From IMG/VR virus record IMGVR_UViG_3300025154_000069, positions 15,080 to 79,079 of that record: a stretch of DNA of 64,000 nucleotides; one strand, 5' to 3'. Shown in pieces: positions 1-64,000 of this stretch. Under the pieces are notes generated by a model. That model was given only the letters and a program-made list of their open reading frames with translations, ran no database searches and was not told the origin of the DNA. This DNA comes from a virus. The translations under genes and the position numbers were made by a program. Every line of letters starts with the position of its first letter. The first letter of the stretch is position 1.

Positions 1-1
1 C

Positions 2-235
2 GAAGGTAAAGTACCCGCAGGAACAGGCAGTGCCGGTTCTGGTGGTGCAGACCCAAACAATGCTCTTATGGAATTGTTACAAAAGGCTTTTAAATCTCCT
101 CCGGCAGGTCAAAATGGTGGTGAAACCATCGTTAAAGAAATAAGTGAAGTTAAATCGGCAGATTGGGAAAAAGAGAAAGAGGGTATAAAAGCTCAGCTCA
201 TAGAAGAAGCCCGATTGGCCAGAGAGAAAAAGTAA
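2..235 (+). CDS. C-terminal end of probable capsid scaffolding protein (partial)
   Basis: Open frame 2 from the window edge (EGKVPAGTGSAGSGG...EEARLAREKK*). Low-complexity linker plus terminal helix, directly upstream of the major capsid gene. Confidence 0.6.
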   Translation, partial: EGKVPAGTGSAGSGGADPNNALMELLQKAFKSPPAGQNGGETIVKEISEVKSADWEKEKEGIKAQLIEEARLAREKK

Positions 236-276
236 ATTGAGGAAGTTTTCATTAAAAGTCTATAATAAAAAATATC

Positions 277-1194
277 ATGGCTGACGGAACAACATTATCA
301 ACTGATTTGAGTTCATCAACGAGAGAATTTTACTCACGTGAGATACTTGAGAAAGCAAGACCAAATTTGGTGTTTTACCAATTTGCAAAAAAGAAAAACG
401 ACCTGACAAAAGAGCCGGGTGACACTATTACGTTTACAAGATTCGCTGATTTATCGGAAGGTGCAGAACTTGACGAAGGAGTAAAACTGAGCGAAGAAAA
501 AATGGATGATGAAGATGTAAAAATCGTAGTCACAGAGTATGGTAAAGCTACAGCAGTTAGTGAAAAAGCCTTAGTAACTAACACCTTTGACGTTCTTGAT
601 GAGACGGCTGTTAAATTATCTAAATCCTACACAAAAACCTTGGATAGTAAAATCCGTGATGCTGCCTTACTCACAACCAATCATGTTTATGGTGGTTTGA
701 ATGTAAGTGCAGCCGATTTAGCATCTTTGACAGATGATAAATTGACGGTTGATGTTATCAGAGAAGCTGTAAAGGTACTCGAAGAAAACGATGCCCCGAA
801 GATCAACGGTGAATACTACATTTGCGTAGCAACCCCTCACCAATTACGTTACTTGAAAACTGATTCCGCTTGGTTCAACGCTAATGCGTATGCAGGAACC
901 AGAAACATCTTTACAGGTGAAGTAGGTATGATTGACGGTGTTATTTTCATTTCAACTACCCAAATGCCGAAACTTACCGCAGCTCAAAGTTTAGCGAAGT
1001 ATGGCTGTAATGTAGCCACTTACGAAGCTATTCTTTTTGGTGAAAACGCTTTCGCTTATGCAGAAGCATTGCCGGTTGAGTTAAGAGAAGGAGATGAAAC
1101 CGACTACGGAAGAAAACACGGGTTGGCTTGGTACTCTATCTTCGGTGCAGGATTACTTGACGAGGACTATATTGTGTCAATCGTAACCATGTAA
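277..1194 (+). CDS. Major capsid protein, N4-gp56-like HK97 fold
   Basis: Motifs PGDTITFTRF, EYGKA...SE, YICVATPHQ, GEVGMIDGVIF, DYGRKHGLAWY; followed by a terminator. Confidence 0.9.
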   Translation: MADGTTLSTDLSSSTREFYSREILEKARPNLVFYQFAKKKNDLTKEPGDTITFTRFADLSEGAELDEGVKLSEEKMDDEDVKIVVTEYGKATAVSEKALVTNTFDVLDETAVKLSKSYTKTLDSKIRDAALLTTNHVYGGLNVSAADLASLTDDKLTVDVIREAVKVLEENDAPKINGEYYICVATPHQLRYLKTDSAWFNANAYAGTRNIFTGEVGMIDGVIFISTTQMPKLTAAQSLAKYGCNVATYEAILFGENAFAYAEALPVELREGDETDYGRKHGLAWYSIFGAGLLDEDYIVSIVTM

Positions 1195-1209
1195 AAATAT
1201 TTTTGAAAC

Positions 1210-1236
1210 AAAGGGTATGCTTTGAGTATACCCTTT
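1210..1236 (+). terminator. Intrinsic terminator after capsid gene
   Basis: AAAGGGTATGCT-TTG-AGTATACCCTTT hairpin. Confidence 0.75.
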
Positions 1237-1264
1237 ATTCTATTCACCACTAAATTTTAGTATC

Positions 1265-1666
1265 ATGCCAAAAACAGATAGCCCAAAGGAACAAAAACCA
1301 AAGGCAGTAGTAACGGAAGAAGCTCTTGACGTAAAAGAGGCAGTTGAAAAGGTAGAAGAAATTCTCGAAGAGTCTGCTGTTAAAAAAGAAGCGGAAGAGG
1401 TAAAAGAACCCGAAGAAAAGAAAGAACCCGAAAAGAAAGAACAACCCAAAAAAGAAACCGTGAAAAAAGAAGTTGAAAAACCAGAAGAAGTTGTTGCTGT
1501 TGAGTCTAAGAACAAGGCTGCAATGTGCAAAGTAATTTTCGTTAAAAAGCACAGAATGAATGTCGGTGGTTTTGAAGTTGTTGAATACAAGAAGGGAGAC
1601 CGGGCAGAAATGGAAAGACATTTGGGTATTAAACTGATGAACAGAGGTATTGTTACAGTAATTTAA
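1265..1666 (+). CDS. Head-associated protein with K/E/P low-complexity N-terminus
   Basis: EPEEKKEPEKKEQPKKE repeats plus a small C-terminal domain; position after the capsid gene. Confidence 0.5.
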   Translation: MPKTDSPKEQKPKAVVTEEALDVKEAVEKVEEILEESAVKKEAEEVKEPEEKKEPEKKEQPKKETVKKEVEKPEEVVAVESKNKAAMCKVIFVKKHRMNVGGFEVVEYKKGDRAEMERHLGIKLMNRGIVTVI

Positions 1667-1680
1667 TAACCTATGTACCC

Positions 1681-2562
1681 ATGACGAACTATGAAAAACT
1701 CATAGAATACATAAGAGAGAATATCCTCGACTTGAATCCTGTTAATGCTTTAAGAGTTATTAAACAGGATTTAGTTTTATCTATTTCGGCTACCGAACTC
1801 ACAACTAAACTCGGTGATGCGGAACCGGTTGTTAAACCCTTATCTGAAATATCCAAACTGTACAAGGTAGTTACCTACTTTCAAAGTTTGGGGGTTGAGG
1901 TTAGGTTTTATGACTTATACATTCCACTTACAGAGAGTACGAACTTATCCCCCATAACCGATGTTTCACTTTCATCAGAAGTGCCTTTAAAGATCAAAAA
2001 CTTCTTTTCAATAGATCAGGTTCACTACAAGATAAATGAGTTTTTTAACTACAAATATCCGTATAGGGGTGCTGATTTTACGGCTGATGATTACTTTTTA
2101 AACCTGACGGATAAGGAGACGGAGTTCAACTCTTATGAAGATTTTGAGTTGCGGATTATAGCCTTGTGGGTTTCTTTCTTTTTGCTCGAAGATAAAAAGA
2201 CCATACTTTATGCCTCACAGTCGTATGAAAATATTCAAGGTACTACCGAGGATTCTTATGTTAATACCGATAAACAGATAACTACCCGGATAAATGATGT
2301 GTTTACGATAACAGAAACCCCGAAGAAAGAAGAGGGTGATTCTGCGATCACATCAATTTGGGGTGACAGTGATGGATTTATTTCAAAGCTACAGTTGTCT
2401 ATTCGTAACAAATATGAGAAGCTAAGCAATGATTTTTCCTTACGGAACAACCCGGTTATACAGTCTCAAATTCACTTAGAAAAACATTGGTTCCAACATG
2501 CGCACGATTACAAAGACCAAGATACGGAGTTATCAAGGACTATTCCTTTCGAGAATAGATAA
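1681..2562 (+). CDS. Putative head-tail adaptor
   Basis: Synteny between capsid and tail genes only. Confidence 0.4.
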   Translation: MTNYEKLIEYIRENILDLNPVNALRVIKQDLVLSISATELTTKLGDAEPVVKPLSEISKLYKVVTYFQSLGVEVRFYDLYIPLTESTNLSPITDVSLSSEVPLKIKNFFSIDQVHYKINEFFNYKYPYRGADFTADDYFLNLTDKETEFNSYEDFELRIIALWVSFFLLEDKKTILYASQSYENIQGTTEDSYVNTDKQITTRINDVFTITETPKKEEGDSAITSIWGDSDGFISKLQLSIRNKYEKLSNDFSLRNNPVIQSQIHLEKHWFQHAHDYKDQDTELSRTIPFENR

Positions 2563-2947
2563 CAGTTACAAAACTGTTGACTTGTTCTTTCCTTCCTTCA
2601 CAGGTAAGGATTCCGAATCGTCATTTTTTGGTGACAATATTAAGAATTGGAACGGGAAGCTTACGCTGAAATGTTACTATGAAAAAAACATAAGCCCTAA
2701 GAAAAGAGAGAAGTTTGGTATAGCTGACGAAATATCGGCTATTGTTTATGTTTCTCCAAAGGAGTTATACGAAAAAACGGGGAAGTACAGGCTTTCTAAC
2801 CTGATTATGAAGAAAGCAACGGGTATAAAGGTTACATTTGACAGCCGTAATTATTCACTTGAAGAGATCATCGACAAAGAGAACACGGATAATGAGTCCT
2901 CAGAGTTTTCAATCGGTATTGAACTAAGACTAAAACAGGTTCCATAA
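2498..2947 (+). CDS. Putative head closure/stopper protein
   Basis: Beta-rich, about 150 aa, REKFGI motif; neck position. Confidence 0.45.
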   Translation: MRTITKTKIRSYQGLFLSRIDNSYKTVDLFFPSFTGKDSESSFFGDNIKNWNGKLTLKCYYEKNISPKKREKFGIADEISAIVYVSPKELYEKTGKYRLSNLIMKKATGIKVTFDSRNYSLEEIIDKENTDNESSEFSIGIELRLKQVP

Positions 2948-3408
2948 TGCACAGAATGACGGTCAATAAGGTAGGTAAGTATAAACCATTCATATTTTTT
3001 GAGTTGTTTAAAAACACCATGCGCCAAAGACTGCCTAAATTTGCTGCCGAAAAGTTTAAGGGTTTGCTACTTGATAACATCGACTCAAACAAATTCGGGT
3101 TCAAGTTGTCTGATAGGTGGCTTGCCTACAAAAAATTGCGTGGTTGGGATCAGCGACCGTTTATTGCCGAAGGTCATTATGTGGATGCAATATCTGTGTT
3201 CCACTATAACGGACACCTTACCATAGGGTTTAAGAAATCGACAAGGCATCCGAGGAGTAAGATGATGATGTATGAGGTTGCTCAAATATTGGAGTTTGGT
3301 AGATTAGATCAGGGAATACCTGCAAGACCGTTGTGGCGGTATACGGCAGAGGAATTTTTTAAACGGTTCCCAGAGTATATAAAAGAAATTTTGCCGAGAA
3401 ATGAATAA
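2947..3408 (+). CDS. Neck/tail-completion protein (HK97 gp10-like)
   Basis: AQILEFG...IPARPLWR C-terminal motif. Confidence 0.65.
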   Translation: MHRMTVNKVGKYKPFIFFELFKNTMRQRLPKFAAEKFKGLLLDNIDSNKFGFKLSDRWLAYKKLRGWDQRPFIAEGHYVDAISVFHYNGHLTIGFKKSTRHPRSKMMMYEVAQILEFGRLDQGIPARPLWRYTAEEFFKRFPEYIKEILPRNE

Positions 3409-4078
3409 ACTTGAATCCATAAGAGAGGTTATCTATGAGTTCTCATCTCAGTTCTTATCAAAGGCAGTTCAAAAAGCCTTTCAAGATACGGGGGAAACGA
3501 GGCCGTTTATAGCTATGACCGATTACAGGGGAACGCTTAAACAGGTTTTGGTTCGCTACTACAAGAAGGGGGATGAGTTCAATACTGAGGATGATTACAA
3601 CTACTACCCGGTTATCTCTATTCAAGACTTTGCTCCCGACTATGACAAGAGTAGGGGTTTTGGTGTTGATACCATTGATGGTGATTATGTAGAGGAAAAT
3701 GGAATAGTTATATCCGGAGATTTAATTTCCCTACCGATTCCTTACAACTTTAAGTTTCAAATTTCTTTTGCGGGTAATACTCAGGCCGACTACGATATGT
3801 TTGAAACGTGGTTCCATAACAACTTTAGCACATTTAACGGTGCGTGTTTCACGTTTAAGACAGATGTTATTGTTAATTACACCTACAAGAATTTACCCGG
3901 GGGAGAGAGAAACGACAACAAGTTTGAGAGCATAAAAGAGTTTAATTTGAATACTTGGATTTGGTTTAAGGTTAATGTTACCAATACCGAGGACATCATT
4001 CAAACCATTAAGTTTGTTCTTAAACAGCAAGAGGAAACAACAGGGGAGGAATTTTATTTACAAATTCCGGGTGATTAG
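3401..4078 (+). CDS. Putative tail terminator
   Basis: YPVISI and PIPYNFKFQISF motifs; upstream of the sheath gene. Confidence 0.55.
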   Translation: MNKLESIREVIYEFSSQFLSKAVQKAFQDTGETRPFIAMTDYRGTLKQVLVRYYKKGDEFNTEDDYNYYPVISIQDFAPDYDKSRGFGVDTIDGDYVEENGIVISGDLISLPIPYNFKFQISFAGNTQADYDMFETWFHNNFSTFNGACFTFKTDVIVNYTYKNLPGGERNDNKFESIKEFNLNTWIWFKVNVTNTEDIIQTIKFVLKQQEETTGEEFYLQIPGD

Positions 4079-4103
4079 TGTTGTTTTTATAAATTCTATT
4101 TTA

Positions 4104-4111
4104 TATATTTG
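4104..4111 (+). promoter_or_regulatory. Bacteroidota-type -7 promoter box (TATATTTG)
   Basis: Matches TAnnTTTG; intergenic, just upstream of ATG 4127. Confidence 0.6.
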
Positions 4112-4126
4112 TCTAATTATTTTGTT

Positions 4127-4387
4127 ATGAAAGGCATGAAAAACGAAAACGAGGGTAAAAATACCAATACCGAAGAAACAAAGATCGAGGACAGTAAAGA
4201 GTCGGCAAAGGTTGATAAAAAATATGCTCCCAAAATTGAAATAACAAAGCTTACTAAGGGTAAGATTTGCGTTATGATAGAAGGGAAACAAGTGAATTTT
4301 ACGGACAGGATAACCGTTATCCCTTACTCCGATGAAGCAAATGAAGTATTGAAGAGTAAAAAATACATAAAAATTAAAATACTATGA
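4127..4387 (+). CDS. Small hypothetical protein preceding sheath
   Basis: ORF overlapping the sheath start (ATGA). Start moved to ATG 4127 (4136 also possible), downstream of the promoter box. Confidence 0.6.
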   Translation: MKGMKNENEGKNTNTEETKIEDSKESAKVDKKYAPKIEITKLTKGKICVMIEGKQVNFTDRITVIPYSDEANEVLKSKKYIKIKIL

Positions 4388-5862
4388 ATATAGGCATGGA
4401 TATGGTGGAAGGAACAGCGAATGTCCTTAACCTTAGTAGCAATAATCCCGCAAGAGCTATCGGTTTCATTATGGAGCGTGTTCGTGGGGTTGAAAACAAG
4501 CTTATCTTTTTAAGCGGATTAAAAGAAGATCGACAAATTTTTGGGGGTGTTGATGCTTCTATGTACTCCCCATATGTAATGGCAAATTATTTCCAAAACT
4601 TAGAAGGAAATTATGTACCTACTTATGGTATTCGTATCGTAGGAACAGGAACCGATGCAGCAACAGGGAATGTTGTCGAAGCTACAAAAGTAATAGCCGG
4701 ATTTACCGCAGGGTATCAGGGGGAACAAGATAAAGGAGATTGGGGGAATAATTTGGTTGTTAAACTTTACCCAAAGGAAGTTACCGGTGGAATGACCGAT
4801 TACTTCTTAATGGAGGTTTATGAAAGCTCGCAACTCGTAGAAAGTCTTTATGACAGCACGCTCGCATTACTCGAAGCCAAGGTAAACTCTGTAAGTAAAT
4901 ATGTGGTGATGAACGAAGGTGCTGATGGGTATGCTTCTCCATTTACGGCTGTTGGAACCGCTACACTTACAGGCGGAACTTATGTTGCACCGGTTGAAGG
5001 TGATTTTGAACCTGCTTACACAGGTGACACACCGGAAGGTATGGCTATTTTTGCAGGTAGCCCTGTTACGATTTTCGCTTGCCCCGAATTTTTCACTTCT
5101 ACACTTGCGGTAAAGGCCGAAGTTTTTGCAAAGGCAAATGATAAGTATTTTGTGATGAATGCAGCACAAGATATTACCGGAACCGATCTTGAAACATTGC
5201 ACAATGCAGTTAAATCTGCAACCATAAGCAGCATGGGTAAATACCTTGAGTGGGTAAAAGTATCTGATGAAAATTCAGGGTACACTTGGATTCCCGGGAT
5301 AGGTTACTTCTTGGGTGCAGGGTTCGGAAGAGCTTGCATAAAAGACGGTGGATATGTTTGGAGTGTTCCCGCAGGTGAAAATACTTATCCTGTTGGAATA
5401 TATGAGTTCTCTCATATTGATCTTACCGAAATCACAAAGAAAAGATACGTTACCGAGTTCTTGACAAATGTGGTCATGTATAACTCTATTTTAGGTTACT
5501 ACATGTACTCATCAAGGACATGCTCTACCGCAGAACTTTATCATTCTGCACATGTAAGACTTGAAACAAATTGGATAAAACTTTCTTTGAAAGACCGAAA
5601 CGCTAAGTTCCACCAAAAGTTGAACACACCGAAGCTCCGAAAGGACATGTACATCGACTCGATTATGTTCTTCAAGAACTTATATAACCAAGGGGGTATC
5701 GAGGGAAGCGTTCCGTTTTCAAGTGCTGTTGTAATTACGGTAGCAACCGATTCGGTAAACAGAAAACAAATAAACGAAGATATTTCATGGATTCCGCCAG
5801 AAACCGTAGAGTATCAAAAAATAGCACTCAATAGAAATGACGGGGTGCTGAATATCTTGTAA
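4384..5862 (+). CDS. Contractile tail sheath protein
   Basis: GDWGNNLVV, LTGGT, VWSVPAGE, SSRT...HVRL and WIPPETVE sheath-type motifs; 492 aa. Confidence 0.85.
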   Translation: MNIGMDMVEGTANVLNLSSNNPARAIGFIMERVRGVENKLIFLSGLKEDRQIFGGVDASMYSPYVMANYFQNLEGNYVPTYGIRIVGTGTDAATGNVVEATKVIAGFTAGYQGEQDKGDWGNNLVVKLYPKEVTGGMTDYFLMEVYESSQLVESLYDSTLALLEAKVNSVSKYVVMNEGADGYASPFTAVGTATLTGGTYVAPVEGDFEPAYTGDTPEGMAIFAGSPVTIFACPEFFTSTLAVKAEVFAKANDKYFVMNAAQDITGTDLETLHNAVKSATISSMGKYLEWVKVSDENSGYTWIPGIGYFLGAGFGRACIKDGGYVWSVPAGENTYPVGIYEFSHIDLTEITKKRYVTEFLTNVVMYNSILGYYMYSSRTCSTAELYHSAHVRLETNWIKLSLKDRNAKFHQKLNTPKLRKDMYIDSIMFFKNLYNQGGIEGSVPFSSAVVITVATDSVNRKQINEDISWIPPETVEYQKIALNRNDGVLNIL

Positions 5863-5890
5863 TAATTATTAAACACAAATAGAAGAAAAG

Positions 5891-6397
5891 ATGGCTATCA
5901 CAAATTTAAAACAGTTAAGCGGCATTTATGCCTCTAACCCTGCTGAAAGATTCATAGGAACAGGTGCTCCTGCATCCTCTGACGAGTTCGTAACCGATGC
6001 AACCAAGTACCCTTTGGGCTCTCAGTACATCAACCTTACGACTAAGATCATGTATATTCGTACGGGAGTTGCCGGAACAACTGCTGACTTTACGGTATAC
6101 CCTCTTCCGGGAAATGATATTTTAACCTTTGATTTCCTTGCTTTAACACCCGATGTTATTGGTGTTGTTGATGCAACTGCACATACGGTTGCTTTATTGG
6201 TTCCTTTCGGAACTACGGTTACGGCCTTGGTTGCTACTTTCACATTATCTCCGGGTGCTTCGGCAGTAGTTGGTGCTACTGCACAGGTAAGCGGAACAAC
6301 GGCAAACAATTTCACGAGTGCGGTAACTTACATTATCACAGGCTCGGATGGGGCAGCTCAAAATTGGATTGTTACGGTAACAATTGATGCCGAGTAA
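5891..6397 (+). CDS. Virion decoration protein with C-terminal Ig-like (DUF5018-like) domain
   Basis: VPFGTTVTALVATFTLSPGA...NFTSAVTYIITGSDG...WIVTV pattern. Confidence 0.65.
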   Translation: MAITNLKQLSGIYASNPAERFIGTGAPASSDEFVTDATKYPLGSQYINLTTKIMYIRTGVAGTTADFTVYPLPGNDILTFDFLALTPDVIGVVDATAHTVALLVPFGTTVTALVATFTLSPGASAVVGATAQVSGTTANNFTSAVTYIITGSDGAAQNWIVTVTIDAE

Positions 6398-6431
6398 TAA
6401 GTAAAGGTTATTTACCTCAATAAAAAACATT

Positions 6432-6872
6432 ATGCCACGACCGGATAATTTATTGACAAGTAACCATTGGACTTTCGAGATTCCCGGTTTCACTTTCCCC
6501 AACTTTCAAAAAGTTTCGGGGATAAGCAAGAAATCGGGAGAGGTCTCGATAGTTGATGGTACGACCAACATAAAACACAAATACTCTTCACAGTTGAAAG
6601 AGTTCAACGATATTACCTTGGTAAGACCGTATGATCTTTCAATAGATGATGCAAGTATTAGGGCTTTGGTCGCCCTATCATTTGACGAGAGCCAAAGGTT
6701 TGATGGTGCTTTAGTAAAGTATCACAACAAAACCGAGGTTTTCAGAATTATGTTCTTTGGACTTCGAGTTAAAGAAGTTAAGCATCCCGACTTAGACACG
6801 GCAGCAGAAGAAAGATATGATGTAGAGTTGCTTTGTTCAGTTTCAGAATGGGAAGAAATACCTACTGTATAA
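6432..6872 (+). CDS. Tail tube protein (gp19-like)
   Basis: FQKVSGI, FNDITLVRP, PDLDT; 146 aa; follows the sheath. Confidence 0.8.
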   Translation: MPRPDNLLTSNHWTFEIPGFTFPNFQKVSGISKKSGEVSIVDGTTNIKHKYSSQLKEFNDITLVRPYDLSIDDASIRALVALSFDESQRFDGALVKYHNKTEVFRIMFFGLRVKEVKHPDLDTAAEERYDVELLCSVSEWEEIPTV

Positions 6873-6891
6873 CTAAAAAATCTTGTATTAT

Positions 6892-7728
6892 ATGTTAAAG
6901 TTACCTGTTGGATTTAATTACAACAAAACGGCGGTTAAAACGCTTAAACTTGCAGAGACTTCCGGGGAAGCAGAAAAAGTTTTTGTTAAAAGACCCGGAA
7001 AGACGGAATTATACACATGGTTTTCTGAAATAATAGCTGTTGCTGTAGAGTCTGTTCAAGATGTACGAGTTGCTTCTGAATTTATAAAATCCGGCGTTGT
7101 TCCTTCGGTGATTAAAAAAATCCCATTGGTAGATGCCGGTTCTTTGCTTTTACAAATTCACATTGAAGCGTGGCAAGATACTATGGGTGAACAAGAATTG
7201 ATCTGCAAGTATTGTGGTCATATTTTTGAGCGAGATATTGATTTAAAAAAGATCGAAATTCCGTTTGATGAGAATGATGAGATTCCAGAGTTTATTGATG
7301 TGGTTCTTGATAAGACCTATGAAATAAACGCTGACGGGGTTGAAAAGTTCGCTGACATACACGGGATGAAATACAATATGATTCGTTATCGTGTTCCGTT
7401 ATTAGGTGACGGGATTGCTAACGAGGGGTTGGCTTCTGATGAAGTCGAGTTTTGGAGAAACATTTCTTTCACATGTCAAGAAGGTTTATACTTTGTTGAG
7501 AAGGGCGAAAATGGTTATGCTATTGTTGATTCTATACCGAGCGAGTATGCTATGGGTATGGGAAAAAGACTTTATAACAGTACCTTTACAACAAAGAGCT
7601 TAAAGCTTATCAGGGAGAAATTGCAAACTTCTTTAAAGTCGGCTCCATTGTACTACAGAGATAAATGTCCGAGTTGTAACAGGCTTACACCACATATTGC
7701 TGCGGTTGAAAATTTTTTTTCGGCATAA
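6892..7728 (+). CDS. Tail assembly chaperone (short form) with two CxxC pairs
   Basis: CKYCG and CPSC; ends ENFFSA at a T8 slippery run; between tube and tape measure genes. Confidence 0.75.
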   Translation: MLKLPVGFNYNKTAVKTLKLAETSGEAEKVFVKRPGKTELYTWFSEIIAVAVESVQDVRVASEFIKSGVVPSVIKKIPLVDAGSLLLQIHIEAWQDTMGEQELICKYCGHIFERDIDLKKIEIPFDENDEIPEFIDVVLDKTYEINADGVEKFADIHGMKYNMIRYRVPLLGDGIANEGLASDEVEFWRNISFTCQEGLYFVEKGENGYAIVDSIPSEYAMGMGKRLYNSTFTTKSLKLIREKLQTSLKSAPLYYRDKCPSCNRLTPHIAAVENFFSA

Positions 7729-8006
7729 TTTCTGAACGGTTTCACAATGAGGCACGATATTTTATCCAAAGAGACATTGTAAGACCCTTCTACTCGTTTC
7801 ATACCACGCCATACAGAGAGCTGTTTTTTCAAAATTCGGAGTTAAACCCGCCAATGGAAGAACAGCTTTATTTGTTTATAAAAAGATTTAAGGGGGTAGG
7901 ATATTCAGACTTTATGCAGATGCCGTTAAAATTAAGAAGGTTTCTTTGGGATAGGGAAACAAAAGTGTTATTGAAGGAGAAAAATGATGCAGAGAGCAAC
8001 AAATAA
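7719..8006 (+). CDS. -1 frameshift extension of tail assembly chaperone
   Basis: 95-codon open -1 frame (FGIISERF...GYSDFMQMPLKLRRFLW...SNK*) entered at the T run 7713-7720; stops 8 nt before the tape measure ATG. Absent from the ORF track. Confidence 0.8.
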   Translation, partial: FGIISERFHNEARYFIQRDIVRPFYSFHTTPYRELFFQNSELNPPMEEQLYLFIKRFKGVGYSDFMQMPLKLRRFLWDRETKVLLKEKNDAESNK

Positions 8007-8014
8007 TTAGGTAA

Positions 8015-10531
8015 ATGACAACTGAACTCGGATATAATGTAGCGATAAACTTCTTCGGAAATTATTCAAGAGAATTGGATAAGGTTCAAAGAGGTACTCA
8101 CTCACTCGATGAATCTTTGAGAAAAGCATCGGTGTCTGGAAGTGGTATCATAAAATATGGTAGTGCTTGGGATAGGGTTGAGATGGGATTCGGAAGGGTT
8201 ACAGGAACCGTTACCGGATTATTTAACCGACTTATGAGTGTTCAAAATTTACTTCTCGGAGGTGGTATTGCTTATGGTATAGCCAACATAGGAAATAAAC
8301 TGTATCAAACAGGTCTTACTATGGAGAATAATTTTGCCTCTATCAAAACCGCATTAGACAGTGATGTTAAAACTATAGAGGGGTTGATGTGGGCGAGAAA
8401 GAAAGCTGCTGAGACTCCCTTTGAACTCCCCGATGTTAATCAAGCTCTTTTGCAGATGGCAAAGGAGGGGCTAACAAAGACCAATGATATGCGTGAGAAG
8501 GTATTCACAGCTATTGGTGACATGGCAGGTGCGGAAGGATTTGACTTCGGCACGGGTATGTATATGTTCACAAAAGCGGGGGAGGGTAATTGGATGCAGT
8601 TATCCATGAGAACAGGGTTGAGAATGTCTAATATGATAAACCTCGCTTTGCAGAGTAACCGCACGGAGGAGGAAAAAAAGAAGATGATCGAGTACGCCAA
8701 CGTAGTAAAAAAGGCAGCGAAAGGAACAACCGAGTACAAGATGGCTCTCGCTGAATACTTAGCCATTATGTATAAAGGTGGTATGGAGAACAGGGTCAAA
8801 ACGGTTGGCGGTGCTCTATCAAATGTTAGTGACTTGATGAGTATCTTTACTATGGAGATTGTTGGGTATACACAACAGGCCGACTCATTTTTTCACAGTA
8901 TAATGCTTACGGTAAAAGATAAATTCTTGGGGGCTTTTAGTAAAGTTATCGAGGTTCAAAAAGATATAAACGGAAATGTTACACAACAGATAACTCTTCA
9001 AGATAAACTCTTTGAGTCTGGAAGAAGAATTGGTGGCATACTTAAAATCATGTGGAGCAGTGTTGATTCTGCCGTAGGTGGCCTTACCGAGAGACTTGAG
9101 GTGCTTATTCTAAAAATGAACGCTTGGCTAAGTGATTTTCAAGGTAATGTGGCTCCGATGATTATAGCATTTACCATTATAAAAATGCGGGTTAAGGACT
9201 TTTTTAACGGATTTAAAGAGGGCTTTAGTTCTGGATTTGGATTCTTTTGGAACATATTAAAGGGTTTGGCTAAAACTATAATCGCAATAATCGGGTTTAT
9301 AAAGAGATTGACCGGGGGAACAGAAGAAGCGGATTCAAAGGCAAAAAGATTAGGTAAAACGGTCGGGTTGCTTATCGGCTCGTTAGTCGGACTCAGAATA
9401 CTACTGCCCATAACAAACAAGATGTTTATGTTCGCTAAGTCCGTTAAGTTTGCCACTACAGCCCTTCTTAATTTTATCAACACGAACAAGATGGTTGAAA
9501 AAGTAAGCACGTATGCTCAGATAGGCACTACTTACGTGGCCGAAGGTTTTTCTATGCTTGGAACAAAATTAGGGTTGGCTACAAGGTCGTTAGGTAAGCT
9601 GAGGGTTGCATTTCTTGGATTAAACACGGTTCTTGTGTCTACGCCTATCGGATGGATAATATTGATCGTTGCAGCCTTGGTTGCGGGTATTATCCTGTTG
9701 GTAAAACATTGGGATAAAGTCAGGGAGCATGTTAGTAAGGTTCCTGATTGGATAATAATGATAACAACAGTTATGATGCCCCTTATAGGTGCTGTTATGT
9801 TACTCGCTAAATATTGGGAACAAATTTCAACTATTGTTAAAAATGCATTCAAGACAATTAAAAATTATGCAAGAGGGGTGTGGGATTGGTTGGTTGTTAA
9901 GGCAAGGAACACTCGTGATTCTTTTGTTGATACTTGGAATAAAACCAAAGAAATGTTAAAACCGGTTAAAGACTTTTTTACTGATATGTTTAAAACAGCT
10001 AAGAAACAAATGAGGGATATGTGGGATGCTCTTACAGAAAGGTTCCCATTTATCGAGCGTATTCTTAAAGCCATAGGTGATATGTTCCGAAAGTATATAC
10101 TTGAACCCATCCAAAAGATAAAGGCATACATAACCGATTCTTTCTCTAAGGTTTTTGGTGGTTTGTTTGAAAAGGATGCTCTTAAAACTTCGTTTGATGA
10201 TCTGGCCAAACAATCTCAAACATGGGTTAATGCTTCTGGAAATTTTGCTGATAGACAAGCAAGGAACAAGTATTTGAGTGATATAAAAGAGGGCACGGTA
10301 AAAGGAAATACGATCGGTGGAACAAGTGTGTTCGACTTATTAATGGCTAATAAGGACACATACGGGCAAGGAACGTCAAATGATAGGATAGTTGAGGCTT
10401 TAGAGAAACTTAACGAAAAAGAGAGGGGTATGGTTATTGACCAAATCACCATAAAAGTTGACGGAAAGACATTTAATGCTGATGAGTTTGTTAAAACTTT
10501 GGAAAGTCTCGCAAATAAAAAAGGTAAGTAA
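8015..10531 (+). CDS. Tape measure protein
   Basis: AAETPFELPDV N-terminal tape motif, hydrophobic segments (PIGWIILIVAALVAGIILLVKHWD), Trp-periodic helices. Confidence 0.9.
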   Translation: MTTELGYNVAINFFGNYSRELDKVQRGTHSLDESLRKASVSGSGIIKYGSAWDRVEMGFGRVTGTVTGLFNRLMSVQNLLLGGGIAYGIANIGNKLYQTGLTMENNFASIKTALDSDVKTIEGLMWARKKAAETPFELPDVNQALLQMAKEGLTKTNDMREKVFTAIGDMAGAEGFDFGTGMYMFTKAGEGNWMQLSMRTGLRMSNMINLALQSNRTEEEKKKMIEYANVVKKAAKGTTEYKMALAEYLAIMYKGGMENRVKTVGGALSNVSDLMSIFTMEIVGYTQQADSFFHSIMLTVKDKFLGAFSKVIEVQKDINGNVTQQITLQDKLFESGRRIGGILKIMWSSVDSAVGGLTERLEVLILKMNAWLSDFQGNVAPMIIAFTIIKMRVKDFFNGFKEGFSSGFGFFWNILKGLAKTIIAIIGFIKRLTGGTEEADSKAKRLGKTVGLLIGSLVGLRILLPITNKMFMFAKSVKFATTALLNFINTNKMVEKVSTYAQIGTTYVAEGFSMLGTKLGLATRSLGKLRVAFLGLNTVLVSTPIGWIILIVAALVAGIILLVKHWDKVREHVSKVPDWIIMITTVMMPLIGAVMLLAKYWEQISTIVKNAFKTIKNYARGVWDWLVVKARNTRDSFVDTWNKTKEMLKPVKDFFTDMFKTAKKQMRDMWDALTERFPFIERILKAIGDMFRKYILEPIQKIKAYITDSFSKVFGGLFEKDALKTSFDDLAKQSQTWVNASGNFADRQARNKYLSDIKEGTVKGNTIGGTSVFDLLMANKDTYGQGTSNDRIVEALEKLNEKERGMVIDQITIKVDGKTFNADEFVKTLESLANKKGK

Positions 10532-11271
10532 TGAATAAGAACGCATATATAACCAATCTTGACGGCTCGGTGATAATAGACTTTCAATACTCCCCTCATG
10601 AGATGGATAGGAGCACGAAGAGTAATATTAAAACAAGCACGTATACGGGTTCTGTTGATGTTGATCTGTATTGGGTAAGTGGGGAACCTGAATCTGTTCC
10701 AATCCCCTTTTTTATAGATCGGACAAAGGAGAGTATGCCGTATAAAGGTGGAACTCAGGCGGAGGTAAAACCAAAAACATTGGATTGGCTTAGACCTGTT
10801 TATGATAATAGTGCTTTGGCTCAGATAATCCGAGGGATGGTAAAGAGTAAAACACCTTCCGAGAAAATACCTACAAGTGAGTACAATGCTACCCCCCACT
10901 TCAAGCAAAACAGGGATAGTGTTCTTTATGACATAGAAGTATTTGAATCTTTTTTGCGCCCGGAGGGATATAAACAGGTTCCTGCATCGGTTGTCGTGCA
11001 GTCTTATGAGTTCAGAAATAATACTCCTGACAATAATGCAGTTAGATTTGTGCCTCCACAAATGATTAGATTCTTTTATTCGGGGCTGTGGGTAGAGGGG
11101 TATCTTGAAAATATCGACTATAAGTATTCTATTTTCATGTCCGGGAAACCTCAGAGGGTAGAGGGTACTTTAACAATAGCAGCACATAAGAAAGGAACTT
11201 TTGAGTATGTCAATACGGTTGACCCGGCACAAGCAGAGCTTAATAACTATGTAAATGAAGTCAGCATATGA
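10531..11271 (+). CDS. Tail tube initiator / baseplate protein
   Basis: FQYSP N-terminal motif and PP...F...G...P.RVEGTLT C-terminal motif; follows tape measure. Confidence 0.65.
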   Translation: MNKNAYITNLDGSVIIDFQYSPHEMDRSTKSNIKTSTYTGSVDVDLYWVSGEPESVPIPFFIDRTKESMPYKGGTQAEVKPKTLDWLRPVYDNSALAQIIRGMVKSKTPSEKIPTSEYNATPHFKQNRDSVLYDIEVFESFLRPEGYKQVPASVVVQSYEFRNNTPDNNAVRFVPPQMIRFFYSGLWVEGYLENIDYKYSIFMSGKPQRVEGTLTIAAHKKGTFEYVNTVDPAQAELNNYVNEVSI

Positions 11272-11561
11272 ACCGAGACTATTTTAAAAATAAGGTAAAT
11301 ACGATAACAACAGGATTATCGGGGGGAAGGAGTCATTTCTCTACCCGCCCCAAATTTATAACCAAGCTCGATAGTGAGTATGCTTGTGCTCATGGAGACA
11401 CCTACTATGGGTTGGCAGATAAAACTTTGGGGTCGGATAAGTTATGGAATATTTTGGCAGACATAAATTTACCCTGTTACCCTACGGAGTTGGTATCAGA
11501 AATGAAAATCAATTTACCTTTGGTTGTTATTGAAAACGAAACGTCAGCAACTATACTATGA
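11268..11561 (+). CDS. LysM-like tail X protein
   Basis: GDTYYGLADKTLGSDKLWNILADIN...INLP. Confidence 0.75.
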   Translation: MNRDYFKNKVNTITTGLSGGRSHFSTRPKFITKLDSEYACAHGDTYYGLADKTLGSDKLWNILADINLPCYPTELVSEMKINLPLVVIENETSATIL

Positions 11562-12994
11562 TTCTAACGCAGTATTATAAGGTTTATATTCAAGATGTAG
11601 ATGTCACCAAAGATGTTGACGGCATAAAGATAATGGAAGAGGATGGGCTGTTTACCACCGCTACCGTTACTTTTAGGAATGGGTATCTTTGGATGGAAAC
11701 TATCGGGAAAGGAAACACGGTTAAGGTGTTCGGAGGAACTACTTCATTAAACGCTGTTCTTCAATTTTCCGGGTATGTGAACATAATAAACCCCGACTTT
11801 CAATCTGATGGTGAGGTTACGTTGACTGTTGAATGCTTTACCTATGGTCATATTGAAACAGGAATACAGAAGAAAAGCACTTTATACCCTTCGGAGAGTA
11901 ACGAGGAAGAGTGGGCTAAAAGCAGTCCTTTACGCTATAGTTACATAATAGAACAAATAGCAAAAGATAGTGGGTATGAAATAGGCAGGTTCTCGGTTGC
12001 TAAGGGTAAGGACAAAAAAGCTACTTTCAAAGCCCCGATTTCACAAAAAGACAAAACAACGTGGAAGCTGTTGAATGACTTGGCAGCAGATATTGATTGT
12101 GTTATTTGGGAAGAGTTTCGGGATGGTAAGTCTATCCTTAACTGCGTTGATGAAGAAGGAGCCGTGAACACGATCAGCAAAAAATCTTTTTACTTTGTGG
12201 CCAGAGCAGGTAGTAAATTCTCGGTTGATAGTGCAGATAACACTATGATAAGACTTATAAGTGCTAATTTGAACTTAGATACTAACAGGGGAAAGGCGCA
12301 CCAAAGGTTAGATACTAAGACCAACCCGGCAACGGGGGAAGAGGAGGTAAAAACAGATACTTATGATGCTGTTACCGATAAATGGACTGAGTGGGTGTTC
12401 AAGGAAGAGCTATTGGCCAAGGAGTCGGAAGAAACAAAGGACAGGGTTTTTGAAATTGTTACTTCTTCAAGGGATAAGCTCGAAAAGTGGGAGACCATTC
12501 AGAAGTATTTTATTAAGTCGGATAAGGTGGAAAAGGAATCTCAGAACCCACTACCAGAAGAATTTACTGTTACCGAGTCAAGCAAGAACTTCTCTAAGGA
12601 TAAACAGTATACAACAACCGATGCACTCAACAATGTTCCCCCCGAAGATCAGTCTGAACTGTTGAAACGGGCTACAAACGGGGAATTGACGGATGAAGAT
12701 TTTGCTCTGTATTTTAAAGAGTCAGACAGACCAGATGATGTTGTTTCTGAGTCAAACAATGATGTTACCTCTGGTAACGCCAACCAAGGAGGAACCGACA
12801 AGAAGAAAAAGAAAACACGGAGAGATGAAGGGTTTAGTATTTCTGCACAGATAAACGGAGTGATGGATATTAAGACAAAGATGAGCTATCTTGTTCAAGG
12901 CTTAGGCAAATACTCAGCTACATATTATCTGTATAAAATTGAAAAGAATTTCGGGGAAGATGGATTTATGATGAATTTAACATTTACGAAGTGA
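11558..12994 (+). CDS. Baseplate hub (P2 gpD / T4 gp27-like)
   Basis: QFSGYV, ISQKDKTTWKLLNDLA, GLGKYSATYYL. Confidence 0.7.
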   Translation: MILTQYYKVYIQDVDVTKDVDGIKIMEEDGLFTTATVTFRNGYLWMETIGKGNTVKVFGGTTSLNAVLQFSGYVNIINPDFQSDGEVTLTVECFTYGHIETGIQKKSTLYPSESNEEEWAKSSPLRYSYIIEQIAKDSGYEIGRFSVAKGKDKKATFKAPISQKDKTTWKLLNDLAADIDCVIWEEFRDGKSILNCVDEEGAVNTISKKSFYFVARAGSKFSVDSADNTMIRLISANLNLDTNRGKAHQRLDTKTNPATGEEEVKTDTYDAVTDKWTEWVFKEELLAKESEETKDRVFEIVTSSRDKLEKWETIQKYFIKSDKVEKESQNPLPEEFTVTESSKNFSKDKQYTTTDALNNVPPEDQSELLKRATNGELTDEDFALYFKESDRPDDVVSESNNDVTSGNANQGGTDKKKKKTRRDEGFSISAQINGVMDIKTKMSYLVQGLGKYSATYYLYKIEKNFGEDGFMMNLTFTK

Positions 12995-13686
12995 ACGATT
13001 TAATTGACAGCATACTCGATTTTACAAAGGGTGATAAGCTCTCAGGTGTTTATCTTGCAAAGCCTACAGGTAAGGTTTTGGCTGATGATAAAACCTTCAT
13101 ACAGATAAGCTATGGTGGTACACTTCAATATGCAAAACCCTCTATGCCTTTCGGTTGGTTTTTTATTCCTACCGAGGAGTGGTTAGAGAAGCATAAAACA
13201 ACGATCGGGATATGGATAATCTTTGAACATGGTAATCCACGCTACCCCGTTTGGTTAGGTATTGCCCCTCTGGATGAAAAAATTCCGGGAGGTAATTATC
13301 CGAATATAGCTGAATTTAAGACAGAGACCTTTACTCAGGTGTTTGATGATGTAGATTCTATCTACTCTTTAAAGCATGACGATAATTTTTTGTTTATTTT
13401 AGCTAAAAATTATATATCTTTGCTTAATAAAGATGAGTACGGGCTGCACATAACAAAAAACAAGGTACAGCTTGGTAAAAAGAGCGAAACAAAGACGGAA
13501 GCGGTGAGGTTTGATAAGTTGAAAGAGGTTATCGAGGATATTTTGGAATTGGTGGTTAAGATGCTTACAATATCCCCTATGGGTAATAACAGCACAGGAG
13601 AAATAGACCCTGCAACGGTTTCAAGAAAAGCAGCGATTATACAAAAATTAAACAGTATAAAGAGTAATTCAGTAGAATTAGATTAA
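12991..13686 (+). CDS. Baseplate central spike (gpV-like)
   Basis: GWFFIP...IWIIFEHGNPRYPVWLG OB-fold motif. Confidence 0.8.
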   Translation: MNDLIDSILDFTKGDKLSGVYLAKPTGKVLADDKTFIQISYGGTLQYAKPSMPFGWFFIPTEEWLEKHKTTIGIWIIFEHGNPRYPVWLGIAPLDEKIPGGNYPNIAEFKTETFTQVFDDVDSIYSLKHDDNFLFILAKNYISLLNKDEYGLHITKNKVQLGKKSETKTEAVRFDKLKEVIEDILELVVKMLTISPMGNNSTGEIDPATVSRKAAIIQKLNSIKSNSVELD

Positions 13687-14144
13687 TGGCATTATCAAAA
13701 TCCATATTAAAGCAAGAGTTATCAAAATTAATGGATAACACACACCCCCAATTTCTCGGGTTCTCTTCTAATATTTCTATTATAGGAGATCGGTGGGCTA
13801 ATGTGGTTAAGGTTTATTCATCTACTATAGTTCCCCCCTCTGCTACTTTAGAAACGGCAAAGAGTGGGTTCTATACTACTATGCTTAATATGGATTTGGG
13901 GATAGGAAGAACGATTTTTCAAAGTGCATTTTTACAGTTCACACTTTTGTTGGCAGCAGGAATGACACCGGCTTTTATAGGTACGCCTCCACCAACCCCG
14001 ATAAATTTTTCTTCTCTGTATGCTTTACCGCTTGATACAGATATTAATACTAAGATTGAGGTTTTTGCCACAATCATTGATGCATGGTTTAGAACAGGAA
14101 CGGCTACACCGAGCGGTGGTGGAAGCCCTATATTATGGAACTAA
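13686..14144 (+). CDS. Hypothetical baseplate-region protein
   Basis: Coupled ORF between the spike and gp25-like genes. Confidence 0.5.
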   Translation: MALSKSILKQELSKLMDNTHPQFLGFSSNISIIGDRWANVVKVYSSTIVPPSATLETAKSGFYTTMLNMDLGIGRTIFQSAFLQFTLLLAAGMTPAFIGTPPPTPINFSSLYALPLDTDINTKIEVFATIIDAWFRTGTATPSGGGSPILWN

Positions 14145-14527
14145 TGATAATAAAGACAGGGTTGACATATGACTTCACACTAACAAATGGTAAATTCACG
14201 ATGAAAACCGGGAAGGATAAGGTGGATGCGGATATGAAGATGCTCTACATGTTCTTTGGTTGGTTCCGAATTTTCCTTCAAGACTATTGTGTAAATATTT
14301 ATTTTTTCTTCAATAAGCATAACAGCTTTATTTATCGGTATGCCGACATAATGAAGTTAGAAATAACGAGGGCGGTGGATAAGTATCTTACTTTTGTAAG
14401 GCTTGAAAAGGTTAATATTTTTAAAGAGGTGGCGAATAAAAAAGAATTGACATTTGATACAACGTATACATACACGTTAAATACAACGGTGGATAAGAAT
14501 AGGGTAGTATTTAAAAAAATAATTTAA
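14135..14527 (+). CDS. gp25-like baseplate wedge/sheath initiator
   Basis: Size, position, and LEITRAVDKYLTFVRL pattern. Confidence 0.55.
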   Translation: MELMIIKTGLTYDFTLTNGKFTMKTGKDKVDADMKMLYMFFGWFRIFLQDYCVNIYFFFNKHNSFIYRYADIMKLEITRAVDKYLTFVRLEKVNIFKEVANKKELTFDTTYTYTLNTTVDKNRVVFKKII

Positions 14528-14533
14528 GAAATC

Positions 14534-14887
14534 ATGGCACAGGTAAAAGAATACACAAGAAGGACAAAAAAGGGTAAAATAATTACCGTAAGGTCACACA
14601 GCAGAGCTGGTGGTGGAAAGAGTGGTGGAAAGAGTGGAAGTGGCAGTAAAAAACCAAGTACCTTTGCTAAAAGGAGAGCATTTATAGATACTAAGGGTTC
14701 TGGCGGTTTTGAGCGCTCAAGCTATCAAGGACAGGGGATAAACAAAATGAAGAAGGGTGGGTTTGGTAAAATTAGAAGCTCTAAAAATGTTGGTGCAAGG
14801 GAACTTTTATACCAATACCCAAAAAGCACAAAAAAAACAAAGCAACTTATGAGAACCAATTTAGTTAGGGCAGAATTGAGGGGCTAA
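14534..14887 (+). CDS. Small K/R/G-rich basic protein with N-terminal MAQVKEYTRRTKKGK tag
   Basis: Very basic; N-terminal 15 aa identical to ORF 15169. Confidence 0.75.
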   Translation: MAQVKEYTRRTKKGKIITVRSHSRAGGGKSGGKSGSGSKKPSTFAKRRAFIDTKGSGGFERSSYQGQGINKMKKGGFGKIRSSKNVGARELLYQYPKSTKKTKQLMRTNLVRAELRG

Positions 14888-14899
14888 TAAAAAGTAAAA

Positions 14900-15169
14900 A
14901 TGCAAAGAGTTAATCCACACACAAGAAAAAATACTTTTGTAAGAGGCTATGAAAGAAAGAAACTTACTAAAACGGGGAAGAGTATGGTGGATAGTAAGGT
15001 TCATAAGGTGATGCATGAGTTCAAGTATAAAACTTTGCATTCTTATGGAGGAAGGGGGAAAGTAGGAAAGTTGGTTACAGAAAGACCCCAAGCAATAGCA
15101 ATAGCATTGAGTGAGGCAAGTAGGATTAAAGGATTGAATAAGTTTGTTTCAAAGAAATTTAAACGATAA
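14900..15169 (+). CDS. Small basic protein with DUF6496-like segment
   Basis: KVHKVMHEFK..LHS...QAIAIALSEA motif; N-terminal VNPHTR...VRGYER. Confidence 0.7.
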   Translation: MQRVNPHTRKNTFVRGYERKKLTKTGKSMVDSKVHKVMHEFKYKTLHSYGGRGKVGKLVTERPQAIAIALSEASRIKGLNKFVSKKFKR

Positions 15170-15354
15170 TGGCACAGGTAAAGGAGTATACCCGTAGAAC
15201 CAAAAAGGGTAAAACGTGCAGAGTTGCTTCTCACAACAGAGCATCCGGAGGTAAGATGAAAAATGTTCGGGCAGGTGCAGGTCATACTTTTACACGCCCC
15301 AAGATTTCTTATACCCAATCCGGAAGAGGTTTATTTATGAGCAATAACCGATAA
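15169..15354 (+). CDS. Small basic protein with N-terminal MAQVKEYTRRTKKGK tag
   Basis: N-terminus paralogous to ORF 14534; translationally coupled (TAATG). Confidence 0.75.
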   Translation: MAQVKEYTRRTKKGKTCRVASHNRASGGKMKNVRAGAGHTFTRPKISYTQSGRGLFMSNNR

Positions 15355-15355
15355 A

Positions 15356-16864
15356 ATGACTAAGCAAGAAATTATAAATGTTTTCTACACTTATGACGAG
15401 GCTACACTTCAAAAGCTGTATATCCTTGCCGAGTGTAATCTTGTTCCACAACAAGACAGTCTTTTAGCGGTTGACTTCGCTACTATTATTGATTCGGTTT
15501 TTAAGACGGGTGGGTTAGCTGATACCTACTACCCGGAATGGACTGACCGAAGTAGTGGTGACTTTGGAAGATTTCTTGTCGAACTTTTTGCAGTTCTTTC
15601 AGACAAGAATTTTTTCTATATAAACCACTTTAGCCGTGAGGCACACGCAAGCACGGCTGAACTGTTCAGAAGTTTGTTACAGTTCGCCATAAGCAACAAC
15701 ATTTCGGTGTCAATGAATGATGCTGCCGAGTTTACTTCTTCTATTGTTTTTGAGAATGGTGCTGAATACACCTATCCGAGGGGTTCGATAGTTTTAGGCT
15801 TGACTAATATTACAGGTCGTAATTTCTCCAATAAGACAGCATTCACACTTGCTGCAAATAGCAGTTTACCTGAGCCGGCAAACAATATTGGTTTCATACA
15901 TGGGGAACTCGAAGAAATAACCGGGGCGTTTAATGGCAGGTCAATAATCTTGATAAAGGAAAGCATAATAGCCGACACGGTTGAGTTGGTTGTTGGTTCC
16001 GACACTTACACAAGAGTTGATTCTTTCTCGGATGGAACGATCACAACCAAACACTTCAAGGTGTTTATAAACTCGTCAGGACAGGCCGAAATAATGTTTG
16101 CTGAGGCAGGCTATGGGGTAACACCAGAGATAAACGCTACTTACACGGTTTCGTTTTTTGTCGGTGGTGGAACTACAGGGAACTTGTCTGCAAGTGTTCT
16201 CAATAAGGTTGTTTCTTGCCCGGGTAGGCAAATTTTAACCTTCACACAGCCCGAAGCAACAGGGGGTACAGATTTGATGGAGCTTGAAGATTTGAGACAT
16301 TATGTGATAAATAAGCAAAAGAATAATGACAGGATGGTTACTAATCCCGATGTAGAGGATATAGTATCAGAACTCGACTTCGTAAAGAGGGTTAAAAGCC
16401 AGAATGTTTCCAACTATATTTTTATCTACGTTGTTACAACAGCAGGAACCTCTTTATCCCCATCACAAGTTACTGCAATAGAAACCCACATATCCGACAA
16501 GATATTGATGGGTTACTCTGCTCTTATCTCTGACCCGCCCTCGGTTCAGATTTATATGGAGGTTGAAATTTATGTTTTACCTTCGATACAATCTGCAAGT
16601 GCCGAAGCTCTGGCCGATGAAATAATTAAGAATTACTTAATGGCAAATAGAAACGGGGAGTTTGGTGAAGGTGTTAAAAGGGGTAAGTTAGGAACCCTTT
16701 TATTGTCTGGAATAGTGAACTCTCAGAATGTTGTTTTTACAGCCTTGAATGAAGGAACAACTTTATCGGGTAGTCCTAATGATATTTCTGTAGAGCCTAA
16801 TGAGGTTATTGATTACACAAATTCGGCTATAATAATATCGGTAATAGGAGGTGAAAGTGCTTAG
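15356..16864 (+). CDS. Baseplate wedge protein (gpJ / T4 gp6-like)
   Basis: PEWTDRSSGDFGRFLVELFA, VGGGTTGN, ATGGTD, RMVT. Confidence 0.85.
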   Translation: MTKQEIINVFYTYDEATLQKLYILAECNLVPQQDSLLAVDFATIIDSVFKTGGLADTYYPEWTDRSSGDFGRFLVELFAVLSDKNFFYINHFSREAHASTAELFRSLLQFAISNNISVSMNDAAEFTSSIVFENGAEYTYPRGSIVLGLTNITGRNFSNKTAFTLAANSSLPEPANNIGFIHGELEEITGAFNGRSIILIKESIIADTVELVVGSDTYTRVDSFSDGTITTKHFKVFINSSGQAEIMFAEAGYGVTPEINATYTVSFFVGGGTTGNLSASVLNKVVSCPGRQILTFTQPEATGGTDLMELEDLRHYVINKQKNNDRMVTNPDVEDIVSELDFVKRVKSQNVSNYIFIYVVTTAGTSLSPSQVTAIETHISDKILMGYSALISDPPSVQIYMEVEIYVLPSIQSASAEALADEIIKNYLMANRNGEFGEGVKRGKLGTLLLSGIVNSQNVVFTALNEGTTLSGSPNDISVEPNEVIDYTNSAIIISVIGGESA

Positions 16865-17594
16865 TTTATCCCAACATATCCCGCCCGGAATACTTGAAAG
16901 CCCATATGCTAAAGAACTGATAAAATTTTTATCAGTTCTTGAGAGTATAGCTGACGTGGAGATCGAGCAGATACAAGAATATGTAAAATCCTTTAATATT
17001 ATTACAGCGAGTTTGGAGAAAACGAGGGTGTTTGTTGATGATTTTGATGGTGAATATTTATTATCAACATCTAAGAAAGTCTTAGAGACTTTATTTAATA
17101 ATAAAAAGAAATTCTATAGCACACGAGGTACAGAAACTACTCTTATAGATATTCTTGAGTGTTATTTACAGCAATACTCTGGTACGGTTGATTCTTTAAC
17201 TTACAATATCGGTTATCCGCTAATACATTTTTCTTCTTTAGACTCAGGCATACTCCCAGAAGGTCAGGATTTAGCGGATGAACTTGGGGGTGCTATGACT
17301 CCTACTAAGCTTATTCCTACACTCCTTGATGGTTCTTGGTCTAACTATTATAAAACAATAGTTATTGAGCTGTCTGGTGCATCATTTTCGGATTCTTTTT
17401 TAAATTTATTGAAATTAGTTATATATTTGTTTACTCCATTCTTGGAAGAGTACACTAATATATTTTTACTAATAGCTAACTCTTACACGGTTGAGGATGG
17501 TGGAGAAGATTCAGAGCTTTTAAGCTATCAAGCTGTTGGTGATGGTGGTTTAAACGAAATATTAATTAACAGTAATATTGTTCAAAATGGCTGA
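16851..17594 (+). CDS. Baseplate wedge protein (gpI-like)
   Basis: FYSTRGT motif; follows the gpJ-like gene. Confidence 0.6.
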   Translation: MKVLSLSQHIPPGILESPYAKELIKFLSVLESIADVEIEQIQEYVKSFNIITASLEKTRVFVDDFDGEYLLSTSKKVLETLFNNKKKFYSTRGTETTLIDILECYLQQYSGTVDSLTYNIGYPLIHFSSLDSGILPEGQDLADELGGAMTPTKLIPTLLDGSWSNYYKTIVIELSGASFSDSFLNLLKLVIYLFTPFLEEYTNIFLLIANSYTVEDGGEDSELLSYQAVGDGGLNEILINSNIVQNG

Positions 17595-19503
17595 TATAAC
17601 TATAGAAAATAAACGAAGGAGAGTAAAAAGACTTACAACGGCAGGGCAAGTTCCTACTGTTCCTGCATCCGATAACCACACAGACGGCACTTGGTTGGTT
17701 ACTGACTTGTACGAAGGTGAGTGGTGTCTAAACACAGTTGATAATATTTTGTATTCTCGGTCAGGAAGCAGCATAATAAAGGTGCAGCCTACCCCATACC
17801 CAGAGTATTCTACTATCGAGAGAGATGCACTAACAGGGGTTGCAAATAATTTTCTAATTTTAAACACAGATACAAATACAGTTCAGATGTATCTTGGTGG
17901 TGCTTGGTATGACCTCACAGAAGAACCGCAAGGAGGTGTGATTCCAGACACTCTTGAATTTTGGGATGATTCACAAGTAGACGGAACCAATCTATACTTA
18001 ATGATTCCAAGAATTACTCGTAACCCTAATGATGGAACACTTATAACGTGCTATGGTATATATTCATCACACACAACCTCTACCCAATTTTTTTTCTTGA
18101 GAAAATCTGTGGATAATGGTAAAACATGGACAGGATTGGATGGTACAGGTACACAAACAAAGATTACCACTACAGACTATGGTAGGAATTGGACTGCTAT
18201 GTTTACAAAAACAGGGCGGTTATTGGTGTTTTATCAGTATAGAACATCCCCCGATGTTCCGGCAACAAAATCAAAGATACTTTATACAGATGATTTAGGT
18301 ACTACGTGGTCTACGCCTTATGAAATTGTAAATCCAGACATACCTGACATTATATACCAACCTTATTTTTTTGATAATAAGGCTATATATAATGATGAGG
18401 GTAACTTAGTTACTCCGTATTGGGTTAGAGTTATTGAAACAGGAAGATGTGCCGTTTGTTTGGCAGAGAGCACAGATAATGGTGAAACATGGAATCCAGA
18501 CTATTCGGTTGCCTTTATAAACGATACGGGGGATATGAAAGAGTTCGGTGAGCAGTCTATGGTTGACTGTGGTGATGGAATCTTTATAATGATAGCTCGT
18601 TTATCCTCTTATGAGAATCCCGATGGTGACAATGTTCCGGTTATAATGACCTCTAAGGATTATGGAAGAACTTGGGCTAATGGTACGGAAACACTTACTC
18701 AGACAAACATAAATAACAAAGAGCATTTGAGTGGGTATGCCTATTTAGAGGGTGTAGGTAAAACAATGGGTACTGTGGTTAATTCATGCTCTGTTTTACC
18801 CCAAATGAATATACTCGAAATTCAAGGGGAAAAATGGTTGGCAATTAACTATTGGTTAAGATATGACGGAGTTTCTTATCAAGATTGGAAATTGACACTT
18901 ATTAATTTAAGAGAGTTTCTTTTGTTAGGTGTAGATTGTATTAAGACAGATTATGAGTACCTTCCATACATGATACACGATTATGCATATAATGGTGGAA
19001 CATATGTAAATGGAGGGAATGGGTGTGCAGAGGTAATAAACAATGAGCTTATTTTAGTCACTTATAATCAGGTTACGTCATACACCACAGGTGGGGAGAG
19101 TGAGCTATCATATGCATTTGTATCTTCATGTATATTGAATAAAATGGTGGATGCATATAGAGCAACAGGTATTAATACCTATAAGACCATTACGTTTAAT
19201 GCTACTGAATCTATAATGGATCATGGTAAATCTAAGGTTGCACAAATAACACTAACGGCTGATGTTACACTATTAAGTATAGATAATATTCCTGACCAAG
19301 ATGGGGGTGAGATTGTCATTATTCAAGATGGAACGGGTGGGTTTGGGATTACCGCTATAGAAAATTCAGAGCTAACCACAAAGTATATTGACGGTAACCC
19401 GCCAATTGCCGCAAATATAAATGCAGTGGCAAATGCACACTCTGTTGTAAACTATAAAAGAGTTGGGTTATTTTTGTATGTTACTTATGGAAAATTTTCA
19501 TAA
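17587..19503 (+). CDS. Receptor-binding/tail spike protein with BNR/Asp-box (sialidase-fold) propeller
   Basis: Four Asp boxes (SVDNGKTW, TDDLGTTW, STDNGETW, SKDYGRTW); N-terminal LYEGEW..NT.D anchor motif. Confidence 0.75.
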   Translation: MADITIENKRRRVKRLTTAGQVPTVPASDNHTDGTWLVTDLYEGEWCLNTVDNILYSRSGSSIIKVQPTPYPEYSTIERDALTGVANNFLILNTDTNTVQMYLGGAWYDLTEEPQGGVIPDTLEFWDDSQVDGTNLYLMIPRITRNPNDGTLITCYGIYSSHTTSTQFFFLRKSVDNGKTWTGLDGTGTQTKITTTDYGRNWTAMFTKTGRLLVFYQYRTSPDVPATKSKILYTDDLGTTWSTPYEIVNPDIPDIIYQPYFFDNKAIYNDEGNLVTPYWVRVIETGRCAVCLAESTDNGETWNPDYSVAFINDTGDMKEFGEQSMVDCGDGIFIMIARLSSYENPDGDNVPVIMTSKDYGRTWANGTETLTQTNINNKEHLSGYAYLEGVGKTMGTVVNSCSVLPQMNILEIQGEKWLAINYWLRYDGVSYQDWKLTLINLREFLLLGVDCIKTDYEYLPYMIHDYAYNGGTYVNGGNGCAEVINNELILVTYNQVTSYTTGGESELSYAFVSSCILNKMVDAYRATGINTYKTITFNATESIMDHGKSKVAQITLTADVTLLSIDNIPDQDGGEIVIIQDGTGGFGITAIENSELTTKYIDGNPPIAANINAVANAHSVVNYKRVGLFLYVTYGKFS

Positions 19504-19575
19504 TTGAGTCAATTAAAACATATATAGGTATTAGAATTTTCAGTAATAATGCATTATTTTTAATAGGTGATTTAT

Positions 19576-19941
19576 ATGGCTACTCCCGCAATTTATAACT
19601 TTGAGAATTGGTTTAGGGGTGATACCTTTGAAGGTTTTACTTTTACTTTGACCGAGGGTGAAACAGAAGAAACCGCTACGCCTATTGATGTGACAGGTGC
19701 TTTAATAAAGATGCAGTTTCGTCTTGGTGACAAAGATGGGGATATAGGTATAGAAATATCAACACTCGATGGAACCATAGAGATAGTTGACGGAGCAGGA
19801 GGCATTATCTACATAAAACCCTTTGATGTTGTGCTTACCCCTGCTGAGTATTTTTATGATTTACAAATTGTTTTCACAGATGATGTAAAGCTTACTCCAT
19901 TTCAAGGGGTGGTTATAGTTGATAATGATACAACGAAATGA
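19576..19941 (+). CDS. BppU N-terminal-like baseplate/fibre adaptor
   Basis: RGDTF...PIDVTGA.IKMQFR...YFYDLQI. Confidence 0.65.
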   Translation: MATPAIYNFENWFRGDTFEGFTFTLTEGETEETATPIDVTGALIKMQFRLGDKDGDIGIEISTLDGTIEIVDGAGGIIYIKPFDVVLTPAEYFYDLQIVFTDDVKLTPFQGVVIVDNDTTK

Positions 19942-21773
19942 GCAATATCTATATAAACATAGTAAGAAATGTTAGGGAGGCTTCAATAAGAGTTGTTAGT
20001 GAAGCCAAGAATAAGGTTATCTTTGTTACGAAAGGAAGGGAGGTTGTCGTTCGTAACAGCGGAACTTACTTGCAATGGAAATATGCGGGGGAGGTTGTGT
20101 GGAGAGATATAGTTGCTCTTTCTGAACTTATGGGAGCCGATGGGAGGGAGGTTGAAATAGGTAACTCTGGAACACATATTGTTTGGAGATACTCTGGTGA
20201 GGAAACATGGACTGAAATTGTTTCCCTCCTCGCTTTAAAAGGAGACCCGGGTGCAGGTATCATATCTGCCGAGTTTTCCGGAGATGATATTTTATTTACT
20301 AAGGATGATGATACAACCGTGTCACTTGTAGGGGCTAAAACTACTTTGGCGGGAACTGATGGAAGAGAAATACAAATGAGGGTTGATTCGGGTTATGTGC
20401 AGTACAAGTATGACACCGACACCGAGTGGACCACTTTTTTTTTGATTTCTGATTACATACCGTATGTTAAATACACTATAAATTTCAACGAATCGGAAAC
20501 CGATTGGGGATTCGTGTCTAAACATGCCGGCAATATTACGACAGTACAGACTACCAATATCAGTTCTTATACGATAGATAAATTGGCGGTAACATTGCCG
20601 AAAGCAGTTGTATTGGACGATACGTACACTGTTCAGATAGTTAAGACAGCACCCGGAACGGCACAGATTGTTTTTAATGTAAAATTGGAAGTGTTCAGTG
20701 AAATCAGCACCATCAATTTTACGCAGGGGGATGGTAAAAAAACCTATGGCTTATCCAATTCAAGCAAATGTGTTTATAAAGTCAACAATGAATTATTGAC
20801 GTTGGCTAATTCTTCAGGGCTTGGAACATGGACGGTTGACCCGTTGGAAACTACAATAGCATTACCGACATTGCCTACGGGGGGGCAATGGGACAGATTG
20901 ATATATGTCAGGTCGGGCAAAATGCTTGTAATGGGGAGCAATCCTGTTAATAGTGCAAATAAATATTTTTGTTATATAAACCCGGATGATTCTGTTGAAA
21001 GTTTAACAGGGGTTTTAAATTCATATAGTAATTTAGTATCCGGTAGTTATACTAAAGACAGGATTTATGTGTCATTTTATGACTATTTGAATGATTATGT
21101 GTATATCAATGACACCGTGTACGAGGCAACGAATTTAAAAAGACTTGATTTAAACACGAATTTGCTTTACGCTCAAACGGCAGTATTTTCTTTTAGAACG
21201 GATTATGCAAAAGAAAAAGTTGTTTTTAATCCGTACCGAAATTCATTCATTGACCTTGGAGATGTTCAAATAACCCCGTCAGGAGAGAAGTATTTGACAT
21301 TTATCAATAGAAATGCGCAATCAACAAAAAGATGGTACAATAGGAAAACAAAAAGATATTACGATGCGTCTTACAATTCTTTATCCGAGCTTGACCAATA
21401 TAATAATCAAATAGCGATTTTAACTGCATCAGGTGTTACCTCCTTGGGAATGACTTATAATTATAGCGTGGATTATGATAATAATATTGCTGTTGTTTGT
21501 TCAGCTAACGCATTTGGTGTATTCAGATTAGGGAGTATGAATTATGGCAGATTTGCGATTCAAAGCCCCGATTCTGTTACGTCAGCAATAACGAATGGCA
21601 TGTATGCATATGGTAATTTACACGTCTTATCTGTCGGGACCGGACGTATTTATACTCCATATACAAAGTTACAGTGCATTGACGTTTCATATCCTTTTCT
21701 TGCGAATCCAAATTTCAATTATTATACATTTCCTTCAACGGTAGTGGATATTTATACTAACAGATTACTATGA
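19938..21773 (+). CDS. Tail fibre/receptor-binding protein
   Basis: Three GRE...(Q/V)W(K/R)Y...W-type repeats, a short collagen-like linker, and a beta-rich C-terminus. Confidence 0.65.
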   Translation: MSNIYINIVRNVREASIRVVSEAKNKVIFVTKGREVVVRNSGTYLQWKYAGEVVWRDIVALSELMGADGREVEIGNSGTHIVWRYSGEETWTEIVSLLALKGDPGAGIISAEFSGDDILFTKDDDTTVSLVGAKTTLAGTDGREIQMRVDSGYVQYKYDTDTEWTTFFLISDYIPYVKYTINFNESETDWGFVSKHAGNITTVQTTNISSYTIDKLAVTLPKAVVLDDTYTVQIVKTAPGTAQIVFNVKLEVFSEISTINFTQGDGKKTYGLSNSSKCVYKVNNELLTLANSSGLGTWTVDPLETTIALPTLPTGGQWDRLIYVRSGKMLVMGSNPVNSANKYFCYINPDDSVESLTGVLNSYSNLVSGSYTKDRIYVSFYDYLNDYVYINDTVYEATNLKRLDLNTNLLYAQTAVFSFRTDYAKEKVVFNPYRNSFIDLGDVQITPSGEKYLTFINRNAQSTKRWYNRKTKRYYDASYNSLSELDQYNNQIAILTASGVTSLGMTYNYSVDYDNNIAVVCSANAFGVFRLGSMNYGRFAIQSPDSVTSAITNGMYAYGNLHVLSVGTGRIYTPYTKLQCIDVSYPFLANPNFNYYTFPSTVVDIYTNRLL

Positions 21774-22159
21774 CAGGATTAAAATACGATATCAGTCAAG
21801 ACGGTTATATCTCCGCATGCGGTTATATGGATAACCTGCCATATACGGTTGATGAGTCGACACCGTTTCAAACTATACAGGATTCGGCATATTGGAGGCA
21901 GGTGAACGGAGAATGGCAAAGATATGACCCTACATGGGTGGATGAGAAATTTAATGTTCGGGTTACGATCCCTGCGGATGTGGTATTGATGAATGACATG
22001 TATCTGCAATTGAAAGGATGGGTATTATACCTTGAAACAATCGGAAGGGCTTTATATATCATGATGAACGGTTTTGTAATCATGTATTTTTACGAATTGC
22101 TTCCCGAACATGAACAAATTTTGAGGCAGGATAATAACGTTTTAATCGAATACAAATGA
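21770..22159 (+). CDS. Putative tail fibre assembly/accessory protein
   Basis: Coupled (ATGA) to the fibre gene. Confidence 0.4.
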   Translation: MTGLKYDISQDGYISACGYMDNLPYTVDESTPFQTIQDSAYWRQVNGEWQRYDPTWVDEKFNVRVTIPADVVLMNDMYLQLKGWVLYLETIGRALYIMMNGFVIMYFYELLPEHEQILRQDNNVLIEYK

Positions 22160-22602
22160 AAAATATTTTTAAATTAATTTCCCTATTGGCTGCTATTGTG
22201 CTCTCCGCCCCTTTGTTTACAATAGCCCTTGTTTTCAACCTATTCCAACTTAGGAAGGGTAAGGTTTTTGTCACATTTTACAGGCTTTTTAAAGAGGTTG
22301 TGAACATAGTTTTCGATATCTTTCTAACCGTTGCCATTATCATAGACAGGCTCGCTAATGTTATTGTAGGTGATCTTATAGAGAGGTGTGTAACAAAAGA
22401 AAGAGATACCACCTTCGGGAAAAATGATTGGACTATATCAGCAAGTCTCGGAAAACTTCAAAGTGAAGTAAAGCTAATAAAATTCGGGGTGAAGTTTGTT
22501 CGGTTTATAGACCGCATATTTGGTAAGTTTCACTGTAGGGATGCCTACAATTTTCGCAAAATGAAAGCAAATTTTGAGGGTAATGCTACCGGTATATCAT
22601 AA
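22156..22602 (+). CDS. Membrane protein
   Basis: N-terminal TM; IDRLANV...FG...TISASLGK...HC motif. Confidence 0.55.
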   Translation: MKNIFKLISLLAAIVLSAPLFTIALVFNLFQLRKGKVFVTFYRLFKEVVNIVFDIFLTVAIIIDRLANVIVGDLIERCVTKERDTTFGKNDWTISASLGKLQSEVKLIKFGVKFVRFIDRIFGKFHCRDAYNFRKMKANFEGNATGIS

Positions 22603-22609
22603 AATAATT

Positions 22610-22617
22610 TAACTTTG
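22610..22617 (+). promoter_or_regulatory. Bacteroidota-type -7 promoter box (TAACTTTG)
   Basis: TAnnTTTG in an intergenic gap. Confidence 0.5.
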
Positions 22618-22641
22618 GTAAAAATTTAAAACTAAACTGAT

Positions 22642-22887
22642 ATGGCTACAAAATTATATATTGATACGAATCTGTGCTTTGTGGGGGATAAGTTTTTCCC
22701 TAAAGGCCATATAAAGGGTAAGACATATGAGTCCAACACCAAGATAAGGCTGTGGGATATTTTTGATTCTTCCCCCGATGTTCCCTTGTTTGACGGTCTT
22801 GTTACCGAGCTTACAGAATCCGACGGTACTCCTTATGCTGATTGGTCTGCTGTTAAAGTTGTTTTACAAAGTTTTTTCATTGCTTAA
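22642..22887 (+). CDS. Hypothetical protein
   Basis: ORF with A-rich leader. Confidence 0.6.
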   Translation: MATKLYIDTNLCFVGDKFFPKGHIKGKTYESNTKIRLWDIFDSSPDVPLFDGLVTELTESDGTPYADWSAVKVVLQSFFIA

Positions 22888-22897
22888 TACAAATACT

Positions 22898-23335
22898 ATG
22901 TGGGAAAAATATTTTTTACTCATTTGTTTGATCTTAATAGTTCTTATTAAAGCTATATCTGATGGTTACAGGTATTTATTTGAAACCGAGAAAGAGGAGG
23001 TTAAAAGCACTTCCTATGGCTATATGTTCCACTTTATGAACTTTGCTGTTTTACTCATACCATTACTTATTATTCCTGCCTTTTTTGTTGGTGGTTTTTT
23101 TGAGCCCGTTGATATTCTATGGCTTGGAGTATCTTTCATTTGCATATACGCAGGTATCTTCGACTTTTTTTATAACTTGGTTGTTGGTAAACACCCTCTA
23201 TACATAGGTGATACCGCACTAACCGATAAAGCTTTGAGGAAGATATTCAGGTCTGCTACCTCAAAAATGTGGTACATGGGATTAAAATTTTTGATTTTTT
23301 GTTTAGGTATTCTTATAGTAATTGACGTAATGTAA
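22898..23335 (+). CDS. Multi-pass membrane protein (holin candidate)
   Basis: About four hydrophobic segments; start moved to ATG 22898. Confidence 0.5.
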   Translation: MWEKYFLLICLILIVLIKAISDGYRYLFETEKEEVKSTSYGYMFHFMNFAVLLIPLLIIPAFFVGGFFEPVDILWLGVSFICIYAGIFDFFYNLVVGKHPLYIGDTALTDKALRKIFRSATSKMWYMGLKFLIFCLGILIVIDVM

Positions 23336-23342
23336 CAGTACA

Positions 23343-24116
23343 ATGGAAGAAACACAAGGATTTTTTGATATAATTAAAGAGGCGTTTGCTCATGGGTATT
23401 GGAAGGGAGTTCTAATCCTAATAGTTGTCATGCTTTTCTTTATCCTGTATAAGACTTTACAGGACTCTGACATAAAACAGGCTATAAGAGATTGGTTTAG
23501 ACGAAAGACGTACTCTTTCAACGAGGCCAAGCTCAACAGTCACCCATACTTTCAAAGTCAACCAAAATTAAAATATAAGGTCTGCAATTTAAACTTCCCT
23601 AATGCACAATATAAAACTCTAATCTTTAGAGTTTTGCTTGGTACGGAGCTATCGGTCGGTATGGAGGTTGTTAAAGAATTTGTTACCCATGACTTTAAGA
23701 AGGTTACCGCAGATGAGTTGTTTACTAAACAGATTGAACTTCTTGAATCGGCTAAGAAAAACTTCGACACAAAGGTTATCCCTGAGCTTGAAAGTGTTTG
23801 TGAAAGAGAGTTGGCTGCTCTTCTTACTTATGATGATGCTTTAGCTAAAAAATCCAAGTGTGCGAGGGAAATATTCCACTATGTTATGTATACAACCAAT
23901 GGTTATGATGCTGCACGAAACAGGAGAACAGAGTTGTTGGTTGAAAATATGGAGATGCTTAGAGATAGCATAACCTTTCAATCAAGCAACGAGCGTAATT
24001 ATTTCTTTTTGGAAATCCTTAGTTCTTTCACAAGTCAAGCTATTCTAAGAGCTGAACAAGATTTTAGAGGCTTTAATGGTGAGATTGAAAAGATTTTTGC
24101 AAACAGTTTAAAATAA
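23343..24116 (+). CDS. Single-TM helical protein (holin-like candidate)
   Basis: N-terminal TM then a helical soluble domain. Confidence 0.45.
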   Translation: MEETQGFFDIIKEAFAHGYWKGVLILIVVMLFFILYKTLQDSDIKQAIRDWFRRKTYSFNEAKLNSHPYFQSQPKLKYKVCNLNFPNAQYKTLIFRVLLGTELSVGMEVVKEFVTHDFKKVTADELFTKQIELLESAKKNFDTKVIPELESVCERELAALLTYDDALAKKSKCAREIFHYVMYTTNGYDAARNRRTELLVENMEMLRDSITFQSSNERNYFFLEILSSFTSQAILRAEQDFRGFNGEIEKIFANSLK

Positions 24117-24121
24117 ACAAA

Positions 24122-25561
24122 ATGCCTATAACAGCAAAGCCGTTCTCTTATGACGAGCAAATACAAAATATATCCTTCTCGGGTAGACCTGCGTTCTTCA
24201 ATGCAAAAGACCTTGAAAAGAAGGGGGATATTGTTAAGAATGCGTTAGTAAATGCTATCGACTATCTCGGTGTTAAATCAACTGCTGTTGTAACGGTTAC
24301 TAATGTTGTCGATACGGGATCTTCTGGAACGGTTATTCCTGACATTACAGGATGGAATACAAACGACAGTTATAAGACTATGACTCCCCCATCAGGTGAT
24401 TATAGAGAAAGAACTTTGTCTTTCGATTACTCTATTTCTGCTGGGTATGTGTACACTAAAGGTGTTCGATTTAAGGTTACGGCTACTACAGGAAGCTTCT
24501 CAAAAGAATATGCATGGAAAGAAGGTACTCCACCATTGGCCGCTTACGTTGTTCTCTCATCGGAGCTCATCACAAAAAATTTCGGGGATGGAAAGCCTAA
24601 CTCGAATACTCTTTGTGGTATTCAGTCTACTGAATATCCTACTCTGGTTCCTTCTTGTAGCATTCAACAATACGATACACCCACTATATCTTGCGTTTCT
24701 TTGCCTTCATCGGTCTCTAACTTTGTGTGTATACTTTATACTGTCCTTCCCTCCGAATCCGGGGGTACGGTTGTATACACCACATTTAGAAACTCGGAGG
24801 ATATAGATGGTATAGAGGTTGCAACTGACACATATGTTCCCGGCATACTGTACGCCAATTATTCCCTACTTGAAAAACTCAATGCTTTCGAGTATGAGCC
24901 TGTTGGGTTGGTTTATCGTGGTGCTATTGGAAGCTCACAAGACTTGAACAACTATAAAACAATGGGGATATGGGTTATCAATTATCTTTCTAAGCCCTCT
25001 AATGTTCCCTCTGACACTATTCTCGGTGCTTCCTCTACCCCCGATTCATCTTTTTACTTAGAGGTTAGGTACTTTGGTGATTCCACAAAGGTTGCTCAGT
25101 TTATTGGTAACAGAAAAGGAATACTTGCTAAAAGATACTTCGGTTCTGGTGGTTGGTCGTCTTGGGTAAGCTATTGGAGTAGCCAGACAGCAACTCTTTT
25201 AGGTTCCGATGCGTGCTCTATCGTAAGTCCTTACGCAATGCAAAATCACGGTGCTTGGGTTACTGCTACTCTCGTTAATGCTTGGACAGGGTTTTTTAAG
25301 TATAGAAAACTTACTAACGGACTAATAGAGGTTAAATTTCATCTTGATGGTACAAGCGCAACAAACATCTCGGTAACGGGGGTAGATAGTGGATATTTCC
25401 CGTTAGAGGAAATTATCAGGCCGGCTGTTGGTGATGCAAGTATACGAACCGCTAAAATATCTATTAGTACCCTTGGTCAAGTAGGTGCTTCCGGATATAA
25501 CGGAGCTGATGCTGTTTCCTATGACGGGGTGTTCGATGGAGGTTTTATTTACTCAAAATAA
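24122..25561 (+). CDS. Tail fibre protein with pyocin-knob-like domain
   Basis: DLNNYKTMGIW...P.N.P...LEV...Q...R...WSSW motif; C-terminal YRK..NG.IEV...P domain. Confidence 0.7.
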   Translation: MPITAKPFSYDEQIQNISFSGRPAFFNAKDLEKKGDIVKNALVNAIDYLGVKSTAVVTVTNVVDTGSSGTVIPDITGWNTNDSYKTMTPPSGDYRERTLSFDYSISAGYVYTKGVRFKVTATTGSFSKEYAWKEGTPPLAAYVVLSSELITKNFGDGKPNSNTLCGIQSTEYPTLVPSCSIQQYDTPTISCVSLPSSVSNFVCILYTVLPSESGGTVVYTTFRNSEDIDGIEVATDTYVPGILYANYSLLEKLNAFEYEPVGLVYRGAIGSSQDLNNYKTMGIWVINYLSKPSNVPSDTILGASSTPDSSFYLEVRYFGDSTKVAQFIGNRKGILAKRYFGSGGWSSWVSYWSSQTATLLGSDACSIVSPYAMQNHGAWVTATLVNAWTGFFKYRKLTNGLIEVKFHLDGTSATNISVTGVDSGYFPLEEIIRPAVGDASIRTAKISISTLGQVGASGYNGADAVSYDGVFDGGFIYSK

Positions 25562-25603
25562 AAATATAGTTCTTTTTAAGTCTTAGATAAAAATATTAAT
25601 TAT

Positions 25604-25611
25604 TATCTTTG
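25604..25611 (+). promoter_or_regulatory. Bacteroidota-type -7 promoter box (TATCTTTG)
   Basis: At the start of the replication module. Confidence 0.65.
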
Positions 25612-25629
25612 CTTAAACTTTTGAATTAT

Positions 25630-27243
25630 ATGGATGCACTAATAAAGGGTACACTTACCTTAGATGTTTTTTCCTTAAACGATTTCGCAGGGCTTGTAAA
25701 AGAGCTTACAGTCAAAAACCCAAAATATTCTCAACAACAAAGGTTCTCAAGATTCAAAACAAAGATTCCTGAGTACCTTTCCTTTTATACAGCCAACAAA
25801 ACAGATAATACTATCAGTGTTCCGAGGAGCTTTAAAATTGATAAGTATCTTGATGAACCCCTAACAATAAAAGATCATCGGTCTATAGGCTATATTAAAA
25901 TAAGTAAGGCTAATAATATAATATTAAGAGACTACCAAAAAGAAGTTATAGATTCTTATTTAGCTTTAAAGAGCAAGGGTAAGACCGATATAATGATTAA
26001 CCTAAAACCGGGGGGAGGTAAGACTTTAATAGCTCTTTATCTTGCTTCCATTATAGGGATGAATGTTCTCGTTGTGTGCTTAACAAATCAACTGATAGAT
26101 CAATGGATTCGGGTTATAACCGATGGCTTTAACGCAAATCGTGACCCCTTCTTCCCTGAGTGGACTGCAGGTAAGTATGACCCCAAGAAGGATTATTTAT
26201 ATGATATTACTTTCGCTACCTATAGCCAACTGTCATCTGCTGACAACGGTTCCTTTAGCTATGATGAGGCGTTCTATGAAAGGTTCGGACACATTATATT
26301 TGATGAGTATCACAGGGCTGCTGCCGAAACTTACGGGGTTATTAATGATAGAGCTACCTGCTTCTATAAAACAACTTTAACCGCTACGTTTAGGCGTGCC
26401 GATGGGCTGCATAAAATACTTGCTCACTACATTTCTGATGTTGTCGAAAGTAGCAAAAAGACCGAGCCTGCAAGGGTGTATATAAGAAAGACAGGCATAG
26501 CTAAACCAGATGCATTTTTTACCCGGTTTACTCCCCGTGCAGTCGGATATAATTTCTTGCGCCCGGGGGAATATATAAAGGTCACTAACGGGGCTGAAAC
26601 ATACACGGGAACGCTAAAGAGCAAGGATGCTAAAAACGGTCTTTTATTTGTTGTTGTCGGGGGGAAGATAATGGAATTTAAGGGGTATAAGGCATACCCA
26701 AAATCAGAGATGGTTACTGCCACTATAGATTCCTTCATCTCCTCCGATCTAAGGTTGTACTCTTGTTTAATCAAAGATATTAAGCAGCTCTTGGCTGAGG
26801 GTAGAAAGATAATAGTCACAAGCAAAAACTTAAAGGTGCTTTACCTCACGTATTATTTTTTAGATCGGGCAGGGATTGATGGGTTATGTATTGTTGCTTC
26901 CGACAAGCAAGCAAAATATAAAGGCTTTGTTAAGAAGCTCGGTTATACCCTTGATGAATACGCCAAATACTGTATGAACGAGTCCAGAGTTATTCTTGGA
27001 GTGGATAAGATAGCAAAGGAGGGGATGGATGTTGATAAAGCGGACACCTTATTAATTACCACACCCACGAAGGACCCGGAACAGGTGTTCGGAAGGATAG
27101 ACAGGGATTTTGAGGGTAAGAAAGAGAAAGTTATTTATGCTTACTTCTATGATGTGCCTATATACAGGAATATTGTTCTTAATGACTTTAAGAAAAATAC
27201 TGAGAAGCTCGGACACTCTATTGGTTATTTGCCACAAAAATAA
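25630..27243 (+). CDS. Superfamily 2 (DExH) helicase
   Basis: LRDYQ, PGGGKT, FDEYH, LTAT, EGMD, QVFGRIDR. Confidence 0.9.
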   Translation: MDALIKGTLTLDVFSLNDFAGLVKELTVKNPKYSQQQRFSRFKTKIPEYLSFYTANKTDNTISVPRSFKIDKYLDEPLTIKDHRSIGYIKISKANNIILRDYQKEVIDSYLALKSKGKTDIMINLKPGGGKTLIALYLASIIGMNVLVVCLTNQLIDQWIRVITDGFNANRDPFFPEWTAGKYDPKKDYLYDITFATYSQLSSADNGSFSYDEAFYERFGHIIFDEYHRAAAETYGVINDRATCFYKTTLTATFRRADGLHKILAHYISDVVESSKKTEPARVYIRKTGIAKPDAFFTRFTPRAVGYNFLRPGEYIKVTNGAETYTGTLKSKDAKNGLLFVVVGGKIMEFKGYKAYPKSEMVTATIDSFISSDLRLYSCLIKDIKQLLAEGRKIIVTSKNLKVLYLTYYFLDRAGIDGLCIVASDKQAKYKGFVKKLGYTLDEYAKYCMNESRVILGVDKIAKEGMDVDKADTLLITTPTKDPEQVFGRIDRDFEGKKEKVIYAYFYDVPIYRNIVLNDFKKNTEKLGHSIGYLPQK

Positions 27244-27283
27244 AAGAGTTATTAAGAGTTACTAAGATTTACATTTTATATAT

Positions 27284-27291
27284 TATTTTTG
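27284..27291 (+). promoter_or_regulatory. Bacteroidota-type -7 promoter box (TATTTTTG)
   Basis: TAnnTTTG, intergenic. Confidence 0.55.
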
Positions 27292-27324
27292 CATTACTAA
27301 TTACTAACAATTAAATTTTTGAAG

Positions 27325-27858
27325 ATGAAAATTAAATTAAACGCCAAGGTTATCTTGGAAGGAGAACTTGATGCAGTGGTTATTGATGGAGTTCTTTTTG
27401 TATCGGTCGGAGATGTTTCGGAAATGACGGATTCAAAGAGTGCCCCCACAGCTATCGCAACAAAAACGCAAGAATCGGCAAGAGAACAAAAGGAAGAGGT
27501 TGCAAAACCTAAGAAAGAAAAGGTGACTGAAAAAGCACCCGTGGAAGAACCAAAAAAGACAAAGAAGGGAAAGAAAGAAAAAATGGTTGAGCTTGAAGAT
27601 TTAGACTCGGTTGAACCCGGAGATACTTACAAGCTGAAATTCCCGTCAACGATGCTTGATGATTCTGACGACCCGGATTTATCCTATTCGGTGTTGGTTA
27701 AATCCGTTACAGAGGATGCTATTCAATTCAAACTCACGGAAAGTTACGAAAACTTCTCGGTGGATGAGTTTGAGATCGAACTAAATGACTTTGATGCAGA
27801 AAATTTTGAGGGAGATGATGAGTTTCCGGCTAAATTGTTCGTTGCAGTTGTTGAGTAA
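27325..27858 (+). CDS. Hypothetical acidic protein
   Basis: Has its own promoter box and terminator; K/E linker between two small domains. Confidence 0.6.
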   Translation: MKIKLNAKVILEGELDAVVIDGVLFVSVGDVSEMTDSKSAPTAIATKTQESAREQKEEVAKPKKEKVTEKAPVEEPKKTKKGKKEKMVELEDLDSVEPGDTYKLKFPSTMLDDSDDPDLSYSVLVKSVTEDAIQFKLTESYENFSVDEFEIELNDFDAENFEGDDEFPAKLFVAVVE

Positions 27859-27873
27859 TTAATGTTTCGGTAC

Positions 27874-27904
27874 GGGCTGAGTTCACTCTTAGCCCTACCT
27901 TTTT
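27874..27904 (+). terminator. Probable intrinsic terminator
   Basis: GGGCTGAG-TTCACT-CTTAGCCC then a T tract. Confidence 0.6.
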
Positions 27905-27919
27905 GTAAAACAATCACAC

Positions 27920-28402
27920 ATGAAAATAAATAGGCCGATAGGCAAAGAAAAGTCTAATCTGGAAGAATCTTCCGAAATCATAAAGCAAGCGGTGTATTCT
28001 GAGTGCTTAGTTAAGTTGAAGCTCGATGGTGATATAAAGAATTTGTCGAAGAAAAAAGAGGGTATTGTTGAGAAAATTTTCAACTCTATTAAGCCTTTTT
28101 TCACTAAGGATAAAGACTCAGAGGTTATTGTGCTGCAAGATGCTCTTGGTGAGAATCCGATACTTGTTTCTTTACAGGCATCTAAGGGAAGCGAATCTTT
28201 GAACGAAGGGTGGGAAGATATTTTGAGAGATGTTTTAAAGAATGAGTTTGATACCTACGTTGAAGAGATCAAGTATTATTCTTTGCGCCCGGGAGCACTT
28301 GAAACCCTTATTCTAAAAAAGAAATTGGATGACGCTACGTACAAAAAGCTTATCACCAAAAGACCGGGAACATCGAGCAGGATAATAAAAAGGATAAAGT
28401 AG
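27920..28402 (+). CDS. Hypothetical protein
   Basis: ORF in the replication module. Confidence 0.6.
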   Translation: MKINRPIGKEKSNLEESSEIIKQAVYSECLVKLKLDGDIKNLSKKKEGIVEKIFNSIKPFFTKDKDSEVIVLQDALGENPILVSLQASKGSESLNEGWEDILRDVLKNEFDTYVEEIKYYSLRPGALETLILKKKLDDATYKKLITKRPGTSSRIIKRIK

Positions 28403-28403
28403 C

Positions 28404-28835
28404 ATGCCGAAAGTGTATTCTATAGGTGGAAAATCTGTTGTGTTTTATTCAATAACTGACTTGGCTAAGAGTACCAAAAGGACTAAGTACTCTATTTACA
28501 ACCTTGAAGTAACAGGAACTCTTCCCTCCCCTAATTTCAGAACAAAGCCGAAATTTAGGAAGAAAAAGGTTCCAAATATATCACAAGAGGAATATGTGAA
28601 TTACAAGTCTTTGTACTTTGAATATCTTGCCGGGAATGCATCCCTAAAGGATTTAGAGGTGGGAATTAAGTCATTACAAATAATGGATGGCGATAGGTTA
28701 TACTCTGAGTTTATTTTTTCCGATCTTTGCAAGATTATAAATGGAATACGCAAGGGGATTAAAATATCGGACTCAGTTAAATTAGAAATTAAAAATTTAT
28801 TTGTAACAGAAAAAAGTAAAGTCTATGAAAATTAA
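28404..28835 (+). CDS. MerR-like HTH DNA-binding protein
   Basis: YSITDLAK..KRT..SI..LE..G.LP.P...RLYS. Confidence 0.6.
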   Translation: MPKVYSIGGKSVVFYSITDLAKSTKRTKYSIYNLEVTGTLPSPNFRTKPKFRKKKVPNISQEEYVNYKSLYFEYLAGNASLKDLEVGIKSLQIMDGDRLYSEFIFSDLCKIINGIRKGIKISDSVKLEIKNLFVTEKSKVYEN

Positions 28836-29358
28836 AGCAAAAGAAGAGGGTAAAGCACCCGTTAAAGAACCGAAGGGGGAACTTTTGGAAACAAATGATG
28901 TTTCATACATCGTGTTTACAGAGAATGAACTCAGAACCATGTCGCAAGAGGTTGTTGACAAGATTATGATTATTTATGGTATTGATGCAGCCGAAGAACT
29001 TAAAGCACTTGGTAAGACACGTGCTACCGATACCTTTAAATCCGATCTTATCTTGCGTAAGCAATTAGATTCAATAAAGGAAACGGGCGGAACCCCGAAA
29101 GGGTTGGTTCAAATTGCAGGATTAAAGACCCCCGATTTAGGGTTTACAACAACGAGCATATCTACTACGATCAACATGGGTAATTACAACTCGTTGAAAG
29201 TCGAATCTGGTCTTACCCTCCCGGTTGGGTATGACAGAAACCTTGAAAATATTGCTGTCGATCAGCTTTCCAAACAGCTTGAAGCAAACAAGGTTTTTCT
29301 TCTGTCAAAAATAGAAGAAATGAAGGATGAATTTGAAAGTTCATTCCCACACAAGTAA
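28825..29358 (+). CDS. Conserved phage hypothetical protein
   Basis: TINMGNYNSLKVE motif. Confidence 0.55.
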   Translation: MKIKAKEEGKAPVKEPKGELLETNDVSYIVFTENELRTMSQEVVDKIMIIYGIDAAEELKALGKTRATDTFKSDLILRKQLDSIKETGGTPKGLVQIAGLKTPDLGFTTTSISTTINMGNYNSLKVESGLTLPVGYDRNLENIAVDQLSKQLEANKVFLLSKIEEMKDEFESSFPHK

Positions 29359-29376
29359 CCGATTTATTCACATTTG

Positions 29377-29404
29377 AAAGGTACTCGCTGTAGTACCTTT
29401 TTTT
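29377..29404 (+). terminator. Intrinsic terminator
   Basis: AAAGGTACT-CGCTGT-AGTACCTTT plus TTTT. Confidence 0.75.
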
Positions 29405-29419
29405 AACACATAATATTTT

Positions 29420-30166
29420 ATGGAATCAATAAAATTGTGGGATTCTGGTGTGTTCGGAGACCATAAAGAATATAAACTTGTTTATCTCGGTATGCTCATT
29501 CCTTATGGGCTTTTGGATAGGGTCGGTTTATTTATAACTAAGACCGATCTTGTAAAGGCATCAAAGAAGTTTGTCCAAGAGGTTATTGATACTCTTATTG
29601 AAGAGGGCTATGCAGAAAATGACGGAGATAAGGTGTACCTTGCATACTATAACGGAACCAAGCTTAACTTCTTGTATCTTGATAACAAGAATGATAATGT
29701 GGTTATTAAATCCGCTTCCGATAAATTCTATTCCCTATTGGAACCGTCACTTGATGAGTATAAATCAATATGTAGTGATTTCCGAAAGGACACATTTTTC
29801 TTGCAGGTTCGCAGGGTTATAGATTTATGCTTAATAAGGATGAAAAAAGGACAGGCAGCAGACTTTGATGTGGTTAAAATGATTCGTGCTATTGACGGGA
29901 TTACTTCCGGAGCTTTGGGTATGGATTTTATATCGAGCACAGCGAGGGAAAAAGCTTATGTTTCGTCACTAAGGAAGATATTTAATGATGATGTTATGCT
30001 TTCACTCTCTTATCTCTACTTTATGCAAAACAGGACAAAATTTGCAACCAAAGGGGTGTACAATATGTATAGCTTTAAATGGATTGCCCCACAGGTTCAA
30101 GGTTTGGTAGTAAAAGCATTAAATGAAAATAAAGGAGCGCGCGGTGATGGAAAGAAATATTTCTAA
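29420..30166 (+). CDS. Hypothetical protein, possible replication initiator
   Basis: Directly upstream of the DnaC-like loader and DnaB; function inferred from synteny only. Confidence 0.4.
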   Translation: MESIKLWDSGVFGDHKEYKLVYLGMLIPYGLLDRVGLFITKTDLVKASKKFVQEVIDTLIEEGYAENDGDKVYLAYYNGTKLNFLYLDNKNDNVVIKSASDKFYSLLEPSLDEYKSICSDFRKDTFFLQVRRVIDLCLIRMKKGQAADFDVVKMIRAIDGITSGALGMDFISSTAREKAYVSSLRKIFNDDVMLSLSYLYFMQNRTKFATKGVYNMYSFKWIAPQVQGLVVKALNENKGARGDGKKYF

Positions 30167-30740
30167 AGAATACCTAAAAGCAGGTATATTCGAGAAGTGG
30201 CACAAAACTTCTTTGGCTGAGTACGAGGGGAATGAAAATCTAACTACTTTTATACGGGATTACTTAAACAACCCTATAGAAAGAGGTATATTTATGACAG
30301 GAATAAACGGAACCGGAAAGACCATGTTGATGAATATCATGTTTAAAAAATTCATTGACTCAGGTGAGTCCGCTTTAATAGTTCCTTATTGGGAGGTAGT
30401 AAAGGCTTATATAGACTCTTGGTCGAACAAGGAGTCTGTTTACAACTTGATGAAAAAGGTTAAATATCTCGGAATAGATGATTTTGGAAAAAGTTTCGAG
30501 GGAACGGACAACTCTAAGAGGATGGCCAAGAGTGCTGTCGAGTTCTTATTAACCTATAGGGTGCAGAGATTGAAACCTACTTTTTTTACTTCTAATATTC
30601 AATATAAGGATTTGCGGGAAGAGTACGGTGATGATATAGCATCTAAGCTTAATGAGGCTTGTGTGTTGGTCGAGATTGAAAACAAAAACAAGAAAAAAGC
30701 AGATTACAGATACAACTTAAACGAATATTATGGTTTTTGA
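30147..30740 (+). CDS. DnaC/IstB-like AAA+ helicase loader
   Basis: GINGTGKT, LGIDDFG, R....PTFFTSN, IASKL. Confidence 0.85.
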   Translation: MERNISKEYLKAGIFEKWHKTSLAEYEGNENLTTFIRDYLNNPIERGIFMTGINGTGKTMLMNIMFKKFIDSGESALIVPYWEVVKAYIDSWSNKESVYNLMKKVKYLGIDDFGKSFEGTDNSKRMAKSAVEFLLTYRVQRLKPTFFTSNIQYKDLREEYGDDIASKLNEACVLVEIENKNKKKADYRYNLNEYYGF

Positions 30741-31971
30741 AAGTTTTGTATATTCCTTACTTGACTCTGGGGATTTTAAGTCTCTTGGGTTGGCCAAAGA
30801 GGAATATTTTACGGTAGACGATTTCAAGGTTATTTCTTACTTAAATGACTACTTTATTAAGTTTAACAAGATGCCCGATGTCACAACGGTAGAGGTTAAA
30901 TTTAAGACTAAGCTGCACAAAAATACTTCCCCACCTGAGTATTGGTTAAAGGAGCTAAAGGATAAAAATGTAAAGAACGTCATAGACGACACTTTAAGGC
31001 TTCTGGTGAAGAGCAAGAACCCGATAAGCACATTGACCGATGCGTTGCATAAAATACAGCTTGACGACCCAATGGCTGCTACTACGGAGTATGGAGCCAA
31101 CACGAAAGAAAGGTACGATCGGTACATAAATGAGAAGAAGAAAAATCTTGGGGTAACATATTTGTCAACAGGAGACCTTAAACTCGATGAATTTACAGGT
31201 GGGTACAGGAAAGGAGACTTGTGGCTTATAGCCGGATATGAAAAGATAGGTAAGTCATTTAAGTTACTAAGGCTTGCTAACGAGGTATCAAGAACCATAG
31301 CTGTTAAATTCCCGGACAAGAAAGCTCTTTTTGTTTCTCTTGAAGTGAATGAGGATGAATTTATGGATAGATTGGACTGTATCAATGCAGGTATTTCTTA
31401 TGAGAGATTCGATTCGGGTAAGTTGAAGAAAGAGGAGATGCTAAAGCTTAAATCCTATTATAAACAGGTAGAAAACAACCCGGATGCAAAAGAGCACCGA
31501 TTGTTGCTTGAAAGTAGGTTGAGCAAGATGTCTGATCTGGAAAGTTTCATAAGAATCTACAAACCCGCTATAGTGTTTGTTGATAGTGTTCACCTCTGGT
31601 CTGCTTCTTTGGATTGGAAAGACATGATGAAGATAACACAGCAGTTGAAGAATACGGCAAGGGCAACCAATACCCCTATCATAGTTACAGCACATGCCAA
31701 TTTAAAAGAGGGGGATGAGATAACAAAAATGGATGGGAATGTGTTCTCATACTTCAAGGCAGGTAGAGACCCAGATTTCTCATTCGTTATGTTTCGTGAT
31801 ACAAAAATGGCGGTGTTGGGATTGACCGGAATGTTATCTGCTTTTTCGAGAAGGAAAAGAAAGTTTGTTCAAACAGTAAAGACAAATTGGGAAACCATGC
31901 ATGAGGAGACTGTTGATATTTGTTACTTTGAGGACTTTTCTTCTGATGATCTTGACGACAGTATGTTTTAA
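30730..31971 (+). CDS. dnaB: Replicative DnaB-like helicase
   Basis: AGYEKIGKS, FVSLE, VFVDSV, LKNTA...PII. Confidence 0.85.
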   Translation: MVFESFVYSLLDSGDFKSLGLAKEEYFTVDDFKVISYLNDYFIKFNKMPDVTTVEVKFKTKLHKNTSPPEYWLKELKDKNVKNVIDDTLRLLVKSKNPISTLTDALHKIQLDDPMAATTEYGANTKERYDRYINEKKKNLGVTYLSTGDLKLDEFTGGYRKGDLWLIAGYEKIGKSFKLLRLANEVSRTIAVKFPDKKALFVSLEVNEDEFMDRLDCINAGISYERFDSGKLKKEEMLKLKSYYKQVENNPDAKEHRLLLESRLSKMSDLESFIRIYKPAIVFVDSVHLWSASLDWKDMMKITQQLKNTARATNTPIIVTAHANLKEGDEITKMDGNVFSYFKAGRDPDFSFVMFRDTKMAVLGLTGMLSAFSRRKRKFVQTVKTNWETMHEETVDICYFEDFSSDDLDDSMF

Positions 31972-31981
31972 AACCAATTAT

Positions 31982-32233
31982 ATGAAAATAATACTCATAG
32001 TTTTCGGTGTGATATTCGCACTAATTTTTACGGCAATAGCGGTGTTTCTAATGGCTATTTGGCGAACATCTTTAGTTAAAACCGGGTACATGCAAAGCCT
32101 ATATCGTATGCTTGAGGCATTAAAGAATGAGTTTGCTAAAAATACCGAGGGGCTAAAGAAGATCGGGCAACATTTTGAAAAAACAGTAAAAGACTTCAAA
32201 GATGAAATTGAGAAGTACTCAAATAAAGACTGA
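31982..32233 (+). CDS. Small membrane-anchored coiled-coil protein
   Basis: N-terminal TM; start moved to ATG 31982. Confidence 0.55.
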   Translation: MKIILIVFGVIFALIFTAIAVFLMAIWRTSLVKTGYMQSLYRMLEALKNEFAKNTEGLKKIGQHFEKTVKDFKDEIEKYSNKD

Positions 32234-33122
32234 GATAACGCCAGAAGAAGTATTCGCTACTCTTTCACGGCTTACCCCAACAAATACAGGGTATAAGGCT
32301 TTATGCCCTAACCCGGAGCACAAAGATACAAAACTTGGAAACTTTCATATAAATCTTAGTAAGGGTTATATGAAGTGCTTTTCTTGTGGATGGAGTAAGT
32401 CAGTATTCGATTTTCTTATAGAGGGAGGGGTGAGTTTTGCAGAAGCATATAAATTTTTCATAGAGCCGAGAGAATTAGAGAACAGAGAGGTTTTGTTCCC
32501 TATAGCTATTGGAGCACCAAAGGAGTTTTTAGATAGGGGGTTCACAAAGGAGACATTAGAGCATTTTAAGGTTGGTTATTCGGAGCACGATGGAAGAATA
32601 GAGATTCCTGTTATATTTTATGACAAGGTTGTTGGAGTTGTTTACAGAAAGCCGGGGAAGAAGTTGTTTTCTAATGATGGATTTTTAATGCATGATTTTA
32701 TTTATAACTATGAACCTACAGAAGAGAGGTATTTTACAGAAGGGTTCACGGATGTGTTCAGAACCTACCAGAACGGAGTAGAAAATATTTCCGCAACGAT
32801 GGGGGTAAGCATAACCCCTAAACAGCTTGCTCTTATGAGGAGGCATAAGGTTATCCATCTTGGGTACGATTATGACTATGCAGGGGTTTCTGCTATGTAC
32901 CATATCTATTATTCGCTCAGAGATTATGTTGATATAAATGTCCTTCCCTTTAAAGCTGATTTGGGGGATAAGAATGATCTTGGTAACTGCTCTAAGGTAA
33001 GTATAGAAAAGGCGGTAAAAAGAATATCCCCATTTGTAAATTTCGACATAGCTTTTCAACAAAGACAGCCGGAACTGTATGAAAAGATAAAAAAAGAATT
33101 AACAAAAGGTAGGCTTATTTAG
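32202..33122 (+). CDS. dnaG: DNA primase (CHC2 zinc finger plus TOPRIM)
   Basis: CPNPEH...CFSCG; TEGFTD; YDYDYAG. Confidence 0.9.
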   Translation: MKLRSTQIKTEITPEEVFATLSRLTPTNTGYKALCPNPEHKDTKLGNFHINLSKGYMKCFSCGWSKSVFDFLIEGGVSFAEAYKFFIEPRELENREVLFPIAIGAPKEFLDRGFTKETLEHFKVGYSEHDGRIEIPVIFYDKVVGVVYRKPGKKLFSNDGFLMHDFIYNYEPTEERYFTEGFTDVFRTYQNGVENISATMGVSITPKQLALMRRHKVIHLGYDYDYAGVSAMYHIYYSLRDYVDINVLPFKADLGDKNDLGNCSKVSIEKAVKRISPFVNFDIAFQQRQPELYEKIKKELTKGRLI

Positions 33123-33155
33123 ATTTATTTTTACCTTTACAATAAAATTAAAAGC

Positions 33156-33659
33156 ATGGAACTTAAAGATGTTGGCAGGTATTTAATAGAGGGCATATAT
33201 AAAAAAGATTTTGCTACAGTTTGTGATGAAAACCCTGATCTTATAAACACACCAGAACGGTTTGCAAAAGCTATTACCGAATGGTTCACACCTACCCCGT
33301 TTGAATTTACTACCTTTGATGGCGAGGGGTATGGTTTGGTAGCTGTTTCCGATATTGACTTCCACAGTTTTTGTGAGCACCACTTAGCAGCCATAATAGG
33401 CAAGGTTTCAATAAAGTATATCCCGAATAAAAAAATAGCCGGGCTGTCAAAGTTTCCAAGAACAGTAAGATTCTTTTCAAAAAAGCCGATGATTCAAGAG
33501 AGGTTCAACAAAGAAGTTTTCGACTTCCTATGGGATAAGCTCGAACCAAAATACCTTAGAGTTGATGTTGATGCTTTGCACACCTGCATGACTACAAGAG
33601 GTGCTAACTCGGTCAATTCAAGCACAAAAACATACATAGAGAAGGGAGAGCAACAATAA
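33156..33659 (+). CDS. folE: GTP cyclohydrolase I
   Basis: TPERF, SFCEHH, GLSKF, IQE, HTCMTTRG. Confidence 0.95.
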   Translation: MELKDVGRYLIEGIYKKDFATVCDENPDLINTPERFAKAITEWFTPTPFEFTTFDGEGYGLVAVSDIDFHSFCEHHLAAIIGKVSIKYIPNKKIAGLSKFPRTVRFFSKKPMIQERFNKEVFDFLWDKLEPKYLRVDVDALHTCMTTRGANSVNSSTKTYIEKGEQQ

Positions 33660-33742
33660 AATAATAGTTGCTTTTCTTGTCTATTTTCTCCCCGAAAATT
33701 CTTATATTTACTAATTAATAAATACTAACTAAATTTAGCGTT

Positions 33743-34549
33743 ATGCCAAAAATTGAAACTAAAAATCCTGAAAAAGGTATCAGAAAGCCGAAAGTGGCAC
33801 AAAAGAATGAAGATTCCCAAGAAGATGTGTGGGATCAGATTGAGAAGATGAAACCATCCGGGGGTGGAAATTTCGAGGAGTTAAAAGACTCAAACGGATT
33901 CTCAAAGAAAGATGTTAATTTCTTTCTTGATGATGATAACAAGGAGGCAGATATTGTAATCCTTGCAGCCGTTCCCTACATTATCCCGATTCACTCGATG
34001 GTAAAAATTGTAGAACCGCAAAAGGGAGCATCCTTTAAGGTGTACCCGGTTAAAACATGCTTGAAAATTTCTTCAAAATCTTGCCCGTACTGTGACAAAT
34101 CATCAACCTCAAAATCGGTCAAGAAAGCGTATGACGGAATATTTTTCCCAATGGTTGATCTTCGTGGAAAGAGAACAGAGGACAAGGATTATGACGGTGA
34201 TGCTTTTCCAAAGTTCATGAAGGTTACAAGGGATGAAGCTATGCAAATCCGTGACATGATTGACTCCTTGAAAGAGGACAAAATGAAAATTTCTGATGTT
34301 GTTGTCAACGTAGAAAAGACCGGGAAGCAAAGAGTTTTCTCGATCAAGCAAGTAAAAACAAAGGGGAGACAATTCGAGGAGGTTAAGGTTGACACCGAAG
34401 TAAAGAAGCTCGCAAACGGTGACATTGCCTCTGCAACAATAGAGGATGAAAAGAACGAATATTTCTCAGGTAAAACCCCGTTGTTCTCCGAACTTTGGGC
34501 TACACCGGAAGAGTATGCCGATGCAGAAAGAGAAGCATCAGACGTTTAG
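33743..34549 (+). CDS. Single-stranded DNA-binding protein (gp32-like)
   Basis: H...C....CPYC zinc site, KTG, acidic C-terminus. Confidence 0.6.
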   Translation: MPKIETKNPEKGIRKPKVAQKNEDSQEDVWDQIEKMKPSGGGNFEELKDSNGFSKKDVNFFLDDDNKEADIVILAAVPYIIPIHSMVKIVEPQKGASFKVYPVKTCLKISSKSCPYCDKSSTSKSVKKAYDGIFFPMVDLRGKRTEDKDYDGDAFPKFMKVTRDEAMQIRDMIDSLKEDKMKISDVVVNVEKTGKQRVFSIKQVKTKGRQFEEVKVDTEVKKLANGDIASATIEDEKNEYFSGKTPLFSELWATPEEYADAEREASDV

Positions 34550-35048
34550 GATTTTTACCGATGGTGCTTGTAATAATAGGAGCGTAAAACGTGGCGGTTG
34601 GGGATTTGTTGTCATATTTAATAGCAAGAAAATATACTCAACAGGAGGGTTTGAAAAAGAGGAAACAACGAGCAATCGTATGGAACTCACTTCTGTATTA
34701 CAAGCACTTCTTTATCTTATAGAGATAGAGGTAAAAAAGTCGGAGGAAATTCTAATCATATCCGACAGCATGTACGTTGTAAACAGCTTGAATAATGACT
34801 ACTCCCTACTTAAATCTTGGTATGCAAAAAACTTTAGGCACTACGTAAAAAATGACGAGGGTATCTCGGTAGTGCAGGATATTAAGAACAAGGATTTGTG
34901 GTCAGAAATATACGCCTGCTTAAAGAACATCGGAGAGGTTAAATTTAAGTGGGTAAAGGGGCACTCAGGAAATGAATATAATGAGTTGGCCGACAGGATT
35001 GCAGTACGAATGAGAAAATTTGCAGAAAATGTTATCGAGGAAGTATAA
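34515..35048 (+). CDS. rnhA: Ribonuclease HI
   Basis: FTDGAC, TSNRMEL, SDSMYV, KNKDLW, WVKGHSG..NE.AD. Confidence 0.95.
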   Translation: MPMQKEKHQTFRIFTDGACNNRSVKRGGWGFVVIFNSKKIYSTGGFEKEETTSNRMELTSVLQALLYLIEIEVKKSEEILIISDSMYVVNSLNNDYSLLKSWYAKNFRHYVKNDEGISVVQDIKNKDLWSEIYACLKNIGEVKFKWVKGHSGNEYNELADRIAVRMRKFAENVIEEV

Positions 35049-37026
35049 ATACAAGGTTATAGATAGCTTAAAAGGTCTTAAAGACTTTATATCCGAATTT
35101 AAGCATCAAGAATTTGCGTGGGATACGGAGACCACATCACTTAGGTATCATCCATTGCAGATAACCGCAATGAGCATATACACCACGGAATCAGAATTTT
35201 CTTATGTGTTCCTATTTAACTTTACAGCCACTTATCAGGTAAAGGTTAAGGACACTATCACAAAGAAGATGGTTCCTTTGATTGTTCAATACGAAAAGAA
35301 CACAGCTATCGACATTCTTGAAGCAGCACCGTTGCTCCGTAAATTTTTTGAGGGCAAGGAACTTGTTACAGCTAATGGTAAGTTTGACTATAAGGTTGCA
35401 AGAAAGTACGGTTTTGCTACATTCACCATAAAGGATGATGTCAATATGATGAGCTTCTACATTGACAGTAATGCAAAAAAGGGGCTAAAGATAAATGCAA
35501 AGCAGTACCTTGGTTTGGATATGATCTCCTATGCCGAGGTAACGAAACAAAAGAATGATAACATAAATTGGGATGAGGTGGATTGGGATAAGTTTTGCTC
35601 TTATTCCGGATTGGATGCATTCGCTACCTACCATTTAAGGAATAAGCTGTTACCGATACTTAAAAATGTGGGAAGAACGGGGAGCTCAAAGTTTGCTGAT
35701 CGAGATGCATATAAAAACTACCTTGAAATAGGGTTGCCTACTGCGTTAATAGCTGCTCAAATGGAGATAGATGGTATTCACATTGATGTTGACTACCTAA
35801 AGAAGATGAGTGTTGTTGCCAACAAAGAGATGGAGATAAAGAGATTTAAGGTGTATGAGTCGGCAGGATATTCATTCGATCTAAATTCACCCAAACAAAT
35901 CGGGGAGGTGTTCTTTGATAAGCTCGGCATTGAGCCACCGATAATAACAGATAAGGGTAATCGGTCTACCAATGAAGAGGCTTTGAAAATACTTCACTAT
36001 AGAGAGTTTGATGCAGCAGGGTACTTACTCGAATACAAGAAGTTGAGCAAGTTGGTTTCCACGTATATTGATGCCATTCCCGATATTGTTGATGGCGATG
36101 GTAGACTCAGGGGGAGTTTCAATAATACAGGGACTTCGACTGGAAGGTGGAGTTCCTCAGAGCCAAATTTACAAAATCAGCCTAACAATAAAAAGTTTAA
36201 AGTCAGAAATTCTTTTACAGCCCCAAAAGGAAAGGTGTTCATAGTTGGTGACTATTCTCAGATTGAATTTAGGTTGCTTACTCATTTCTCAAAAGACCCA
36301 TATTTAACGGATGCGTACAATAGAGGTGCTGACATGCACCAATTCACGGCTGACATTATCGGTTCTGCATCTGGCGTACACCTATCAAGAAACCAAGGTA
36401 AGACATTGAACTTTGCTATTGCCTATCTAATGCAGTATAAGAGCTTGATGGAAAACTTAAACGGGGGATTGAGAGATATGGTTATTTCCGGTGAGCTTAC
36501 GAAGGAGCAATACTCTAAAATGAGAGTTACACCGAATCAATCAAAGAGCATAATAAACTCGTTCTTTAATACGTTCACAGGATTCGATAACCTTGTTAAC
36601 AATATTACAAGATATGCCGAGATAACGGGTTTTGTTTCTACGATCGACAACTTTTGCAGACCGATACCAGAACTGCAAAGTAAAAAGTTCTACTCTTCCG
36701 GGAAAAGAAAAGCACTAAACACTCTTATACAGGGAAGTGCTGCCGACATTATAAAACGGCTTATGATGAGAGCTTTTGTGTACATGCATGAGAACAGTGA
36801 TTTGAAAATGCTTTTACAGGTACATGATGAGCTTGTGTGGGAGTCGGATATTGATAAGGCCGAGAAGCACATGGGTAAACTTAAATACCTTGCCGAAAAT
36901 GTATTTCCTGAGTGTAGGGTTCCTATTTTATTTGATATAGGAATTTATAAAACTTGGGGGGATGCTAAGGCAGGTAATAAATTGAAACTATTTAATGTTG
37001 AAGAATACATAACAGAAATACAATGA
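35020..37026 (+). CDS. polA: Family A DNA polymerase with 3'-5' exonuclease, no 5'-3' exonuclease
   Basis: DTET exo I; TGRWSSSEPNLQN; DYSQIEFR; R...KTLNF...Y; QVHDEL. Confidence 0.95.
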   Translation: MQKMLSRKYKYKVIDSLKGLKDFISEFKHQEFAWDTETTSLRYHPLQITAMSIYTTESEFSYVFLFNFTATYQVKVKDTITKKMVPLIVQYEKNTAIDILEAAPLLRKFFEGKELVTANGKFDYKVARKYGFATFTIKDDVNMMSFYIDSNAKKGLKINAKQYLGLDMISYAEVTKQKNDNINWDEVDWDKFCSYSGLDAFATYHLRNKLLPILKNVGRTGSSKFADRDAYKNYLEIGLPTALIAAQMEIDGIHIDVDYLKKMSVVANKEMEIKRFKVYESAGYSFDLNSPKQIGEVFFDKLGIEPPIITDKGNRSTNEEALKILHYREFDAAGYLLEYKKLSKLVSTYIDAIPDIVDGDGRLRGSFNNTGTSTGRWSSSEPNLQNQPNNKKFKVRNSFTAPKGKVFIVGDYSQIEFRLLTHFSKDPYLTDAYNRGADMHQFTADIIGSASGVHLSRNQGKTLNFAIAYLMQYKSLMENLNGGLRDMVISGELTKEQYSKMRVTPNQSKSIINSFFNTFTGFDNLVNNITRYAEITGFVSTIDNFCRPIPELQSKKFYSSGKRKALNTLIQGSAADIIKRLMMRAFVYMHENSDLKMLLQVHDELVWESDIDKAEKHMGKLKYLAENVFPECRVPILFDIGIYKTWGDAKAGNKLKLFNVEEYITEIQ

Positions 37027-38180
37027 AAAAGAAGAAAGAAGTTGTTGTCGAAGATCAAGCAGAAGCTAAGAAAGAAGAGAAAAGCAAGTATGATAGTATT
37101 CACTTGGCTGCAAAATTACTGAATGATAAATACAAGAAGAAGCTGTTAAAAATAGGAAGTGATATTCCGAAGCTGCAAAGAGTTCCTTTCGGGTTCCCTT
37201 CTCTCGATTGGGTAAATGGCGGTGGTATTCCTATTGGAAGGATAATTGAAAAGCTCGGAAAGGAACACTCGTTTAAAACGGTTGAGGGGTTGCATGGATT
37301 GAGACAATTCCAAAAGTATTGCTTTAATTGTAATACCCCAAATGGGTTAGATGTTGTTTGGAAGCTCGATAAAAACGGGAATCCCGAAATAGAAAAATGC
37401 GTGTGTAAGAATTGCTCTGAGCCTAAAGCCACGATACAGGTTATTGTGGACTATGAAAAGACACTTGACAAGGAATTTGTCGAGAATTTTGGTATTGATT
37501 TAAACGGGGTGTTGTGGGTGGTTCCAGAAAAACCTTCTCAGGTTTCAAACATAATTCAAACATTCGCACAAAACGCAAATATCGGGTTGATACTTGTTGA
37601 TAGTGTTGGAGCTTTTAGTTCCGATGCTGAGATAGACAAGCCTTTTGAAGAGAATAATATGAACAAGGGTGCTATTACGTTGAATGAGATTATGAGAAGG
37701 ATAACGGCAGCGTTAAACTTCAATTCAAACTCTACAGACAAGCCCTCCACTACGGTTTATGTGATAAATCAATCCTACTCTTCCATAGGCTTATTTGTGC
37801 ATGAAATACCACAGGGGGGAAGGGGATTGAGGCATACGAAGTCTATATCCTCAAAGAACCGGGTGGTGAATGAAGTGTATGATGATGAAAAGAACCTGCT
37901 CGGGACACATGTGGAGATACATAACCAAAAGAACAAGGCAGGGATTCCACACAGGAAGGTTGAGGTATTTTTCAACCAAGACAAAAGTAATGATGTCGGA
38001 TATTGCTATCCCGATTTAAAGGATGAATATTTTATGTTTGCCTTGAAGCTCGGTGTACTTAAACAAAAGGGCGGGTGGTATGAGTTCGGGGATAAGAAAT
38101 GGCAGGGGAGGGATAAGGTTGTTGCTGATATGCCAGAAGAACTTATTGAGGAGGTAAAATCTAAGCTATACTATCAATAA
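37023..38180 (+). CDS. recA: RecA/UvsX-like recombinase with Cys-rich insertion
   Basis: GGGIPIGRIIE, GKEHSFKT, DYEKTLD, LVDSV, INQ, GGRGL, KNK, GGWY. Confidence 0.9.
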   Translation: MKKKKEVVVEDQAEAKKEEKSKYDSIHLAAKLLNDKYKKKLLKIGSDIPKLQRVPFGFPSLDWVNGGGIPIGRIIEKLGKEHSFKTVEGLHGLRQFQKYCFNCNTPNGLDVVWKLDKNGNPEIEKCVCKNCSEPKATIQVIVDYEKTLDKEFVENFGIDLNGVLWVVPEKPSQVSNIIQTFAQNANIGLILVDSVGAFSSDAEIDKPFEENNMNKGAITLNEIMRRITAALNFNSNSTDKPSTTVYVINQSYSSIGLFVHEIPQGGRGLRHTKSISSKNRVVNEVYDDEKNLLGTHVEIHNQKNKAGIPHRKVEVFFNQDKSNDVGYCYPDLKDEYFMFALKLGVLKQKGGWYEFGDKKWQGRDKVVADMPEELIEEVKSKLYYQ

Positions 38181-38191
38181 TTCAAAATAAA

Positions 38192-38497
38192 ATGTATACA
38201 AAAGAAGATATTGAAAAAGCAAAACAGTATTTGAGTGATGAGGGGTACGGAACAGGCAGTAATTTTACTTTAGACACAGTGGCTAATTTAATGGCAGAGT
38301 GGTCAGCAAAAAACACCCCTACCGCTTCGGTCGGTGATCCGTTGACTTACTCTGAACGTGAGGTAGATTTTGCTTACCTGACAGGGGTATTTAATGTTTC
38401 TGGAATTGACGGGCTGCAAAAGGAAATAGAGAGGTTAAAAGGAATAGGTAAAAATCCACATGACATTTTTTTCTATACCAAAACCTCACGGGCGTAA
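38192..38497 (+). CDS. Hypothetical protein
   Basis: ORF followed by a terminator-like hairpin at 38488-38511. Confidence 0.55.
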   Translation: MYTKEDIEKAKQYLSDEGYGTGSNFTLDTVANLMAEWSAKNTPTASVGDPLTYSEREVDFAYLTGVFNVSGIDGLQKEIERLKGIGKNPHDIFFYTKTSRA

Positions 38498-38539
38498 CCC
38501 GCCTGTATTTTGTAGAGTTTTTAACCAAATAATTTTTAT

Positions 38540-39043
38540 ATGAATGTAGTTGATTTGCGTGGGAAACTTCCCACATGGAACATACTAAAACCGAGTGAGC
38601 CTAAGAAGTTTTATCCTAATAGGAACCTATTAGACATTACTTCGATCGGTGTGCATCATTCCCTTACGTTTCGAGGGTCTGCTGAGGCTTTTGCAAGATA
38701 CCATGTCGAGCATAATTTATGGCCGGGTATCGGATATACTTACGTTATTGAAGAAGAGGATGGAAAGATAGAGTGGTGTTGGGATTGGGCTACCAAAACA
38801 GCACATGTTGGTAACTCTAACAGAACATCTTTGGGAATATGTTTGGTTGGTGACTTTAGAAAGGAAAAACCGAAGGATTTTATGCTTATAGCAGCAGCAG
38901 AGTTATGTTCAATGCTTATGGATAAAATACCTTCAATTAAGGAGGTAAAAGGTCACAGTTCCTATCCCGGATATTCTTGGAAGGAGTGCCCTGCTTTTGA
39001 TGTAAAGCTCATAACTGATTTAATGCCCGGCTACAATGGATAA
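38540..39043 (+). CDS. N-acetylmuramoyl-L-alanine amidase (Amidase_2 endolysin)
   Basis: VHHS, WPGIGY, AHV...N..SLGICLVGDF, GH, CP. Confidence 0.9.
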   Translation: MNVVDLRGKLPTWNILKPSEPKKFYPNRNLLDITSIGVHHSLTFRGSAEAFARYHVEHNLWPGIGYTYVIEEEDGKIEWCWDWATKTAHVGNSNRTSLGICLVGDFRKEKPKDFMLIAAAELCSMLMDKIPSIKEVKGHSSYPGYSWKECPAFDVKLITDLMPGYNG

Positions 39044-39374
39044 TATCCCGGGGTGGTTGGGAGAGAAGGAATCTACACGTAAGTTTTCCGGAAAGCAAGA
39101 AAAGAGGTTGGCAAAGACCTTTAACGGGAAGCTTACGTCAAATTCCGGAGCTACTTTCGGGCAGAATGATATTGAGAGCAGGGAGTTCTCAATAGAAAGT
39201 AAAATAACGGCAAAGAAGAGCTATTCGATAAGTGTGGATGAGTTCGAGAAACTTATAAAGAGAACACCCAACGGCAAGATACCTGTTGAGGTTATTACAT
39301 TTGACAAAGCTAATTTAGATTTAGCGGTTATTCGACTCGAAAATCTTCTTGAACTATTTAGAAATCAAAAATAG
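39036..39374 (+). CDS. PD-(D/E)xK Holliday junction resolvase-like nuclease
   Basis: QEKRLAK...SGA...ND......IESK.T. Confidence 0.7.
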   Translation: MDNIPGWLGEKESTRKFSGKQEKRLAKTFNGKLTSNSGATFGQNDIESREFSIESKITAKKSYSISVDEFEKLIKRTPNGKIPVEVITFDKANLDLAVIRLENLLELFRNQK

Positions 39375-39388
39375 TTTAATTTTGTTCT

Positions 39389-39416
39389 TATATTTGCCTA
39401 AATAACTTTATATTTG
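39389..39416 (+). promoter_or_regulatory. Two tandem TATATTTG promoter boxes
   Basis: TATATTTG at 39389 and 39409. Confidence 0.55.
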
Positions 39417-39424
39417 ATTAAATT

Positions 39425-39646
39425 ATGATACAGAAAAAAGACAAGAAACCGAAGGTTTTATTGAGCTATGAAAAGATCGGGAACATATACATGATGTACA
39501 TACATGTAAAAGGGAAAGAGCCAAGAGCTATTGTATCTACGATTAATAAGAATGATTTTTTAAAGAAAAGCTCAACGTATGTGGAGCAGTATCTTAAAAA
39601 GGGGAGAGAGAAAGAAAAGTTCATAAAAGGATTATTCAAACTTTAA
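39425..39646 (+). CDS. Hypothetical basic protein
   Basis: ORF after the promoter boxes. Confidence 0.55.
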   Translation: MIQKKDKKPKVLLSYEKIGNIYMMYIHVKGKEPRAIVSTINKNDFLKKSSTYVEQYLKKGREKEKFIKGLFKL

Positions 39647-39658
39647 AAATTAAGCAAT

Positions 39659-40849
39659 ATGTTGAAGTTTTATTTTGTAGGCTTACCTAACGGGCATTTA
39701 GAGTTTTTACACAACCAGACCACCTCTCAGGTTGATGGGGGGTCGTTGATTGACCCAAAGACAGAACTTAATATTCGATCAGGAGCTTTGTATGCCTGTT
39801 CGAGTATGTTCATTGTTAAGAACAGGGTTATAGCGGAGGACATACATGAGATAATAATTAATGGTAACTCTCTCGAATGTGATGCAGAACTGTCACCAGA
39901 GGCAGATACCATTATAGGTATGTATCTTAAAAAGGATTTGAACTCGGGTAATCCTTCGGCTGCACCGAAGAAGAAAATAGAGCCTGTGTCTCCTTTAGAT
40001 GTTTTAAAAAGCAACCCGGCCTTAGCCCCACCCGATTTCAGACAAACAGGATTTTATGTTGATAAAGATGTTTGGTATTTCCTTATCTGGTCATACATGA
40101 GAAAGAATCAGGTTCTTCTTGTGGGAGATGCGGGAACAGGAAAGACATCTTTACCAAAATTGGTTGTGGCTGCAATAAACAACAGGCAAAAGAAGTATGC
40201 ACAAGCTCCCATAGACATTCATTATTTTGACATGATGACAAGTAACCCGGAAGCAGAATTTAAGGGTGGTCTAAGGGTAGCAGATGGAAAGACATTCTTT
40301 CAATACTCTCGGTTCTCTAAAGTTATTCAGAGTCCCGGGCTTTCGGTGTTGAATGAAATAAACAGGGGAACGAAACAAACACAGAATATTTTCATGTCGG
40401 TTCTTGACGATCAAAGAACTTTATTCATAGAGAAAGGTGACGACTTTGAAAAGATACAGGTTCATGATAATCATACGTTCTTCGCTACTGCAAACATCGG
40501 GAGCAGATACACGGGAACAACGAGTATTGACCCGGCTGTTGCAAGGAGATTCGATTATGTGGAGCTTGTATATCCACCTAAAGACGAAGAGGCCAAGGTT
40601 CTTGAATATAGGACAGGGGTAGGCTCACGTGAAGCGGTGAAGATAGTTGAGGTATTGAACAAAATAAGAGAAAATAAGAACATCTTCACAAAGGTTTCTA
40701 CGGCTGACGGGTTAAAGATAGCTCAAAAGGTTCATGCAGGGTACACGTTACCACAGGCTTTCGATTTTACAATATCCTACAGGTTTGACTCCGATTTAGT
40801 GGATGGCGGGGAGAGAGGTATTCTTAAATCAATACTCACTGCCTTATGA
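39659..40849 (+). CDS. MoxR/CbbQ/CobS-like AAA+ ATPase
   Basis: GDAGTGKT, LNEINR, FFATAN, DPAVARRF. Confidence 0.85.
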   Translation: MLKFYFVGLPNGHLEFLHNQTTSQVDGGSLIDPKTELNIRSGALYACSSMFIVKNRVIAEDIHEIIINGNSLECDAELSPEADTIIGMYLKKDLNSGNPSAAPKKKIEPVSPLDVLKSNPALAPPDFRQTGFYVDKDVWYFLIWSYMRKNQVLLVGDAGTGKTSLPKLVVAAINNRQKKYAQAPIDIHYFDMMTSNPEAEFKGGLRVADGKTFFQYSRFSKVIQSPGLSVLNEINRGTKQTQNIFMSVLDDQRTLFIEKGDDFEKIQVHDNHTFFATANIGSRYTGTTSIDPAVARRFDYVELVYPPKDEEAKVLEYRTGVGSREAVKIVEVLNKIRENKNIFTKVSTADGLKIAQKVHAGYTLPQAFDFTISYRFDSDLVDGGERGILKSILTAL

Positions 40850-42948
40850 CATACAAAGAGTTTATAAAAAAGGATTGGTTAGATAGAAACTTCCTTGATT
40901 TTACGGTTAGAAACGTAAACGGATTCGATTGGCTCAGATACTATGGTACTGATGAGCACTCAAAGTTTTTGGGGAATGCTCAGGCAGTCGATATAGAAAC
41001 AGCAGCTCTTGTTTTCAGTAAACAAATGATCTCAGCTATTGCCCCAAGACCCATAAGCATAACTTTGGAGGGTGATGAGACGTACACCGATGGCCATAAT
41101 ACCATTGTTTTATCGAAGGAGATCACAAAGAGTTTCCCAAGATTATCCAAGTATAATGTTATTGATGTTTATATCGGCTTATCTATTCATGAATCGGCAC
41201 ACATACTGTTTACAGATAATAAGCTGTGCCTTAATGCAGCTAAGAAGGTTAAAAATACCGATCTCTTTTTGCTTATTCATAATATTGTTGAGGATGAAAG
41301 GATAGAGAATTTAGTTGGTATGAATAACCCGGGCTATTCAAGATATATAGCAAAAGCCAAGAGTTATTTTTTCAACAAGAATAATTTAGGGGTGTTTGAT
41401 GCAAAGGAGGATATTTTAAAGATTTTATCTGCCTTTACTTACATTATCCGTTACCCTTCTTCTACACCAGAAAACCTATTTACTGAGTTTGAGGTTATTC
41501 TTAATGAGATAATCTCTATACTTACCCCGTACCCGAAAACAAATGAGGAAGCCCTTGAGGGGACTAAAAAGATTTACGACCTGCTTGTTCCTATGATTAA
41601 AGAGGTAGAAAATAAAGAGGAACAAGAAGGGGAAAGTGATTCTGATTCCAAATGGAGTAAAGGCAAGTCTGGAAAGTCTAAAGGTGATGATGATTCGGAA
41701 GAGTCTGAGAAAAAAGATTCTGAGGAAGAAGAAAGCGGTGATAGTGGCGATGAGGAGCAAGAGGATGAACAAGAAGGTGAGGAAGAAGGTGGCGAGGGTG
41801 ATGATGGTGAGGATGAAGAAAAATCTGACGGGGATGATGAAGAAGAGGGTGACGGCAGTAAGGATGATGCTAAGGAAGAGCCTAAAGAGAAAAAAGGTGC
41901 GAAGGGTAAAGAGAAGAGCTCGAAGGAAGAAAATGAGCCGAAGGAGGAAAAGGGTGATGATGGAAACAAAGACACCGAGCTAACTGAAGAGGTTAAAAAA
42001 GCGATAGCAGACATACTTGATAAATTTGGGGTAAATGAAACGAAAGAGTTTACAGGGAGTAAACAAGAATTAGATAAGCTTAATTCAATAATTAGCTCAT
42101 TAGACTTGTCACCAAAGTTAGGTACTTATGAACTATCCGCTTTCCCTACGGTTGTTAATACCCCCAAGTCTCCTTCCAGATCATATGATTATAGACAATC
42201 TGTTGCTAAGGTAGGTCAATTCTCGGCCTATTTAAGGGCTGTTTTGAGCACGTTGAATAAAGATGATGATTACTATGAGAAGGAGTTGCGTAGCGGTGAC
42301 TTAGATGAGGATATGCTCCCCGATTTTCTTGCAGGTGGTTCAAACATCTATGAGGAAAGAACAACCATAAGGAATAGTGGTGGAGCCGTGATATTGATAC
42401 TTGATGCATCCGGGTCGATACAGACAAGACAGCTAAAGGGGGTTATAAGAGATATAGCCGTATTATTTCATAGAGCTTTGCACGGATTAAACAACATAGA
42501 ATTTTATTGTTATCAACACAATGCTCCCGGTTGGGGAAATGAGGTTTTAAACATGGGTATTCTATATGAGCATGGAAAAACTTTAGAGATGGATTGTGTT
42601 GCCTCTTATGATAACCCGATGGGTTCTAACAGGGATGGTCAAGCAATAATTTGGGCGGTGGATAGAGTAAAGAGTATATCAGAGCTCAACAGAAAGGTAG
42701 TATTTATGGTTAATGATGGAGAACCCTCGGCATCGGTTCCTGTAGGGTATGACACGACTACATACACAAGGAAGTGTGTGGAGCTCGTTGAGAAGCAACA
42801 CAACACGATGGTGATACAGATACCAATATATCAAGCTATACGGAGCGAATTGATGTATAATGATTTTATTCCGTTCAAAGATTACCCAAGTCTTATAGAT
42901 AAGATCGGGGAGAAAATACGTAAAATAATTAAAACTTTGCAGATATGA
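40846..42948 (+). CDS. CobT-like VWA partner protein with HExxH domain and acidic linker
   Basis: HESAH...EDERIE; long D/E/G/K tract; SGDLD; MIDAS DASGS; NDGEP. Confidence 0.85.
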   Translation: MTYKEFIKKDWLDRNFLDFTVRNVNGFDWLRYYGTDEHSKFLGNAQAVDIETAALVFSKQMISAIAPRPISITLEGDETYTDGHNTIVLSKEITKSFPRLSKYNVIDVYIGLSIHESAHILFTDNKLCLNAAKKVKNTDLFLLIHNIVEDERIENLVGMNNPGYSRYIAKAKSYFFNKNNLGVFDAKEDILKILSAFTYIIRYPSSTPENLFTEFEVILNEIISILTPYPKTNEEALEGTKKIYDLLVPMIKEVENKEEQEGESDSDSKWSKGKSGKSKGDDDSEESEKKDSEEEESGDSGDEEQEDEQEGEEEGGEGDDGEDEEKSDGDDEEEGDGSKDDAKEEPKEKKGAKGKEKSSKEENEPKEEKGDDGNKDTELTEEVKKAIADILDKFGVNETKEFTGSKQELDKLNSIISSLDLSPKLGTYELSAFPTVVNTPKSPSRSYDYRQSVAKVGQFSAYLRAVLSTLNKDDDYYEKELRSGDLDEDMLPDFLAGGSNIYEERTTIRNSGGAVILILDASGSIQTRQLKGVIRDIAVLFHRALHGLNNIEFYCYQHNAPGWGNEVLNMGILYEHGKTLEMDCVASYDNPMGSNRDGQAIIWAVDRVKSISELNRKVVFMVNDGEPSASVPVGYDTTTYTRKCVELVEKQHNTMVIQIPIYQAIRSELMYNDFIPFKDYPSLIDKIGEKIRKIIKTLQI

Positions 42949-43580
42949 AAAATTTTTGGAGAACGATTATCTTTATCTCATTAGGTGTTCACTTAGCCCT
43001 TTCTAACGCCAAGGTACTTTATAACCTTGACACAGGGATAAAGAACTTCACCGACATTCAAAACATAAATGTGTTCTTATCCATATTCTTTGCTATAAGT
43101 TATGCAATAAGCACATTATACCTAATAAATAAATCGGACAGGATTTGGCTGATAATTGTTTTTGCTGCACTCGATGGTATTCTTGTAGCACTTTGGTATA
43201 TTAACATAATAGAGGGAGTAACTTTTACTATTGTCGGAGGCTCGTTTTATGCGGTTTACACGTTTTTGATACTGATAGGAATCGGGGTGTTAAATGATAA
43301 AAATTCAGTAAGGAGTGAGTTACACTTAGTAATGGATAGTAACAAAGAGTTAATAAAAGTTAATGAATCATTAGCTAAAAAGAACGAGGAATTGATTGAT
43401 ATTGCTAAGGGTATGGCATCCGGGTATGTATTTTATATCAAATGGCGGTTTAACAAATCTATCAATGATGAGAATATAAAAATGGCCGAAGAATTGTTTG
43501 AGTCGGTTGATAAAAATTTTAACTTTACAGAATACACGACTGAGAATTTTAATCAAATTAAAAGTTTATTACATGGGTAG
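42945..43580 (+). CDS. Membrane protein with about four TMs and a coiled-coil tail
   Basis: Hydrophobic segments followed by a heptad pattern. Confidence 0.6.
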   Translation: MKNFWRTIIFISLGVHLALSNAKVLYNLDTGIKNFTDIQNINVFLSIFFAISYAISTLYLINKSDRIWLIIVFAALDGILVALWYINIIEGVTFTIVGGSFYAVYTFLILIGIGVLNDKNSVRSELHLVMDSNKELIKVNESLAKKNEELIDIAKGMASGYVFYIKWRFNKSINDENIKMAEELFESVDKNFNFTEYTTENFNQIKSLLHG

Positions 43581-44367
43581 TTTAGCAAATTTATTGAAAC
43601 CGGAAAGACTTCATGAGGTTCCTTTGTCACTTAACACCAAAGATGTTGACAGGAGATTGGAGAATGCAGAAACAGTGATGTTGTTTAACAGGATATTATC
43701 TAATCCGAAGAGGGTATCTAAATCTCTTCATCCGTCAGAGGTCAGCAACCCGTACCAAAAGCCCTGCAACCTCAGATTTTATTATGATCTTACGGGGGCA
43801 GAGGTTAATAAATTGTTTGTTTCTGATGCTTCGGTGAACAATCAGCTTCAAATCATATTCGACACCGGAACACTTTTACACCTATACACCCAAGCAACTT
43901 TGTATGAACAAGGTTATCTGGAGGCATTTGAGGTTCCTTGTTCGGAGCCGGGAATACTTACCGAAGGGATGGCTGACGGAGTGTTTAATCCGGGTGTGCT
44001 CGACATACCAAAAGGAAAGAAAGCGGTGTACGAGTTTAAGACTATCGGAGATAACGGTTTTAGAAATCTGAGGGGAGCACCAAAGAAGGAGCATGTTGGT
44101 CAAGCAAGTATCTATGCAGACATATTGGGGATAGACTTGATCTATTTTCTGTATATGAACAAGAATACTTCTGAAACCAATAGTTTTCTGGTTCCTGTCG
44201 ACAAAAAATTCATTGAAAAATATAGAGAGCTCGCTAAGTATTTGCGAGACCTTATTAAGAGAAACACATTAAAGAAGGTTAAAACTTTTCCGGACAGAAT
44301 ATGCAAAACAAAAAAGGACGGGGAAGCAATTAATTGTAGATTTTCGGACATTTGTTTTAAACAATAA
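43573..44367 (+). CDS. Cas4-like PD-(D/E)xK exonuclease
   Basis: HPSE, GTLLH, GMADG, YEFKT, QASIY; 1+3 Cys (C...C...CRFSDIC). Confidence 0.8.
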   Translation: MGSLANLLKPERLHEVPLSLNTKDVDRRLENAETVMLFNRILSNPKRVSKSLHPSEVSNPYQKPCNLRFYYDLTGAEVNKLFVSDASVNNQLQIIFDTGTLLHLYTQATLYEQGYLEAFEVPCSEPGILTEGMADGVFNPGVLDIPKGKKAVYEFKTIGDNGFRNLRGAPKKEHVGQASIYADILGIDLIYFLYMNKNTSETNSFLVPVDKKFIEKYRELAKYLRDLIKRNTLKKVKTFPDRICKTKKDGEAINCRFSDICFKQ

Positions 44368-44371
44368 ACCA

Positions 44372-44566
44372 ATGGAAAATGTTACCAGAGAAGAACTCGA
44401 AAGGGCGGTTAGAGCCTGTAACTCTAACATCACGGTTGAATACCTAAAAGATAAGAGCATCGAATCTCTTTTGAGGTTGATGCATCCTGTAGAAAGGAAT
44501 AAATACAAACGAAGATTAGGGTTAATAAACGAAGGAGAAGAAAAATATGAAATTGACGAAACATAA
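44372..44566 (+). CDS. Hypothetical protein
   Basis: Tightly packed ORF. Confidence 0.5.
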   Translation: MENVTREELERAVRACNSNITVEYLKDKSIESLLRLMHPVERNKYKRRLGLINEGEEKYEIDET

Positions 44567-45056
44567 CAGGGGTAATGACATTGATCTGTCATTCTTACCA
44601 GAGGCAGCGGTTGATAGAATAACCGATATATTTGATTCTTACAAGAACACCAAGGTTATTCCATCAGTAGCTAAACCTTCGGGAGCACCAGAATTTCCTA
44701 ATAAAGTTTCCGGGGTAGACTTGAATGAGCTTAGGGATTATCATTCACAATTCGAGAGTTGGCTCGGTTACACAAAAGACAGACTAAAATTCTTTAAAGT
44801 AGTCAAAACTGTAGTGTCTGATCTCATGGATGATGCCTATAACAAGCGTATGGCTGATTTAAAAGATGCTAAGGGGAATATTGAGGGTAAGAAAGCTCAT
44901 GCAAGAATAGGGAAAGAGTATTTAAACCTAAAAGCTATTTACATAAAGGCAGAAGCTCTTGAAGAAATGTTGTATAATGAGACTACAAGGCTTGAAAGCC
45001 ATGTAATGTCGCTAAGAGCCGAATTAAAAAGTAGAGAGTTGAACTCTAATTTTTAA
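44547..45056 (+). CDS. Helical coiled-coil protein (possible recombination mediator)
   Basis: All-helical; located in the nuclease cluster. Confidence 0.4.
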   Translation: MKLTKHNRGNDIDLSFLPEAAVDRITDIFDSYKNTKVIPSVAKPSGAPEFPNKVSGVDLNELRDYHSQFESWLGYTKDRLKFFKVVKTVVSDLMDDAYNKRMADLKDAKGNIEGKKAHARIGKEYLNLKAIYIKAEALEEMLYNETTRLESHVMSLRAELKSRELNSNF

Positions 45057-45060
45057 TAGG

Positions 45061-45549
45061 GTGGAAAAGAAAACTACAAATAGGCGAACATGGAAAAACT
45101 TCGAGACCGAGGTTGCCAAGATGTTTGGAACGAGCAGAACACCTCTTAGCGGTGCGGTTCAAAGTTTAACAAGAGCAGATACTCTCCACGCTAAATTGTT
45201 TTTTGAGTGTAAGCTCAGGAATGAAGATCACCCTTTTGTTATTTTACACAAGATTTTTTCCAACCATAATAAGACCGTTATAGCCTGTGATAGCCTTTTA
45301 ATTATGCACGATTCGGTGTTTGATGAGTTATACAGAACTAAGCTTACGGTAAAAAAGATTAGGCTAACACACAAAATTGTATATAAGAATTTAAAAAGTA
45401 TTGTAACTTTGTACGACAAAACAAGAGAAAAGGCAGAAATTGAGAAGAAAATACCGGTAGTTGCCATAAAGATTAAAAGCAAAAGGGGGTTCTTCTTGGG
45501 GTTTGACCTTAAAGACTATCAAGAAATTTTAGACTACTATGGAGAATAA
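45061..45549 (+). CDS. PD-(D/E)xK resolvase-like nuclease
   Basis: WKNFETEVA...RTPLSG...AD......ECKLR. Confidence 0.7.
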   Translation: MEKKTTNRRTWKNFETEVAKMFGTSRTPLSGAVQSLTRADTLHAKLFFECKLRNEDHPFVILHKIFSNHNKTVIACDSLLIMHDSVFDELYRTKLTVKKIRLTHKIVYKNLKSIVTLYDKTREKAEIEKKIPVVAIKIKSKRGFFLGFDLKDYQEILDYYGE

Positions 45550-45835
45550 AAGCAGCATTTTGTTTGTAAAAAGTACAACGCCAACCAAACAGTTAGCATC
45601 CTCGATCGTATTGAAATATGAATCGGAAGGAGCTAAGGTAATCGTTTTACGGTCTATTGGAGCCGGGAGCATAGCACAGTGTACTTATGGAATCCTTGTC
45701 GCAAAGGGAATACTCGAAAAAAAGGGAAAATCGGTGTCGATGGATTTCAAGTATGTCGATGTTATAAATACCCGGGAAAACAAAGATACAAAGCCGAAAA
45801 TAACTGCGGTGGAGTATACGGTCTCCGTATATTAA
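45539..45835 (+). CDS. spoVS: SpoVS-like (Alba-fold) nucleic-acid-binding protein
   Basis: LFVKSTT..KQLASSI...LRSIGAGSIAQ...I.VAKG matches the SpoVS IGAGA.NQ...IARG pattern. Confidence 0.75.
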   Translation: MENKSSILFVKSTTPTKQLASSIVLKYESEGAKVIVLRSIGAGSIAQCTYGILVAKGILEKKGKSVSMDFKYVDVINTRENKDTKPKITAVEYTVSVY

Positions 45836-45865
45836 AACAGAATTATAAATAGAAGAATAGATTAT

Positions 45866-46255
45866 ATGTTAGAAGTTAAGATTATTCCTAAAAGGAGTGA
45901 ATCCTTTAAGTTAATTTATGTTGAAGGAGAAATATTGAAGCTTTTCGGTGAGAGGATAAAGGGTTATTTTTTAATTGACACGGGAGCCACACTATCCATT
46001 ATACACAGTAATTATTCGGACTTCCTTAGAGATACAGAATCAATAACGCTTGTAGGTGTTACAGGACAGAAAAAAACCAAGCATGGAATACTTGATATTG
46101 AGATCGGGGGTAGTAAATTTACCATAATGAATGCGGTTTCTTCTGACTTTAAACCTATGAAAAAGGGTACGTACTTAGGCATATTGGGCTTAGATTTCCT
46201 TATAGAAAATAGCTGTACTATAAATTTAGTTGAAAATATTTTGCATATTAATTAA
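45866..46255 (+). CDS. Retropepsin-like aspartic protease
   Basis: FLIDTGAT, flap GVTG, GILGLDFL. Confidence 0.9.
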   Translation: MLEVKIIPKRSESFKLIYVEGEILKLFGERIKGYFLIDTGATLSIIHSNYSDFLRDTESITLVGVTGQKKTKHGILDIEIGGSKFTIMNAVSSDFKPMKKGTYLGILGLDFLIENSCTINLVENILHIN

Positions 46256-46270
46256 AAGGTGTTATCTTTG
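46240..46270 (+). promoter_or_regulatory. Complete Bacteroidota promoter (TTTG-19 nt-TATCTTTG)
   Basis: -33 TTTG at 46240 and -7 box at 46263. Confidence 0.7.
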
Positions 46271-46327
46271 TTTCAACTAAAGTATACTACATGTTGTATT
46301 TTTAAAAAGGTTTAAAATTTTATAGCT

Positions 46328-46447
46328 ATGAAAAAGACCATCGTTTTAGGTGTGGGCGCATTAGCCAAATCTGCAATTTCAAGAACAAGAAGTTTGGTTC
46401 AAAGATCAAATGCATTTAACGCCACATTAGCCGGAGGCGGAAGATAA
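46328..46447 (+). CDS. 39-aa basic peptide MKKTIVLGVGALAKSAISRTRSLVQRSNAFNATLAGGGR
   Basis: Below the ORF-track cutoff; has its own promoter and terminator; A at -3 region and A-rich leader. Confidence 0.75.
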   Translation: MKKTIVLGVGALAKSAISRTRSLVQRSNAFNATLAGGGR

Positions 46448-46473
46448 GTACCCTCCAAACTAATCGCACATAC

Positions 46474-46503
46474 TAAGCACCTATAATCAGGTGCTTATTT
46501 TTT
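46474..46503 (+). terminator. Intrinsic terminator
   Basis: TAAGCACCT-ATAATC-AGGTGCTTA plus TTTTT. Confidence 0.8.
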
Positions 46504-46531
46504 AAGTTTAAGAATCTATATTTTGGCAGTC

Positions 46532-49306
46532 ATGACTTCATATGAAGATAAATTCGTTCCTTTTTTAGCAGTAACCCCAAACAAGCAATTTTTCAATTTA
46601 TTTCAAAGAGCCGGGGTTAAGAATATCCTTATTTCCTACTACTACATAAAAAAGAATCCAAGTCTTGCAAGAGATTTTATGGATTATGCTTCCTCGGTTG
46701 GTGGACTTGTTATGGTTGACTCCGGGGTTTTTACTTTATATGCCGAGAAAAAGGTGAGGGAGGATGATGAGTACCTTAAATTCCTTGAAGAGTATGTTAG
46801 GTTCCTACACACAGATAAGAACAGAATTTTCTCTGCCTGTAACTTCGATATGGATATACTTTTCGGGTATGATAAAATAGATAAATGGAACGAAAAATTC
46901 TTTGAGCCGTTAGAAGGGGATATTAACATCATATATGCGGTGCATCCGATTGGCAACCACAACCCGCTAACACGATTTAAGGAATACTCAGAAAAATATA
47001 AGTATTTAGCTATAAACGAGGATTTAACCAAATATGCACAAAGTATTTATCAGTTAGCTAAGAGAACGGGAACCAATATACATGGGTTAGCATGGACTAA
47101 ACCTACTTATTTAAAGCAGTACCCATTCTTCTCGGTCGATAGTGTTACAGGAGATTCTGTTGTAGACATTCAAATTGATGGGGTATCTATGAGTATACCT
47201 ATTGAAGAGTTATATAGGTTTTTTTCTCCAACAGCAGTAGAAAATTCTAAGGGTCAATTTGTGACTAATCCGGACAATGTAAATGCTTTAACCCTAAATA
47301 AAGACAATAAACTTATATGGTCTAAACTTTCCGGTGTTCTTATGCATGCAGTAAAAAAAGAGATGTTTAAAATCACCTTGGAGGGAAATATAAGTATTGA
47401 TGTAACCTCTGACCACTCTTTAATTTCTATGGATAAAGATGGGTTACTTTATGAACTTAAACCCAACAGCTTAACTACTGATAGTTTTTTGCTGTATAAA
47501 AAATTTTCCCCCAATAAAAATAGCGATGTTCCTTTCATAGATTTTACAATAGACCCTAAAAAATACAGTCACATAGCTGGGGAGCACAGAGTTGTTCTCG
47601 ATGAGATATTTCTTAATTTTCTTGGGTATTGGGTTGGAAATGGGCATTTTGATAAAGGAAATATTTGTATTTCCGGGTATCAGTATTCGGAGGTCGCCAA
47701 AATTATTGAGCGAATAGCAGAGAGATATGAAAGAACGGTTAACATAAGGGATAATGGTATAGATTGCTATATAAGCTGTACTTGGTTAGCAACCCTTATG
47801 CGGCATATGGGATTTTTAAGTGGTTCAGCTAACAAAAGTATTCCAAACATTATTTTTACTTTATCTACCAAACAAATTTGTTGGTTTTTAAAGGGATATT
47901 ATTCTGCTGATGGTAGTGGCTATTCTGCAAGTTGTTCAACAATATCTAAATCTTTATCTCTTGATTTGTCCACTATTTTAAGTAACTTAGGGATAATATT
48001 CAGCCTAAGTAAAAAAGAGGGTAAGATAGGCGGGTATAGTAGTGGAAAAAGCACTCTATACACTATAAGTATAGTAGACACCAATAGTAAAAAGGTATTC
48101 TTAGAAAAAATAGGCTTCCTACAGGATTACAAGACAAAGATTATTGGGGATGAGATAGCAAAAAGGGTGGGTAAGAATCAGGTATGGAGTAAAAAATTAG
48201 GTGTTCCCAAGGTACTATCTCTTAAAGGCAATATAAAGCATAAAAAGTATTCTGCATCAATTAGCTCTATAAAAGGTTGGAGAATAAATAGAGAAAATAA
48301 CAGAGGATTTTTTTCTGATAAAGTGTTGGACTCAGATGTTCTATTTCTTAAAGTAGTAGCTATTGATAAGTATGTTCCCGATGATGATATATTGGTATAT
48401 GATCTTTGTGTTCCGGAGACAGAAAACTTTATAGCTAACGGTGTTGTAGTGCATAACAGCTCTTCTTGGGTAGGCTATCAAAAGTACGGCTCTACTGTTT
48501 ACTTTGATGGGAAGGAGTTTTATCAGTATGATAACAAGAAAAAAGATATACGGAAGAGCTTGCGCCCATACTGTATTAAGTATGGTGTTAAATTTTATGA
48601 GTATGTTAATGAAAAAGATGAAAAGACGGGGGCGCACAATGATGGCGAAGGATTGACGTTTTCTATAAAAAGTTGGCTTGAAGTGTTGGAATCTATCAAA
48701 AAAATTGCTAATTTTAAACTAAAAACAAAAATCAAGGACATGATAAAGAATGATAAGCTCGTTGAATCCGTCACAGACTCGGAAGAGGATGATGAAGAAG
48801 GTATGAGCCTGAGTGAGGCGGTTGCCACTACAGAAAGCGGTGCAGCAGCTTATGAGTTGGTTATAGCAAAAGATGTAATTTCTTATGACAATATTCCAAA
48901 TACGCATAAGAACATTATGCTATGTAATTCCTGCATGGTTTCAGATGTATGTCCGTTCAAGGTTGAAAATTCCACATGCAGAATAGATTTTAATCCCACG
49001 AATGACAGCTTAAAAGACCCGTTTACTTTGTTAGACTACATTATCGAAAAGCAGACAGAGAGGGTAAACAGAACTTTGTTCATGGAGAAACTCGAAGGGG
49101 GTTCAACGAATAGAGCTTATACTTCTGAATTAAGATTTTTGGAAGAGTTGCTAACTACCAAGGCCGATCTAATTATTAAAACAAAAACCAAGTCTATAAG
49201 GCTTACGCAGTCTTTAGAGGTTACTGAAATTAATGCCGAATCGGGGGAAAAATCTCAATCTGGTGGTGGGTTTGTTCAAATGTTACAAAACATGCTAAAT
49301 AAATAA
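46532..49306 (+). CDS. DpdA-like (TGT-fold) DNA 7-deazaguanine transglycosylase, intein-split, with C-terminal Cys4 and helical domain
   Basis: ILISY, VDSGVFT, NFD, IHGL; FSVD|SSSW after splicing; adjacent to queC, queD, queE. Confidence 0.8.
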   Translation: MTSYEDKFVPFLAVTPNKQFFNLFQRAGVKNILISYYYIKKNPSLARDFMDYASSVGGLVMVDSGVFTLYAEKKVREDDEYLKFLEEYVRFLHTDKNRIFSACNFDMDILFGYDKIDKWNEKFFEPLEGDINIIYAVHPIGNHNPLTRFKEYSEKYKYLAINEDLTKYAQSIYQLAKRTGTNIHGLAWTKPTYLKQYPFFSVDSVTGDSVVDIQIDGVSMSIPIEELYRFFSPTAVENSKGQFVTNPDNVNALTLNKDNKLIWSKLSGVLMHAVKKEMFKITLEGNISIDVTSDHSLISMDKDGLLYELKPNSLTTDSFLLYKKFSPNKNSDVPFIDFTIDPKKYSHIAGEHRVVLDEIFLNFLGYWVGNGHFDKGNICISGYQYSEVAKIIERIAERYERTVNIRDNGIDCYISCTWLATLMRHMGFLSGSANKSIPNIIFTLSTKQICWFLKGYYSADGSGYSASCSTISKSLSLDLSTILSNLGIIFSLSKKEGKIGGYSSGKSTLYTISIVDTNSKKVFLEKIGFLQDYKTKIIGDEIAKRVGKNQVWSKKLGVPKVLSLKGNIKHKKYSASISSIKGWRINRENNRGFFSDKVLDSDVLFLKVVAIDKYVPDDDILVYDLCVPETENFIANGVVVHNSSSWVGYQKYGSTVYFDGKEFYQYDNKKKDIRKSLRPYCIKYGVKFYEYVNEKDEKTGAHNDGEGLTFSIKSWLEVLESIKKIANFKLKTKIKDMIKNDKLVESVTDSEEDDEEGMSLSEAVATTESGAAAYELVIAKDVISYDNIPNTHKNIMLCNSCMVSDVCPFKVENSTCRIDFNPTNDSLKDPFTLLDYIIEKQTERVNRTLFMEKLEGGSTNRAYTSELRFLEELLTTKADLIIKTKTKSIRLTQSLEVTEINAESGEKSQSGGGFVQMLQNMLNK
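47141..48457 (+). mobile_element. Intein with LAGLIDADG homing endonuclease (439 aa)
   Basis: Starts SVTGDS; block B VTSDHSL; FLGYWVGNG and FLKGYYSADG; VYDL...NFIANGVVVHN then +1 Ser. Confidence 0.92.
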
Positions 49307-49310
49307 ACTA

Positions 49311-50006
49311 ATGGAAAAAGAATACAAGGGTAAAACAGTAGTCCTGCTATCAGGAGGCCAAGATAGTACAACAGCACTATTACAAGCACTTGATGAAGGA
49401 TTTTTGGCACATGCGGTTATTATTGACTATGGCCAAAAACATTCAGTTGAAATATCAAAAGCTATTGAAATTTGTAAGGAGATAGCTGTTGATTTTACGG
49501 TAGTCAATGTAAGTAGAATCTTATCGGTTCTTAACACTGCACTAACTAATGATAGCATAGATGTCTCAGAAGTTGGGGATAACGGGCTCCCAAAAACATT
49601 TGTTCCTAACAGAAATCACTTATTCATACTCATAGCCGATATGATTGCTCAGAGCAAAGGATTTGATTCGGTAACTATAGGTGTTAGTGCAGTTGATTAT
49701 TCTGGCTATCCGGATTGCAGACCTGAGTTTATAGATGCTATGTCAAAGGCTTTATACGAGGGTAACTTGAAAGAGAGGAAGATAAGAACCCCACTTATTA
49801 AACTGTCGAAAGCCGAGACTTTTAAGCTTGCTGACGATTTGTTTGAGCTCGATTTTATCCTTGAGAATACACATACGTGTTATAATGGCGACAGATTACA
49901 CAGAAATATTTGGGGATATGGGTGTGGTGAATGTCCTGCTTGTAAGCTTAGAGAAAAGGGGTTCTATGAGTTCTTATTAATGAAGGAAAAGGATGAGACT
50001 GTCTAA
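49311..50006 (+). CDS. queC: 7-cyano-7-deazaguanine (preQ0) synthase
   Basis: SGGQDS, YGQKH, FVPNRN, YPDCR, TCY, CGECPAC. Confidence 0.95.
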   Translation: MEKEYKGKTVVLLSGGQDSTTALLQALDEGFLAHAVIIDYGQKHSVEISKAIEICKEIAVDFTVVNVSRILSVLNTALTNDSIDVSEVGDNGLPKTFVPNRNHLFILIADMIAQSKGFDSVTIGVSAVDYSGYPDCRPEFIDAMSKALYEGNLKERKIRTPLIKLSKAETFKLADDLFELDFILENTHTCYNGDRLHRNIWGYGCGECPACKLREKGFYEFLLMKEKDETV

Positions 50007-50373
50007 GGCTTTGGAAGAAGAGCAATCTATGTTTTTTCCTGATGTTATTAACGGGATAGAGATGCACCTTAAAGGAATTGTGTACTGCGTATGTCCTGTA
50101 AAGAAAGATTTAGACAGGTTTGTATTCATGATAGACTTTATGCCCGGGAGCTCGCATGGTTATCCTGAGTTCGGTGTTTTAGAGAAGTTTTTGGAGGGGT
50201 TTAAAGATAAGGAACTTGGGATGGAGGCAACATGTAGCAGCATAGTTGAGTACCTATTGAAAATAAAACCTTCCAGACTATATGTTTCAATAAGCTCAAG
50301 CCACGTTACAAGGGTTATGGATGCTGTGGTAGATTTTCTTTATGAGCACACAAACTATAAAAAGAACTATTAA
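49993..50373 (+). CDS. QueF-like (QueF-L) T-fold protein
   Basis: VCPVKKDLD keeps the catalytic C/D spacing; conserved Glu (GME); lacks the QueF E(S/L)K(S/A)hK motif. Confidence 0.7.
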   Translation: MRLSKALEEEQSMFFPDVINGIEMHLKGIVYCVCPVKKDLDRFVFMIDFMPGSSHGYPEFGVLEKFLEGFKDKELGMEATCSSIVEYLLKIKPSRLYVSISSSHVTRVMDAVVDFLYEHTNYKKNY

Positions 50374-50385
50374 ATTTTAGCAGGT

Positions 50386-50844
50386 ATGGATATTAACAAC
50401 TTAATAGGTTCCTCATCATCGAGGAAAAGATCAGGGGTAGAAAAGAACTACAAACCTTTTGTGCACGATTTGACATTAGGCAGGAATTATGAGGTATTCG
50501 ATAACTTAAACACGGTGCAGTATAAGGCTGCATTTTTGATTTTACTCGGTAAGGTTACTGATGAAGAAGGTGTAAAAGTTTCGGAGGTTATCAGAATGCT
50601 ATCTTCTGGAAAATCCGGGATAAAACAGGCCGATAAAATTGTTGCTTTGTATAACTACTTCAAAAATGCAGACCATGAGATTATGTATAATATACTGAAC
50701 TCATTTGCAGAGAAGGAATATGTTACCAATATGATAAGGGTACTGTCGGTTTATGCTATCTTTTATGACTTTGATTTCGATAACTTCTGTGTATCATTTG
50801 CAGGGTATCAGAAGGAAGCTATTTTAAAATATAAAAACAGGTAA
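50386..50844 (+). CDS. Hypothetical protein within que cluster
   Basis: Tightly packed between the queF-like gene and queD. Confidence 0.6.
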   Translation: MDINNLIGSSSSRKRSGVEKNYKPFVHDLTLGRNYEVFDNLNTVQYKAAFLILLGKVTDEEGVKVSEVIRMLSSGKSGIKQADKIVALYNYFKNADHEIMYNILNSFAEKEYVTNMIRVLSVYAIFYDFDFDNFCVSFAGYQKEAILKYKNR

Positions 50845-50846
50845 TT

Positions 50847-51308
50847 ATGGGATATAAGTATTTTCCTTCTATTTCGAGGGATTTTAGGTTTGAGATGGCT
50901 CATGCCTTAACGGATCACCCCGGACTTTGTGCGCATATTCACGGTCACTCTTACAAGCTAAGGATAGAGGTGTCAAGGATTAATGAGCCTTTGGGTGCTA
51001 ATGGTATGGTCGAAGATTTTTCTGACCTTAACGAATTTATACAGGGTAAGGTAGTCCGTTCGTTAGATCATTCTTTAATGATACAAAAGGGTTCGATTTA
51101 TAATAAGCTCTTTGAAAAGGTTATTGACTACTATCCAAACCCTCTTATGGATAGAATACATGTAGTTGATTTTAACCCTACTGCCGAAGGAATGGTTAAG
51201 TATATAAAGGAGCAGATAGAGGGCACACTTTCATACAGGGGTTTGGTTTGTAGAAGTATTACATTGTGGGAGACTGAAAATAATTTTGCTACACTAAAAA
51301 ATGGATAA
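50847..51308 (+). CDS. queD: 6-carboxytetrahydropterin synthase
   Basis: FEMAH, C..IHGHSY, DF, LDH, PTAE, WET. Confidence 0.95.
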   Translation: MGYKYFPSISRDFRFEMAHALTDHPGLCAHIHGHSYKLRIEVSRINEPLGANGMVEDFSDLNEFIQGKVVRSLDHSLMIQKGSIYNKLFEKVIDYYPNPLMDRIHVVDFNPTAEGMVKYIKEQIEGTLSYRGLVCRSITLWETENNFATLKNG

Positions 51309-51954
51309 AAAAATATTCACTCAGCTTGAGTTTGTAATTCAAGGAGAAGGTAGGCACTCAGGGGTTCCTATGCTATTGGTTAGATTCAGAGGATGCAATT
51401 ATGAATGTGTATTCTGTGATACAGATGTTAATGGAAAAGCTCAGTATTCCATGAATGACTTTGTTAGGGCTATGGATAGCAACGATAGGGTTAGATGGGT
51501 AATGATAACGGGGGGAGAGCCGAGCTTATACCCTGACAGGGTATTGGAGATGGTGGCTATGGCACACACAAGAAAAAAGAAGGTTGCGGTTGAGAGCAAC
51601 GGAACAGGAAATTTACCGGAGAGTATAGATCATCTTAGCATATCACCAAAGTTCAGCAATGCAGGAGAAAGATATTCGGTTAATAATTATCTTGACATTG
51701 ATTTTGAGAGAAAATTGGAGAGCTTTGGGGATAAGGTAGATTTGAAGTTTGTTGTTTCGGATAAGGATGAGACGATGTTGAAGGACATACGTACTTTGCT
51801 TCTTTTGATGGATATTAATTTCCCAAGAGGTAGGGTTTATCTTATGCCAGAAGGTCACATGAGGGGTGAGAGCTTCAATGCCAATAAACGATTTGCAATT
51901 AAGGAGTGTATACGGATGGGCTACACCTTTACAGACAGGGTTCATATTTTCTAA
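51301..51954 (+). CDS. queE: 7-carboxy-7-deazaguanine synthase (radical SAM)
   Basis: IQGEG, CNYECVFCDT, TGGEP, ESNG, SPK. Confidence 0.95.
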   Translation: MDKKIFTQLEFVIQGEGRHSGVPMLLVRFRGCNYECVFCDTDVNGKAQYSMNDFVRAMDSNDRVRWVMITGGEPSLYPDRVLEMVAMAHTRKKKVAVESNGTGNLPESIDHLSISPKFSNAGERYSVNNYLDIDFERKLESFGDKVDLKFVVSDKDETMLKDIRTLLLLMDINFPRGRVYLMPEGHMRGESFNANKRFAIKECIRMGYTFTDRVHIF

Positions 51955-51966
51955 ACTTAAATACTT

Positions 51967-52500
51967 ATGGAAGAGTTAAAAAAAGAATTAATAGAGGCTA
52001 TTAACAGGAAAAATTTCATCTTTAAGAGTGGGGTGTTTGTGATAAAGTTCAAGCACACTTTTATTGGATATGTTAAGGATAAAAAAGCCTCTCCGATAAC
52101 TTATGATGCATTTGTGCACGTTTTGGATGAGGTAAATGACAAGATAGGGGAAATGTACTCACTCGAAGAGTTTATATCTAAATTCGATTATGGGTATAAC
52201 CATGTTCTTGAAGCAATAGATTACATTGGAACGCTCCCCGCAGGTACAGAATCGCAGATAACGGTTTCCGAGACGTACAAAGATTACCTTGATTCCCCAC
52301 TCGAAATAATTGGGGAGGATGAGGTGCATCTTGGAACCATTGGCAAAGCTAAAAATGAAGAAACGGGGGAAACAATTATTACGTTCTTATCTTCCGACAA
52401 TTCCATAGCAACACTTACGGTTATCAACAGTGATAATGACGGCAAGGCAGACCTAAAACTTATATCGGATAAGTTACTTGAATACATTGATAAGATATAG
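51967..52500 (+). CDS. Hypothetical protein
   Basis: ORF. Confidence 0.6.
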   Translation: MEELKKELIEAINRKNFIFKSGVFVIKFKHTFIGYVKDKKASPITYDAFVHVLDEVNDKIGEMYSLEEFISKFDYGYNHVLEAIDYIGTLPAGTESQITVSETYKDYLDSPLEIIGEDEVHLGTIGKAKNEETGETIITFLSSDNSIATLTVINSDNDGKADLKLISDKLLEYIDKI

Positions 52501-52502
52501 TT

Positions 52503-52721
52503 ATGATAAGAGCTATTATTAACATATTGGTAATACTTAGCAAATACAGGGCTTTGAGTAAGGTAGACGAACTTTTCAAAAAAGAAATTGATCTATCGGA
52601 TGATGATGCTAAACTTTGTATAGGAATGTCGGTTATTTATGAAGCTCTGCATGAACCAACAAAAATTTTGAAGAAAGAGTTGAGGGCATATGAAAAAATA
52701 ATTGATAAAAATAAGGTCTAA
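52503..52721 (+). CDS. Hypothetical protein
   Basis: ORF. Confidence 0.5.
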   Translation: MIRAIINILVILSKYRALSKVDELFKKEIDLSDDDAKLCIGMSVIYEALHEPTKILKKELRAYEKIIDKNKV

Positions 52722-52770
52722 TTAAAAATAAAATTTTATTACTTTTACACATAACTAAAAATTTATTGAG

Positions 52771-53214
52771 ATGCCTAAAGTAGAAAAAATTGAAAAAAGC
52801 GGAAGCTCGATCGTAACAAATATTGAGAAATCTTCCGGATTGATGCGAGATGTGTGGCTTGTATTATATGCTATTCACGCTGACGAACATGTTAAAGAAG
52901 TACAACCATCGGTGATAAAAGAAGCAGGAAAGAAGATCGAGGTTATCTACGTCATTTTTGAGAGAAAGGTGTTTGATATACCAGAAGAAGCAAAAAAATT
53001 CGGGATAAAGGACACAAATGAGTTTATCATTGCTGCTGTTCACAATTATTGGGGAGAGGGTAGAGATGATATAAAAACTGTTGAGGTTGCAGGAAAGCTG
53101 TACAAAACTCAAAAGACAACAGGTATAAAAACGACTATCCTTCACAAAGGAACCCCGAAAGCAATGACAACTATTCAGTTTATAAAAATGCCAACAGATG
53201 AAGCTAATTCCTGA
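52771..53214 (+). CDS. Hypothetical protein
   Basis: ORF after a TACTTTTA promoter-like box. Confidence 0.6.
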   Translation: MPKVEKIEKSGSSIVTNIEKSSGLMRDVWLVLYAIHADEHVKEVQPSVIKEAGKKIEVIYVIFERKVFDIPEEAKKFGIKDTNEFIIAAVHNYWGEGRDDIKTVEVAGKLYKTQKTTGIKTTILHKGTPKAMTTIQFIKMPTDEANS

Positions 53215-53503
53215 TTTTGACATAAAGGAAAAGGTTGTAATACAGGCTGAACAAGAAAGGGAGTACAAGATGATTGGCTCCCTTAGAAAAAAGCCCGGGC
53301 AAATACTATTTGAATACAACCCGGAAACGAAAGAGGTTAAAGTTGCCGAGATTTTATCGGAGATACAGCTAAATATAATGACAGAAAAGGCGAAGGGTAA
53401 GCATAAGACCAACTTTAATAACGGCTGTGTTTACTTTTTTGCTTTAAATCTTAAAAACGCACAACGAAAGGTAGGAATCTATGACAAGTATTACACTAAA
53501 TAA
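53198..53503 (+). CDS. Conserved phage hypothetical protein
   Basis: IGSLRKKPGQILFEYN...ALNLKNAQRK. Confidence 0.6.
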   Translation: MKLIPDFDIKEKVVIQAEQEREYKMIGSLRKKPGQILFEYNPETKEVKVAEILSEIQLNIMTEKAKGKHKTNFNNGCVYFFALNLKNAQRKVGIYDKYYTK

Positions 53504-53858
53504 GGGGTGGCTCATCACAGTCATTATTATTTTCCTTACATGCATGGTTTTATTCGGTGTTTGGGTTAAGGAAAAATCATTCTATGTTAAGGAGCTAAAA
53601 GAGTCTTATAGGTTATCAGACAGCCTAAGAACCGATGCAAATGAAAAGAGTGTTAGAACTAAGTTCATAATCGACTCTTTAAACTCTGAGTATGTTAAGC
53701 TGAAAGACAGGCTTACAATATCTGAATATGTGGTACAAAATTTAAACAAAGAATTATCTATACTTGAACGAGAAAGGAGGGAAACCAATGAAGAAATTAG
53801 TAATTATCCTGATTCCGTTATTATTCGTATTTTCGAGGAGCTATACCCAAGAAAATAA
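53481..53858 (+). CDS. i-spanin-like protein
   Basis: N-terminal TM plus coiled coil; overlaps the next gene. Confidence 0.55.
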   Translation: MTSITLNKGWLITVIIIFLTCMVLFGVWVKEKSFYVKELKESYRLSDSLRTDANEKSVRTKFIIDSLNSEYVKLKDRLTISEYVVQNLNKELSILERERRETNEEISNYPDSVIIRIFEELYPRK

Positions 53859-54189
53859 GTACTGTATAACGCTAAAACAGTTAAGGGAGATTGTGCTTAG
53901 AACCGAGCAAGCTAAATTTGATTCTGCCGAGATCGCTATGTTGAAGAAAAAATGTGATGCTTTGATACTACAAAAAGAAATTTTGGGGGAGATGAACAGT
54001 AATTTAGTTATTCAAAGAGATACAATAAAAGGAAATTTTGATCGACTTAACAAGGTGATCGAGGAGCAACATAAAACCATAACACTGTATAATGACAGCT
54101 TCGATGAATACAGGGGAAGGCAAAAATGGATAACGGGGTCAACCGGGTTACTTTTAGTTACTATTTTAACACTACTTATAATAAAATGA
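53788..54189 (+). CDS. Spanin-partner-like protein (signal peptide, coiled coil, C-terminal hydrophobic tail)
   Basis: MKKLVIILIPLLFVFSRSYTQ signal; overlaps the preceding gene. Confidence 0.5.
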   Translation: MKKLVIILIPLLFVFSRSYTQENKYCITLKQLREIVLRTEQAKFDSAEIAMLKKKCDALILQKEILGEMNSNLVIQRDTIKGNFDRLNKVIEEQHKTITLYNDSFDEYRGRQKWITGSTGLLLVTILTLLIIK

Positions 54190-54659
54190 GAGTAGAAGAA
54201 AAATACAAACTCGAACTATATTCTAATGAGGGGTTGGAGCTAAACAAGAAGATACGAAAGTATTTTGCTGTTGACTACTTCTCTCCCGGAGATTTTATAG
54301 AGCTTGGATTTTTTGACGTTCGTGGAAGGGTGCACACATATTGGTTTAATATCCAATACATCTATGAGGACAACTCTTTTTTAGGTAAATGCATGACTTT
54401 CGGAACATCAAAATCGGTAGATGTCAATTATGGTGATCTATACAGGATGCTTGTGTGCGATTTTACCTCTCTCACGTTTACGGCTACAGGAATAAAATAC
54501 ACCATCTTAAATTCGGGTATTCTTGAAAAAAGAAACATGCGGATATTGAAGGTGGCTCATGGTAAGCAAGAAACCCTTATAGAATTTAGAGATACCGATG
54601 GTTTTACGTTACTTAAACAAATATTAAAAGATAAAATAAAATGTCAGAAAGCAAAGTAA
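54186..54659 (+). CDS. Hypothetical protein
   Basis: Coupled ORF (ATGA). Confidence 0.55.
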   Translation: MRVEEKYKLELYSNEGLELNKKIRKYFAVDYFSPGDFIELGFFDVRGRVHTYWFNIQYIYEDNSFLGKCMTFGTSKSVDVNYGDLYRMLVCDFTSLTFTATGIKYTILNSGILEKRNMRILKVAHGKQETLIEFRDTDGFTLLKQILKDKIKCQKAK

Positions 54660-54850
54660 AAGTCTTAGCTGCTTCTATAGAGATATTGACTGAGTTAGCA
54701 AAGAAGGAAATTATTACTTCTGAATGTGCTCATGAGGTCATTCATTCTACATTTCAAAAGCTAAGAAACGAGGGAACAATAGATGATTGTAAATTTGATG
54801 ATCTTACCTATTTCATGGGTAGCTTTGTTACATCTGTTTCTTTGGTGTAG
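54641..54850 (+). CDS. Hypothetical protein
   Basis: ORF. Confidence 0.5.
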   Translation: MSESKVKVLAASIEILTELAKKEIITSECAHEVIHSTFQKLRNEGTIDDCKFDDLTYFMGSFVTSVSLV

Positions 54851-54862
54851 GATGAGGAACCG

Positions 54863-54944
54863 GCGGAGGAGGAGCAGATTGGAGTTCTGTATAGTGGTGC
54901 GTTAGCTAACCGATACTATTGTTGTAATGACAGCATGCCTCCGC
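54863..54944 (+). ncRNA. Putative structured RNA (four-way junction, tRNA-sized)
   Basis: Closing stem GCGGAGG/CCTCCGC with three internal hairpins; intergenic and GC-rich; no TTC T-loop. Confidence 0.45.
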
Positions 54945-55042
54945 TTATTTATCTTTAGATGGTTTTTACGGGCTAATAGAATAAGGTTTATATTAAGTAG
55001 CTCATTTTCAATAAATCTTATTATCTTTAAATAAAAATTACT

Positions 55043-55360
55043 ATGATTAATTATAACGACTTTGACTTGGGTAAAAGATACGATGTGTTTGAAGAGATCA
55101 TATCCTTTCTTGGTGGCGACCCGGTAGATGATAATGATGTTTGGGATGAGGCCAAAGAGAGCAAAGAAATACCTGTGTTTGAAAACATTCTGTTGAAACA
55201 AACTTTAGAGCGTATAGAGAAACTTACAGAATCTAATTTTTATGGTAGGTACGAGAAGCTCCATTACTTTATAAATGCTTCCGACACTCATCTGTACATC
55301 AATGATGAAGAGGTTAGCACACTTACAGAGTTTAAAGAAAAGATGGGGGTATGGGAATAA
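55043..55360 (+). CDS. Hypothetical acidic protein
   Basis: ORF after a TATCTTTA box. Confidence 0.6.
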   Translation: MINYNDFDLGKRYDVFEEIISFLGGDPVDDNDVWDEAKESKEIPVFENILLKQTLERIEKLTESNFYGRYEKLHYFINASDTHLYINDEEVSTLTEFKEKMGVWE

Positions 55361-55665
55361 TCAGAGCCTTAATAAACATGGTTACTGCACTTATAATCTG
55401 TTTTTCGATTATAGTGCTATCTATCATAATCGGGGAGTATTTTTCAACACAGAGCAAAGAGAAAGAATTTATGAACTCAGAATTTAAGTACATCGAGGTA
55501 AAAGAGAAAGACGGGGATGAGGTAGTCAAAAGGGTAGATGTTTCTACAAAGAGCTACGGGATGGTATTGAAACAGGAATCAAAAATAAACATGGAACTCA
55601 ACCACAGAGAGTTTTATACTGAACTTGTAGAATCAAAAACAGAGCTTGAAAAAATCGAGGAGTGA
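55351..55665 (+). CDS. Hypothetical protein (alternative start 55471)
   Basis: ORF. Confidence 0.5.
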   Translation: MGIIRALINMVTALIICFSIIVLSIIIGEYFSTQSKEKEFMNSEFKYIEVKEKDGDEVVKRVDVSTKSYGMVLKQESKINMELNHREFYTELVESKTELEKIEE

Positions 55666-56006
55666 TGGCTAAATACTTGGTTAGATACAAAACAAAAAAC
55701 AATACTTTGGCAGATGCAAGGTATGTAGGAACCTTTAAAAGGGGGGATAAGGAATACTATAAGGTAGCCCATATGAATATCACCTATTATGGCTCCAAAC
55801 AGTGCAACAACATACACCCCGAACTTGAAATCCCAAAAAATGTGGTGGTCGGCCTCATTAGGATTCCGAGCAAATTCGAGAAAAAAGTAAAGAAATTTTT
55901 TAACTCTATCATACACAATTGGGGGCGTAGAGTTGTTTGGCAATATTGCCAGATAATCTTTGTGTGGAAGATGGTACTACTCGCAAAAACGCTCCCTTCA
56001 TTTTAA
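55662..56006 (+). CDS. Hypothetical protein
   Basis: ORF; 3' end overlaps a structured element. Confidence 0.45.
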   Translation: MMAKYLVRYKTKNNTLADARYVGTFKRGDKEYYKVAHMNITYYGSKQCNNIHPELEIPKNVVVGLIRIPSKFEKKVKKFFNSIIHNWGRRVVWQYCQIIFVWKMVLLAKTLPSF

Positions 56007-56017
56007 ACTTATAGGTT

Positions 56018-56257
56018 ATGGATTATAATGTAGAACGTGCTCTCAGAGGGAAGGTAGATGAGCACACATTCAACGCCTTAAAACAAGAGGTTGACAGGCT
56101 AAAGCAAGAGAACAGAGACCTGCGGGGGGATATAGAACGAATTGAGAGTAAGTTAAGAAACAACTATACAACAAGTGAAGCCTTGATTAATGCACTGATA
56201 GAAAGTGATAAATTTGAGGACACTAATAGGTTATTTGAGATTAGAATGCAACTTTAA
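56018..56257 (+). CDS. Small coiled-coil protein
   Basis: Heptad pattern. Confidence 0.55.
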   Translation: MDYNVERALRGKVDEHTFNALKQEVDRLKQENRDLRGDIERIESKLRNNYTTSEALINALIESDKFEDTNRLFEIRMQL

Positions 56258-56261
56258 AAAT

Positions 56262-57176
56262 ATGAAAAAAGAATATCGAAGTGTAAGGCTTAGTAAGGAC
56301 AATCTTGAAAAGCTTGAGGTTATTAACAGAATAGTAGAGGATTATCAACGGCAAGGGTACAAGCTAACCCTTCGGCAGCTATACTACCAACTTGTAAGCA
56401 AGTCTGTAATTCCGAATAATGTTACCGAGTATGCAAAAATATCCAAGCTGCTAAAAGAGGGCAGAATGGGGGGTGTTGTTGATTGGGATGCTATAGAGGA
56501 CAGACTAAGGGTTCCTTATACACCTGCATCCTTCAAAAGTGAGAAGGATATACTTGATGCAGCTATAGAGCAGTTTCAGTTACCGAGACAAGAAGGGCAG
56601 GACAACTATATGGAGGTTTGGGTTGAGAAAGATGCTCTTAGCGGGGTGTTGAAGAAAGTCACAAAAGGATTTCACATACCATTGCTTGTAAACAGAGGTT
56701 ACTCATCTGCTTCTGCCATGCACGATGCATATAATAGGTTTTATGATGCCGTAGAGGATGGCCAGAAGGTGATAGTTTTGTACCTTGGAGACTTTGACCC
56801 AAGTGGTAAGGATATGATAAGGGATATTACAGAAAGAATTAAGGAATTTTATGTAGGTGATTGGAGAGTCGAGCAAAATAATCTACCAGAATTTAGTGAC
56901 GTATTCTCATTAAACCCTATAGCTCTTACAATAGATCAAATAAAACAGTATTCTCCCCCACCGAATCCCGCAAAAATAAAAGACCCCCGGGCAAAGGAAT
57001 TTATGCAGAAATATGGTGCTTCAAGTTGGGAGGTCGATGCACTTAGGCCAGACGTACTACACAAACTGTTGTACAATGCAATAACAGACAGTTTGGATAT
57101 GGATAGGTATGAGGAGATACTCGAAAAAGAGAAAGCCGGGGTGAAGAAGCTAAAATCACTTAAAGACTACTTGTAA
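56262..57176 (+). CDS. Top6A/Spo11-like WHD-TOPRIM protein
   Basis: TLRQLYYQLV, WVEKDA, RGYSS, GDFDPSG, WEVDAL. Confidence 0.75.
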   Translation: MKKEYRSVRLSKDNLEKLEVINRIVEDYQRQGYKLTLRQLYYQLVSKSVIPNNVTEYAKISKLLKEGRMGGVVDWDAIEDRLRVPYTPASFKSEKDILDAAIEQFQLPRQEGQDNYMEVWVEKDALSGVLKKVTKGFHIPLLVNRGYSSASAMHDAYNRFYDAVEDGQKVIVLYLGDFDPSGKDMIRDITERIKEFYVGDWRVEQNNLPEFSDVFSLNPIALTIDQIKQYSPPPNPAKIKDPRAKEFMQKYGASSWEVDALRPDVLHKLLYNAITDSLDMDRYEEILEKEKAGVKKLKSLKDYL

Positions 57177-57197
57177 CACTTAATAAATACTTTGGAT

Positions 57198-57419
57198 ATG
57201 AATGAACTAACAGTAAGGGTTGATGTACCCACATTGAAAAAAAGAATCTTAGCGGATTTTGGCGAACAGGTTAGAGATGGGGAAGAGTTTGATAAGGACT
57301 TTGACAGGTTCTTGGATGATCTGCTTCTTAAAACGAACTCGGTTTTGTCCGAATCGTTCTTTATTAATTATGGAATTAAAGAGATATTTGTAACCGATCA
57401 AGATGGAAAAGCGGAATAG
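57198..57419 (+). CDS. Hypothetical protein
   Basis: ORF. Confidence 0.5.
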   Translation: MNELTVRVDVPTLKKRILADFGEQVRDGEEFDKDFDRFLDDLLLKTNSVLSESFFINYGIKEIFVTDQDGKAE

Positions 57420-57666
57420 GGTTGTTGGTGAGTTTAGCCAAATAACTACTTTAGAACTTCCTGTTTGGGTAAGGGTTATGAAAGCAGAGAACAAGAAGAT
57501 AACAGCAGAGGAGCTACTAAGCGAGCTTACTCTTATTGATGATCTCTTGGTGTTGCAGAAGTCTCAGTCACTTCTTAGCAGAAAGAGAGGTCTTACTTCT
57601 ATGTTGGAGGCAAGAATCGGGAAAGAGCTTGGCCATAAGGTTCCAAATATGAACAGGAAAAAATAA
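57403..57666 (+). CDS. Hypothetical protein
   Basis: ORF. Confidence 0.5.
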   Translation: MEKRNRVVGEFSQITTLELPVWVRVMKAENKKITAEELLSELTLIDDLLVLQKSQSLLSRKRGLTSMLEARIGKELGHKVPNMNRKK

Positions 57667-57667
57667 A

Positions 57668-57699
57668 TTTGCTTTTCTATTCTGAATGGGTTATATTTG
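57668..57699 (+). promoter_or_regulatory. Complete Bacteroidota promoter (TTTG-20 nt-TATATTTG)
   Basis: -33 TTTG at 57668 and -7 box at 57692. Confidence 0.7.
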
Positions 57700-57703
57700 T
57701 CAT

Positions 57704-57774
57704 GATTTCCATAATCAATAAATTTAAGAGTTAAACAAATGTTAAAAGCCCGACCATCCGACCCGGGCTTTTTT
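57704..57774 (+). ncRNA. Putative ~70-nt small RNA
   Basis: Bounded by a consensus promoter and an intrinsic terminator; no credible ORF. Confidence 0.6.
57744..57774 (+). terminator. Intrinsic terminator
   Basis: AAAAGCCCG...CGGGCTTTTTT. Confidence 0.8.
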
Positions 57775-57860
57775 CATACCTACCAAACAAAAATAGTACC
57801 TATAAAGTGCTATAAATAACCCTTTTATACTTATCTTTACTCTATAGAAAAAACAAAACA

Positions 57861-58415
57861 ATGGCAAAAGAGGACATAAACAGGTTACGAATGAAAATCA
57901 TCGTAGATGTGGTTTGCAAGTATTACTCGTTCCCTAAAGAAACCCTAATTGAGATGGTTAAGAGCAGAAAGATGGAGATTGTAAAGGTTAGGCACATGAT
58001 AAGCTACTTCGGTAAAGAAAAGACAGGATTATCCCTAAATGAAATCGGGGAATTTATCGGTGGTAAAGATCATGCATCGGTTTTATATGCACATGGTAAG
58101 GTTGAATCTGATATGTCTATTTATAAAGACACGACCAGCACCATTGATGATCTTATGAGTAAAGTTTACGCAGCTCTAAAAAAGGGGGAGTTGGTAGTAT
58201 CAGAACCAGATAAGATCACTAACAGACCGGATATTAAAAAGTTCATGCCTAAGAGCACAACGGTTGAGGACATTCAAAAAATGTTCGAGGCATATCCAGA
58301 ATGGTATGATTACATGGTAGCCCTTGAAATGTATCTTGATAACTACATTGATGGGTATGAAATTATGAAAGAAAGAGAAAAACTTTATAAAAAATCTAAA
58401 AGAGGAAGTTTATAA
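57861..58415 (+). CDS. DnaA domain IV (DNA-binding HTH) protein
   Basis: KSRKMEIVKVRHMISY...LSLNEIG..IGGKDHASVLYA; no AAA+ domain. Confidence 0.85.
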   Translation: MAKEDINRLRMKIIVDVVCKYYSFPKETLIEMVKSRKMEIVKVRHMISYFGKEKTGLSLNEIGEFIGGKDHASVLYAHGKVESDMSIYKDTTSTIDDLMSKVYAALKKGELVVSEPDKITNRPDIKKFMPKSTTVEDIQKMFEAYPEWYDYMVALEMYLDNYIDGYEIMKEREKLYKKSKRGSL

Positions 58416-58430
58416 ATCGAACAGGATATT

Positions 58431-58766
58431 ATGGAAGAGATAATTGGACAAATTTATGAATGGGTATGTGACCCGGCGAAGTACCTGACTAATCAAAAGG
58501 CTTGTGAAACTAAAATAATGGATATGATAATAAAACGTAATATGTCTGAGGAGATGATCAATATGTCTCAGTTACTACGTGAGACTGTTATGAGGTGTAG
58601 GATTGTATTTCCAGAGAATGAACAGGATGAGGTATGGTGGAAGAGTGGTACGAACCACAATACGTCTTGGGGTAGAGATTATATGAACCGATTGGATAAG
58701 GCATTGAAGGTATCCAATAAGAGTGCGAGGGATAAGTATTTTGATTTTATTAATGATAACCATTAA
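58431..58766 (+). CDS. Hypothetical protein
   Basis: ORF. Confidence 0.55.
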   Translation: MEEIIGQIYEWVCDPAKYLTNQKACETKIMDMIIKRNMSEEMINMSQLLRETVMRCRIVFPENEQDEVWWKSGTNHNTSWGRDYMNRLDKALKVSNKSARDKYFDFINDNH

Positions 58767-58776
58767 AAATAAGTTT

Positions 58777-59355
58777 ATGAACAGAGTAGAAAAATTGAAT
58801 ACAATGCCCTTAGTGGGTGAAGCTCGAAAGTTAGCTATTGCACTGCATGGGTCGATCGGGCAAATGTACGGAGCATACCCATACCATAAGCACTTAGAAA
58901 TGGTTGAGGAGGTGGGGTTAAAATATGCACATTTAATACCGGCTGAACTTAGCACAAATCCTTCTGTGGTAGAGGGTGTATTTTGTGCTATTTGGCTACA
59001 CGATGTACTTGAAGATTGCCCCACAAAAATAAACTACACACAGATAAAGAATCAATTTGGGGTAAATGTAGCCGAAGTAGTGTTTGCTTTGACAACGCCA
59101 AAAGGAAGGAACAGGAATGAAAAACATTCTTCGGAGTATTATAAGGATATGCGTTATACTGAGCATGCTACTTTTGTTAAGCTATGTGATAGGATAGCAA
59201 ATGTCAAGTTCTCTATAGAAACGAATAGCAGTAAATTAGAAATGTATAAGAATGATTATCCATTCTATAAGTGGCTGTATCAAGAGAGGTATTCTGATAT
59301 GTTTGACGAATTGTGTGGGTTACTCGGAGAAAATCCAAAGGGTTTATGGAAATAG
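58777..59355 (+). CDS. HD-domain hydrolase, RelA/SpoT (Mesh1/SAH)-like
   Basis: H...Q.Y..PY..H, LHDVLED, ALT, VKLCDRIAN. Confidence 0.85.
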   Translation: MNRVEKLNTMPLVGEARKLAIALHGSIGQMYGAYPYHKHLEMVEEVGLKYAHLIPAELSTNPSVVEGVFCAIWLHDVLEDCPTKINYTQIKNQFGVNVAEVVFALTTPKGRNRNEKHSSEYYKDMRYTEHATFVKLCDRIANVKFSIETNSSKLEMYKNDYPFYKWLYQERYSDMFDELCGLLGENPKGLWK

Positions 59356-59699
59356 GTAGTAGCATAAACGTGACAGAGGCTAAGATTGTCTTATCTGAGT
59401 TTAGGGATAAAATAGATGCCTCTTCCTGTACGATTCCTGATTGTGTTAGCACTATAGATTGGGGAGCAATGCCGAGAGGTCAGGGAAAAAGAAGTGGTGG
59501 AATGGTAAAAGGCTCAATGTCGGGTGCTCCAAGAGGAATTAAAAAATACTTCGGGATAGATATGTCAAAATATATGGAAGATTGGGAGCTTACAGTGTGG
59601 AGAACAATGAATATAAATGAGAAAGCCAGATACTATAAAGCAAGAGAATTTGGGTGCAATAAGATAGAGGCTCGATTATATGCAATTACTTACGGTTAA
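59346..59699 (+). CDS. Hypothetical protein
   Basis: ORF. Confidence 0.5.
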   Translation: MEIGSSINVTEAKIVLSEFRDKIDASSCTIPDCVSTIDWGAMPRGQGKRSGGMVKGSMSGAPRGIKKYFGIDMSKYMEDWELTVWRTMNINEKARYYKAREFGCNKIEARLYAITYG

Positions 59700-59710
59700 A
59701 TATATAAGTT

Positions 59711-60031
59711 ATGATAAACTTGGATATACATTCTACAATAGAGGAATCTTTAAGTAAGCTTGCTTCTGGACTAACACAAAAGTTGGAAGAGCATATGGTA
59801 GAAGGGCTAAAAAGAAAGGGTTTTGAGTTTGATAATAAGGCTGACCTTGAAAGATTTGTAAAGCTATATTGCAGATGTGAGGATAAACCTTATTTAAAGC
59901 AAAAAACGTATTTTGTATATGATATTCCATTTTTTCTATATATCTATGGTATAGAAATGGAAATGACACGATTAAAAGAAAATGGGGGGATTAAGTTGTC
60001 CGCAACTTGTGGTTCCTTTGCTTACCTGTAA
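59711..60031 (+). CDS. Hypothetical protein
   Basis: ORF. Confidence 0.55.
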   Translation: MINLDIHSTIEESLSKLASGLTQKLEEHMVEGLKRKGFEFDNKADLERFVKLYCRCEDKPYLKQKTYFVYDIPFFLYIYGIEMEMTRLKENGGIKLSATCGSFAYL

Positions 60032-60060
60032 CTTTAGAATAACCTAATTTATGATAAACA

Positions 60061-60345
60061 ATGATAGACATACAATTTTTAATGAGTAAGGCAAAAAAGG
60101 CAGAAGCCAACGGATTGTGGAAAGAAGCTGCTGAAATTTGGAATACATTGGGTAGATATGAGGACAGGGAAGCCTGTTTACTTATAGTTAAGGGAATTGA
60201 GAAAGGAACAGAGTACAGGGATAGAACAAGAGAACTTATTTCTTGGGTGGATGATTCTGTGGATAGGGGAGTATTATCCCTCGAAGAAGCGGTTAAAACC
60301 ATATCACCAAAATTACGTGAAATATACAATGAGATATACAAATAA
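60061..60345 (+). CDS. Small helical (TPR-like) protein
   Basis: AKKAE..G.WKEAAEIW..LG...D. Confidence 0.5.
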   Translation: MIDIQFLMSKAKKAEANGLWKEAAEIWNTLGRYEDREACLLIVKGIEKGTEYRDRTRELISWVDDSVDRGVLSLEEAVKTISPKLREIYNEIYK

Positions 60346-60356
60346 GTTTATAAATT

Positions 60357-61586
60357 ATGAAACTAAAAACGGAACAAACAAAGAGTGAAGAAGAGGTACA
60401 AGATAAGACCGGGGAAGAAATAACAATGAGTGAGGTCACTATTGATAGTGATACATTATTAGTGGCTATTAAGTCGATCATGAAGATTATTTCAAAAAGA
60501 TCAACTATACCCTCACTTGATTGTGTTAAATTCATGTATGACGGAGATTATCTGAAAGTGTCGGGGAGTGATTTAGAGAGCGAATTAACCTTTAAGCTCC
60601 CATTAGAGTATGATTCAGCGCACTATTCAAAAAAAGGAGAATTTTTGATTGAGGGAAAAGAGTTGCTTGCTCATCTCAACACCCACAAGAAAATGGCTTT
60701 GAGATTTGTGCATGACAAGGAAACAGAGAATATCGAGATACTTTCAAGGGTAGATACTCAGAAGCTTAGTGCAATCCCTTTTGATGAGTACCCTAACAGC
60801 AGGGAATTTTCCGAAAATGCAAAAGAGGGGTACATTGCAGCAAGCACAATAAAAGAGGGGATTGATAAGGTTTCTTACTGTGTGGCAAAAGACGAGCTGA
60901 GGCCGGTGTTGAACGGCATCAATTTTGAAATAACTAAGACCGGGATAAGCATAGTAGGAACAGATGCTCATAGTCTATCTTTCTACTCTTGCGCCCAAGA
61001 ATCTTATGTGGCAACTTCTTTTATCCTGCCAAAGAAACCGATGTTGGTTTTATCTGAGCTTTTGAAACTTCATTCCAAACCTACGGTTAGGTCATTGGTG
61101 TTGGTTAAGAACGATGATAAAAACGTGAGCTTTGAGGTGGCTAATAATTTTACCCTTGACATTCGAGCTACCGAAGGAAAGTACCCAACTTTTAGAGCTG
61201 TACTCAGAGAGAAGTCGCCAATATCGGTTGAAACCCACAGAAAATCTTTCTTGGAGGCAATAGCAAGGGTGTCGGGGGCAGCAAATAAAGCCTCACAGCT
61301 TATCAGGTTGGCAATAAAAGACGGATTCATTACATTGTCTGCTCAGGACATTGACTTCGGCAGGGCATCAGCAGAGAGTGTTCATGCAATAATTGATGGA
61401 AACGACATAGAGATCGGGTTCAACTATGTAAGGCTTACAAATGCATTAAAGATAAACGACTTTGAAAGAGTTAAGCTTTTGTTCGATGAACCGCACAGGG
61501 CATTGGAGATAAAAGAAAAGTTGGGGGATGATGCAGAGCTTACTTCTTTGGTTATGCCTTTAACATTACCACCAAATAATGCATAA
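60357..61586 (+). CDS. dnaN: DNA polymerase III beta sliding clamp
   Basis: RSTIPSL, SDLE, DEYP, DELRPVLNGI, GTDAH, GKYP, IGFN, LVMP. Confidence 0.92.
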   Translation: MKLKTEQTKSEEEVQDKTGEEITMSEVTIDSDTLLVAIKSIMKIISKRSTIPSLDCVKFMYDGDYLKVSGSDLESELTFKLPLEYDSAHYSKKGEFLIEGKELLAHLNTHKKMALRFVHDKETENIEILSRVDTQKLSAIPFDEYPNSREFSENAKEGYIAASTIKEGIDKVSYCVAKDELRPVLNGINFEITKTGISIVGTDAHSLSFYSCAQESYVATSFILPKKPMLVLSELLKLHSKPTVRSLVLVKNDDKNVSFEVANNFTLDIRATEGKYPTFRAVLREKSPISVETHRKSFLEAIARVSGAANKASQLIRLAIKDGFITLSAQDIDFGRASAESVHAIIDGNDIEIGFNYVRLTNALKINDFERVKLLFDEPHRALEIKEKLGDDAELTSLVMPLTLPPNNA

Positions 61587-62480
61587 AAACCGGCTATTTT
61601 TGTTTTTCATGGTAGGTCTATAAATAGCTACTATTCAACACAAAATAACAAGTTGATTTTCAATAGAGTATAAACATAAAATAAAGCCTAAAAAGGGGTA
61701 ATAGATGTTAATTTATTGCCCTTTTTATTTTGCATAAAATAGGGCATTTTAGAGGGTATGAAAAATTAAAAATTCCGGGGGCTGAGATGAGGCGGAAGTA
61801 TTGAATATATATAGTAATAATAGAGAATAAATACATATAGTGACAGGGATAACAGAACAAAAGGAAAACCGGGGGAGGATATGAGTAATTAAGGAGTAAT
61901 AAAAAGATATAATACACATTATACAGAGAGACATATACTAAATGAGAGAATAAAACAATAATAAACACTTTTGAAACCTTTATACACCCCACTACACCCC
62001 TTATAATGACAGTTAACTATATATAACAGAAGATAATAAAGCAGACTAAAAAAATCTCAAAACCTCTATTATCCTCTATTACCCTCTTATAGGTTCTGTA
62101 AGACATTGCAAATCAGCATTTTACAAACGCCTGTTTTCAAGGGTTCCAGAGCTTATTAAGGCTTAGTAAGGCTTATTTAGTGCAAAATAGGTCATTTTTG
62201 GTGGGTATATGTGTCATTTTCGACCTTGAAAATATGTGCCCGATGTGTTAGAAACTTTTAGTGGTAGTAATCAAGCACTTGACTTTTTGAGGTTTTTATC
62301 TCCACGGGGGGAAAAGTGACACCCGTTTTTTTCATCTAATTGGTTCTCAGACTGTTGTGAGATAATAAAAAATCACTGAAAAATGGTCAAAATTGTTAGA
62401 AACTTTTGCCGTTTTTGGCCTGTTTTTGCCTTATTTTAGATTAGTAATCCTTAGATGAATTTAAAATTACTTTTTTACAG
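61587..62480. other. Long non-coding region (origin or genome-end candidate)
   Basis: About 0.9 kb with no credible ORF; purine-skewed tract, 10-bp tandem repeats, IHF-consensus matches. Confidence 0.5.
61691..61726 (+). terminator. Long hairpin / probable terminator after dnaN
   Basis: 16-bp stem with G-U pairs (AAAAGGGGTAATAGAT-GTTA-ATTTATTGCCCTTTTT). Confidence 0.6.
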
Positions 62481-62481
62481 T

Positions 62482-62512
62482 TTTGCGGGGTCAGAAAAAA
62501 GGCTTATCTTTA
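62482..62512 (+). promoter_or_regulatory. Bacteroidota-type promoter (TTTG-19 nt-TATCTTTA)
   Basis: Upstream of ATG 62540. Confidence 0.55.
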
Positions 62513-62539
62513 CATGAACAAAAACAAAAACAAACCGCC

Positions 62540-62983
62540 ATGAGTGACTCGAATTTTTCCCGTGAACTTTCCTTAAAAGTGACTTGTAAGAGCTTCGATA
62601 AGGTTAAAATAAGTTCTTCCCAAGATACCTTTGAGTATGCAAGAAAGTTTTACTTTGATGATATTTTAATTTATGAGAGTATGTTCATACTCTTATTAGA
62701 CCGTAGTAACAATACCATTGGTTACGCCAAAATTTCTCAGGGCGGGGTGGCAGGTACGGTTATGGATATTAAGATTGTGGCGTTATACGCTGTAAAGGCA
62801 TTGGCAAGTGCGGTTATTCTTGTACACAATCACCCATCAGGCAAGGTTACTCCCTCTGAGGATGATAAATACATCACAAAAAAACTGAGGGATGGGTTGA
62901 AGTTGTTGGATATTGACTTGCTTGACTCTATGGTTATTACCGATACTGCTTATTACTCACTTGCTGATGAGGGGGTGCTTTAA
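62540..62983 (+). CDS. JAB domain (RadC-like) protein
   Basis: E...LLL, GG..GT..D, HNHPSG..PS.DD, LLD. Confidence 0.9.
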   Translation: MSDSNFSRELSLKVTCKSFDKVKISSSQDTFEYARKFYFDDILIYESMFILLLDRSNNTIGYAKISQGGVAGTVMDIKIVALYAVKALASAVILVHNHPSGKVTPSEDDKYITKKLRDGLKLLDIDLLDSMVITDTAYYSLADEGVL

Positions 62984-63100
62984 CACAAATTTTCCAAAAT
63001 CTCCCCGTTTTGCACTAAAAACACAAAAAAAGCTCAAAAGTAGCCTAAAAGTCACTAAAAAGGCTTAAATTTACTTAAAATTACACAAAACGCAAAAACA

Positions 63101-63484
63101 ATGGAAAATACTCAGGTTCTCGTATTACTGCCAAAAGAGACAGTTCCGGTAAAATTGGATGCAAACAGCCTATTTATTAGGTTTTTGAAGAGCAACAATG
63201 CTTTCACCCCGGGCATAATATCAAGGGAGTACCACCAATTAGCTGACGGTAACGTGATTTGTTGTGAAATAAGCCTTGGTGAGGGTATAAACAGAGAAAA
63301 GATGTATGGGTTGACAAATTTGCTGCTCAGGAAAGAGGGGGGTGAAGAGTATTACACCATACACCGTAATCATGAGCTTGATTTTGCTGATTTTGAGGGG
63401 GTGGGTGAAATGAGAGAGTGGATTGAGAGGTATAAGAGAAGCACATTTGAAGGGTTACTCAACCAAGTAGAATTTGGGTTTTAG
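63101..63484 (+). CDS. Hypothetical protein
   Basis: ORF with A-rich leader. Confidence 0.6.
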   Translation: MENTQVLVLLPKETVPVKLDANSLFIRFLKSNNAFTPGIISREYHQLADGNVICCEISLGEGINREKMYGLTNLLLRKEGGEEYYTIHRNHELDFADFEGVGEMREWIERYKRSTFEGLLNQVEFGF

Positions 63485-63548
63485 ACTGTTTTTCCCGAAA
63501 AAACGGCATTTAAGAAGGTTTCCATATCTATTATATATAAATTCAGAC

Positions 63549-63574
63549 AAGGGATGCGAGGTGCATCCCTTTTT
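63549..63574 (+). terminator. Intrinsic terminator
   Basis: AAGGGATGC-GAGGT-GCATCCCTT plus TTT. Confidence 0.75.
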
Positions 63575-64000
63575 GTGTTTATGCACCTTTGCACCCTCTT
63601 TAATGAATAATTAACTTACTGAGATTTTAATATTTTCATCCTATTAAACCGGATACTAAAAATATTTATCCCTTCATCAATTAACCCGGGATTTTTTGAC
63701 CGGATGAAGGCAAGGATAAAAAAGCATTTTAAACCCCTTTTAAAGCATTTTTATAATTTTACACCCTATTACATACCGGATTCAAAATAAATCCATATAA
63801 ACGAAAATAAACACTATTAAGACTTATTTAAATCGAATAACTAAAACCGATATTTTAAACCTTAATAATTCTTAATAATTCTTATTTTTTGCATCCGGAA
63901 CGCAAATTTTTAAACTTTTTTAAAAAATTTTTTCTATTTATATTACTTTCATTATTATAACATTACATTAAAAAATATAACCCTTATTAAGCCTTAATAA

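Follow-up and report, generated by a model that had tools for sequence, protein, structure and literature searches.

Organization of the locus

The DNA analysed here, referred to as the window, is a stretch of 64,000 nucleotides from the virus record IMGVR_UViG_3300025154_000069. A first-pass annotation of its letters had described a stand-alone gene for a short basic peptide between a retropepsin gene and a dpdA-like gene. As shown in Table 1, this ORF is present and its translation is the one read before, and the flanks are also as claimed, with Pfam and PHROG matches supporting a retropepsin-like gene upstream and an intein-bearing dpdA followed by queC downstream.

Table 1. Features of the window around the small basic gene.
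Feature	Positions	Strand	Basis
SpoVS-like (Alba-superfamily) protein	45539..45835	+	Pfam SpoVS, 28.4 bits (cut-off 24); phrog_35646
Retropepsin-like aspartic protease, 129 aa	45866..46255	+	Pfam RVP, 22.6 bits (gathering cut-off 20.7)
Predicted Bacteroidota-type promoter, TTTG (-33), 19 nt, TATCTTTG (-7)	46240..46270	+	Pattern match
Mini-ORF of 4 codons (ATG TTG TAT TTT TAA)	46291..46305	+	Direct reading; within the predicted 5' leader
Basic peptide gene, 39 codons	46328..46447	+	Translation, AF2 single-sequence model, positional orthologues
CCCTCCAAA motif, 3 nt past the peptide stop codon	46451..46459	+	Sequence comparison
Predicted intrinsic terminator, 9-bp stem, 6-nt loop, T6 run	46474..46503	+	Hairpin and T-run search
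DpdA/TGT-like DNA transglycosylase, intein-split, with fused Cys-rich C-terminal domain	46523 (or 46532)..49306	+	Intein_splicing, LAGLIDADG_3, phrog_887
Canonical QueC	49311..50006	+	Pfam QueC, 222 bits

The putative protease carries DTGA at residues 38-41 (in the context L-I-D-T-G-A-T) and a C-terminal ILGLDFL, D38, T39 and G40 being invariant in an alignment of four sequences, and its length fits that of a single-lobe retropepsin (about 100-130 aa, the class active as homodimers). A profile made with the four homologues matched the protease domain of DDI1 (E 1.5e-5), the FIV protease and ASPRV1, and the AF2 model built from the same four sequences (pLDDT 43) was too poor for a fold search. 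A counterpart with 98% identity was found on a 78.9-kb contig. When the single sequence was used as query against IMG/VR no match was obtained, and the alignment used as query recovered mostly unrelated membrane-anchored phage retropepsins, encoded in other contexts and with no basic ORF adjoining. On the other side of the peptide gene, the two exteins of the DpdA-like protein match phrog_887 and its intein carries a LAGLIDADG domain; a metagenome scan with a two-sequence DpdA alignment gave no match. The canonical queC gene is not adjacent to the peptide gene. The general setting is a DNA-metabolism block with genes for Cas4-like exonuclease, resolvase-like and SpoVS-like proteins in addition to dpdA and queC, in which the peptide gene has a host-consensus promoter, and neither Rfam families nor tRNAs were detected in the window.

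The peptide and its predicted transcription unit

The peptide has 39 residues, of which three are Lys, four are Arg and none is Asp or Glu, so that the acid-free and basic character noticed in the first reading was borne out. Its N-terminus consists of M-K-K and a short hydrophobic run that ends in Leu and is followed by G-V-G-A. The hydrophobic stretch covers around 10 residues, with a Kyte-Doolittle maximum of 1.7 over 11 residues and a modest hydrophobic moment (at most 0.55), and in an AF2 single-sequence model residues 9-36 make one predicted helix (pLDDT 83). The GC content of the ORF (0.41) hardly differs from that of the DNA around it (0.38).

In JGI/IMG an identical peptide has already been called as a protein on two contigs. 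Beyond this, a DNA search of the region against a phage collection gave no match, and tblastn of the peptide against that collection yielded only chance matches in Lactococcus tape-measure genes (E of 0.4 or higher). An exhaustive HMMER search against 1.84 billion protein representatives returned the peptide itself and a spurious tandem acyl-carrier repeat protein, and nothing was found in the ESM Atlas, Pfam or PHROGs.

The promoter proposed before, TTTG-19-TATCTTTG, was found by pattern matching and lies around 57 nt 5' of the peptide ATG. Taken alone, the pattern shows no enrichment in the window, where 5 matches were found versus 2.8 expected, with 20 of 100 shuffles reaching 5. Among 33 distinct relatives from IMG/VR, TAnnTTTG was found at -65 to -81 from the ATG in 30, the outlying positions being -44 in locus L021 and -94 in locus L055, and most of the relatives with this motif also have TTTG or TTG at about -33. 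The CCCTCCAAA motif after the stop codon is found in the same place in one distant clade of relatives, that whose peptides begin with MGTTR. Regarding the terminator, previously described as strong, the stem-loop (46474-46497) includes 4 G-C pairs in its stem and is followed by TTTTTT, in such a way that the hairpin and the T-run are real but the strength is only moderate. In all 33 distinct relatives a hairpin lies 16-50 nt past the stop codon, with a T-rich stretch behind it that in most cases is a plain T-run. The peptide gene is a predicted transcription unit of its own, made of a host-type promoter, a leader of around 60 nt, the ORF and an intrinsic terminator. The idea of a stand-alone gene thus stood, with its own predicted promoter and terminator, and the gene is probably highly expressed.

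A conserved slot for small basic proteins in related phages

A small basic ORF was found between the gene for the SpoVS-like protein, with or without a retropepsin gene, and the QueC-like or dpdA gene in 84 of the 85 related loci that could be assessed. These ORFs are monocistronic, have 30-70 codons and encode around 45 distinct peptides. By synteny the constant neighbours of the slot are the SpoVS-like gene on its upstream side and the DpdA-like gene on its downstream side, and in the relatives the one QueC-like gene is divergent (45-74 bits) and lies next to the peptide gene. The linkage of small ORFs to homologous dpdA genes, suggested at first reading as a check, was therefore found, the slot being kept next to dpdA or QueC-family genes in every relative that could be assessed, so that the loss of linkage named there as a refutation is not seen, but it is not separable from the synteny of the whole family because QueD and one QueC-family gene are present in all ten complete genomes tested. 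The family belongs to phages of 70-90 kb with Bacteroidota-type promoters and 7-deazaguanine pathways, in Bacteroides-type loci. In one of them, the isolate Bacteroides phage BS162P1, the equivalent ORF (product of 36 aa) is annotated as a hypothetical CDS, and in another locus (L088) AGG is found where the start ATG is expected.

The content of Lys plus Arg ranges from 17 to 35% in the family (18% in the window peptide), and the pooled composition is 24% G, 21% A, 18% R, 11% T and 8.5% K with only 0.4% D+E, acidic residues being absent from 40 of the 45 distinct peptides. The second residue is A in 22 of these, G in 10, N in 5, K in 3, P in 2, S in 2 and T in 1. Several members contain AKK, KKAPA, KP or RRGG repeats, and the variants in repeat number (42-58 aa) are all in frame. 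Lys-rich versions are found at 33-37% GC and Arg/Gly/Ala-rich versions at 50-70% GC, in genomes of 34-49% GC, and this span from 33 to 70% GC across the two kinds of version argues that the charge is kept and not the bases. In seven pairs with pS of 0.22-0.72 the pN/pS ratios were 0.27-0.46, values that are biased downward as they come from protein-guided alignments of low-complexity sequence. The composition, the pN/pS ratios and the in-frame repeat changes indicate that selection on the slot ORF acts at the protein level. Ten members of the family were compared with Pfam, including the histone H1-like Hc1, and with PHROGs, and no match was found, in Pfam even at E values up to 1.

The window unit has the same slot and the same architecture as those of the family, and in L021 and L079, the loci closest to it, a basic ORF is likewise kept between the retropepsin and dpdA genes. 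The window peptide shows no detectable overall sequence similarity to that of any relative, and in particular none to the proteins of L021 (70 aa, with a homologue of the same length and 70% identity) and L079 was found by profile-profile comparison or BLAST, so the orthology is positional only. An ungapped N-terminal motif is common to the window peptide and those of L055 and L061, and the window peptide is less basic and far less low-complexity than the peptides of the gut clade. A 39-codon ORF could be produced by chance in AT-rich DNA, and it is the comparative evidence and not the window itself that raises this one above chance. We consider that it is very probably a real protein-coding gene, and very probably the local member of a family of tiny cationic proteins that are acid-free and evolve fast.

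Association of the retropepsin with extended peptides

The retropepsin gene was detected in five loci only (the window, L021, L079, L055 and L061). In each of them it precedes the small ORF, and in four of the five the two genes adjoin directly; in L021 this adjacency is kept although the QueC-like gene has moved. All five are loci whose peptide has an N-terminal extension. By contrast, no retropepsin was found in any of the seven genomes of the leaderless type with at least 98% completeness nor in four partial ones, in searches in which the positive controls were detected. The module of protease, peptide and TGT/QueC enzyme that the first-pass annotation had put forward does not hold as such for most of the family, where the protease is missing, and the conserved module consists instead of the SpoVS-like protein, the peptide and the QueC-like protein or DpdA. 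As the resolution of the DpdA tree is too poor for counting independent gains of the protease, its co-occurrence with the extension may represent just one to three evolutionary events.

Discussion

The interpretation that we prefer, and hold with about as much belief as doubt, is that the gene encodes a nucleic-acid-binding micro-protein acting through its charge, which in the window lineage would be trimmed by a protease, and whose position next to dpdA and queC would reflect a shared DNA-handling or DNA-protection module and not chemistry on the peptide. The product would serve as a counter-ion or a chromatin-like coat for the phage DNA (or RNA), with the SpoVS/Alba-like protein probably being its partner in the coating. 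SpoVS falls within the Alba superfamily, and RGG motifs often accompany Alba domains (PMC11621453); fusions of SpoVS with a basic tail were looked for and none was found, a result of little weight. In the window lineage the predicted precursor would carry a short N-terminal pro-segment, composed of M-K-K, the hydrophobic run, Leu and a stretch of small residues, that the adjacent retropepsin-like protease would remove. Among the options offered at first reading, a protease-matured DNA-binding core peptide would fit best, in view of the polycationic family and of a retropepsin present only together with the N-terminal extension, but the protease is not family-wide. As for the core-peptide part, the window peptide and its family are small, strongly basic and nearly acid-free, and the location in a DNA-metabolism block does not point to expression with the late and structural genes. 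The position in that block, the host-consensus promoter and the absence of the gene from among the structural genes argue against a late, packaged core peptide of the classical kind.

Other explanations assign the window ORF no function as a protein, or a different one. That the slot gene was lost in this phage, leaving a chance ORF or a decayed remnant from which a transcript or nothing is made, is unlikely: the lack of a sequence homologue anywhere searched, the GC content near that of the surroundings, a composition atypical for the family and the ease with which 39 open codons appear would all agree with it, but the ORF is framed exactly as in the relatives by an intact promoter of the host type, an ATG and a terminator, there are no acidic residues, the N-terminal motif is common to L055 and L061, and a basic ORF is kept in the same place in L021 and L079. 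It is quite improbable that the unit is a regulatory leader, that is, an attenuator or sRNA governing read-through into dpdA/queC with a functionless peptide. Promoter, short ORF and intrinsic terminator right before the next gene are the classic attenuator layout, and in the window the 28 nt preceding dpdA contain no clear promoter of their own; against it, the composition is kept at the protein level from 33% to 70% GC with pN/pS below 0.5, the codon content points to no single sensed amino acid, no alternative pairing is evident in simple folds, and the gap between stop codon and hairpin is too long, since a ribosome terminating at least 16-28 nt upstream of the hairpin would not melt it. 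To be given the same low probability is a membrane-active or secreted cationic peptide, as a lysis peptide of the disruptin type or a host-takeover toxin, an explanation for the window version only. Small cationic lysis peptides are known in phages, such as the disruptin gp28 of phiKT, which offers a phage precedent, and the N-terminus looks like an n-region and an h-region with A-L-A at residues 11-13 and a single predicted helix after residue 8; but the hydrophobic stretch is short, about 10 residues in the window peptide and just 4 in those of L055 and L061, the moment is modest, the rest of the family is essentially without hydrophobic residues, and lysis genes are not nearby. As a family-wide explanation, a signal peptide, transmembrane or antimicrobial peptide was rejected because of this run of 4-10 residues and its absence from most members.

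The remaining explanation, also raised at first reading, is a nucleobase-peptide conjugation in which 7-carboxy-7-deazaguanine, activated by the phage QueC-family enzyme, would be joined through an amide bond to the free N-terminus of the peptide in the manner of Cap9 or QatC, the conjugate then serving as a carrier or cofactor of DpdA, as a CBASS/Qat decoy or for insertion into DNA. The precedent for this chemistry is given by Cap9/QatC with a TGT-like partner, whose target is a protein N-terminus that is flexible and rich in Gly (10.1101/2025.04.06.647259, PMC13082051). Immediately 3' of the peptide gene there is always a gene of the QueC family or one for DpdA (TGT family), the QueC-like gene beside it in the relatives being single and divergent, residue 2 is small in every leaderless peptide, as is compatible with Met removal, and one clade begins with M-G-T-T-R and continues with a Gly run. 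We nevertheless regard it as very unlikely. The known reaction requires Gly2 in M(G/S)G(G/S)GG, and the N-terminal residue varies even between close clades (A, G, P, S, T), Gly2 being found in one clade only and the window peptide starting with MKK, in such a way that the proposal of N-terminal Gly conjugation is left with adjacency as its basis: compared with deazaguanylation substrates, the QueC- and TGT-family neighbours are present and the motif is not. In addition, the QueC of the window is canonical and apart from the peptide gene, there is one QueC-family gene per genome, already needed by the DNA-modification pathway, and the phage enzymes are not separable from ordinary QueC in PADLOC, whose QueC model matches canonical and divergent phage enzymes alike while QatC does so only faintly. 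Finally, conjugation leaves unexplained the polycationic charge, which is the strongest conserved feature. A more elaborate scheme is also very unlikely: the N-terminus, exposed beforehand by the retropepsin in the window lineage, would be acylated with 7-carboxy-7-deazaguanine by a QueC-family enzyme, and DpdA, with a TGT fold like Cap10, would swap the peptide-bearing base into DNA or present it. If true, the insertion would create a covalent DNA-polycation hypermodification, with the charge neutralised and nucleases blocked, and the presentation a decoy disarming type IV CBASS/Qat deazaguanylation in the host.

Returning to the charge-based nucleic-acid-binding protein, tailed phages are usually described as handling and packaging their DNA without histone- or protamine-like partners, and a widespread family of polycationic micro-proteins in Bacteroides-type phages of the human gut would change this histone-free picture. 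Since it is absent from Pfam and PHROGs, the family would be a missing protein class for gut-phage annotation, and it is open to direct tests in the isolate BS162P1, whose host (Bacteroides salyersiae) is known. For an aspartic protease of a phage, a candidate substrate such as that of the retropepsin-coupled variants would be a rarity, and the constant adjacency to QueC-/TGT-family genes keeps a link to protein deazaguanylation in view, with low probability.

Comparison with known systems

Very basic phage peptides that act as genome counter-ions are known in the Microviridae, where the J proteins of phiX174, G4 and alpha3 have around 25-38 aa. The peptides described here resemble J in small size, strong basicity and the proposed counter-ion role; they have no sequence similarity to it, and J is a late structural, unprocessed protein of ssDNA phages with a hydrophobic C-terminal capsid anchor, whereas the genes of this family stand alone in the DNA-metabolism block of dsDNA phages. 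For maturation by a protease, a tailed-phage precedent exists in the internal peptides II and VII of T4, which come from gp67 and gp68, are cut by gp21 and associate with the packaged DNA, but these are acidic pieces that a serine prohead protease releases from scaffold-core proteins of the head-gene cluster, and not the products of stand-alone polycation genes. The small polycationic genome-binding precursors of adenovirus, pVII and pre-mu (pX), the latter giving mu, are trimmed by the virus protease, which is similar to the maturation proposed here; in that eukaryotic virus, however, the enzyme is a cysteine protease and processing takes place within the virion, whereas here it is aspartic and retropepsin-like, concerns a minority of the family, and the cleavage is putative.

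The repeats of the family are similar to the acid-free low-complexity repeats, rich in Lys/Ala/Pro or Arg/Gly/Ser/Thr, by which Chlamydia Hc1, the KPAA repeats of AlgP, the tail of mycobacterial HupB, protamines and baculovirus P6.9 condense DNA through charge, but the peptides are far shorter, phage-encoded and without Pfam match, and the window copy is not low-complexity. Flexible N-termini beside QueC-/TGT-family genes are found in the CD-NTase of type IV CBASS (with Cap9/Cap10) and in QatB (with QatC), a slot like the one described here; the window peptide and most of its relatives lack the defining Gly2 motif of those targets, and the phage enzymes are explained by DNA modification. In Alba-domain proteins with RGG tails from trypanosomatids, Plasmodium and plants, an Alba fold and an Arg/Gly-rich basic segment bind nucleic acid within one polypeptide (PMC11621453), whereas here the two parts are encoded by adjacent genes with no fusion found, and their interaction is putative.

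A small basic gene unit beside dpdA

The source record is a complete 79,079-bp IMG/VR virus genome with direct terminal repeats, of which the window covers bases 15080-79079, with nearly all genes on the + strand and a GC content of 34-40%. The first-pass annotation had described here a 39-codon ORF with its own promoter and a strong terminator, flanked by an aspartic protease gene and deazaguanine genes. As shown in the Table, all three elements were found in place, and the flanks proved to be a protease passing Pfam RVP, a DpdA/TGT-like gene and a canonical QueC. A four-codon mini-ORF (M-L-Y-F-stop, 46291-46305) also lies within the peptide gene's predicted 5' leader. No Rfam families or tRNAs were found in the window.

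Table. Features of the peptide unit and its neighbourhood (window positions unless a related locus is named)
Feature	Position	Strand	Detail
Cas4-domain exonuclease	43498-44367		DNA-metabolism block
Holliday-junction-resolvase-like protein	45061-45549		DNA-metabolism block
SpoVS-like protein	45539-45835		DNA-metabolism block
Retropepsin-like protease	45866-46255		DNA-metabolism block
Bacteroidota-type promoter	46240-46270	+	match to the pattern TTTG-19 nt-TATCTTTG
Basic-peptide ORF	46328-46447	+	39 codons; 3 Lys, 4 Arg, 0 Asp/Glu
Hairpin, 9-bp stem, then T6	46474-46503	+	terminator of the peptide unit
DpdA/TGT-like gene with intein and LAGLIDADG	46532-49306		DNA-metabolism block
Canonical QueC	49311-50006		DNA-metabolism block
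DpdA intein carriers	L003:4896-7094, L042:3396-5594, L044:3396-5594, window 46532-49306		

The promoter pattern is not enriched across the window (5 matches, 2.8 expected) and an ORF of 39 codons could, by its length alone, be compatible with chance, so that the case for a gene was built on relatives. Direct searches gave no DNA match to the region among 50,697 phage records and no match to the peptide in Pfam, PHROG or Atlas, and HMMER, run exhaustively against 1.84 billion representatives, returned only the peptide itself and one spurious repeat protein. JGI/IMG already lists the exact peptide as a called protein. No description of the small basic peptide family, or of the biology of Bacteroides phage BS162P1, was found in the literature.

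Conservation of the slot in related phages

A tblastn search with DpdA led to the isolate BS162P1 and to one gut 'Bacteriophage sp.' record, both with a tiny, very basic ORF between a SpoVS-like gene and a QueC-like/DpdA pair, annotated in BS162P1 as a hypothetical CDS. Further loci were gathered through three alignments (SpoVS-like proteins, A1; DpdA N-exteins, A2; resolvase-like proteins, A6, this last one in metagenomes), and their usual order is Cas4-like, p169, resolvase-like, SpoVS-like, small basic ORF, QueC-like, DpdA and a Cys-rich protein. A SpoVS-like gene with downstream sequence was present in 86 loci, in 83 of which an automatic filter found the ORF; leaving out L077, whose sequence stops short of the slot, it is present in 84 of 85 assessable loci, a count that includes many near-duplicates and some contigs fetched twice, the distinct peptides being about 45, across roughly a dozen DpdA lineages. 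In L079 the ORF is present further downstream, beyond extra genes. L088 (4280-4430), a gut-metagenome relative, keeps the whole promoter-ORF-terminator unit, with AGG where all sister contigs show the start ATG; an error in sequencing, decay to a pseudogene or use of a non-canonical start could each account for this.

Coding and expression signals

The peptides are unalignable between clades, and their repeats are of the types A-K-K, K-K-A-P-A, K-P, R-R-G-G, A-P-A-R-G-G-R-R and R-R-T-A-T-R-G-G. Their composition is constant across clades (G 24%, A 21%, R 18%, T 11%, K 8.5%, D+E 0.4%), acidic residues being absent in 40 of the 45 distinct peptides and hydrophobic ones in most. The GC of the ORFs goes from 33-37% in Lys-rich versions up to 50-70% in those rich in Arg, Gly and Ala, the phage genomes that carry the latter having 36-49%; what is kept is charge and not the bases. 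In seven pairs of moderate divergence, pN/pS was 0.27-0.46 at pS 0.22-0.72, a ratio that low-complexity alignments flatter. The 70-aa protein of L021, a retropepsin-bearing relative, has a homologue of equal length, 70% identical, on another contig. In one clade all repeat-number variants (42-58 aa) are in frame: near-identical gut phages (L022-L035, L062-L064, L083-L091, L123) carry different numbers of R-R-T-A-T-R-G-G-type repeats, and this polymorphism could tune peptide charge.

Upstream, TAnnTTTG was found 65-81 nt 5' of the ATG in 30 of the 33 distinct IMG/VR variants, preceded at a distance of about 20 nt by TTTG or TTG. In all 33, a strong hairpin starts around 16-50 nt past the stop and leads into a T-rich stretch (mostly a plain T-run). 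The gene is conserved, its composition is under selection and its expression signals recur; judged from these features the family is protein-coding, and the small ORF forms a unit of its own, probably with strong expression.

The window ORF as a probable member of the family

By DpdA, L021 (49% identity) and L079 stand closest to the window. Each has a basic ORF, of 70 aa in the one and 67 aa in the other, located between its retropepsin gene and dpdA; neither product is detectably similar to the other, nor to the peptide of the window. The latter is less basic than its relatives and not low-complexity, and is predicted as one helix (residues 9-36), weak evidence because it comes from a single-sequence model. 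The evidence for orthology is the shared slot, the promoter-ORF-terminator layout and the lack of acidic residues. The window peptide also has in common with those of L055 and L061, two other retropepsin-bearing relatives, an N-terminal motif that aligns without gaps: M-K-(K/N), three hydrophobic residues, Leu, (G/T)-(V/T)-(G/S)-(A/G). The 9-mer CCCTCCAAA, with a chance expectation of about one copy per 64 kb, lies three bases past the stop in the window (46451-46459) and at the matching place, 1-3 nt past the stop, in distant relatives whose peptide begins M-G-T-T-R (L022:2741-2749 and sister loci); it was not found after the stop in other clades' units among the loci. We consider it likely that translation of the window ORF yields a functional product.

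In A6, the resolvase-like proteins of the window, L021 (1023-1616) and L079 (501-1049) share an insertion of about 60 residues, which the gut clades lack.

The retropepsin-like protease

The protease contains D-T-G-A and a C-terminal I-L-G-L-D-F-L, and its profile matches the DDI1 protease domain, FIV protease and ASPRV1. The module of protease, peptide and TGT/QueC proposed in the first-pass annotation turned out not to extend to the family: homologues were found in five loci only (window, L021, L079, L055 and L061), and a profile search, with all positive controls recovered, gave no hit in genomes of the type in which the peptide opens straight with M-(A/G/P/S/T)-basic, seven of them at least 98% complete and four partial. 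Where present, the protease is always upstream of the small ORF, directly adjoining it in four of the five loci, and in L021 both genes are still together although the QueC-like gene has relocated. Every protease-bearing genome has an N-terminal extension on its peptide, a co-occurrence that fits precursor processing. One to three origins of the protease would all be compatible with the DpdA tree.

In L061 a protein of 204 aa that contains a CxxCxxxCC-type motif (1364-1978) sits between protease and peptide, and one that by eye only looks 2OG-Fe(II) oxygenase-like (2875-3450) between QueC-like and DpdA. On unrelated phage contigs, retropepsin-like proteases whose N-terminus includes a hydrophobic segment (L066:2171-2668, L067:3324-3824, L068:3321-3830, L071:3324-3821) lie between dUTPase/dCTP-deaminase-like and DNA polymerase-like genes, with no adjoining basic ORF.

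Deazaguanine genes and peptide conjugation

QueD and exactly one QueC-family gene were found in 10 of 10 complete genomes tested. That of the window is canonical (222 bits), and those of the relatives, beside the peptide (genomes G003, G005-G009, G012, G014), are so divergent (45-74 bits to PF06508) that the modified base may differ from that of the window phage. PADLOC does not tell phage QueC-family enzymes apart from ordinary QueC. Conjugation of deazaguanine to the peptide, as the first-pass annotation had offered, would be of high interest if true. Peptide and dpd genes are both family-wide, so their adjacency is inseparable from the general synteny. The deazaguanylation known for Cap9/Cap10 and QatC requires Gly2 within M(G/S)G(G/S)GG (10.1101/2025.04.06.647259; PMC13082051), whereas the relatives vary at residue 2 between A, G, P, S and T, and M-K-K begins the window peptide, which leaves conjugation improbable. 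Overall, the first-pass observation holds, and its interpretation has partial support.

The Cys-rich protein (about 250 aa) is a separate gene after dpdA in most relatives (e.g., L038:4390-5145) and is fused to the DpdA C-terminus in the window (48458-49306) and L021 (3480-5015); PHROG 887 spans both parts, so that the fused form may be ancestral or simply common. The DpdA intein occupies the same F-S-(V/S)-D|S site in several separate lineages and is missing from close relatives, which suggests a mobile intein cycling within the phage family.

Proposed role

We infer that the small basic product would be a polycation binding nucleic acids through charge, that it would probably partner the adjacent SpoVS-like protein, and that, where the protease is encoded, it may mature by proteolysis. 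With a host-type promoter and a position in a DNA-metabolism block, the gene is no less likely to serve in coating or compacting DNA inside the cell than to supply a packaged core peptide. No SpoVS-like/polycation fusion was found here. SpoVS has an Alba-superfamily fold, and RGG tails are frequent on Alba domains in eukaryotes (PMC11621453); in those proteins the tail is on the Alba domain itself, whereas here the two parts are adjacent separate genes. The family would fall among the viral polycationic nucleic-acid-binding peptides, a kind already known.

Follow-up and report, generated by a model that had tools for sequence, protein, structure and literature searches.

[quoted passage not shown] Both pair with the start regions of their target mRNAs, by which translation is blocked (PMC7366714, PMC11697453). 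The seeds of B. thetaiotaomicron sRNAs are AU-rich, unstructured and directed at start regions (PMC7366714, PMC11697453), and a start site together with an intrinsic terminator is the hallmark of the validated intergenic sRNAs of this species (PMC7366714). A further class, the 3'-UTR-derived sRNAs, possesses its own promoter and uses the terminator of the parental mRNA (class as defined in PMC7366714). In lambdoid phages, antitermination control leaves a short RNA spanning PR' to tR' as a by-product, from which the sRNA StxS arose in Stx phages (PMC7547250).

The locus was found in a phage whose sequence was recovered, identically, in groundwater metagenomes of two studies. The window (the whole stretch that was analysed, 64,000 nt) covers bases 15080-79079 of a 79,079-bp IMG/VR virus record, which carries 127-bp direct terminal repeats. 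All of the likely phage genes (117/117) are located on the plus strand, and the gene starts have no Shine-Dalgarno sequence. A sharp peak of A was observed at -13/-12 (73 and 80 of 111 phage starts), with A also at -3; A at these positions was described as a start-region determinant in Flavobacterium johnsoniae and a signature of Bacteroidia (PMC6847099). The nearest relatives of a Toprim-like protein encoded next to the locus (phrog_6247) were found in MAGs labelled Ignavibacteria, Chitinophagaceae, Bacteroidetes, Arsenicibacter and Saprospiraceae, with 53-61% identity. Because of the A-rich starts lacking Shine-Dalgarno sequences and the labels of these MAGs, a host from Bacteroidota or a close FCB group is well supported, but not proven. 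The same Toprim-like protein (window 56262-57176) has relatives with 40-61% identity in MAGs from a great number of phyla of bacteria and archaea (Nitrosopumilus, Paenibacillus, Dehalococcoidia and others), and looks like a widely travelling replication gene of phages or mobile elements.

The features of the locus, numbered by the window, are the following.

57403 to 57666, plus strand: upstream ORF of 87 aa, last gene of the preceding unit, with no Pfam or PHROG match

57658 to 57671, plus strand: A-rich upstream stretch and -33 element AAAAAATAAATTTG, with the core TTTG at 57668-57671, as read from the sequence

57692 to 57699, plus strand: -7 element TATATTTG, separated from the -33 TTTG by 20 nt and in full agreement with the sigma-ABfr consensus of Bacteroidota

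57705 to 57743, plus strand: single-stranded 5' part of the RNA as predicted by folding, about 39 nt, 82% A+U

57744 to 57774, plus strand: intrinsic terminator as predicted by folding, with a 9-bp stem (a 5-bp G-C core and four A-U pairs), an 11-nt loop and U6; the hairpin itself is 57744-57772

57832 to 57840, plus strand: variant -7 box TATCTTTAC, a 7-of-8 match, whose start lies 29 nt before the next ATG

57861 to 58415, plus strand: downstream gene of 184 aa with a DnaA C-terminal helix-turn-helix domain (PF08299, 1.7e-16), called DnaA_C below

The -33/-7 consensus for sigma-ABfr, the primary sigma factor of Bacteroidota, was taken as quoted in PMC7366714. The extended -33 element TAAATTTG begins with the TAA stop codon of the 87-aa ORF. 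The initial annotation had described a promoter of the form TTTG-20-TATATTTG, and the motif at 57668-57699 is indeed perfect. It had also described about 40 nt of unstructured sequence followed by a GC hairpin and a U tract, with which the predicted fold (about 39 nt, 9-bp stem, U6) agrees, and a single-stranded part that mirrors a start region ending in ATG-GAA-ATC, which is what the reverse complement of 57705-57745 reads; the minus-strand ORF in this place has the 11 codons that were given for it. The observation as such, a promoter, a free stretch and a terminator with an antisense that looks like a translation start, was thus confirmed. Transcription would start at about 57704-57706. The predicted 72-nt RNA (57705-57776) is composed of a free 5' part and a single hairpin (-13.7 to -14 kcal/mol, z -3.5 to -4.3), and its candidate seed includes CAU, the complement of a start codon, at 57710-57712. 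The hairpin at 57744 was skipped by the consensus terminator scanner solely because the loop limit was 8, while the loop here has 11 nt.

The likeness of the antisense strand to a start region was scored with a position matrix made from 111 phage ATG starts (-30 to +9). The minus-strand ATG at 57712 reached 7.7 bits, which was above 94% of the true starts (leave-one-out), was matched by 0.1% of 2,599 non-start ATGs and was reached by 0.06% of composition-matched shuffles (0.02-0.06% across versions). In the antisense of the candidate RNA, positions -13, -12, -11 and -3 are all A. The Rfam FopS consensus served as positive control, and its antisense scored 7.65 bits, compared with 8.0 bits for the candidate locus (29-nt version); the start-region likeness is real and equal to that of FopS, a validated family of start-occluding sRNAs. 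The site had been picked by eye for its start look, so that the fair figure is the intergenic rank of about 0.02: 2 of 120 intergenic non-start ATGs reach 7.7 bits, and rank 2 among 120 is, after that selection, only modest evidence. The plus-strand ATG at 57739 is start-like as well (5.2 bits), and the spacer is palindrome-prone (AAATTT). Two further measures, shared 9-mers (14/52 in start windows, which make up 5.9% of the genome; P = 0.02) and the mean duplex energy of the five best phage start regions (P = 0.015 against shuffled seeds), restate the generic start-likeness.

Our best explanation, with a probability of roughly 0.4, is that the locus is a FopS/GibS-like small RNA gene, which would give a stand-alone, non-coding RNA of about 70 nt that blocks translation starts. 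Judging from the motifs, the host RNA polymerase with the Bacteroidota primary sigma factor would start at about 57705 from the consensus promoter and would stop at the hairpin/U6 terminator, at about 57775, a terminator that would also close the upstream operon. The free AU-rich 5' half, with CAU near its 5' end and U's opposite A-13, A-12 and A-3, could then pair with the start region, lacking a Shine-Dalgarno sequence, of one or more mRNAs. By analogy with FopS and GibS in B. thetaiotaomicron, such pairing would block ribosome loading on a target mRNA of the phage or of the host.

The candidate has much in common with FopS (Rfam RF04319) and GibS, including the size of about 70 nt, a sigma-ABfr-type promoter, an AU-rich single-stranded 5' part, CAU near the 5' end and one Rho-independent terminator, and the predicted fold of 57705-57776 shows a feature by which the FopS family is described (PMC11697453). 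Over its full length the FopS model could be aligned to 57702-57778, where CAU takes the same position, with 16.8 bits (E = 1.5 when 151 nt were searched), and at a comparable threshold it had no match in six other terminator regions of the phage. Membership in FopS (RF04319) was rejected, with 16.8 bits against a gathering cut-off of 56. The conserved R1' seed of FopS is not kept in the candidate: about 27/40 consensus positions agree with three insertions, and a strict local alignment covers only 16 nt. While the candidate seed is complementary to AUGGAAAU, that of FopS is complementary to AUGAAAAA. FopS is a multicopy chromosomal family of gut Bacteroides, whereas the candidate is a single copy on a groundwater phage; FopS binds RbpB and has susC-type targets, whereas neither a SusC-type or other target nor an RbpB-like partner was found for the candidate, and no RRM-type (RbpB-like) protein is encoded in the phage. 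We read the two as alike in build, to some degree necessarily since each is antisense to generic start regions of Bacteroidota, and not as members of one family.

The main rival, which we consider possible although doubtful, is a promoter-proximal terminator in the style of lambda PR'-tR'. The promoter would then feed the DnaA_C block, the terminator would damp or gate it by leaky read-through or through an antitermination factor, and the RNA of about 70 nt would be a by-product, with or without a trans role like that of StxS. A promoter followed by a terminator ahead of a co-directional gene block is the layout of lambdoid late control (PMC7547250), and StxS and lambda 6S RNA resemble the candidate in having a phage promoter closely before an intrinsic terminator, co-directional with a gene block, and an RNA of about 70 nt, with a role in trans that is known (StxS) or proposed (the candidate). 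Leakiness is also at hand in this phage. The next genes behind the strong terminators at 29376 and 46474 begin at 29420 and 46532, 20-35 nt on, without a recognisable promoter; these genes, including a DpdA-like gene, must rely on read-through, therefore terminators of the phage must leak, and a terminated short RNA at the candidate locus could be a mere by-product. Moreover, the ATG at 57739 (5.2 bits) lies 5 nt before the hairpin, and ribosome loading there could prevent the hairpin from forming.

Several features speak against this rival and set the locus apart from StxS and lambda 6S RNA. Neither a Q-type nor any other Pfam antiterminator was found in the phage (PF06530 and PF03589 were absent), and in folding the leader offered no alternative antiterminator pairing. 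The candidate also differs in its host and type of promoter, and no Hfq is known for such a setting. The distance from a -7 box to the ATG of its gene is 9-34 nt in all other cases, whereas the -7 box of the candidate locus and the next ATG are 162 nt apart, with the terminator between. In addition, the DnaA_C gene has the variant -7 box TATCTTTAC past the terminator at a spacing typical of the phage, and this box is likely to be its own promoter, so the candidate unit looks self-contained. Variant boxes of the form TAnnTTTAC occur 22-67 nt ahead of about eight other genes, and among these the order of terminator, box and gene was seen once (33643/33703/33743). Such sites were noted at 33126, 33703, 52740, 57832 and 63066 of the window and at about 1859 and 2935 of the genome; they may represent a second promoter class or a tolerated G-to-A variant. 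On this reading of the sequence, a separate unit is favoured over a promoter for DnaA_C.

Rather unlikely is an ordinary operon end, in which the hairpin would have no role but to end transcription of the upstream genes, the promoter motif would be silent or without importance, and the start look would have arisen by chance in an AT-rich 3' untranslated stretch. Gene-end terminators are common in the phage, where about nine strong plus-strand terminators were found, all of them at gene ends and the hairpin at 57744 among them, and transcripts from the upstream genes are certainly also ended by the terminator at 57744-57774. In this respect the locus resembles the 3'-UTR-derived sRNAs, of which DapZ is a typical example: the candidate promoter abuts the upstream stop codon, and the terminator is shared with the upstream mRNA. 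It differs from that class in that the putative promoter lies just outside the coding sequence, so the candidate could equally be called intergenic. The spacer is AT-rich with start-like sequence on both strands, the site was selected by eye, and neither a target nor conservation was found, all of which would suit an ordinary operon end. On the other hand, the stop-to-hairpin distance is 10-26 nt at the other terminators and 78 nt here, and exactly this gap of 78 nt is taken up by promoter and free stretch together, while only 0.06% of the shuffles were equally start-like.

The promoter statistics also argue against a silent motif. Promoters were counted in the intergenic DNA (about 5 kb) plus 35 nt upstream of each gap, where four full-consensus promoters were observed and 0.09 were expected in all from Markov shuffles, which makes a chance occurrence improbable. 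For -7 boxes, 21 were observed versus 4.6 expected, and the minus strand of the same intergenic regions contained 0 full promoters and 3 -7 boxes. The promoter motif class is real in this phage and strand-specific. Of the four full-consensus promoters, one lies between the left terminal repeat and the first gene, one precedes a 47-aa ORF by the capsid module, one precedes a 39-aa ORF, and the fourth is that of the candidate locus. An extended upstream stretch, AAAA-TAAATTTG, is common to three of the four, the candidate locus included, and is near-identical at the two others that carry it. The promoter of the 39-aa ORF belongs to a self-contained unit of similar build at window 46240-46497 (promoter 46240, ORF 46328-46447, terminator 46474), therefore the phage does use small self-contained transcription units. 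At genome bases 135-167, just past the 127-bp repeat, a perfect TTTG-N20-TATATTTG was seen with the upstream stretch AAAAATAAATTTGC as at the candidate locus; it is followed by a purine-rich leader of about 330 nt and by the ATG of the first gene at 498, and a weak hairpin lies at about 421-441.

Searches for relatives of the locus gave the following results. In the whole window nothing was found at the gathering level of Rfam, and local low-threshold matches (MicC with 24 bits, FopS with 16.8 bits, and others) were far below their cut-offs. No similar DNA was found among GenBank phages, and an exact search for the hairpin in IMG/VR had no match. Among 56 viral and 80 genomic loci with a Toprim-like neighbour, none had the 87-aa ORF, the DnaA_C gene or the element. 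The DnaA_C protein had no relative in IMG/VR, nor among the proteins of 101-322 residues in a set of 5.8 billion proteins. When about 1 Mb of related loci was scanned for a consensus promoter and a terminator within 160 nt, the candidate locus alone was found. In four groundwater DNA runs, the contigs that cover the locus came from two studies and were identical to the window, so there was no variation to read.

Another alternative, which we regard as improbable, is an anti-start tail on the phage's own messages, acting either while attached to the upstream mRNA at its 3' end or as a free RNA, and damping the first gene or the 79-aa ORF at 56018. In the long transcripts of phage T4, the start regions of genes e, soc, 49 and I-TevI are sequestered, and as in that scheme the candidate has an anti-start sequence upstream of a proximal promoter and gene. 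Pairing within the phage was evaluated with 117 start regions and a genome-wide duplex scan. The first gene (ATG at genome base 498; 388 aa, no family) gave the best duplex, in which its start region paired with the element at -18.8 kcal/mol over 22 bp in three helices from -25 to +7, and the second-best was formed with the start region of ORF 56018 (-16.6 kcal/mol), which lies on the same presumed operon as the element. The first-gene duplex had P = 0.065 against shuffled seeds, however, and about 8 non-start sites of the genome pair equally well or better; the in-phage pairings are at chance level. Moreover, the phage has only one such element, and unlike in the T4-type scheme it is not complementary to the start of the next gene, the usual target there. 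DnaA_C was rejected as a target, since its start region gave -6.2 kcal/mol (rank 77 of 117) and no such pairing appeared in the folds of the read-through RNA.

The start matches that the initial annotation had cited for ORFs 52771 and 59346 (words at 52759 and 59344) likewise turned out to be at chance level, the 10- and 11-mers having P = 0.08-0.26. For targets in the host, the 26-mer complement with up to 3 mismatches was searched in 401 Bacteroidota genomes and gave 2 matches, both inside long ORFs, with 0 for the reversed control. The exact 21-mer complement was found in 11 metagenome contigs, in most of them in frame inside coding sequence and in none at a convincing gene start; the sole possible start belonged to a 47-codon ORF on an unrelated AT-rich contig. 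When the element was compared by BLAST with 26 genomes from one candidate host family, the 12 best matches were short and had no ATG opening a long ORF. Enrichment of complements at start codons was thus not seen in Bacteroidota genomes or metagenomes, and this is half of what the initial annotation had named as counter-evidence; such negatives are weak, since the genomes searched need not include the true host and sRNA pairing is imperfect. The proposal of a trans-acting, start-occluding sRNA was supported in part, by the well-formed unit and the start-like antisense, whereas a specific target, be it a host defence or receptor gene or a phage gene, was not found.

A tiny protein gene is very improbable, although both strands offer good start contexts (plus, 5.2 bits; minus, 7.7 bits), a 39-aa mini-gene built in a similar way is present in the phage and the minus strand has a -7 box (57795-57788), because the 26-codon plus-strand ORF (57739-57819) crosses the terminator and would leave a terminated RNA without a stop codon, the 10-codon ORF (57702-57734) begins upstream of the inferred transcription start, and for the 11-codon minus-strand ORF the transcript would meet the hairpin first in a phage with 117/117 genes on the plus strand.

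Some other non-coding regions of the phage were also noted. At window 61595-61730, a -7 box TATTTTTG directly follows the stop of a 409-aa gene, with no TTTG at -33, and after about 90 nt a very strong terminator is found (61692-61725), which makes a second short unit possible. [quoted passage not shown] The surrounding region near the right end (window 61587-62482), about 900 nt without a convincing ORF, contains many repeated words, such as two copies of GTTAGAAACTTTT, and AAGGCTTA/TAAGCC motifs also present in the terminal repeat, and may be an origin or a packaging region. At genome bases 1716-1790, immediately 3' of the first-gene terminator, a 24-nt unit (ACAAGCCTACAGGACTACAGACAA) is present three times in tandem; these iteron-like units may be a protein-binding array or an origin. 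An origin or operator was rejected for the candidate RNA locus itself, near which the DnaA boxes form no cluster.

The locus appears as a single unconserved instance, and is presented as a well-defined candidate for testing rather than a discovery. We tentatively suggest that an environmental, lytic-type phage of Bacteroidota may encode a FopS-like, start-codon-occluding RNA from one of its four strongest promoters, by which a host gene (for example a surface transporter serving as receptor) or its own first gene could be shut off. Knowledge of regulatory RNAs in Bacteroidota is limited to a few gut species, and that of phage-encoded sRNAs almost entirely to enterobacterial phages. If the suggestion is true, phages of Bacteroidota would thereby gain their first described RNA regulator, as far as the literature searched shows, and a simple search signature would follow, consisting of a consensus promoter, a free start-mirroring stretch and a terminator. 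Anti-start-codon sRNAs would then be a general tool where Shine-Dalgarno pairing is not used, and start-region occlusion would extend to the conflict between phage and host in a phylum whose ribosomes ignore the Shine-Dalgarno sequence.
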